From: Leptospiraceae bacterium
Lineage (GTDB): Bacteria; Spirochaetota; Leptospiria; Leptospirales; Leptospiraceae
Length of the DNA stretch: 38,103 nt
Direction: 5' to 3'
NCBI GenBank assembly: GCA_017996175.1
Contig: JAGOHK010000041.1
Span: forward strand, 1 to 38,103
Part shown: positions 1 through 38,103 of the stretch, in pieces
Numbering within the stretch: the first letter of the stretch is position 1
How the letters are laid out: each line of letters begins with the position of its first letter
Notes under the pieces: model-generated
Seen by the model: only the letters and a program-made list of their open reading frames with translations
What the model was told of the DNA's origin: nothing
Database searches by the model: none
Translations under genes and position numbers: made by a program

Positions 1-32
1 AACAAAGAAAAAAAATCATAGAGGCATATTGA

Positions 33-1934
33 ATGGAAGAAAGACAAGGCAGATTATTACTCGCAATCGTACTTAGCTTAGGAGTTTGGATGGGAGTTAA
101 CTACTTCTTATTCCCTCCTACACCCCCGAAAAAAACTCCAGTAGCGGATAAGACTGATGTGGCGAAAGATACAAAAACCGCCGATGTCAGTAAAGACACC
201 AAAGAAGTAAAGACACCAACTCCTGATAAAAAAGAAAATTCGGTTCTTACTAAACCAACTGAAATCAAACCAATTGATGAAAAAGAGATAAAGAAATTTT
301 ATATCGTCACTACTTCTTTTCTTGCCCAGTTTAGCTCTCTTGGTGGTCGAATTGAACGTTTTTATGTAAAAAATTATCCTGATTTAGAAGGCAATGAAGT
401 CATGATCATTAAGAATGAAAGTGATTTAGTCGACTTCAATGGGGAAAAATACAAGGCGATTGAGATTACCCGCGAGCGTGGTTTTGACTTTAATCCGACC
501 GGCGCAAAAGAAGAAATAGCCGCACCACTTTTTAATCATGTTAATTTTACCGTAAATTATGACGAAGCCAAACAAGTTTTGACTTTCGAAGCTATTTCTC
601 CTGACAAAACCTATTCTTTGAAAAAAGAATACTCCTTCTTTAAGTCTGAAAATTATTTCAAATACAATATGACTCTTACCAATCTGACTAAGGACAAATT
701 GCCATTAGCCACTGCGAATGCTCCTATTTTCTTTAAGTCCTTTGGAAGTCTTGGTCCTGTGAAGGGTCCTGTTATTCCTGAAAAAGATCAGGTTCACTAC
801 TATAGATTCTTTTTTCTCGATGGATCATTTAATGATAATTTAGATGGTGTCAGCACAGAAGGATTTGGTTCTAAAGTGAAATCCTTTTTTGGTTTTGGAG
901 AAGCTCCTACTAGTGGCAAAGATCCTAATTTTGATTTAGTCCTAAAAAAATCCGAGCCTCTTGATTTTTTTGGAAGTGGAAGTCGTTATTTTATCGCTGT
1001 GTTAAATCCTCTTTCTGGAACTAAACCTTCTGGAGTTCTTCTGGATAATCGAAAAGGTAATGTAACCGGACCTGCTGCGGTTTACGACAATATTACCCTT
1101 GACCCGAGTGCTTCTGTCAGTTTTGACTTTGCGGCTTATGTGGGTATTCGCGAGTTAGATGGAATGTCTTTTCGGGATAAAGCAATTGATCCAAAAGAAA
1201 CTAAGACTACTCCTTTTGCTGGTCTTAGCGAAAAGTTAGACAAGTCTTTCAATCAGGGGATAACAACACCTTTCCGTCATGGAATTGTTTGGATTCTCAA
1301 GAAGTTACACGTTGTAATCCCCAACTATGGTTGGTGCATTATCATCTTTGGTATTTTGTTTAAGTCGATCTTTTATCCTTTGAACCAAAAACAAGCTGAC
1401 AGTATGAAAAAGATGCAAGAGCTTAGTCCGCAGATCAAAGTCATCAACGAAAAGTATGAAAAAGATCCAGCCATGAAGCAGCAAAAGATTATGGAGCTTT
1501 ATAAGAAGAATGGCACGAATCCAATGGGTGGATGTCTTCCGATGCTTGTTCAGATTCCAATCTTCATTGCCCTTTATACCGCGTTTAGTGATACCATAGA
1601 TCTTTGGAATTCTCCTTTTTTATGGGTCAAGGATTTAAGTGAGCCGGATACTATTTGGACTACACCGGCTTTACTTGGAGTGTCTGGGATTGCGCTTAAC
1701 GTTCTTCCTTTGATTATGGTTGGAACGCAGGTTGTACAAACGCAAATGACTTCGGTGACAACTGATCCAAACCAAAAGACTATGATGTATCTCATGCCTC
1801 TTATCATGTTGTATTTTTTCTGGACTATGCCATCTGGGGTCACTCTCTATTGGACTATTCAAAACGTCCTCTCTATCGTGCAACAGACTGTTACCAATAA
1901 GTTTGGTAAAAAGAATAAACTTAAAACGAAATAA
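33..1934 (+). CDS. yidC: Membrane protein insertase YidC (long periplasmic N-domain plus C-terminal Oxa1/YidC core)
   Basis: 633 aa; N-terminal TM helix, large periplasmic domain, C-terminal 5-TM core with motif [17 protein letters not shown] and basic tail; conserved position upstream of jag-mnmE. Confidence 0.9.
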
Positions 1935-1946
1935 TAAGGAGTTACT

Positions 1947-2657
1947 ATGTTAGGATATATTTTTGAAGCCGAAGCGAAATCAAAATCAGAAGCAGAGGAG
2001 ATAATTTTAAATACCCTTAGACTTGCCGACGGGGATTTAAAATTTGAAATAGTGGATCCAGGTAAGAGCGGTTTCTTAGGATTTACCGCTAAAAAACCTG
2101 CAATTGTTCGAGCTTATGTATCATCCAAAGACCTACCCGCAGAAAAAATCATTCATGGAATCGTAATTACCATTTTGAAAAAAATGGGAATTGAAGCAGA
2201 AGTGGTTGGGATGGGAGATGTAGATGGAAAAATCTATATCGAACTAGGAAGTGCTGAGTCTGGAATATTGATTGGAAAACGAGGGGCTACTCTTGATTCG
2301 CTCCAATTCATACTCAACCTAATGGTAGACCAGAAAGTTCGCCATGGTAGAAAAATTATTCTAGACATTGAATCCTATCGTGATAAGAGGGAAATGTCTC
2401 TTATCCGCTTGAGTCGTTCTATCGCTTCCGGTGTTGCTAAAACCGGTCGTTCTCGTTTACTTGAGCCTATGAATCCGTATGAGCGTAGAATCATTCACAT
2501 GGCATTACAAAAAGACGAAAAAGTATTTACCCGAAGTGAAGGCAATGGAACTTACAAACGAGTCCGAGTTATCTCTTCTAAAGACAGACATAAATACAAA
2601 GATGTAGAAAATAAAAATCCTGATCTACCGGATGACGATGATGGTTTAGACGCTTAA
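1947..2657 (+). CDS. jag: Jag/KhpB-family RNA-binding protein (KH + R3H domains)
   Basis: 236 aa; KH-like [14 protein letters not shown] and C-terminal R3H-like region; canonical yidC-jag-mnmE order. Confidence 0.8.
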
Positions 2658-2658
2658 T

Positions 2659-4038
2659 GTGACTGAGACGATTGCCGCCATTTCTACTGGTAATATTCCG
2701 AGTGCAATAGGAATTATCCGCCTCACCGGAGAGAATACTCTTAGTATTTGTTCTAAGATTCTCTTCGGGAAGGATAAACTTTTTACTCCTGAGTATATTT
2801 CCTTAAATCCTCGTAAGGCGATCTATTGTGACTTGGTAGACGGTGAAGTTAGGCTTGATCAAATTGTATTCGTATTTTTTAAAAATCCCAATTCTTATAC
2901 GGGCGAAGACCTCGCCGAATTTTCTCTTCATGGAAATCCGATTCTTTTAAAAAAAGCATTGCAACTTATTTTTAGAGAAGGAGCAAGACCGGCAAGAGAA
3001 GGCGAGTTTACTAAACGAGCTTTCCTAAACGGCAAATTAGACTTAACCGGTGCTGAGGCAATTGGTCGTTTAATTTCTGCTCGTTCTAACTTTGAATTAG
3101 AACTTGCTCAAAAAAATGTATTTGGCGAAATCCATCGCCTGAGTTCTCGTGTGCGAAGTGATTTGATTAGCCTCAAGGCAGAGTGTGAGGCTGAGATTGA
3201 TTTTTCTACCGAAGATTTGACTTATGAATCGAAAGAAGAACGAAAAAATCGAATGGCTGGCTTATACGAGTTATGCGCTAAGGTTTTACGAAACTCCAAA
3301 CGTGCGGAAAATTTTATCGAACAGAATAAAATTGTAATCTATGGTGAGCCTAATACTGGTAAGTCGAGCTTGCTAAATAGTCTAATCGGTCGTGAGCGTG
3401 CAATTGTTTCCAATATTCCAGGGACTACTCGCGATTATCTCTCAGAAAGTTTTTCGCTCGGTGGGATTCCATTACAACTCATTGATACTGCTGGAGTGCG
3501 GGAAACAGAAGACCAGATTGAAAAAATGGGGATTGAACGTAGTCAGAATGAATTTGCCAATGCAAACCTGAGATTGTTTGTATTGGATGTTTCGGCTCCC
3601 ATAGACGTGGAAGCATTTGCCCAAGTTCATCAATCTAGAATGCAAAATTCAATCTTGGTCGCCAATAAAATTGATATAGAACACGAAACTTGGAAAAAAA
3701 ACAAAGCACAATTTCAAACACTTGGAATTTCCCTCTGTGAAGTCTCGTGTAAAACCAAACAGGGTTTGGAAGAACTTTTAAATTCAATTCAGACCCATTT
3801 AATCCATATAGACAAATCAGACGACTTTGTACTTTTGGAAGAAAGAAACGAGTTTTATTTCCGAAAAATCCAAGACCATCTAAAATTGGCAATAGACTTA
3901 ATGGATTCAGATACCCCTGCTGAAATCTATATCAAAGAAATAGATTATGCTTTGGAAAATGTAGGACTCATAAATGGAAAAGTAGGAACAGAAGAAATAC
4001 TCGGAAGAATTTTTAGTAAATTCTGTGTCGGTAAATAA
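2659..4038 (+). CDS. mnmE: tRNA uridine-5-carboxymethylaminomethyl modification GTPase MnmE
   Basis: 459 aa; G1 motif [19 protein letters not shown]3 motif, NKID G4 motif, C-terminal CVGK tail; GTG start overlapping jag stop. Confidence 0.9.
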
Positions 4039-4048
4039 GGAAAACACA

Positions 4049-5398
4049 ATGGAAGATGATTACAAGGAAAAGGCTTTAGCATATCATAGAGCGCATCCGC
4101 GCGGTAAAACAGGAATTGTCTCAACAAAACCTACAAATAATGCTTACGATTTGGCATTAGCTTATTCTCCTGGTGTTGCCTATCCTTGTCTAGAAATTGA
4201 ACGCGATCCAGAGCTAGCATACGAATATACCAACCGTGGGAATTTACTCGGTATTATCTCCAATGGAACTTCTATTCTTGGTTTGGGTGATATTGGGGCT
4301 ATTGCCGGTAAGCCGGTGATGGAAGGAAAGTCTGTTCTATTTAAAAACTTTGCTGGCATTGATGTATTTGATATTGAACTAAATACAAAAGACCCAGATG
4401 AATTTATTCGCGCTGTGAAACTAATGGAGCCTACTTTTGGTGGAATCAACTTAGAAGATATAAAGGCGCCAGAATGTTTTTATATCGAAGAAAAATTAAT
4501 CGAGATCATGGACATCCCTGTTTTTCATGACGACCAACACGGAACCGCCATCATCACTTGCGCTGCTGTTATCAACTACTTGGTATTATCCAACAAAAAA
4601 CCACAAGATGTAATTCTGGTATTAAACGGAGCAGGGGCAGCGGCAGTGGCTATAGCCAAACTTGTAGTTCATATTGGAATCGATAAAGAGAAAATTTTCC
4701 TTGTTGACTCTAAGGGAGTAATATCAAATAGCCGCACAGACCTTAATTCTATGAAGTTGGAATTTGTTCGAAACACTAAAGCTGTTACTTTAGCTGATAT
4801 TATGAAAGACGCTGATATTTTTATCGGTGTCTCCAAAAAAGACCAAGTTACTAAAGAAATGGTGAAGTCTATGGCGAAAGATCCTTTGATTCTCGCTATG
4901 GCTAATCCTGATCCAGAAATTGGCTATAAAGATGCTGTATCAGTTCGATCTGATTTGATTATGGGAACTGGTAGAAGTGATTTTCCTAATCAAGTAAATA
5001 ACCTACTCGGATTTCCATATATTTTCCGAGGAGCCCTTGACATGCGGGCAAGACGTATTAACCTCGAAATGAAACTAGCGGCTGTTTATGCACTCGCAGA
5101 GCTTGCGAGACAAGAAGTTCCTGATTATGTGTCCGCAAAATACGCCGGCGAAAAATTCCAATTTGGGAAAAACTATATTATACCTAAGCCCTTTGATCCT
5201 AGAGTCTACTATCGCGTATCCACTGCCGTAGCCGAAGCCGCTTATGCAAGCGGTGTTGCCCGAATCCCATTCCCTGGAAAAGAGGCTTACAAAATCCATC
5301 TTGATAAATTCAAACCTATTAAAGAAGAAAATCTTGGGGCTATTAACACTATTCCCACAGAAAAAAATAATTTTGAGATTCGCTCGAAAGTTCATTGA
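4049..5398 (+). CDS. NAD(P)-dependent malic enzyme (malate dehydrogenase, oxaloacetate-decarboxylating)
   Basis: Malic-enzyme signature [42 protein letters not shown] and NAD-binding [11 protein letters not shown]; ATG at 4049 preceded by AAGGA chosen over upstream GTG at 4025. Confidence 0.85.
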
Positions 5399-5411
5399 GT
5401 TTTTTTGAATT

Positions 5412-5684
5412 ATGCCAATTACCGAAGAAGAAACAGAAGTCAGCACTCGAATAGATAATATTTACGAACACAAAGTAATTTTATTCAATGACGATGTAAA
5501 TCCATTTGATCATGTCGAAGATTGTCTCATGCGAATTTGTTTTAAGTCAGAAAAAGAGGCAAGACGAATTGCGCATGAAGCGCATAACAAGGGTAAGGCG
5601 ATTTGCTATGACGGAAGTATTGAATCTTGCGAGACTGTTGCAGAGAAAATGGGTGAAGAAAGACTTACCGTGAGTGTGGTGTGA
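5412..5684 (+). CDS. clpS: ATP-dependent Clp protease adaptor ClpS
   Basis: 90 aa; ClpS core ILFNDDVNPFDHVEDCLMRIC...EAHNKGKAICYDGSIESCETVA. Confidence 0.85.
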   Translation: MPITEEETEVSTRIDNIYEHKVILFNDDVNPFDHVEDCLMRICFKSEKEARRIAHEAHNKGKAICYDGSIESCETVAEKMGEERLTVSVV

Positions 5685-6439
5685 ATCTAAGATGGCGTGA
5701 CCTAACCACTCTTCGTCCACATGAAATTATAATGGACTTACTTCTTTGGACACCATGGTTATTTCTAGCTTGGTTCTCTGTTGTAAATGGTTTATGGATA
5801 TTAGCCGTTATAGGTTGGTTTTTCTTTTTTTTGACTGGTCTTAGATTATCGCATGAAGCATTTCATCGTAACCTTGGACTGCCTGTAGTCGTTTGTGATT
5901 TGATTTTAGTTTTCCTTTCTCCTTTAATGTTTGCGTGTTTACATGCTACTCGTTATACGCATTTACAGCACCATCGGCATTGTCTTAAAAAAGGGGATAT
6001 AGAAGGATTAGTCGCAAAGTATAAATTGGGGGAGGCTATCTACAAGGGTTTTCAATATCCAATCCTTTCGCATAGGTTTGCATGGAACTCAAATCATTCT
6101 CATACAATTTTTTGGATGTCTTCGGAGATAATATGGATTACCTGCTTTTATAGTGTAGGGATTTATTTTTTCCCGTTTCTTTTTTTGGCTCATTTGATTG
6201 CGATGGTCTTTGCTGAATGTATGGTAAGTTTTTTTGCAGTCTGGATGGTTCATCACGATTGCGAGGATCGGCAAAATCCAGCCCGTTCTATTCGTGGACT
6301 TTGGCGTGGACTTTTAACTTACAATATGTTCTATCATTACGAACACCATGGCTGGTCCCGTGTTCCAACAAGAAATTTACCTGAATTGGCAAGACGGTTA
6401 GATGCTCTCGAGAATAGGAATTTTCGAAGGGCTTTTTAA
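5681..6439 (+). CDS. Membrane fatty-acid desaturase-like protein (three His boxes), unusually short
   Basis: 252 aa with hydrophobic segments and His boxes HEAFH, HLQHHRH, HYEHH; GTG at 5681 overlaps clpS stop, alternative ATG at 5732. Confidence 0.55.
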   Translation: MNLRWRDLTTLRPHEIIMDLLLWTPWLFLAWFSVVNGLWILAVIGWFFFFLTGLRLSHEAFHRNLGLPVVVCDLILVFLSPLMFACLHATRYTHLQHHRHCLKKGDIEGLVAKYKLGEAIYKGFQYPILSHRFAWNSNHSHTIFWMSSEIIWITCFYSVGIYFFPFLFLAHLIAMVFAECMVSFFAVWMVHHDCEDRQNPARSIRGLWRGLLTYNMFYHYEHHGWSRVPTRNLPELARRLDALENRNFRRAF

Positions 6440-6460
6440 GTTGTCCTTAATTTATAAAAA

Positions 6461-6489
6461 TTGACAATTGAAATACGATGTATTACAAT
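6461..6489 (+). promoter_or_regulatory. Consensus sigma70-type promoter TTGACA-N17-TACAAT upstream of TA operon
   Basis: TTGACA at 6461-6466, 17-nt spacer, TACAAT at 6484-6489, followed by AGGAGAG RBS and ATG 6509. Confidence 0.45.
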
Positions 6490-6508
6490 GTAGTTTTAGG
6501 AGAGATAT

Positions 6509-6754
6509 ATGACAAAAGTAATTACTATGAGAATAGATGAAACTATATTAAAACAATTTAACAATTTTGCTAAGTTAGAAAATCGATCTTTATCCAATTT
6601 TATCGAAACAGCAACGAAAAAGTATATTAATGAAATGGAATTGACCAGTGATTTTGAAACAAAAGAAATTTTAGAAGACAAACAACTTTTGAAGAAAATT
6701 GAGAGTGGGCGAAAAGATGCTAAAGCTAGACGAGGTAAGTTTGTCAAAGTTTAG
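6509..6754 (+). CDS. Putative type II antitoxin (small helical/RHH-like DNA-binding protein) paired with RelE/ParE toxin
   Basis: 81 aa, immediately upstream of and overlapping a RelE/ParE-like toxin; N-terminal MRIDETILKQFNNFAKLENRSLSNFIE resembles RHH antitoxins. Confidence 0.5.
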   Translation: MTKVITMRIDETILKQFNNFAKLENRSLSNFIETATKKYINEMELTSDFETKEILEDKQLLKKIESGRKDAKARRGKFVKV

Positions 6755-7019
6755 AATTTTTGAAACAACTCAATTTCAATCCGATCTAGAAAAACTCCCA
6801 AAGAAAATGAAAACCATGATTGAGAATAAACTCAAGGCATATGTATATCCCCAATTGTCCCAAGAACCAAGCTGCGGATTAAATATTAAAAAGTTAAAAA
6901 ATTACACTCCTGCTACATGGAGATATAGAATTGGAAATTATAGAATCTTTTATCAAATTGATGAAACAGAAAGCATCGTGTTTATCCTTTCCGTTGATCT
7001 TCGAAAAGATGCATACTAA
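6717..7019 (+). CDS. RelE/ParE-family type II toxin
   Basis: ~100 aa; C-terminal WRYRIGNYRIFYQIDETESIVFILSVDLRKDAY is the RelE/ParE core; ATG at 6717 (ORF track extends to TTG 6699). Confidence 0.75.
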   Translation: MLKLDEVSLSKFRIFETTQFQSDLEKLPKKMKTMIENKLKAYVYPQLSQEPSCGLNIKKLKNYTPATWRYRIGNYRIFYQIDETESIVFILSVDLRKDAY

Positions 7020-7087
7020 ACTGGGAATGAAATCAATCCTTTTTGAGTTGCCTTATTCTAATTCAAAAGAGATTCTGGTTTGTAACT

Positions 7088-7957
7088 ATGAATAAAACAA
7101 TTGCATTTATAGGCGTGGGGATAATGGGACGTGGTCTCGTAACGAATTTAAAGAAGACAGGCGCAAGATTACGAATTTATGCGAGAAATATTTCTAAGAT
7201 ACAGGATTTGCAAGATGAAAAAACAACTATTTTTTCCAATGTCAAAGAAACTGTGCGAGATGCGGATTTTATTATTCTCTGTCTGACAGAAGACTATATC
7301 GTAAAGGAGACATTTTTTGAAATTATCTCAGAGCCATATCATGCTACGATATTGGATTTTGGAACTACCTCACCAGAGCTAACAAACATTATGCACCACG
7401 AATGTAACAAACGTGGATTTCGTTTTATAGATTCTCCGATGACTGGTAGTAAAGTAGCTTCGGATAAGGGTGAAATTCTATTTATGGTTGGCGCAAGTAA
7501 AGAGGATTATAAAAATGCTGAATTTATATGGAATGCCTGCGGGAAAAAAACGATTCATTGTGGGGAAGTTGGCAAAGGACAGCTAATGAAAATTAGCCTT
7601 AACATGATGCAAGCAGGACTTGCTCAAGTATATATGGAAGGCTTTATTCTTGGTAAAAAACTTGGTCTTGATTTAGGTATACTTCATGAAATTGTAACTC
7701 ATTCTGCTGCTCGCTCTGGAATTTCTGATTTTAAAGTGAATTGCATTTTAAACAAGGATTATTCTACGAATTTTTCTCTAAAGAATATGAATAAAGACTT
7801 AAACCATTCTCTTCGACTCGCAATGGCGCATAATATAAGTTTGCCTTTAACTTCTTCTTTAAAGTCAATCTATGATTCAGGTATGTCTCAGAATTTAGGC
7901 GAAGAGGATTTTATTAGTTTATTTAAGATAAATGAAAAGATGAACGGGTTGGGGTAG
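7088..7957 (+). CDS. NAD(P)-dependent oxidoreductase, 3-hydroxyisobutyrate dehydrogenase (HIBADH) family
   Basis: Rossmann motif IAFIGVGIMGRGLVTNL at N-terminus, 6-phosphogluconate dehydrogenase-like NAD-binding and C-terminal helical domain; ATG 7088. Confidence 0.8.
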   Translation: MNKTIAFIGVGIMGRGLVTNLKKTGARLRIYARNISKIQDLQDEKTTIFSNVKETVRDADFIILCLTEDYIVKETFFEIISEPYHATILDFGTTSPELTNIMHHECNKRGFRFIDSPMTGSKVASDKGEILFMVGASKEDYKNAEFIWNACGKKTIHCGEVGKGQLMKISLNMMQAGLAQVYMEGFILGKKLGLDLGILHEIVTHSAARSGISDFKVNCILNKDYSTNFSLKNMNKDLNHSLRLAMAHNISLPLTSSLKSIYDSGMSQNLGEEDFISLFKINEKMNGLG

Positions 7958-8104
7958 GGTAGTAAATGGTTTGTATATACCAAACGCCAAAAGTAATTAC
8001 CCATTCGGATATTATTTGGAGTAGTGTTTGGTAGAACCGAATGCGCTTTTTTGAATCAGAAATGTGTAATTTCTTATGGCGTTCAGTATAAAAATGAGAA
8101 TGTG

Positions 8105-10996
8105 CTAATACATTTCATTTTTCCTTTGTAACCATTTTTGTAGAAGTTGTTCGATAATTATTTTTGTTACGGGTTTATTTGCATAATCGTTCATTCCTGA
8201 CTTAAAACATTTTTCTTTATTACCTGTTTCTATGCCTGCGGTAATAGCAATGATTGGTATATGTTTATTATCCTCTAAATTTCTGATTTTAGTAGCAGCT
8301 TCATAACCGCTCATTTCTGGCATTTGAATGTCTAAAAAAATAAGATTTGGTTTTTTATTTATATACTCCTCGACAGCAGATTTGCCATTTGCCGCATCCA
8401 AAAGAATTACATTTGGTAGAATAGATTTAATTATTGTTTTGATTAGTTCTAAATTTATAATATCATCGTCTACAACTAAAATTTTATAGGGATTTACAAA
8501 ATTAATATTATTTAAGGGAGAAGTGATATTATCCTTTGAAATCCCAGTTTGGTTGAAACTTGGAGATTCTATTTTTGCGGTTAAATAAAAGTAAAATTCA
8601 CTTCCTTTACCTAATTCACTTTTAACTTCTATTTTGCTGTGTAATAACTTGAGTAACTGATTGGATATTGAAAGCCCAAGACCAGTACCACCGAATTTAC
8701 GGCTTGTGGAAGTATCTACTTGAGAGAATGCAGCAAAAATTTTAGATTGATCTTCTTTTGAAATCCCAATCCCAGTATCTTTCACTGAGAAAAGAATAAT
8801 TACTTTATTTTCTTCTGGTATATAGCTATTAACCTTAATTGTGATTTCAATTTCACCTTCCTCGGTAAATTTGAATGCGTTACTTATTAAGTTTGCAATA
8901 ATTTTCTTTAGCTTTACTGGATCTGAAATAATAAATTGCGGGAAATTATTTGCAATATGAAATGATACTAGAATATTTTTTTTGTTGGATTGTAATTTTA
9001 TCTCATTTAGAATTTGTTCTAATAACTGCCTTAAATTGATAGGAATAGATTGAATTACAATCTTACCAGATTCTATATTAGAAAAATCTAATATATCATT
9101 TAATAAATCTAAAAGAGAATTTGCAGCGGAGGTAACTCTATTTAGATATTGAGTTTGTGTTTCATCTAAATTCGATTTAAGTAACAAATCTGTGTATCCG
9201 ATCACCGCGTTTAAGGGAGTTCGAATTTCATGGCTCATATTATTTAAGAAATCAGACTTAGTCTTATTAGCCGCTTCTGCTTCTTCTTTTGCATTGATTA
9301 ATTCAAGCTTAGCATTTTTTTGTTCAGTAATATCTCTTTGTACACCTACGAATTGAATTAGTTTTCCATTAGAATCAAATACAGGCGAAATTGCCAACTC
9401 ATTCCAAAACTTGCTGCCATCTTTGCGATAATTTATAATTTCTGTTTGAATTGGTATATGGTTTTCGACGGCTATGCGAATTTTTTCTAGTGTGTTTTTA
9501 TCTGTTTCGAGACCTTGCAGAAACTTACAAGAAATTCCCAAGATTTCACTTTCTTTATAACCAGTAATATTTTCGAAAGCTTTATTGATATAAGTAATCC
9601 GTCTATCGGAATCTGTAAGCAAAACTCCTTGTGAAATAGCACCCAACGATTTTTCTCTTAGATGTAAAATTTCTTGTGATTGTTTTGACTTAGTAATATC
9701 TATATGAGTTCCGCTAATACGTATCGGATTACCAGCATTATCCCTTTCTACTACCGCACCTTTATCTAATATCCAGATATAATAACCATCTTTATGACGT
9801 GCTCTAATTTCTGCTTCAAAATTTTTTCCTGATGGATAAATTACATCTTCTTTGATTATGGTTTCTAGTTTTACCGTATCCTCAGGGTGAATAAGAGAAG
9901 TCCAAAGTTCGATGGTTGGTCTATGTCCATTCGGATCTAAACCGAGCATTGTCATCCAACGATCATTTACCTCTAAGTGACCGGTTAAAAAATGCCAGTC
10001 CCAAAGTCCTAAATCGCCTCCATCTAAGGCAAGCCGTAGTTGCTCTTCTTTCTTTTGGAGAGATTGATTAGCCTGTTGTTGTTCATAATAAAGATTTTCG
10101 ATTTTTATTTCTTTTGCAGCTTTCTCAGTTGTCACTGCGGCTAATACCAAAGTATTTATCATTACCACACTTACAAAACTATATAGCAGAATGAGGCTAG
10201 AGCTTGTTATCCCCGTAAAGAATGGACCATGGTGATGAACCGTGCCTAGAACAGAAATCGAAATTATAATAAAAGCAAATGCAATTGCAATTCTAAAATT
10301 AAATCGAATAGATACCCAGATTAAGACTGGGAAAATAAACCAAGTCAAATATTTGAAATGTAAATTTGGATACAAATCAAAATAGATAATTAACTGAATG
10401 ATAGAAAATATTAAAATACAGATAGATCCTTCTAGTAATTTCTTACGATCTATTTTGAATGGAGTCCAAGGCAACCATACTAAGATTAATGAACCAAGGG
10501 TTAAAATCCCGAACGCATCTCCTGCCCACCAGGAAAATGCTACTTCAAAAAACTTTCCCCATTCTAACATTCCGTTTAGGCATAAACCAAAGGTTCCAAT
10601 CATTGCGCTTAGAATCGGTGATAGAAAAACTGCGACAAATAAGAATAAAACTACGTCTCTTAATTTGAAAAGTGATCTATCAAAATCAAACTTAGAAATT
10701 AAAATGTATTTAGAAAATAAGGGTTCGATTGTATTTGCAATAACTGTGGCGAGTACAAAACCTATGGGTGTTTCACTCGAATAATTTGCAAAGAATGCTC
10801 CAAGGGATATTCCTAACCAATTCTTCGAACCAAAAATAAGTATAGTGGCAATAGAAAGACCGGAAGGCAACCAGAAAATCGTAACATTGGACTGAATGAA
10901 TGCTGCCGCTAAACCAATTTTTGCGAGAAGGAAAAATAAAAAGGCTACGAAAATGGTTCGAAAGAAATAAGTTACCATATTATTTTTTTGCCGCAC
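8105..10996 (-). CDS. Hybrid sensor histidine kinase / response regulator (MASE1 membrane domain, PAS domains, HisKA, HATPase_c, REC)
   Basis: N-terminal ~300 aa polytopic MASE1-like region, PAS repeats, H-box HEIRTPLNAV, G-box GTGLGLSIS, C-terminal receiver VVDDDIINLEL...DIQMPEMSGYE; start GTG 10996 or ATG 10978. Confidence 0.85.
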   Translation of the reverse strand: MRQKNNMVTYFFRTIFVAFLFFLLAKIGLAAAFIQSNVTIFWLPSGLSIATILIFGSKNWLGISLGAFFANYSSETPIGFVLATVIANTIEPLFSKYILISKFDFDRSLFKLRDVVLFLFVAVFLSPILSAMIGTFGLCLNGMLEWGKFFEVAFSWWAGDAFGILTLGSLILVWLPWTPFKIDRKKLLEGSICILIFSIIQLIIYFDLYPNLHFKYLTWFIFPVLIWVSIRFNFRIAIAFAFIIISISVLGTVHHHGPFFTGITSSSLILLYSFVSVVMINTLVLAAVTTEKAAKEIKIENLYYEQQQANQSLQKKEEQLRLALDGGDLGLWDWHFLTGHLEVNDRWMTMLGLDPNGHRPTIELWTSLIHPEDTVKLETIIKEDVIYPSGKNFEAEIRARHKDGYYIWILDKGAVVERDNAGNPIRISGTHIDITKSKQSQEILHLREKSLGAISQGVLLTDSDRRITYINKAFENITGYKESEILGISCKFLQGLETDKNTLEKIRIAVENHIPIQTEIINYRKDGSKFWNELAISPVFDSNGKLIQFVGVQRDITEQKNAKLELINAKEEAEAANKTKSDFLNNMSHEIRTPLNAVIGYTDLLLKSNLDETQTQYLNRVTSAANSLLDLLNDILDFSNIESGKIVIQSIPINLRQLLEQILNEIKLQSNKKNILVSFHIANNFPQFIISDPVKLKKIIANLISNAFKFTEEGEIEITIKVNSYIPEENKVIILFSVKDTGIGISKEDQSKIFAAFSQVDTSTSRKFGGTGLGLSISNQLLKLLHSKIEVKSELGKGSEFYFYLTAKIESPSFNQTGISKDNITSPLNNINFVNPYKILVVDDDIINLELIKTIIKSILPNVILLDAANGKSAVEEYINKKPNLIFLDIQMPEMSGYEAATKIRNLEDNKHIPIIAITAGIETGNKEKCFKSGMNDYANKPVTKIIIEQLLQKWLQRKNEMY

Positions 10997-11098
10997 AGTT
11001 TTTAAATAACGATTACATTGAATAATGCAATCATTATTTAAAAACTTTTAGTTTTTTTGAAAACTTTAAGCTGTTTCCACTACCGCATAATGGACAAG

Positions 11099-20218: not shown

Positions 20219-21421
20219 TTAGTCGATAAGTCCAAGCTCGAACGCAAACTTTATCATAGCCGTTGCAGCTGCTTCCTTTGGGAATGGATGCTCTAAGTGA
20301 GCCGAACCAAATCGCATATTCTTAGGAAATGGGCTATAAGAAAGATCCCAGTGGTGACCATGAAGCATTGCTAAGTCAGTCGCCATCGGAGTAATGATCT
20401 TAGCCCCATTTTGAGTAACTTGCATATCGTTATTGGCGTCGTATTTATTTAGCTCCATCACACCTTGCATCTGGAAATAAGGAACTTCTGTAACAGTCGT
20501 TGAGCCAGTGAGGTTAAAAATTGGAATATTCATCTTATCAATTTCTTTTAGATGTTTTTGGAGAAATTCTTGTCTTGCGGTAGTAGTGATTGCTTCGACT
20601 GCATTTTTGATATGGTATTCTTCTAGTCTTCGCACTTTTTCACCTAACTTAATTACAGGGTTTACAACTTGTAACATTTCGGTGAGATTTTTTATAACTC
20701 CCATATCTACATCTTTGATAGAATTATAGATATTATCCGCTAAAGGAGATCCTCCTGGTGCACCTGCCCAGTTAAATATACAACGAATTCTATTTTTTAA
20801 TTCTGGCAGGCGGATAAGCGCTGTTAATAGATCAGGCATTCCTTTGCTATAACAAATTACAAAAATATCTTTTGGTGGTTTACCTTTTGTAATTGGTTTT
20901 GCATTCGCATCGAGTCCGATTCCTTTTTCTACTGCATTCTGAATATCAGCCACGTTTTCTTCACAACCTCTCATCGGGTGAGAATCAGATTGTAGAATTC
21001 GGATTTTGTATTTCTTTTCAATCGCGGGAAATGCTTCTTGAAATGCCATCACAGGAAGAAGTCCAGTTAAAAGTCCCGGACAAAAAAGCAGAGTCGTATT
21101 TTTCAAAACTGGTTTAGGTGCTTCTGGATACTCGTCGTTCCATTCAGGTTTGCCATCATTTCGCAAAAAACGTTCATAAGCTTTTTGTTTTGCGGGACGA
21201 TCATCCTTTCCGAAAAGAGGTTTCGCAGTTGCTGCTTTCATAGCAATCGGATCTTGGATTGTTTCGTTTAGGAAAATATTTCTCCATCTCTTAGCACAAA
21301 ATTCTTTAACGTCAGAATCAGCAAATGCACGCGGGCTTTTTTGAATTTTGACTATTACTTTTTCTAATTCAGAGGAAAATTTGGAATCTTTATTTATTTC
21401 AGTGGTTTTTGTCTTTGTCAT
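20219..21421 (-). CDS. Hypothetical protein (400 aa), no recognisable signature
   Basis: Long ORF with a good start context; no motifs I can name with confidence. Confidence 0.5.
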   Translation of the reverse strand: MTKTKTTEINKDSKFSSELEKVIVKIQKSPRAFADSDVKEFCAKRWRNIFLNETIQDPIAMKAATAKPLFGKDDRPAKQKAYERFLRNDGKPEWNDEYPEAPKPVLKNTTLLFCPGLLTGLLPVMAFQEAFPAIEKKYKIRILQSDSHPMRGCEENVADIQNAVEKGIGLDANAKPITKGKPPKDIFVICYSKGMPDLLTALIRLPELKNRIRCIFNWAGAPGGSPLADNIYNSIKDVDMGVIKNLTEMLQVVNPVIKLGEKVRRLEEYHIKNAVEAITTTARQEFLQKHLKEIDKMNIPIFNLTGSTTVTEVPYFQMQGVMELNKYDANNDMQVTQNGAKIITPMATDLAMLHGHHWDLSYSPFPKNMRFGSAHLEHPFPKEAAATAMIKFAFELGLID

Positions 21422-21503
21422 ACTTCATCATTTGGGAAAAGGTTCTATTTTTGTCATGTAAGATTTTTTACGGAGTAAAATTTCTATACGAAAAAAAAAC
21501 AGC

Positions 21504-22058
21504 TTAGATAATTTCAGCTAGACTAATGAGTTTGTTCGTAAGCGGGATTAAAATTTTTTCTTCAAGTCCAACTGCTTTTTGAAAAGTATATTTTCCGTTA
21601 ATAGGATTTTCGAATACTAAGATTTTTTGATTTTGCAAATCTAAAATCCAGTAGATAGAAATATTGGCTGAGGCATAAATATCTGCTTTGTACAAATCAT
21701 CTTCGAGAGAACTAAAGGTTACTTCCACAACAAAAGCCGCTGTCTCTGGATATTTGTCTCCGAAGTCGTCATAGTTTCCTTCGAGAAGAGAAATATCTGG
21801 CTCTGGTTCTGAATCAGCTATCTTGATTGGACTTTCTTGCAATACGATAAATCTTTCTGGGATGGCAGAGCTTAAAATATCTCGGAGTTTATTTACTACT
21901 TTTCGATGTTTGGGTGAGATTGTTATTTTACGTACAACGATTCCATGAATGAGTTCGGTATTGCGCGGCAAAATTCCAATAGTGCCTAATTTATGATAGG
22001 TATCCAAATCATATTGAAAGATTTTTTTTACCCTAGACTCAGTCAATACAGAACTCAT
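21504..22058 (-). CDS. Uma2-family (DUF820) putative PD-(D/E)xK endonuclease
   Basis: AAFVVEVTFSSLEDDLYKADIYASANISIYWILDL matches the Uma2 core (E..V.S......D...K...Y...G..EYWI.D). Confidence 0.7.
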   Translation of the reverse strand: MSSVLTESRVKKIFQYDLDTYHKLGTIGILPRNTELIHGIVVRKITISPKHRKVVNKLRDILSSAIPERFIVLQESPIKIADSEPEPDISLLEGNYDDFGDKYPETAAFVVEVTFSSLEDDLYKADIYASANISIYWILDLQNQKILVFENPINGKYTFQKAVGLEEKILIPLTNKLISLAEII

Positions 22059-22211
22059 GTTATTATTCTAGTTTCCAATTTTTCCTTTTTTCCTTCTGTC
22101 AAGTATAAAAAAACTACATACGTCTACTTTAGATTCTCGAAACTAGGAAAAAATAAAAAAAGATTGTTTTCAAAATAGGAAATTCATTAGTTTACAAAGG
22201 TGAGGCAATAG

Positions 22212-25200
22212 ATGGAGTTCTTTGAACCGTTTACAAAATATATACTTTTTAACTTTTTTTCGTTTGGAACTTTACTTGTTACTATATTCACTTTTGCTTT
22301 TGCCTATTTTTTCTTAACCCTTCCCAATAAATCTGATAGCACATTTCATCTTGGAATTGCATTTTTATTCTTAGCGTTTTTTAACACCGGTTATTTTGTC
22401 GCGGCATTTTGTTATCATCCGATTGCAGCCTATCATAGATGGATTACGGGTGGTTTTGTTCTGCCTGCCCTTTTACATTTCGGACAATTTTTCTTCAAGT
22501 ATCCTAAGGACACAAATCCAAAATTATCAGGAAGAGTTTTGAAGATTATGTGGGCAGTCGCAATTCTTGTAGATATTATTTTTATCGCAGGGACATGGAG
22601 TGCAAATAGAAAGTTCCATTTCACTGGTCACTACTGGGATTTTGATGCAGAGCCAATCAGTAAAATGCTCGCAGCGTTAATCGCAATCTATTCGATCATT
22701 TCTTTTCTATTGATTGGAGCTTGGAAAATTTACATAGTTAAAACAAAAGAACGCTCTGTTTTAATTAAACTTCTAATTGCTATGTTAATCGCAGCCATCA
22801 CTCCGAATATTACTAATATCATGAGCCGAGACGGTGCATTAGATAGATCTGCGTATTTAATTTCCCTAACTTTGTTTTTTGTAATTGGATTTTTTATTAT
22901 TTCTATCGTGTACGTAAACTCTACAAAAGACAGAACAACCTTCATGGTAAAAATTGTAGGGCTAACACTTGTTACACTTTTAATCATCATGCAGGCTTCT
23001 AGTTTTTACTCTATGAAAGACAAAGACCTGGATTACGACACACTTCGTTTGGAAAATATGACCCGTATTTTAGAAGGGGGAGATAAATATAAAGATACAA
23101 AGTATTTGATCCAACTTTCTCTAGACGAACTAGAAGTACAAAAGAAAGATTATCCATCTTCGATTAATCTAGATTTGCCTCTGGTGGAAGTAGATTTTCG
23201 AAATACTGTAATATATGAGGATATTAAGAATTTACCGGAGTCAAACTTTCGTTCTTCGTTAAATGAATATCTTTTTAACACTCACCCTTACTTTGAAGGA
23301 TTTAAAAATAGTATAGGCGAATACCTAGTAACCAACAAAGACATGGGAGACAGTGAACTAAAAGAAAAAATTTTCCCATTTCTAGATAGCCTAAATAAAT
23401 TTAGTTTCATCCAGTCTAATAAAATCAGTCAGTTGGATTCAAAAAATTTCTGCGGGGCTATCACCAAACATCTCAGTTCAAATAATTTAAAGAATTTTAA
23501 AATCGCAATTGATAAAAATTTTTCCGGTTGTAAATGGAATGGAAGAGAAATAGACTCACTTAATCTAAGCCGTGAAATCAATAAATACTTTAGGTTTTTC
23601 CAACCAGCACTTACAAGGCATTTCAGAAGAAGTCTAGATGAATTTTCCAATCAAAAACATTATGTTGCCTATACTTACTACGATGTTTATACACAAACTA
23701 TAAGCGAAGTCGGTTATTCTTACTTTGGCTACAGGCAATATATGCATACAACAGCGTTTAACCAACAGTTTATTTTAATATTAGTTGTATTCGTAATCAT
23801 AGGTATATACCCGTTATTCTTTAGAGGAAGTTTGATTACTCCTCTTTGGGATTTAGTTCATGCATTAGAAAGAGTAAATCATGGAGATTTAGAAGTAGAA
23901 GTTCCCATCAAGGTAAATGATGAGATTGGTTTTTTATCAGATTCATTCAATAATATGGTGATTTCGATTAAGTATGCGCGCTCCGAATTACAACATTATG
24001 CCGACAACCTAGAAAGCAAAGTAACAGATAGAACCAAAGAAGTCCAAGAGAAAATGGACGAGGTACAAAAATTAAAAGTTCAACAAGATGGGGATTATTT
24101 CCTCACTTCCCTTTTATGTAAACCACTCTTTATGAATGCAAATAAATCAGAATTCACTAAAACTGAATTTATGATTAAACAAAAAAAACATTTTGAATTC
24201 AAAGGAAAAGAAGTAGAAATTGGCGGAGATATCTGTGTTACCGGTAACTTACGATTTGGCACAAAGACCAAATTCACTCGATACACGATGGCGATGAATG
24301 GGGATGCCATGGGAAAATCCATGCAGGGGGCGGGTGGATCAATTGTTATGGGAGTTGTAATGAATTCCATCATGTCTAGATCTGCTGCAAAAGACTGGGT
24401 GGTTGACAAACCTCCTGAGATGTGGCTAACAGACGTATACTACGAGACACATAGAGTCTTTAAAACATTTAACGGCTCAATGGTAATATCTTGCACGGTA
24501 ATGTTAATCAATGACGAAACAGGGGAAGTATATTATTTTAACGCAGAACATCCTTATGCTGTACTTTATAGAAATGGGAGAGCAGAGTTCATTGAAAATA
24601 ATTTGAATTTACGCAAATTAGGACTTGATTCAGAAATTCCTTTCCAAGTTTTCAAATTTGAATTGGAGCCGGGAGATGTAATTCTACTTGCGTCAGACGG
24701 AAGGGATGATATTGATTTAACTCCCGAAGAGCCAGTTCGTACGATCAATGAAGATGAGACTTTGTTTCTAAAACATGTGATTGCAGGGCGTGGGAATATA
24801 CAAGAAATTTACCACGGGTTACAACGTTCAGGTGAGTTCATTGATGATTTTTCGATTCTCAGAATTGGATTCAAAGAATCTCCGGTTAAATACGATCATC
24901 CCCAAGATGAACCGGGGATTATTTTGCCACAGGATATTGACTATGACGATTTGGAAGGGGTTTACAGTGAATGTAAAAAACTCATCCGTGATAACAAGGA
25001 TGAGGCTGCAAGACAATTACTCGAAATAACTTATAATAGATCAGAAGCAAATCAGAAAGATCCAAAAATCAATAAACTTTACGGATTACTTTCTTTTAAA
25101 GCTAGAGATTATATTTCAGCGGTAGTGGTAATTCGTAAGTATCTGCAACATGATCCTGACTATACAGAATTTTGGTATTACCTTTCTATGGCAGAAAAAA

Positions 25201-25412
25201 AGCTGGGTCATTACAATATGGCGATGGAAGCGGGAGAGCGGTTAAGAGCGATTGACCCCGATCATACATTGAATTTACTCAACCTAGCGGACGTTAACCG
25301 CTTAATGAGTAAAAACGAAACTTCTATTCAGCTTACAAAAAGAGTATTAGAATTGGAACCAGAAAATTTAGGTGCAAAACGTCTACTCCAAATATTGAAT
25401 GCGATTGTATAA
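22212..25412 (+). CDS. Multidomain signalling protein: 7TM receptor-like N-domain, HAMP, PP2C/SpoIIE-type Ser phosphatase, C-terminal TPR repeats
   Basis: ~7 N-terminal TM helices, further TM followed by HAMP-like (PLWDLVHALERVNHGDLEVEV...IGFLSDSFNNMV), PP2C motifs (GDYFL, MNGDAMGKSMQGAGG, LLASDGRDD), TPR-like C-terminus. Confidence 0.8.
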   Translation: MEFFEPFTKYILFNFFSFGTLLVTIFTFAFAYFFLTLPNKSDSTFHLGIAFLFLAFFNTGYFVAAFCYHPIAAYHRWITGGFVLPALLHFGQFFFKYPKDTNPKLSGRVLKIMWAVAILVDIIFIAGTWSANRKFHFTGHYWDFDAEPISKMLAALIAIYSIISFLLIGAWKIYIVKTKERSVLIKLLIAMLIAAITPNITNIMSRDGALDRSAYLISLTLFFVIGFFIISIVYVNSTKDRTTFMVKIVGLTLVTLLIIMQASSFYSMKDKDLDYDTLRLENMTRILEGGDKYKDTKYLIQLSLDELEVQKKDYPSSINLDLPLVEVDFRNTVIYEDIKNLPESNFRSSLNEYLFNTHPYFEGFKNSIGEYLVTNKDMGDSELKEKIFPFLDSLNKFSFIQSNKISQLDSKNFCGAITKHLSSNNLKNFKIAIDKNFSGCKWNGREIDSLNLSREINKYFRFFQPALTRHFRRSLDEFSNQKHYVAYTYYDVYTQTISEVGYSYFGYRQYMHTTAFNQQFILILVVFVIIGIYPLFFRGSLITPLWDLVHALERVNHGDLEVEVPIKVNDEIGFLSDSFNNMVISIKYARSELQHYADNLESKVTDRTKEVQEKMDEVQKLKVQQDGDYFLTSLLCKPLFMNANKSEFTKTEFMIKQKKHFEFKGKEVEIGGDICVTGNLRFGTKTKFTRYTMAMNGDAMGKSMQGAGGSIVMGVVMNSIMSRSAAKDWVVDKPPEMWLTDVYYETHRVFKTFNGSMVISCTVMLINDETGEVYYFNAEHPYAVLYRNGRAEFIENNLNLRKLGLDSEIPFQVFKFELEPGDVILLASDGRDDIDLTPEEPVRTINEDETLFLKHVIAGRGNIQEIYHGLQRSGEFIDDFSILRIGFKESPVKYDHPQDEPGIILPQDIDYDDLEGVYSECKKLIRDNKDEAARQLLEITYNRSEANQKDPKINKLYGLLSFKARDYISAVVVIRKYLQHDPDYTEFWYYLSMAEKKLGHYNMAMEAGERLRAIDPDHTLNLLNLADVNRLMSKNETSIQLTKRVLELEPENLGAKRLLQILNAIV

Positions 25413-26353
25413 TGGACATTGAGTTTCCAGAAAATCTAATTTACTTAGAGAAAAGCCCACGTCACCCCAATTTATATGATGTGAGCCTCCATGGAATCGA
25501 TAAGTTAACAGAGTACGACTCGATAGAAATTCATATAGTACTTTATCCGTACAGTAGAAGAATCAGCTCTGAACAGGTTAGCTTTTATCCGTTCGAAGAA
25601 TATGTAAAAGACGTAGAGTCAAATCATCTTTCTGCGTATTCAAAGATGCTTCCTAAATTTCAAAAGTTTTTTGGTCTAACACTTGGTTCTCTCATTGCTG
25701 GAATATTTTACAAATACAAACCCGATGATTTATTTTCTGTAGAATCTATTGTTGCAGTATTTGCGGCATACTCTATCGGCAAGGAAATGTGGTCGGATAT
25801 AGAAAGATTTTTTATCAATATTTCTAAACGTTCTAGAATGCGTTATACGGAAGACTACTATCGCTATGAGTTAGAAAAATTTACTACGATGACTCACTAT
25901 TCAACACTCGCCAAACAAAAACGTTACGGCAAAACAACATTACTCCCAGAGAAAATTAATTTCTTAGAGTTAAGTAATTCCCAAACTCTTAGAATGTATT
26001 TTGAACTAGCAGAAATCAAAGAAAAAAAAGCCAAATCGGCACATATATTCTCAATCCATATAGACCCAACCCTTCATCCAGATTTTGTAAAATACGGACA
26101 TTTATTCGGAGTTAAACTCAGTTTGAATCAAAAGAAATTTGGCTTCACCAAAAAACTAGAACTATTCCAATCTCTCCATAACCGCGAAAAAGGTTGCCTC
26201 GATGACGAAGAAGTCTGGTCTAAGAATGCTATTTTCTTTCGACGAGTGTTGACAATGGGCAAAATCAAATATTTTCTAGAGCGGGGGCTAATTGCTAGTA
26301 AGTCGCTTATTTCTTATATTGAGCCTAGGTTTGGGAAGAGTCGGAGAGGGTAA
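25412..26353 (+). CDS. Hypothetical protein (313 aa) translationally coupled between PP2C phosphatase and hsdR
   Basis: TAATG overlaps at both ends (25412 and 26353); two hydrophobic segments near residues 85-125; no known motif recognised. Confidence 0.55.
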   Translation: MDIEFPENLIYLEKSPRHPNLYDVSLHGIDKLTEYDSIEIHIVLYPYSRRISSEQVSFYPFEEYVKDVESNHLSAYSKMLPKFQKFFGLTLGSLIAGIFYKYKPDDLFSVESIVAVFAAYSIGKEMWSDIERFFINISKRSRMRYTEDYYRYELEKFTTMTHYSTLAKQKRYGKTTLLPEKINFLELSNSQTLRMYFELAEIKEKKAKSAHIFSIHIDPTLHPDFVKYGHLFGVKLSLNQKKFGFTKKLELFQSLHNREKGCLDDEEVWSKNAIFFRRVLTMGKIKYFLERGLIASKSLISYIEPRFGKSRRG

Positions 26354-28743
26354 TGCTAAGTAAGCGAAACGAATCAGAAACACGCAGAGACTTAATTGAT
26401 CCTGCCCTTTTACAAAATGGCTGGAATGACGCACTCATCAAACGAGAAGAAACTGCTCCGACTGTTGATATCATTGATGGAAAAGCTGTTCGCCGCAAAA
26501 AAGGCAGAACGGACTATACACTTCGTATCCGCTTAAATGAAACATCGCAACCAATCGCTATTGCCCTCATCGAAGCCAAGACAGAATCCGATTCCCCCTC
26601 AAAAGGACTTGAACAAGCAAAATCTTATGCAGATTGTAAACGTTTAAATGTGAAATTTATCTATTCCTCAAATGGACACCAGTTTGTAGAATTCAATCGT
26701 TTCACTAGAGAGACAAGTTCTCCTAAACCCATGTCTGAGTTCCCAAGTCCCGATGATCTCAGAAGAAAATATGAATTTCACATGGGTTTTGGTTTGGCGG
26801 ATACTGTCGCTAAGCCACTCAGTAGCAAATACAAAGGTGGAGAAGACGCAAGACGATACTACCAAGATGCTGCTATCCGTGCTGTGTTAGAAAAAATTGC
26901 CCAATGTAAAACTAAAAAGGAACCGAGTAGAGTATTACTTTCCTTAGCCACTGGCGCTGGAAAAACTTTCATCGCTGTTCACTTGCTTCATAAAATTGCA
27001 ACTGCCGGAGATATGCGAAAAGCTCTTTTTATTTGTGATAGAGACGAACTTAGGTCACAGGGATTAAACGCCTTTAAAAATATATTTGGAAGTGATACCG
27101 CCGAGGTTTACAAAACAGGGGATAATCGAAATAACGCGAAGAATGCAAAGATTCATATTGCAACCTATCAGACTTTAGGAATAGACAAAAAAGAAGAAGA
27201 GAACGACGAAGTATCGGAAAGTTTTTTAAATCAATTCTACTCAGAGAATGAATTTAGTCATATAATCATTGATGAATGCCATCGCTCTGCTTGGGGCAAA
27301 TGGTCTGAAATTTTAAAAAAGAATCCTGATGCAGTCCAAGTAGGGCTAACAGCGACTCCGCGCCAGTTGATCGATGACAACAAAAATGACTCTGAGATAA
27401 GTGCGAATAATTTCAAATACTTCGGCGAACCTGTCTATGAATATGACATCAGCCAAGGAATCGAAGATGGATACCTTGCCGCTTGTGAAATTCTAAAAGG
27501 TAGAGTCAATATTGATGACACTGGTTTAACACTCGCACAGATAATCAAACTTAAACCCAAAGATTATATCACTGGAAGATTATTAAGTGAGAAAGAGCTA
27601 AAAGACATTTACGAAAAGAACGACTACGAAGGGAAAATTCTTTTACCCGATAGAGTCGCAGCGATGTGTAAAGACTTGTTTGACTATCTATGTGAATCGG
27701 GAAAACCCGAACAGAAAACCGTTATATTTTGCACTAGAGACACTCATTGTGATTTGGTAGTCGCCGAGCTAGAAAGAATTTATAAAAAGTATTGTGATGA
27801 AAACAATCGAGAGCCTAAGGAGCATTTTGCGTTCAAATGTACGACTGCCGGTGGAAGTGAAAATCTCCAAACCTTCAAAGGAAATCCCGAAAGATACTTC
27901 ATAGCGGCTACTGTTGATTTGCTTTCTACGGGTGTTGATATTCCTAGACTCCAAAATGTAGTATTCTTTCGGTATTTGAAATCAGCGATTACATTTTACC
28001 AAATGGTCGGTCGTGGAACGAGACTTGATCCTGAATCCAACAAACTCATGTTTCGAGTTTATGATTATACAAATTGCACTCGACTTTTCGGAAAAGAATT
28101 TCTATCTAAACTAACCAAAGAAAAATCAGACAAAAAAACCGGTGGTGGTGGCGGTGATCCAGAGCCTGTCATACTTCCCTACGTGGAAGGATTTGACGAT
28201 ATTCTAGTTCATTATGTAGATCATCAAATGCTCATCTCAGAAGAAGGAAAGGCAAAACCTGTGAGTATCGACATTTACAAACAGCGTGTTGTCGATGTTC
28301 TAGTTCACTCTTCCGAAACTGTAGAATTTTTTCGCAAAACATGGATTGAACCACAAGAAAGAAAATCTCTCATGGAAAGACTTCCCTCTAACGGCAAATC
28401 CGCATTAGTCGTTCAAAAGCTAACCAATATGTCCGACTTTGACCTCTTTGACGTATTAGCCGAACTTGGCTACCACACCGAGCCGCAAACCAGAAAAGGT
28501 AGAGTCTCTAACTTCCTAGCGCATAACAAAGATTGGCTTCTCGCTTTTCCCAAACGCACTTCTTCTGTTCTACAAGAAATTCTAAACCAATTCATAAAAG
28601 GCGGAACCGAAATTCTAGAAAGCGGCTACTTATTCCAAGTCCCCGAAATCAACCGCGCCGGTGGTATTATTGGTCTAAAAGAATCCGGCTTGGCACCGAG
28701 AGAACTTTTACAGGAAACGAAATGGAAGCTATTCACTGTCTGA
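26353..28743 (+). CDS. hsdR: Type I restriction enzyme R subunit (HsdR), short EcoEI-like (type IB) architecture
   Basis: N-terminal PD-(D/E)xK (DYTLRI...ALIEAK), SF2 helicase motifs GAGKTFIAV, DECH (IIIDECHRS), LTATP, QMVGRGTR; ~800 aa with EcoEI-type C-terminal region. Confidence 0.85.
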   Translation: MLSKRNESETRRDLIDPALLQNGWNDALIKREETAPTVDIIDGKAVRRKKGRTDYTLRIRLNETSQPIAIALIEAKTESDSPSKGLEQAKSYADCKRLNVKFIYSSNGHQFVEFNRFTRETSSPKPMSEFPSPDDLRRKYEFHMGFGLADTVAKPLSSKYKGGEDARRYYQDAAIRAVLEKIAQCKTKKEPSRVLLSLATGAGKTFIAVHLLHKIATAGDMRKALFICDRDELRSQGLNAFKNIFGSDTAEVYKTGDNRNNAKNAKIHIATYQTLGIDKKEEENDEVSESFLNQFYSENEFSHIIIDECHRSAWGKWSEILKKNPDAVQVGLTATPRQLIDDNKNDSEISANNFKYFGEPVYEYDISQGIEDGYLAACEILKGRVNIDDTGLTLAQIIKLKPKDYITGRLLSEKELKDIYEKNDYEGKILLPDRVAAMCKDLFDYLCESGKPEQKTVIFCTRDTHCDLVVAELERIYKKYCDENNREPKEHFAFKCTTAGGSENLQTFKGNPERYFIAATVDLLSTGVDIPRLQNVVFFRYLKSAITFYQMVGRGTRLDPESNKLMFRVYDYTNCTRLFGKEFLSKLTKEKSDKKTGGGGGDPEPVILPYVEGFDDILVHYVDHQMLISEEGKAKPVSIDIYKQRVVDVLVHSSETVEFFRKTWIEPQERKSLMERLPSNGKSALVVQKLTNMSDFDLFDVLAELGYHTEPQTRKGRVSNFLAHNKDWLLAFPKRTSSVLQEILNQFIKGGTEILESGYLFQVPEINRAGGIIGLKESGLAPRELLQETKWKLFTV

Positions 28744-28857
28744 ATCGCGGATTATACGGATTAAGGGATTACACGGATTGGACTTAATTGAAAAAAATAA
28801 ATCTGCGGAATCCATAAAATCTGTGCTCAAATCTGCGATCAAGGATTATGCTTAATA
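28737..28857 (+). repeat. Direct repeat copy A: remnant of hsdS 5-prime end (encodes SESRIIRIKGLHGLDLIEKNKSAESIKSVLKSAIKDYA*)
   Basis: ~86% identical over the first 42 nt to the start of hsdS at 29236 (tgtctgaatcgcggat...), homologous at protein level; coordinates approximate. Confidence 0.7.
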
Positions 28858-29243
28858 TGAATACTGATTTAAAATATGAGGACATTACTAAAAAGATAAT
28901 TGGGGCTTCGTTTGAGGTTCATAAATTTTTAGGGAACGGATTTCAGGAAGTTATCTATCAAAGAGCCTTAGCTTATGAAATGAAAATGGCCGGTTTAGAA
29001 TTTGACAGAGAAATTGAACAAAATATTTATTATAAAGAATTAGAAAAACCAATCGGAAAAAGAAGAGCTGATTTTGTAGTAGAAGGAAAAGTCTTAGTGG
29101 AACTTAAAGCAATCATTCAACTTGAAGATGTGCATTTAGCACAAGCTCTCAACTATCTAAAAGCCTATAAATTAGAAGTTGGATTACTCATAAACTTCGG
29201 TAGCAAAAGTTTAACATTTAAGAGGTTGGTGAAAAGTGTCTGA
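28848..29243 (+). CDS. GxxExxY-family protein (small PD-(D/E)xK-like protein often embedded in R-M loci)
   Basis: 131 aa; motif GNGFQEVIYQ (GxxExxY), family-typical length and DFVVEGKVLVELK core. Confidence 0.75.
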   Translation: MLNMNTDLKYEDITKKIIGASFEVHKFLGNGFQEVIYQRALAYEMKMAGLEFDREIEQNIYYKELEKPIGKRRADFVVEGKVLVELKAIIQLEDVHLAQALNYLKAYKLEVGLLINFGSKSLTFKRLVKSV

Positions 29244-30456
29244 ATCGCGGATGACACAGATTAAAGGATTACGCGGACAAGAAAAAGAAAATCAATCCGT
29301 GAAATCTGCGTCATCCTTTAAATCCGCGATTCTGACAAGTGATGCAGTGAAGCTGGGCGATATGTGTGAGCTTATTAGTGGTCAGCATATTGAGGCAGAC
29401 AATTATAACACTGATAGTATTGGAACGCCGTATTTAACGGGTCCGTCTGACTTTGGTTTGTTACATCCTATCATAACACGATGGACTGAATATCCAAAAG
29501 TCTTAGCAAAGAAAAATGATATACTCATTACAGTTAAAGGTTCAGGAACTGGTAAGCTAAACATCTTAGACAATGAATTAACGTGTATTAGCCGTCAATT
29601 AATGGCAATAAGAGTAAAGAGCAATGTGAATAATCTTTACCTCTATTATTATTTGGATAATATATATGCTCACTTCCAGAATGAATCCGAAGGGTCAGCA
29701 ATTCCAGGTATCGGTCGAGAGGATATTCTAAAAATTCCAATCCCTCTCCCGCCAATCACCATCCAAAAAGAAATCGCGGATTACCTACAATTTCGCCTAA
29801 CGTGTGTGGAAGAGGCAAAACAAGCAGTGAAAGCAGAACTCGAAGCCGTTAAATCATTGAAGCAAGCGTATTTGAGAGAAGTGTTTTCTTCCGAGCAAAG
29901 CAAAGATTGGGGCAAAGTAAAATTAGGCGATATGTGTGAAAATTTGGATAGTAAACGTGTTCCAATTACTTCAAATGTTCGCAATAAGGGAAACATTCCT
30001 TATTATGGGGCTTCAGGCGTAGTTGATTATGTAGAAGATTACATTTTTGATGAAGACTTGTTACTTGTAAGTGAGGACGGTGCAAATTTAATTTCAAGGA
30101 CTCAACCGATAGCTTTTTCTATATCCGGTAAAACTTGGATTAATAATCATGCACATGTTTTAAAGTTTGAAAGTAGGATTACCCAGCAATTTGTTGAGTT
30201 TTATATTAATTATGCTGACATTAATATTTTCGTTTCAGGTTCCGCTCAACCTAAGTTGAATCAAGAAAACTTAAATAAAATCCCAATCCCACTCCCGCCA
30301 CTCGCCGTCCAAAAAGAAATCGCCGACTATTTACAAACGAAGTTTACAACTGTGGATACTCTTGTGCAGGCGCTCACGGAGAAGAAGAAGGCTATAGATG
30401 ATTTGCCGCAGGCGTTTTTGAGGGAAGTGTTTGGTAACACGGATGGAGCGGGTTAG
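29236..30456 (+). CDS. hsdS: Type I restriction-modification specificity subunit HsdS (two TRDs, two conserved repeats)
   Basis: Internal repeats KIPIPLPPITIQKEIADYLQ and KIPIPLPPLAVQKEIADYLQ after each target-recognition domain; LGD start motif of TRD1 at residue 40 after a 38-aa N-terminal extension. Confidence 0.85.
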   Translation: MSESRMTQIKGLRGQEKENQSVKSASSFKSAILTSDAVKLGDMCELISGQHIEADNYNTDSIGTPYLTGPSDFGLLHPIITRWTEYPKVLAKKNDILITVKGSGTGKLNILDNELTCISRQLMAIRVKSNVNNLYLYYYLDNIYAHFQNESEGSAIPGIGREDILKIPIPLPPITIQKEIADYLQFRLTCVEEAKQAVKAELEAVKSLKQAYLREVFSSEQSKDWGKVKLGDMCENLDSKRVPITSNVRNKGNIPYYGASGVVDYVEDYIFDEDLLLVSEDGANLISRTQPIAFSISGKTWINNHAHVLKFESRITQQFVEFYINYADINIFVSGSAQPKLNQENLNKIPIPLPPLAVQKEIADYLQTKFTTVDTLVQALTEKKKAIDDLPQAFLREVFGNTDGAG

Positions 30457-30530
30457 GGGACTGCACGGATTGGGCTTAATTGAAAAAAGTAAATCTGTGG
30501 AATCTATACAATCAGTGGTCAAAAAGAGAT
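30440..30530 (+). repeat. Direct repeat copy C: third copy of hsdS 5-prime segment immediately after hsdS stop
   Basis: ggggactgcacggattgggcttaattgaaaaaagtaaatctgtggaatc... is ~86% identical to copy A at 28766-28830; coordinates approximate. Confidence 0.65.
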
Positions 30531-30581
30531 TGAATTTAATTATAGGGATTGATAGAATAGTTTGTAAGCGAGGAAATAGAA

Positions 30582-30791
30582 ATGAGTGAACTCGAATTAA
30601 AATTTAATAGTTTAAATTTCAATGAGCAAAGGATAATTTTAGATATGGTGAATCTTTTAATTCTTAGAAAAAATCCTAGCAAGCTCTCGGAATATAAGAA
30701 AAAAATACTCACAATTTCTACTTGGTCTGAGGATGACCTAAAAGTATTTGAAGAAAATAAAATTGTTAATTGGAATGTGCCTTCATGGTAA
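30582..30791 (+). CDS. Putative antitoxin of VapBC-like pair
   Basis: 69 aa ORF whose stop overlaps (ATGGTAA) the start of a PIN-domain gene. Confidence 0.5.
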   Translation: MSELELKFNSLNFNEQRIILDMVNLLILRKNPSKLSEYKKKILTISTWSEDDLKVFEENKIVNWNVPSW

Positions 30792-31162
30792 TTGATACTA
30801 ATATTTTCATTGAATATCTTCGTGCTACGAAAAAAAATGATACCACATTACAACGATTACCCGATGAGTCTGATTGGTATGTATCAAGTATAACAATTTA
30901 TGAATTATTCATGGGTGCTAATACAGTAAAGAAAAAAGAAGAAATTAAAGTTTTAACCAGTGATTTAATTTTGCTTCCTTTCAATTATGACACAGCAATG
31001 AAGTCCGCAGAAATTTATAACGATTTAAAGTCAAAAAATCAGATTATTGAGTTTAGAGACATTTTTATTGGAGCAACTGCAATTTTAAACCATTTACCAG
31101 TATTAACTCTAAACCGTAAACATTTCGAAAGAATAGATGGAATCAAAATATATGAAAACTAA
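30785..31162 (+). CDS. PIN-domain toxin (VapC-like)
   Basis: MVIDTNIFIEYL... with the conserved acidic residues of PIN domains (D4, E43 region YELFMG, D95-like DIFIGATA); ATG 30785. Confidence 0.75.
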   Translation: MVIDTNIFIEYLRATKKNDTTLQRLPDESDWYVSSITIYELFMGANTVKKKEEIKVLTSDLILLPFNYDTAMKSAEIYNDLKSKNQIIEFRDIFIGATAILNHLPVLTLNRKHFERIDGIKIYEN

Positions 31163-31227
31163 AAATTTTGATACAATCACAATGAAACGAAAAGCACAGG
31201 AAAAAATAATATAGTAAGTGAGGAAAT

Positions 31228-31494
31228 ATGATAACCGCTCAAATGGAACCAATGAATATAGAAGCAAAAAAAATTGAATTAATTTCTAAAATTACTCGAT
31301 TGATTGATTACTCAATTCTGCTTGAGTTAGAAAAGATTTTGTATTTATCCGAGCAGGAAACCGAGGAGTGGGATACTCTAACAAACTTGGAAAAGGAAAA
31401 AATTGAAAAAGGATTAGATAGTATAAAACAAGGAAAAGTCATTTCCCATGCTACAGCTAAACAAAAAATAGATCAATTTATAAAAGAGTTATGA
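31228..31494 (+). CDS. Putative antitoxin (addiction-module component) of RelE/ParE pair
   Basis: 88 aa helical protein directly upstream (1-nt gap) of a RelE/ParE-like toxin. Confidence 0.5.
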   Translation: MITAQMEPMNIEAKKIELISKITRLIDYSILLELEKILYLSEQETEEWDTLTNLEKEKIEKGLDSIKQGKVISHATAKQKIDQFIKEL

Positions 31495-31495
31495 A

Positions 31496-31813
31496 ATGTC
31501 TTATGAAGTAAAATGGTCAGACGATGCTCTTTTAGATTTTCAAGAAATTTTACGGTATCTACATGACAATTGGGGAACTAATTCTGTTATAAAATTTCAA
31601 ACAAAAGTTGAAAAAGAAATTGATACAATTTCTGAAATGCCTGGAATATTTCCTTTTATAAATAAATTAAAACGGATTCGCCGATGTGTTCTTGTAAAAC
31701 AAGTCTCTCTGTATTATATGGAACTAGAAATTGAAAGAGAAATATATATTATCCGCTTTTTGGATAATCGACAGGATCCAAAGATGATTCAGGAAGAATT
31801 AAATAAATATTAA
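31496..31813 (+). CDS. RelE/ParE-family toxin
   Basis: 105 aa; MSYEVKWSDDALLDFQEI...RRCVLVKQVSLYYMELEIEREIYIIRFLDNRQDP follows the RelE/ParE pattern (W...A..D......R..YR....I.I......R). Confidence 0.7.
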   Translation: MSYEVKWSDDALLDFQEILRYLHDNWGTNSVIKFQTKVEKEIDTISEMPGIFPFINKLKRIRRCVLVKQVSLYYMELEIEREIYIIRFLDNRQDPKMIQEELNKY

Positions 31814-32542
31814 TGACTAAACCAACTAAAAAATTTACAACCCAAGCAAGCCTTGACTCACATATTTGGGCGGCGTGTGATATTTTGCGTCGTTCCAATT
31901 GTGCGGGTGCTTTGCAGTATGTGCCGGAACTAACATGGCTTTTATTTTTACGCATCCTTGACATTAAGGAAGAAAGAGAAGCAGAAGTAGCCGCTACTCT
32001 AAGTAAACCATACCAATTTTCCTTGGAAGAACCTTATCGCTGGAAAGACTGGGCGGCTCCCTTTGATAAAAAAGAATTAGAGAAAAATCCTAAAGCACAA
32101 GGTAACAAGCGTTATACGCTCACAGAAAAAAGTAGTTCTGGAACGTATTTTCAATTTGTAAACCAAGACTTACTTCCCTATCTTAAAAAGCTTAGAGATA
32201 AACCAAATGCAACTTCTCGCCAAAAAGTAATTAGCGAAATGGTTGCGAGTGTAGATAGAACAAAAGTGGACTCCGAAAAAAACTGCAAAGCTAGAAGCGG
32301 ATACTTTACGTAAGTCGGCAAAGGTGATTCAAGATACAAATCCAATTTTGGACAAAAAACAAGAAGAGGAAGTCAAAGACCTTCTAAAAAAAGCTTCCGC
32401 GATAGAAGATTCAGTCTATGATTTAAAGGCGGTCAATCCAAATCGAAAATCAGAAGAAGACAATCGAACTCCGAAAGAGCTAATTGACTTTATACAAAAG
32501 AAAGACACGGAAATAAGCAAACTACTTGCTAGCCTTTCCTAA
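31813..32542 (+). pseudogene. hsdM: hsdM remnant: N-terminal domain (166 codons) fused out of frame to a C-terminal coiled-coil tail; catalytic MTase domain deleted
   Basis: 31813-32313 encodes an HsdM_N-like domain (TQASLDSHIWAACDILRR...YLKKLRDKPNATSRQKVISEMVASVDRTKV) then stops; the downstream frame (KTAKLEADTLRK...PKELIDFIQKKDTEISKLLASLS) resembles an HsdM C-terminal helix; no FxGxG or NPPF/Y motifs anywhere. Confidence 0.65.
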
Positions 32543-32552
32543 CACTCCAAAA

Positions 32553-32573
32553 AAGCCTTTACAATAAAGGCTT
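32553..32573. terminator. 8-bp perfect hairpin (aagccttt-acaat-aaaggctt) flanked by an A-run upstream
   Basis: Seen directly; on the minus strand it reads hairpin + TTTTTT. Weak downstream T-run on the plus strand, so its role as the hsdM-remnant terminator is uncertain. Confidence 0.3.
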
Positions 32574-32645
32574 ATCTACAATTTACTAAAAGCATAGATA
32601 TAATTAATAAAAAATAAAATTAACGTAAAGTCAAAATAATATTTT

Positions 32646-32685
32646 ATCGGTGTCCATCGGTGTCCATCGGTGTCCATCGGTGGTA
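32646..32685 (+). repeat. 10-bp tandem repeat (atcggtgtcc) x3.7 in the ilvD 5-prime region
   Basis: atcggtgtcc atcggtgtcc atcggtgtcc atcggtgg, 28-67 nt upstream of ilvD ATG. Confidence 0.85.
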
Positions 32686-32712
32686 ATCTTTTAAAGACTC
32701 AGAGGAAAAACA

Positions 32713-34395
32713 ATGGCAGAAAATTTAAAACGCAGAAGCAGTATGACAACCAGTGGAGATATGAGAGCGCCTAACCGTGCTATGCTTAGAGCAGTGGGAT
32801 TTATAGACGAAGACTTTGAAAAACCAATGATTGGAGTTGCATCCACTTGGTCTGAGATTACACCTTGTAATTCGCATATCAACAAACTTGCCGAAAAAGT
32901 CAAAGAAGGAATTCGCCGTGCAGGGGGAATGCCTCAAATCTTTAATACGATTACTGTATCCGATGGAATTTCTATGGGTCACGAAGGGATGCATTATTCC
33001 TTACCTTCACGTGAAGTAATTGCGGACTCGATAGAAGTGGTAACTAACGCAATGCGTTTTGATGGAGTGGTGGCAATCGGTGGTTGTGATAAAAATATGC
33101 CAGGTTGTCTCATGGCTCTTGCTAGACTTGATATTCCTTCGCTATTCGTTTATGGTGGCTCGATTATGCCTGGAACTTGTGATGGGCATGATGTTGATAT
33201 CGTTTCTGTATTTGAAGCAGTTGGAAAATTTAACGCGGGAACGATTACACGAGAAGAATTTCTTCGCGTAGAGCAAACCGCAATTCCAGGCGCGGGAAGC
33301 TGTGGTGGAATGTATACAGCTAACACAATGTCATCCGCTATTGAAGCACTTGGGATGAGTTTACCTGGTTCTGCCTCTATGCCTGCGGTTAGTGCGCGTA
33401 AGGCGAACGATTGTTATGAAGCAGGAATTGCCATCCAAGAGTTAATCAAAAAAAATATCACTCCCAAAATGATTCTCACCAAAAAAGCATTTGAAAATGC
33501 TATTCGTGTTGTTCTAGTCCTCGGTGGTTCAACAAACGCGGTACTTCATTTAATCGCTATCGCTAAAGAAATGGGCGTTGGTCTGACCATCGAAGATTTC
33601 GACCGGATAAGTAAGATTACCCCACACTTGGCAGATTTAAAACCAGGTGGAAAGTATGCAATGTTTGATTTAGATAAAGTGGGTGGCGTTCATGGTGTGA
33701 TGAAACAGATGTTAGCCGATGGAATGCTCCACGGAGATTGTTTGACTGTAACTGGTAAAACCGTTGCCGAAAACCTAAAAGACATGCCTAGTCTTGCTAA
33801 AGATCAAATCATCGTTCGTTCTAAAGACAAACCACTCTTTGCCTCAGGTCCACTTGTGATTCTAAAAGGAAACCTTGCTCCTGATGGGGCTGTAGCAAAA
33901 ATTTCTGGTTTACATAAATTTGATATTACTGGTCCAGCAAAAGTATTTGATTCAGAAGATGCTTGTTTTGAAGCAATCATGGCTGACAAAATCAAAAAGG
34001 GAGATGTGATCATTATCCGCTACGAAGGTCCAAAGGGTGGTCCCGGAATGCGCGAAATGCTTGCTGTAACTGCCGCTATCATCGGAAAAGGTCTCGGCGA
34101 AGATGTGGGGCTAATGACAGATGGTCGCTTTAGTGGTGGAACTCATGGTCTTGTAGTCGGTCATATTACCCCAGAAGCATTTGATGGTGGTCCGATTGCC
34201 ATTGTCCAAGAGGGCGACACTGTAACGATAGACGCAAACAAGAACCTTCTCGAAATAAAACTTTCCGCCGAAGAAATTGCTACTCGTTTAAAAGCTTGGA
34301 AAAAACCAGAACCTCGTTACAAGTCGGGGGTTTTAGCTAAGTATGCGCATCTTGTTCAATCTGCATCAAACGGGGCAATTACGAATTTGCTTTAA
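32713..34395 (+). CDS. ilvD: Dihydroxy-acid dehydratase
   Basis: 560 aa; ILVD/EDD signatures [18 protein letters not shown], Fe-S ligands, GGPIAIV near C-terminus. Confidence 0.9.
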
Positions 34396-34552
34396 CTGAT
34401 AGGGACTTGTAAAAAGATATTTTTTACCGCGAAGAGCACGAAGAACTCGAAGAAAAACTCGAAATTTCCTAGGAAGTTTTAACATTCGTGAACTTCGGTG
34501 CGCTTCCTGGTTCATTAAATTCTTTGCTTTTACACAGTATCACTAAGGGGGA

Positions 34553-37300
34553 TTAAACCGCTGCCTTACATCTCTCACAAAGTCCACCTTTGTGGATATC
34601 GCGTGTATGCCTCCAGCAGCGTGGGCATTCAGGATTAGCCGGTAGAGTGACTTCGATCAAAAATTCTTCGTTCTCGGCGGAACTTAACAATGTATGTTCA
34701 ACAGAATTACCAATCGGTTCAAATTCTACTTGCGAAACTACATAGAACAATTCAAAGTCTTCACGGGAAAAAAGTTTTTCCAAGATAGAAGAATTTTTAT
34801 AACTCACAAATAGTTTTGCTTCGAGTGATTTACCGATTTTACCGTTTTGACGGGCGTTTTCGAGTGCTTTTTGCACTAGCTCTTTTGTCTCGAATACCTT
34901 TTCGAATTTCGTGATTAAGACTTCGTTTTTGTAAGCACTTAGGTCAGGAAATTTTTCTAAGAACACAGAAGTTTTTTTGCCATAACTTTCCCAAACTTCC
35001 TCTGCTGTAAAACTTAATACAGGTGCGAGTAAGACTACAAGCGATTCGAGGATAACGGCTAATGCAGTGCAAGAAGAGCGTCTGGTTTTAGAGTCACGTC
35101 TATCGCAATACATTCTATCGCGGATGATTTCAAAGTAATCTTGGGATAATTCACTTACACAAAATTTTAATACCTTTTGGTAAATCTGATGGAATTGAAA
35201 TGTCTCGTATGATTGTTTCAATTCCTCGGAAAGATTGTAAAGCTGTGCCAGATAGTATTGGTCGATTTCTTCCATTTCGGGATAAGGAACAGTATCCGCA
35301 GTTGTATGACCAGCAAGATTTCCAAGTAGATAACGGAAGGTATTTCGAATCTTGCGATACTGCTCACTTACATTTTTGATGCTTTCTTTTCCAATCTTCA
35401 CATCATCTCTAAAGTCCTGCGAAGAAACCCAGAGACGCAAAATATCAGCACCATAGACGTTGATGATGTCCGTTGTAGGATTAACGACATTACCCAATGA
35501 CTTAGACATAGCATGACCTTTTTCATCTAGCACATAACCATGAGTAAGCACAGTTTTAAAAGGCGGAATACCGCGCAGTGCCATCGAAGGCCAAAGACTT
35601 GATTGAAACCAACCTCTATGTTGATCCGAGCCTTCTAAATAAAGATCAGCCGGAGATTCACCTTTGTAATCAAGCACAGCAAAGTTAGAAACACCAGAAT
35701 CAAACCAAACATCTAAAATATCATTTTCTTTGATTACATCTTTCACATCTCCAAACGGCAATTTAATGTTAGGCGGAAGTAAGTCTTTTGGCTCACGAGT
35801 GTACCAAACTTCGATACCTTCTTTTTTTACGATGTCCACAAAGTATTTTACAGTTTCGGGAGTCATAAAAGTTTCGCCGTTTGCTAGTCTAAATGCAGGA
35901 ATTGGAACTCCCCAATTTCTTTGGCGAGACAAACACCAATCAGGGCGATTTTCTACCATAGAGCGGATACGGGTGATTCCCCAATCGGGAACCCATTTTA
36001 CTTTGTCGATTGCGTCGAGAGAATTTTTTCGTAAATCCTTTTCGTCGATTTTAAAAAACCACTGGGGAGTAGCACGGAAAATCAAAGGCTTTTTACTTCT
36101 CCAGCTATGTGGATATTGATGCTCGAAGGTTGAGTAATGCACTAACGCATTTTTTTCTTTCAATAGTTCCACAATCTTTGGATTTGCTTCAAATACTTGC
36201 ACACCTTCCATGAGCGCAAACTCATGCGTATACTTTCCACGATCGTCTACAGGGCTATACGGTTCAAGTCCAGCGGCGATTCCCACTCTATAGTCATCCG
36301 TCCCATGACCCGGTGCTGTGTGAACACAACCAGTTCCCGCTTCTAGAGTAACATGATTTCCGAAAAGAGGAATCGAAATTCTGTCGATAAAAGGATGTTG
36401 GAATTTTAGTTTAGATAATTCATCTGAAGAAATAGATTTTACTTTTTCTAATTTGATTTCACATTTTGCCTCTACAGATTCTTTTAGTCCATCGGCTAAT
36501 ATGAGTTTGCCATGAGACTCGGAGGAATACACGGAGTATTCGATGTCTTTGTTAAAACAAATTGCTAAGTTTGCTGGAAGAGTCCAAGGAGTAGTTGTCC
36601 AAATGAGGCAACTTGTATTAGCCTCTCCAATCACTGGAAATTTTACATAGATAGAAGGAGAAGTATGGTTCGCATACTCTATCTCTGCCTCAGCATGGGC
36701 AGTCCCAAGCGCAATACACCAATATACCGGTTTTTTACCTTTGTAAACATAACCATTACTAAATAAATCTCCGAAGACTTCGATGATCTTTGCTTCGTAG
36801 TCTGGGCTCATGGTGAGATACTTTCTGTCTTCATCAAAGAAACAAAGGAATCGACTTAAGTCTTCGCTTTGTTTGCCCACGTATTCATTTGCGTATTCAC
36901 GGCATTTTTTTCTAAGCTCGGTCGGACTTGTGTTGGGAGCGTCCTTGCCTAAATTTTTTAAAACTTGGACTTCAATCGGAAGACCATGACAATCCCAACC
37001 TGGAATAATATCTGTATGAAAGCCGGCGAGGTGTTTTGATTTTACAATGATGTCTTTTAGAATTTTATTTAACGAGTGTCCCACATGGAAATTTCCATTT
37101 GCATACGGAGGTCCGTCGTGCAGCACATACGTCTTAGCCGCAGAGCGAGACTCTCGCATCTTGGTAAAAAGTTTTTCTTGTTTCCATTTAGCGATTGTAG
37201 CTTGCTCTCTTTTGGAAAGATCCGCTTTCATCGGGAATTCTGTCGTCGGTAAAATAACTGTTTTTGAGTAAGGGTTTTCTTGTTTCTTATCTTCTTTCAT
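34553..37300 (-). CDS. ileS: Isoleucine--tRNA ligase
   Basis: 915 aa; class I HIGH motif ([16 protein letters not shown]), KMSKS motif, editing domain, C-terminal Zn finger CPRCWRH...CERC. Confidence 0.9.
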
Positions 37301-37564
37301 ACACCTGTCATTTTTTTTAAATAGGGAAATATTTCTATTGGAAAATTAAGCAAGAATTACCAGGCGAAGGTCGCGAATCCTTGGAGCGAAGGGTGGAATA
37401 AACACAGATAATTGCCCTGAGCCGGACCGAAGGGAAAAATATGATATGCTTGATAGAATGTCAATTCGGGTTCAATTGCTCTGTGAAGGTATTTTTTTAT
37501 CAAGATTCATTTACTCCAATGGAACATAAGCTGAAAGTAATTCCAGAAAAGGGAAAGGTTATTT

Positions 37565-37801
37565 ATGGCAGAAAAATCGCCTAAATGGAAAAAGTGGATT
37601 TTATATTCCGAAGAAGATTTACTTAGCGCAGAAACCTTATTATCCATCGAAAATACTTTTCCTAGAAACGTATGCTATTTGAGTAAACAATCAATTGAAA
37701 AAGCTCTAAAAGCTATATTCATATTTCTGAATATGTCTTTTGCAAAAATTCATGATTTAGAAGCGATATACGCCAAGCTTCCGATCTTGCGTAACGATTA
37801 A
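37565..37801 (+). CDS. HEPN-domain protein (short, possibly truncated)
   Basis: SEEDLLSAETLLSIENTFPRNVCYLSKQSIEKALKAIFIF...IHDLEAI matches the HEPN pattern (A..LL....Y..A.F.AQQA.EKALKA......H.L); only 78 aa. Confidence 0.5.
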   Translation: MAEKSPKWKKWILYSEEDLLSAETLLSIENTFPRNVCYLSKQSIEKALKAIFIFLNMSFAKIHDLEAIYAKLPILRND

Positions 37802-37828
37802 ATTGAATCAGTATATATCAGTTATGCG

Positions 37829-38103
37829 TCAGACTTTTTCATAAAAACAAATTCCTACTCTTTGGATATGATCGAGTAGATCAGAATTATTTATTTGATG
37901 GTAAATCGAAATATCAAATTTATAGGGTAAAAATAAATCATCCAATTTTAAAAGAATTTGATTTAGAATAGTTAGGTTCAATACTTTTCCTTTAAGAGTA
38001 ATATCAATATCAGAGCCATTTTTAAAATTTCCTTTTGCTCGTGAACCATAGATAATCGCCTTTTCTATTTCTGGAACTGTAGCGAATACGCTTTGTATGT
38101 CGG
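37829..38103 (-). CDS. Nucleotidyltransferase (MNT-type, Pol-beta superfamily) domain protein, 3-prime part; gene continues beyond window end
   Basis: My minus-strand translation gives ...EIEKAIIYGSRAKGNFKNGSDIDITLKGKVLNLTILNQILLKLDDLFLPYKFDISIYHQ...YEKV*, with the GSxxxG...DxD motif; stop at 37829-37831. Confidence 0.6.
   Translation of the reverse strand, partial: DIQSVFATVPEIEKAIIYGSRAKGNFKNGSDIDITLKGKVLNLTILNQILLKLDDLFLPYKFDISIYHQINNSDLLDHIQRVGICFYEKV

Follow-up and report, generated by a model that had tools for sequence, protein, structure and literature searches.

The three direct repeats that punctuate a type I R-M operon in a 38,103-nt stretch of Leptospiraceae DNA (the whole stretch analysed, hereafter the window) are very probably palindromic arm modules of GxxExxY (PF13366) genes, and not pieces of hsdS. 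The original prediction held that the 5' segment of hsdS is present three times in direct orientation, marking a cassette-exchange hotspot; the observation is real but the interpretation is largely wrong, and the prediction as a whole is partly supported. We consider a selfish, operon-riding nuclease element the most likely source of the repeats, and the literature searched yielded no description of a GxxExxY element combining gene and repeat.

Self-comparison of the window recovers three direct copies of ~100 nt, all on the plus strand: A (28737-28845), B (29237-29340) and C (30429-30525). Identity had been put at about 86%; a repeat search of the window gives 88% over 41 nt for A and B (28737-28777 versus 29237-29277) and 82% over 84 nt for A and C, loop included (28748-28831 versus 30440-30523), with 83-87% over 23 nt for the 3' parts of the copies. 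The predicted 9-nt micro-repeat, CGGATTANA, is present in the copies. The 14-mer GGATTACACGGATT, allowing up to three mismatches, has 16 matches in the window where 3.3 would be expected, a count reached in none of 100 shuffles, and its non-chance matches all lie inside the three copies. Neither the motif count nor an arm profile (below) detects further copies in the other 36 kb.

What had been overlooked is that every copy is a long imperfect palindrome, in which a 17-nt terminus, TGTCTGAATCRCGGATT, is followed by GGATT every 9 nt, a short loop and the inverse arm. None of the three encloses a gene. In copy B, which contains inverted repeats I3 and I4 and overlaps the 5' end of the hsdS ORF, both arms are intact (5' arm 29237-29277, loop 29278-29292, 3' arm 29293-29338). 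Copy A has an intact 5' arm (28737-28780), a loop at ~28781-28798 and a degenerate 3' arm (28799-28845), while copy C is decayed, with the loop CTTAATTGAAAAAAGTAAA, a terminus mutated to TGTTTGGTAACACGGATGG and a weak RNA fold (-18.6 kcal/mol, z -0.85). The loop is of one type in A and C, and of another in B and in an extra copy found in the metagenome variant L006.

The copies occupy three consecutive gene junctions, hsdR/GxxExxY, GxxExxY/hsdS and hsdS/vapB, and the repeat start TGTCTGA supplies the stop codons of the first two genes. The upstream gene, hsdR (26353-28743, plus strand), encodes a 796-aa EcoAI/EcoEI-type restriction subunit (NCBIfam NF046051, 6e-132) and ends on the TGA within the first arm terminus. 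Its C-terminus, KLFTV, is natural: the nearest relative, from a Leptospiraceae MAG, is of equal length (64% identity) and ends in KLFMV. The GxxExxY/PDDEXK_3 nuclease gene (28848-29243, plus strand; maximal ORF 131 aa), which likely starts at the ATG at 28857 (MNTDLKY, matching homologues), stops on the TGA in the copy B terminus. With A and B on either side it is, as had been proposed, an insertion-like passenger between hsdR and hsdS. In copy C the TGA has become TGG, hsdS extends for seven more codons, and its last six (NTDGAG) are the copy C 5' arm.

The maximal hsdS ORF (29236-30456, plus strand; 406 aa, PF01420) has two TRDs whose starts repeat one another (repeat D8, the same motif opening TRD2). 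BLASTP against Leptospiraceae HsdS shows that the conserved protein begins only with VKLGDMCE, at nt 29347 and residue 38 of this ORF, and the nearest homologue starts seven residues ahead of its VRLGD. Because the alignment begins only there, the first ~30-36 hsdS codons are, on this comparison, hairpin B read as protein. That, and the occurrence of the same arms beside dozens of GxxExxY loci lacking hsdS, contradicts the assignment of the segment to the hsdS 5' end. The 39-codon hsdS remnant proposed for copy A does correspond to an open frame, of 38 codons, but this frame is translated arm.

GxxExxY genes elsewhere are bordered by these arms too, in Bacteroidota, Cyanobacteria, Chlorobiota, Spirochaetota, Poribacteria and further groups. 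A profile of 216 arms, all from other genomes, recovers the 5' arm of A (28737-28779, E 1.6e-8) and both arms of B (5', E 7.7e-7; 3', E 2.5e-7 as a minus-strand match), with the 3' arm of A reaching just E 1.2 and copy C matching weakly (E 1.7). Of 46 loci with a close homologue (protein identity of 74% or more), from at least eight phyla, 41 have the terminus. Across 12-kb neighbourhoods picked by the presence of a GxxExxY gene, its density per kb is 3.77 within 250 nt of the gene, compared with 0.10 elsewhere (a 37-fold enrichment) and 0.017 in shuffles. The logo is identical on both sides of the gene, each arm consisting of the 17-nt terminus plus three or four GGATT motifs 9 nt apart and the opposite arm being its inverse. 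The sub-repeat varies with protein subfamily: GGATT at 74% identity or above, TGATT below, and GAATT in L082.

Elsewhere the commonest form has the gene inside a single palindrome (5' arm-gene-3' arm, 469-478 nt), with the ATG right after one arm and the stop right before the other. Gene-less solos of ~98 nt also occur, as does a 239-nt element with a truncated gene (L031, 127-365); both look like deletion derivatives. Neighbouring genes are mostly co-directional (129/152), and 17 of 28 long upstream ORFs stop on the terminus TGA. The host genes are diverse, R-M parts and histidine kinases recurring among them, and no target-site duplication was found.

The protein has the fold of a minimal Cas4/RecB-like PD-(D/E)XK nuclease of ~125 aa, with D75-E85-x-K87 intact. 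It is 80-90% identical across phyla, and in the comparison of four-fold sites its identity is 78-90% despite differences at 55-85% of those sites, which are thus saturated; protein and non-coding terminus are therefore both under selection. So high a degree of conservation is uncommon in a gene that is purely selfish, and may point to a benefit for the host.

The three copies and the genes around them lie in a strain-specific R-M island (26366-32546, plus strand), defined by a break of synteny with the Leptospiraceae MAG L106, which matches the window up to 26365 and again from 32547 and has 2.9 kb of unrelated genes, without arms, in between. Arms were found in neither of two relatives without the GxxExxY gene (L091, L106). 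Downstream of hsdS, the operon carries as plus-strand passengers a VapB-like/VapC (PIN) toxin-antitoxin (TA) pair (30582-31162; PF01850, 1.5e-16; NF047863 VapC) and a ParD-like/ParE pair (31228-31813; PF05016, 1.9e-7), the ParE stop overlapping the start of hsdM. The latter (31813-32542, plus strand) is reduced to an N-terminal domain (31813-32313) and a C-terminal tail (32324-32542), corresponding to residues 8-133 and 435-480 of a 484-aa HsdM; only PF12161 is matched, the ~300-aa N6_Mtase catalytic domain being deleted. Since hsdM is a deletion pseudogene, the island is, to judge by its gene content, already inactive.

What, then, can be said of the history of the element? On balance we think it somewhat more probable than not that the arm-module identity, the range of element forms, the history of the window and a selfish mechanism belong together in a single explanation. 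The simplest element would be ~470 nt long, 5' arm-gene-3' arm, and internal deletion of the gene would leave a MITE-like solo palindrome of ~100 nt. The window holds one intact gene and three solos in an accessory island. The sharing of one loop type by A and C, and of another by B and the extra L006 copy, suggests that the solos were copied locally after gene loss, and such copying would create the look of direct repeats framing genes. The gene often lies outside the palindromes, as in the window, and extra duplication and deletion steps would then be required.

As to mechanism, we can offer only a tentative scheme. The element would be a promoter-less selfish passenger, co-directional within host operons, whose terminus gives the upstream gene a TGA stop. 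The arms may be arrays of putative recognition sites for the small nuclease, which would work on them in the form of a duplex, hairpin or cruciform and promote copying via host recombination, as opposed to classical transposition; arm-arm slippage and recombination could yield tandem, solo and mosaic arrangements. Identical proteins (P0117, P0106 and P0078) each have one genomic context, and across these 24 contigs there is no sign of recent hopping.

Might the palindromes instead act in RNA, as RNase III processing or insulating stems in the operon transcript, like those of ORF-containing 23S rRNA intervening sequences? Such stems would separate the mRNA of the passenger from the host cistrons and make the upstream message more stable. 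The predicted sense-strand stems of A (-33.2 kcal/mol, z -4.6) and B (-40.2 kcal/mol, z -4.8) are very stable (z about -4.7 for the two), with the sense strand of A favoured by 10 kcal/mol; the 5' arm of A can in addition form a stem with the 3' arm of B that encloses the gene (I1); and co-orientation with host operons is strict and placement exactly between stop and start codons. Yet base-pair covariation specific to the element is absent: inner-arm complementarity is 0.653 within elements versus 0.643 between unrelated ones (p 0.30). The sense strand has no G.U excess over A.C (96 versus 188), no T-run terminators trail the stems, and no Rfam family is matched even at E 1. What is conserved is the motif array rather than pairing, and we regard action in RNA as unlikely.

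Less probable still is that the palindromes are attC-like sites folded as single strands, the intervening genes being cassettes acquired by hairpin-hairpin recombination. Such a process predicts the same palindrome on either side of each insert, and indeed the nuclease gene lies between B and the extra copy of L006 (89% identity), and the nuclease gene together with hsdS between A and C (82%), in an array of alternating palindromes and promoter-less co-directional genes with TA cassettes nearby. However, no intI, other tyrosine or serine recombinase, or transposase is found in the 38-kb window or the element, on inspection of the sequence the termini GTCTGAA...TTCAGAC depart from the attC R''/R' consensus RYYYAAC...GTTRRRY, palindromes are missing from the junctions that follow vapC and parE, and attC logic does not produce a gene inside a single palindrome. 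Similarly improbable is a type III TA-like pair in which GxxExxY acts as an RNase that binds or processes the transcribed 9-nt arrays and is neutralised by that RNA, the module then serving addiction or defence and not being mobile. PADLOC defence models go unmatched save for a weak Cas4 hit (E 0.003), known antitoxin RNAs have repeats much longer than 9 nt (36 nt in ToxI), and the arms, inverted relative to one another on the two sides of the gene, also survive as solos without a gene.

The hotspot model, in which the GxxExxY gene is excised by A x B recombination and C is the trace of an hsdS cassette since lost, is already largely refuted, and we hold it very improbable. Direct repeats do frame the gene and hsdS, and their number is polymorphic: in L006 and L010 a further partial copy stands between hsdR and the GxxExxY gene (89% identical to B in L006), so the expected rearrangement at the repeats is borne out. 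A related Leptospiraceae operon carries other passengers (XisH/XisI, PIN) between hsdR and hsdS, but without any arms. Against the model, the segment lies outside conserved hsdS coding sequence, arms accompany GxxExxY genes with no hsdS nearby, and the 38 kb contain neither a second hsdS or spare TRD, such as C was thought to mark, nor a recombinase. The gene is kept in 10 of 10 metagenome contigs with the exact window protein, a set retrieved by that protein, which by its nature would miss any excised A x B product. Ordinary host REP-like palindromes adjacent to the gene by coincidence, although similar to REP/BIME in size, palindromic form and position just past stop codons, are scarcely credible and already contradicted by the lack of copies in the other 36 kb and in two related Leptospiraceae loci, and by arms that track the gene across distant phyla.

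The selfish nuclease element we favour resembles several known systems in part. With phase-variable hsdS shufflons it shares a type I R-M locus and repeats near hsdS, but a shufflon requires two or more hsdS copies, inverted repeats inside the coding TRD borders and, in most cases, a recombinase; the window has none of these, and its hsdM is dead. Integron cassettes are likewise promoter-less co-directional genes between imperfect palindromes of ~60-140 nt, with TA neighbours; here there is no integrase or attC consensus, and the gene is often within one palindrome. ORF-containing 23S rRNA intervening sequences of Leptospira and Coxiella also place a small, scattered ORF of unknown function (S23p, a four-helix bundle) within inverted repeats in a transcribed host unit that is not destroyed; that of Coxiella has been described as a selfish element of 428 nt with an ORF in helix 45 (PMC4990558). 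Here, in contrast, the hosts are protein-coding operons, the protein family is another, and evidence of RNase III excision and stem covariation is absent.

MITEs with autonomous parents, including the Correia elements of Neisseria, offer terminal inverted repeats, short gene-less derivatives, a deleted intermediate (as in L031) and insertion in or beside operons, where they would form mRNA hairpins; they differ in that here there is no target-site duplication or recognisable transposase, identical copies do not recur in more than one context, and co-orientation with the host is strong. In the REP/RAYT system (REPtron) of Proteobacteria, a small nuclease-type gene has a short palindromic repeat on either side, in inverted orientation, clusters of palindromes without the gene sit just past operon stop codons, target-site duplications are lacking and the gene is stable within species. 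RAYT is an HUH Y1 transposase, whereas the present protein is a PD-(D/E)XK nuclease of Cas4/RecB-like type (~125 aa); here a 9-nt unit is arrayed into arms of 45 nt whose 17-nt terminus is kept across phyla, and that the family is usually multi-copy is a further difference. Common to both are the absence of target-site duplication, a stable nuclease gene with flanking inverted palindromes, and clusters of solos just past stop codons.

Self-comparison of the window bears out the three direct copies of about 100 nt that the original prediction had placed around the GxxExxY gene and hsdS (copy A at 28737-28845, copy B at 29237-29340 and copy C at 30429-30525), together with the 9-nt micro-repeat within them, the unit of which is CGGATTANA. 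Across their first 41 nt, copies A and B share 88% identity; the figure for A and C is 82% across 84 nt, and the 3' parts of all three share 83-87% identity across 23 nt. With up to 3 mismatches allowed, the window contains 16 occurrences of the 14-mer GGATTACACGGATT against 3.3 expected, with the excess confined to the three copies. Absent from the prediction was the palindromic nature of the repeats: each copy is an imperfect palindrome in which four or five units form the 5' arm and a short loop separates this from the inverse arm. Complete palindromes flank the GxxExxY gene on both sides. The TGA within the repeat start, TGTCTGA, serves both hsdR and the GxxExxY gene as stop codon; copy C has TGG instead, and hsdS extends 7 codons into the arm.

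The flanks of GxxExxY genes in 80 fetched genome loci bear the same arms as the window. Across these loci, the 5' arm consists of TGTCTGAATCACGGATT followed by GGATT every 9 nt, and the 3' arm is the same sequence reverse-complemented; the two arm logos (built from 111 and 110 arms respectively) show an identical 17-nt terminus, which thus forms terminal inverted repeats. The window copies have the same make-up, with the 17-nt terminus TGTCTGAATCRCGGATT, GGATT at 9-nt spacing and inverse copies of both. In 12-kb neighbourhoods of the gene plus the one 38-kb window, the density of the terminus is 3.77 per kb up to 250 nt from the gene, compared to 0.10 elsewhere and 0.017 in shuffled sequence, and it lies within 250 nt of the gene in 41 of the 46 loci where protein identity is at least 74%. 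A profile built solely from 216 arms of other genomes recovers the 5' arm of A (E 1.6e-8) and the 3' and 5' arms of B (E 2.5e-7 and 7.7e-7); the 3' arm of A and copy C are decayed (E 1-2), and the profile has no further match anywhere in the 38-kb window. Nor are there arms in two related Leptospiraceae loci without a GxxExxY gene (L091 and L106). The repeats are therefore palindromic arm modules of the GxxExxY gene, conserved with it across phyla.

The arm motif moreover co-varies with the protein. At 74% protein identity and above, GGATT is the dominant sub-repeat (mean 4.0 versus 1.8 for TGATT), while below 74% TGATT dominates (5.1 versus 1.8), and the arms of one locus, L082, use GAATT; a terminus of the GTCTGAAC type is kept across all arm subfamilies. 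A motif that shifts with protein subfamily is what one would expect of arms that the protein reads, and we infer that the nuclease recognises them. The arms thereby offer a concrete, testable candidate substrate for the PF13366/TIGR04256 family. In our literature search, which covered GxxExxY, PF13366/PDDEXK_3, TIGR04256 and the arm sequences, no account of the arms came up, though informal curator notes may exist; one table line of PMC3424549 labels PDDEXK_3 as 'unknown, multiple transfers'.

Membership of the window protein in this family is clear from matches to TIGR04256 (131.7 bits, cut-off 35) and PF13366 (123.3 bits, cut-off 22). It carries the GxxExxY motif as G31-F-Q-E34-V-I-Y37, and the catalytic residues D75, E85 and K87 (D...ExK) are present; both motif and residues are near-invariant in 66 diverse members. 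An AF2 model on a diverse alignment (pLDDT 93.6) predicts a restriction-endonuclease-like alpha/beta fold of the PD-(D/E)XK type. A PDB sequence search returned no relative of the window protein, and PADLOC and PHROGs gave weak matches only, with no defence-system model that fits. The family is large, with 14,725 clusters at 50% identity matching the window protein, and relatives at 75-92% identity are found in Bacteroidota, Cyanobacteria, Chlorobiota, Spirochaetota, Latescibacterota, Poribacteria, Marinimicrobia, Fibrobacterota and others, whereas the best relative of the neighbouring HsdR is only 64% identical. In comparisons with 12 homologues of other phyla, the protein is 78-90% identical, yet four-fold degenerate sites differ at 55-85% and are saturated, which indicates that the gene is old and under very strong purifying selection. 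The non-coding 17-nt terminus, which is equally conserved, must likewise be functional.

The repeats had been taken for the start of hsdS, but in the closest HsdS, which comes from a Leptospiraceae MAG, VRLGDVCE is preceded by just 7 residues, and the homologous VKLGDMCE of the window is at residue 38 of the maximal hsdS ORF, so the first 30 or so codons of 'hsdS' are hairpin B translated. Gene callers place the hsdS start within the 5' arm of B; TRD2 opens with the same motif as VKLGDMCE. The presumed hsdS remnant in copy A is an open frame of 38 codons that is again arm translation, and spurious extensions of this kind are found in other GxxExxY homologues (MSESQIIQIKK... and ...LTQNPRNQKIRENQ). 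For annotation, this means that arms are routinely translated as false N- or C-terminal extensions, are also called as small hypothetical ORFs of the RITRI/NPCNP kind, and can be mistaken for gene-derived repeats, as happened here. The proposal of an additional hsdS cassette and of cassette exchange fares no better: the repeats are outside conserved HsdS sequence, the 38 kb hold a single hsdS and neither integrase nor transposase, and no site-specific recombinase is among the window's 30 ORFs that are 90 aa or longer. A phase-variable shufflon would comprise at least two hsdS or TRD copies with shared coding repeats, and with one hsdS the cassette-exchange reading is not supported.

The type I locus is instead a decaying accessory island with passengers, not a specificity-switching device. 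On this contig, which derives from a Leptospiraceae MAG (IlvD is MBP7282380.1), the order is hsdR, A, GxxExxY, B, hsdS, C, vapBC, parDE and hsdM, and the island sits between a conserved 313-aa gene and ilvD. The L106 locus, from a related MAG, is syntenic with the window up to 26365 and from 32547 on, but in place of 26366-32546 it carries a 2.9-kb set of small, unrelated genes, a PIN TA pair among them (L106:6815-9743); this synteny break marks the whole block from hsdR to hsdM as accessory and strain-specific. While hsdR and hsdS are intact, open frames, in hsdM (31813-32542) a clean internal deletion has removed the entire N6_Mtase domain and left a pseudogene, the fragments of which match only residues 8-133 and 435-480 of a 484-aa HsdM homologue. 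With the methyltransferase domain deleted, the type I R-M system is dead, hsdM being the one component of the three that is not intact. A more distant Leptospiraceae type I operon (L091:8001-18391; HsdR 64% identical) has passengers of its own between hsdR, hsdS and hsdM, namely XisH/XisI, a PIN TA pair, DUF2281, DUF4240 and Tox-URI2, and contains neither a GxxExxY gene nor arms.

Just outside the island, the ilvD leader contains a 10-nt tandem repeat, CGGTGTCCAT, in 3.5 copies (32647-32682); it superficially resembles the 3' arm (ATCCGTGTCCATCCGTG), but its period differs, and L106 has a different sequence at this position. Elsewhere in the window are three small genes of selfish type, encoding a second ParE toxin (6699-7016, plus strand), a Uma2 putative endonuclease of the PD-(D/E)XK type (21507-22058, minus strand) and a Pol-beta nucleotidyltransferase (37832-38101, minus strand), and an 844-aa ORF (11102-13633, minus strand) with major-vault-protein shoulder and repeat domains and SPFH/Band 7, which is unusual for a spirochaete.

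Across the fetched loci the element takes several forms. The simplest, of 469-478 nt, is 5' arm-gene-3' arm, with the ATG straight after one arm and the stop straight before the other. In others, the gene is accompanied by complete gene-less palindromes of about 98 nt, on one side or both, an arrangement shared by the window, or arms and palindromes form tandem arrays, as in L055, L014 (L014:8-410, six 5' arms with a 72-nt period), L058 (L058:6405-6912, four palindromes with a 127-nt period) and L081 (L081:5667-5865). A 239-nt element that has lost the middle of its gene (L031:127-365) indicates that these solo palindromes are most simply deletion derivatives of gene-bearing forms. Almost no other cargo is bounded by arms; at L057:4478-5855, an arm pair between duplicated kinase tails encloses a 412-aa AAA_14/DUF4143 ATPase gene instead of GxxExxY. 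Arm copy number also differs between strains, with an extra copy (B') in two metagenome variants of the window locus, L006 and L010. The loop CTTAATTGAAAAAARTAAA is common to A and C, and the loop CAAGAAAAAGAAAATC to B and B' (89% identity over 91 nt). As identical loops would not arise from independent deletions, the A/C and B/B' pairs indicate that solos were copied locally after gene loss, and the window arrangement would then stem from several copies of the element that had lost the gene before being copied in place. Metagenome DNA scans with the hsdR 3' end and with the A/C loop gave no matches, and so revealed neither an empty-site allele nor a second site.

The nearest neighbours are co-directional with the GxxExxY gene in 129 of 152 cases, 17 of 28 long upstream ORFs that enter the 5' terminus end on its TGA (one third expected), and at many loci the ATG of the next gene directly follows the 3' terminus. 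Hosts vary widely (trp genes, purA and aconitase among them), with histidine kinases (9 upstream), MacB/FtsX permeases and R-M parts recurring, the last including Methylase_S (8), N6_Mtase (4), HSDR_N (3), EcoEI_R_C (2) and MmeI (2); L105 is a further hsdM-adjacent case. No short target-site duplication is present at 68 element borders, and long host-tail duplications are limited to particular host gene families. Where the host is a histidine kinase, a copy of the final 84-105 nt of its gene stands on either side of the element; the duplicated tails are shorter at FtsX and type IIG methyltransferase hosts, and the window has no duplicated tail of hsdR, GxxExxY or hsdS. The kinase cases are in Bacteroidota (L015, L016, L021, L024, L031, L034 and L057; for example L015:5860-6516), where the tail, SYDIVKAHGGELKVETKEGEG...IQLPVV*, directly abuts each element or solo at both ends, and tandem arrays of tail plus palindrome occur with a 189-nt period, the downstream copy decaying. 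In the TGATT-arm subfamily, the 3' tail of the upstream gene is duplicated at L066 and L083 (FtsX/MacB C-terminus) and at L074 and L090 (type IIG methyltransferase, 18 nt), so the phenomenon is not restricted to kinases.

Three identical proteins, each sampled in many metagenomes, have one context apiece, which suggests that elements are stable within species. The terminus is found in 12 of 2.9 million viral contigs (IMG/VR; L093-L104), none of which has a GxxExxY gene, and there is thus no sign of phage carriage; these contigs hold a single arm terminus each, or one solo palindrome (L094:2983-3065).

Taken together, these observations are compatible with a scenario that we regard as possible rather than probable: that GxxExxY genes together with their arms make up a class of selfish element not described before, in which the nuclease recognises its own arms and spreads without a transposase, and in which protein and terminus have co-evolved. 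Under this scenario, a Cas4/RecB-like PD-(D/E)XK nuclease of about 125 aa would recognise the palindromic arrays of its own arms in the form of hairpin or cruciform DNA, and would spread the element by provoking host recombination or repair. The element would land exactly at cistron boundaries, where it would supply a stop codon, would sometimes duplicate the 3' tail of its target gene (histidine kinases, FtsX permeases, type IIG methyltransferases), and would leave MITE-like solos; both the protein and its 17-nt DNA terminus would have been conserved across bacterial phyla as they co-evolved. Our main reading, apart from this scenario, is that the element is most likely a promoter-less selfish operon passenger, which would spread rarely, and by recombination rather than transposition. 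More broadly, the pairing of protein and arms yields the hypothesis of a nuclease-driven selfish element or an addiction module.

The main rival, which we think less likely, holds that the palindromes act chiefly in RNA, through RNase III processing or insulation, as in ORF-bearing rRNA intervening sequences. Predicted folds are -33.2 kcal/mol for copy A (z -4.6) and -40.2 kcal/mol for copy B (z -4.8), with a weak one for copy C (-18.6 kcal/mol, z -0.85). However, inner-arm complementarity is 0.653 within an element versus 0.643 between unrelated elements (p 0.30), mismatches of the G.U type are not enriched on the sense strand, and a promoter/terminator scan picked up no T-run terminator at any of the palindromes. 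What is conserved seems not to be the pairing as such, and on the complementarity and G.U tests we dropped a conserved RNA stem as the primary reading. Rfam has no match, either in the whole window at gathering thresholds or in 28650-30650 at E up to 1, and the site here is between protein-coding genes, unlike that of 23S rRNA intervening sequences.

Host REP-like palindromes are one of the weaker rivals. Among known systems, REP/RAYT is similar in that, as in the 5' arm-gene-3' arm form of many loci, a gene lies between inverse palindromic repeats. The REP/RAYT enzyme, however, is an HUH Y1 (IS200/IS605-like) transposase, compared to the PD-(D/E)XK fold here, and REPs number hundreds of dispersed copies per genome; in our gene-centred 12-kb neighbourhoods and the window, termini away from the gene occur at 0.10 per kb. 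A type III TA-like pair of repeat RNA and nuclease is likewise a weaker reading. Integron-like cassettes, also weaker, differ in that the window has no intI integrase and attC cores read RYYYAAC/GTTRRRY, while the termini here read GTCTGAA/TTCAGAC (111- and 110-arm logos). MITEs and DNA transposons share terminal inverted repeats with the element (the 17-nt terminus of both arms), but not its lack of target-site duplication at 68 borders. The closest analogues, REP/RAYT, MITEs and ORF-bearing intervening sequences, each fail at least one defining test, and there is a fair chance that the GxxExxY gene and its arms, a nuclease gene with its own palindromic repeat, constitute a distinct class of element.

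Follow-up and report, generated by a model that had tools for sequence, protein, structure and literature searches.

Type I restriction-modification enzymes require M2S1 both for methylation and for the action of HsdR. In EcoKI, HsdM is divided into an N-terminal domain (residues 1-153), a catalytic domain (154-469) and a C-terminal domain (470-529) (PMC2647291). Two HsdM C-terminal tails and the coiled coil of HsdS form a four-helix bundle, and deletion of the tail abolishes M2S assembly (PMC9613975). Loss of HsdM abolishes both restriction and modification, and provides a safe, one-step switch-off of a type I system (PMC12707154). The locus described here resembles the structurally characterised systems of Vibrio vulnificus YJ016 (HsdR, PDB 3H1T; HsdM, 3UFB) and Thermoanaerobacter tengcongensis (M-S complex, 5YBB): its HsdR matches 3H1T with E = 6e-61, and the HsdM encoded by an intact allele of the same locus matches 3UFB with E = 1e-71 and 5YBB with E = 1e-96. 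HsdR, HsdS and the intact HsdM have the same domain order as in these two systems, and the genes follow the same R-(S)-M order. The locus differs from both in that its hsdM has no catalytic domain, and in having a GxxExxY gene and two toxin-antitoxin pairs set among its hsd genes.

The window, by which we mean the whole stretch of DNA analysed, is an entire 38,103-bp contig from a metagenome-assembled genome (MAG) of a Leptospiraceae bacterium belonging to a wastewater population, with proteins MBP7282371-81 at NCBI. The type I island within it is flanked by a conserved PP2C-type sensor and a 313-aa gene on one side and by ilvD on the other, and contains the following features:

26353-28743, + strand: intact hsdR of 796 aa, a relative of the EcoAI/type IB family
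28848-29243, + strand: GxxExxY/PDDEXK_3 cargo gene, between hsdR and hsdS (Pfam PDDEXK_3, E = 9e-36; TIGR04256, E = 2e-38)
29236-30456, + strand: hsdS, intact, two TRDs and two conserved coiled-coil regions (Pfam Methylase_S; PADLOC Specificity_I)
30582-31162, + strand: cassette of a VapB-like gene (30582-30791) and a VapC PIN toxin gene (30770-31162; Pfam PIN, E = 1.5e-16; NCBIfam VapC)
31228-31813, + strand: cassette of a RelB/ParD-like antitoxin gene (31228-31494) and a ParE toxin gene (31496-31813; Pfam ParE_toxin, E = 2e-7)
31813-32283, + strand: hsdM remnant 1, codons 1-157 of 554, covering the N-terminal domain (HsdM_N, tblastn, DNA alignment)
32275-32284, + strand: deletion junction, one copy of GAAAAAAACT, with an A7 run at 32276-32282 (allele comparison)
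32285-32542, + strand: hsdM remnant 2, the C-terminal tail (approximately residues 469-554), shifted by +1 from the frame of remnant 1 (translation, tblastn)

An earlier reading of this DNA, made from the sequence only, had taken hsdR and hsdS to be intact, and our analysis agrees. The hsdR product is related to the EcoAI/FtnUII (type IB) family, although its score of 441.5 bits against NCBIfam NF046051 (EcoAI family) falls below the 550-bit equivalog cut-off; the alignment is full length, covering positions 2-743 of the 768 in the model. Pfam matches comprise ResIII, SWI2_SNF2, Helicase_C and HSDR_N, and the gene retains the nuclease and SF2 helicase motifs of a type I HsdR (D..EAK, with EAK74; GAGKT201, DECH307, TATP333 and GRGTR553). 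All five full-length copies of hsdR in related contigs are 796 aa long. The hsdS product matches Pfam Methylase_S in two stretches (E = 1.5e-48) and PADLOC Specificity_I (E = 5e-71), has the two TRDs and two conserved regions of an intact type I specificity subunit, and is annotated by NCBI as 401 aa from an ATG at 29251. Neither hsdR nor hsdS carries a lesion in any copy of the locus of the window type.

The state of hsdM is quite different. As reference we used an intact 554-aa HsdM (P0160) encoded on a contig from a related metagenome (L085), in which FFTPR lies at residue 202, CCGTGGF (motif I) at 228 and NPPFG (motif IV) at 317, with Pfam N6_Mtase spanning residues 180-456. The 166-codon open reading frame at 31813-32313 retains the N-terminal domain: it matches Pfam HsdM_N (E = 4e-13), and over codons 1-157 (31813-32283) it shares 97.5% identity with the same residues of the reference (tblastn, E = 2e-99), while its last nine codons (CKARSGYFT) are out-of-frame read-through to a stop at 32313. 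Homology to the C-terminal tail begins at 32285 and extends over approximately the last 86 residues to a stop at 32542 (tblastn, E = 6e-44); the open reading frame called within it encodes 72 aa, from a GTG at 32324 to the same stop. The tail, DLKAVNPN...RTPxEL (RTPKEL in the window), aligns with the C-terminal helix of PDB 5YBB, and its sequence is kept, but in the +1 frame. Both remnants are still open reading frames. Nothing of the catalytic core was recovered: residues 158-455 have no tblastn match anywhere in the 38,103-bp window, FFTPR and CCGTGGF are absent from all six of its frames, an NPPF/Y motif IV is likewise lacking in the window and falls inside the deleted block, and Pfam N6_Mtase matches neither the stub nor the tail, nor any other window open reading frame of at least 90 aa. 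The description of hsdM as reduced to N- and C-terminal stubs is thus borne out. Correcting a frameshift cannot restore a full-length hsdM, since 935 nt have been lost, and because the 166-aa product is nearly identical to the N-terminus of a 554-aa HsdM, it does not represent a stand-alone protein family.

At NCBI the 166-aa product (MBP7282378.1) is annotated as [quoted passage not shown], a label it shares with other PGAP entries and which denotes a domain rather than a functional family, and the 72-aa product (MBP7282379.1) as “hypothetical protein”; the former is a truncated version of the 554-aa protein, and the two are better annotated as pieces of one hsdM pseudogene. We also calculated dN/dS for the stubs and obtained omega values of 0.07-0.26 from 4-6 nonsynonymous changes, counts too few to serve as evidence; most of the divergence entering this calculation moreover predates the deletion, and we discarded it as a measure of selection on the remnants.

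Gene order does not set the locus apart. The sequence-only reading had called the order hsdR-hsdS-hsdM atypical, and this remark turns out to be wrong. When the window HsdR and HsdS and the intact HsdM were compared by tblastn with 80 homologous loci from many phyla, drawn from a scan of species-representative genomes, 52 of the 53 loci with an hsdR match had this gene 5' of hsdM and on its strand, and hsdS sat between the two in all of those in which it was detectable (14/14). This order is the norm for this HsdM family, and should be treated as such. The distance between hsdR and hsdM varies from 1 to 8 kb across homologous loci, which fits frequent insertion of cargo, and the normal order of the system at the present locus is hsdR, hsdS, cargo genes, hsdM.

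DNA alignment of the window with four related alleles places the lesion precisely. Gene nt 472 is joined to approximately nt 1408 at a common GAAAAAAACT, and the 935 nt absent between the two remnants contain the FFTPR, CCGTGGF and NPPFG motifs. The junction reads ...GACTCC-GAAAAAAACT-GCAAAG... in the window. In the intact and frameshifted alleles the left copy of the repeat is TCCGAAAAAAACTTCC at gene nt 463, in the form TCC-GAAAAAAACT-TCC and at codons 155-158, and the right copy lies ~311 codons downstream; this right copy is AAGAAAAAAACTGCA in L001, a contig with a different hsdM deletion (context AAG-AAAAAAACT-GCAAAG), and GAAAAAACTT, at nt 1398/1399, in the intact L085 and the frameshifted L087. 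The earlier proposal that one internal deletion removed the AdoMet-binding and NPPF core is upheld; the actual position of the junction (32275-32284) is at the edge of its estimate of 32280-32325.

One copy of a 10-nt direct repeat kept and 935 nt lost is the signature of a slippage or microhomology deletion, and we infer that replication slippage or illegitimate recombination between the two copies of GAAAAAAACT removed the intervening block. The deletion took residues ~158-468, the entire catalytic domain with its AdoMet-binding and NPPF motifs, and also shifted the C-terminal tail into the +1 frame: the two copies of the repeat stand in different codon phases, so that the fused product passes out of frame, from the N-terminal frame to that of the tail by +1. 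The limits of the deleted block match the borders of the EcoKI catalytic domain (153/154 and 469/470) almost exactly (PMC2647291). The 9-10 nt of microhomology at the deletion sites is one of 12 pairs of 9-mer repeats separated by more than 300 nt in hsdM. The same junction, with its A7 run, occurs in at least 12 independent assemblies made from different samples with different assemblers (SPAdes, MEGAHIT, Logan, NCBI assembly), and is for this reason no assembly artefact. Contigs sharing it are 98.5-100% identical to the window over their common stretch, most of them at least 99.2%, and the A7 tract has the same length in all 13 sequences (13/13).

Comparison with orthologous loci in related strains, which the earlier reading had recommended, recovered hsdM in intact, frameshifted, independently deleted and absent states. 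An intact gene is present on one short contig (L085), seen in two samples, including SRR19226368, and lies 3' of a DUF5615 toxin gene. The frameshift type (L004, L087-L096), whose allele is listed for 50 or more blocks of the index, each block being a set of assemblies, has an A4 to A5 change at GEKGNDGG that splits hsdM into 197-aa and 370-aa open reading frames, and this A5 tract is fixed in 12/12 frameshift alleles. Frameshift-type haplotypes have no hsdR, an hsdS with different TRDs (in L087, conserved regions are near-identical to those of the window and the TRDs differ) and other toxin-antitoxin cassettes 5' of hsdM, and their contigs co-occur with window-type contigs in the same samples. 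A further deletion, seen in L001-L003, joins SEM to MWTIDITQKKKTAKLEAD in frame to leave a 240-aa product, and this allele is present in four contigs from at least three samples. It keeps C-side sequence absent from the window and lacks N-side sequence that the window keeps; the two alleles are therefore not interconvertible by simple deletion, and the L001 type represents a second, independent event. Finally, L115-L120 have no hsd genes at all between a 312-aa gene and ilvD, with hsdM missing precisely between DUF5615 and the conserved hairpin that trails the hsdM stop codon. A scan of 185,579 species-representative genomes failed as a source of an orthologous locus, as it contained no hsdM copy more than 61% identical. 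With a frameshift, a second deletion, complete absence and intact alleles in relatives, the suggestion that the locus is decaying now has population data behind it: this is a strain-variable, decaying defence and toxin-antitoxin island with fast turnover.

For the origin of the L001 junction we considered a two-step route through a GTGGACAAT repeat and rejected it, as the predicted sequence does not equal the observed junction. Another contig (L086, 3719-4541) carries a frameshifted full-length hsdM in which the 33 nt at the N-side deletion site are replaced in frame by a copy of the C-side site (MWTIDITQKKK). This allele could reflect intragenic conversion and be a precursor of the L001 deletion, or could be a chimera; it is known from a single contig at 2.4x coverage.

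Very probably, then, the hsdM of the window is a dead remnant produced by a microhomology deletion, and one of several decay states of a type I island. Since its hsdM lacks the catalytic domain and has the tail in another frame, the locus cannot make M2S1; HsdR would then have nothing to dock on, and an r- m- phenotype is predicted, provided that no other locus in the genome supplies a compatible HsdM. Losing a type I system in this way would not be lethal. Both restriction and modification would be lost, as they are in classical hsdM loss-of-function mutants (PMC12707154). Nothing essential differs from those mutants; the particulars here are that the lesion is a domain-sized microhomology deletion and that a decay series is visible across co-occurring strains. 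The locus also varies between strains in the manner of other degenerate restriction-modification loci in defence islands. From hsdS through to the end of the hsdM tail, window-type haplotypes are nearly invariant (0-3 differences), which indicates that the deletion is probably recent, and a recent deletion would be the simplest reason that hsdR and hsdS still look intact. The event is of a kind already known, an ordinary hsdM pseudogene arising through gene decay in a variable defence island. The result is chiefly useful for annotation. Of modest, secondary interest is the capture by public metagenomes of a decay series of one type I locus in co-occurring strains, an example of the rapid turnover of defence islands and of how often hsdM is hit when such systems are switched off.

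A functional system would persist if another locus in the genome supplied an HsdM of the same family able to assemble with this HsdS and HsdR. Subunits within one family are exchangeable between type I systems (PMC12707154), both genes are free of lesions in every window-type copy, and variation in hsdR is overwhelmingly synonymous, with synonymous to nonsynonymous ratios of 30:3, 13:1 and 4:2 among haplotypes sharing the junction. Taken at face value, such polymorphism could reflect continued purifying selection. However, at dS ~0.06 among haplotypes with the same deletion, hsdR is far more polymorphic than the segment from hsdS to hsdM, and its differences fall in patches next to a 313-aa gene of similar mosaic make-up, a pattern which suggests mosaicism by recombination. 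Because patchy variation in hsdR stands beside an invariant hsdS and invariant downstream genes, import of older variation by recombination explains the pattern equally well; we rejected the polymorphism as proof of selection, and count it neither for nor against continued selection.

Other observations weigh against supply in trans. No second N6_Mtase is encoded within the 38-kb contig, the one contig of the MAG covered here, and the closest hsdM among the species-representative genomes is the 61% match mentioned above. Among the best 120 matches to the catalytic core we found only cross-phylum homologues at ~70% identity and no Leptospiraceae paralogue, a search that says nothing about the MAG itself. 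Sister haplotypes have lost hsdR or the entire system, and this speaks against its being strongly selected in the population. We consequently regard a trans-acting HsdM as unlikely, and the dead-remnant reading as the one to adopt; evidence of a trans-acting hsdM should be required before the locus is classed among active type I systems.

It could also be proposed that deletions confined to the catalytic domain are not pure decay, and that the N-terminal domain and tail together form a catalytically dead “mini-HsdM”, a scaffold or regulator whose tail binds HsdS and whose N-terminal domain possibly contacts HsdR. In the L001 type such a protein would be made directly, at 240 aa, from the in-frame allele carried by the four contigs mentioned above; the window would have to lose one A at the A7 run, by transcriptional slippage, to make it, and removing one A does yield a 239-aa fusion. 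Two independent deletions excise almost exactly the catalytic domain as bordered in EcoKI, the tail is the HsdS anchor (PMC9613975), and mutations on the surface of the HsdM N-terminal domain abolish restriction, for which the authors suggest possible contact with HsdR (PMC2647291). Were this true, a mini-HsdM might serve as a scaffold, or might alleviate restriction by type I systems of its own family in a dominant-negative manner.

Several lines of evidence speak against it. The window allele is out of frame with an A7 tract invariant in 13 sequences, and by eye there is no clear Shine-Dalgarno-like sequence upstream of the GTG start of the tail. The deletion sites have only 9-10 nt of microhomology in common, one of the 12 such pairs in the gene. 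A restriction complex unable to read methylation would attack the DNA of its own cell. Among short homologues we also identified ~12 other internally deleted HsdMs in unrelated metagenomes (P0037, P0079, P0087, P0119, P0299, P0301-P0304, P0306, P0311, P0315), each forming a cluster of only 1-3 sequences and each with a unique junction, lying between residue ~148 and 223 on the N side and between ~280 and 517 on the C side; in both cases where the contig was inspected, the surrounding locus is visibly eroded. These unique junctions indicate sporadic decay rather than a conserved family, and no stand-alone family of HsdM_N only, or of N-terminal domain plus tail, with common boundaries across taxa was found among the ~12. 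On these comparisons a conserved mini-HsdM family is unlikely, and we consider it highly improbable either that the window and L001 products are functional or that such deletions in general are anything but decay. The same set suggests that internal deletion of hsdM is a frequent route of type I inactivation in public metagenomes.

Phase-variable type I systems provide a last comparison: the described examples rely on simple sequence repeats, in hsdM or hsdS, whose length varies between strains (PMC7383803), and the window resembles them in having a homopolymer (A7) within a reading frame, where a one-base change alters the frame, but differs in that its tract is short and invariant (13/13) and that no tract length restores a methyltransferase. 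That the split hsdM is an assembly or sequencing artefact, or an ON/OFF switch at the A7 tract, is hence the least credible of the alternatives, despite the source being a metagenome-assembled genome and a homopolymer lying exactly at the junction, since 935 nt rather than one base are gone, the same junction recurs across samples and assemblers, and even an in-frame tract length gives a product without the catalytic domain.

Beyond hsdM, the island shows exchange of small cassettes. The ParD/ParE cassette is specific to the window-type haplotype, and blastn homology of the window to L001 and L004 breaks at its swap borders, 31206 and 31800. Toxin-antitoxin cassettes between hsdS and hsdM are exchanged among strains with sharp borders: the same position is occupied in L087 (8810-9979) by a 58-aa gene, an MqsA-like gene and DUF433/DUF5615, and in L001 (930-1200) by DUF433 only. 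The last four codons and stop of parE fall within a conserved 13-nt hsdM leader. The GxxExxY gene lies in an insert of ~500 nt bounded by 41-nt direct repeats (28737-28777 and 29237-29277, 88% identical; repeat family D2), so that the 5' end of hsdS is duplicated where hsdR ends, and this insert looks like a small cassette placed at the hsdR/hsdS junction. An 84-nt intergenic element follows both hsdR (28748-28831) and hsdS (30440-30523) at 82% identity, is also found after the hsdS of L001, and may mark cassette boundaries.

In L087 (4133-8118; also in L088-L095), four unrelated genes, encoding 152, 110, 433 and 151 aa, take the place of hsdR and the GxxExxY gene; Pfam gives no match for the first three and only a sub-threshold one, to SH3_3, for the 151-aa gene, and none of the four has a PADLOC match. 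The 375-aa hsdS of the frameshift type carries the N-terminal leader of the window hsdS in its middle, as if it had arisen by fusion of two half-S genes. Downstream of hsdM, a perfect tandem repeat of ATCGGTGTCC (x3.7) occupies 32646-32682, upstream of ilvD; those window-type haplotypes that were checked have the perfect array, L001 and L087 do not, and L115 has a diverged version, ATCGGTGCCCTCGGTGTTCATCGGTGG, at the same position. Promoter and terminator, Rfam and tRNA scans added nothing to this picture.

Elsewhere on the contig, an 844-aa protein encoded at 11099-13633 (- strand) has matches to the Major Vault Protein shoulder, the Vault_3 repeat and SPFH/Band 7, and so appears as an MVP-like protein in a bacterium. 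Further small genes of toxin or defence type encode a second ParE toxin (6699-7019), a Uma2-family putative endonuclease (21504-22058, - strand) and, near the contig end, a HEPN-domain open reading frame (37565-37801). Two DUF1564 paralogues lie at 15024-15692 (- strand) and 17885-18385, and in related contigs another copy adjoins ilvD.
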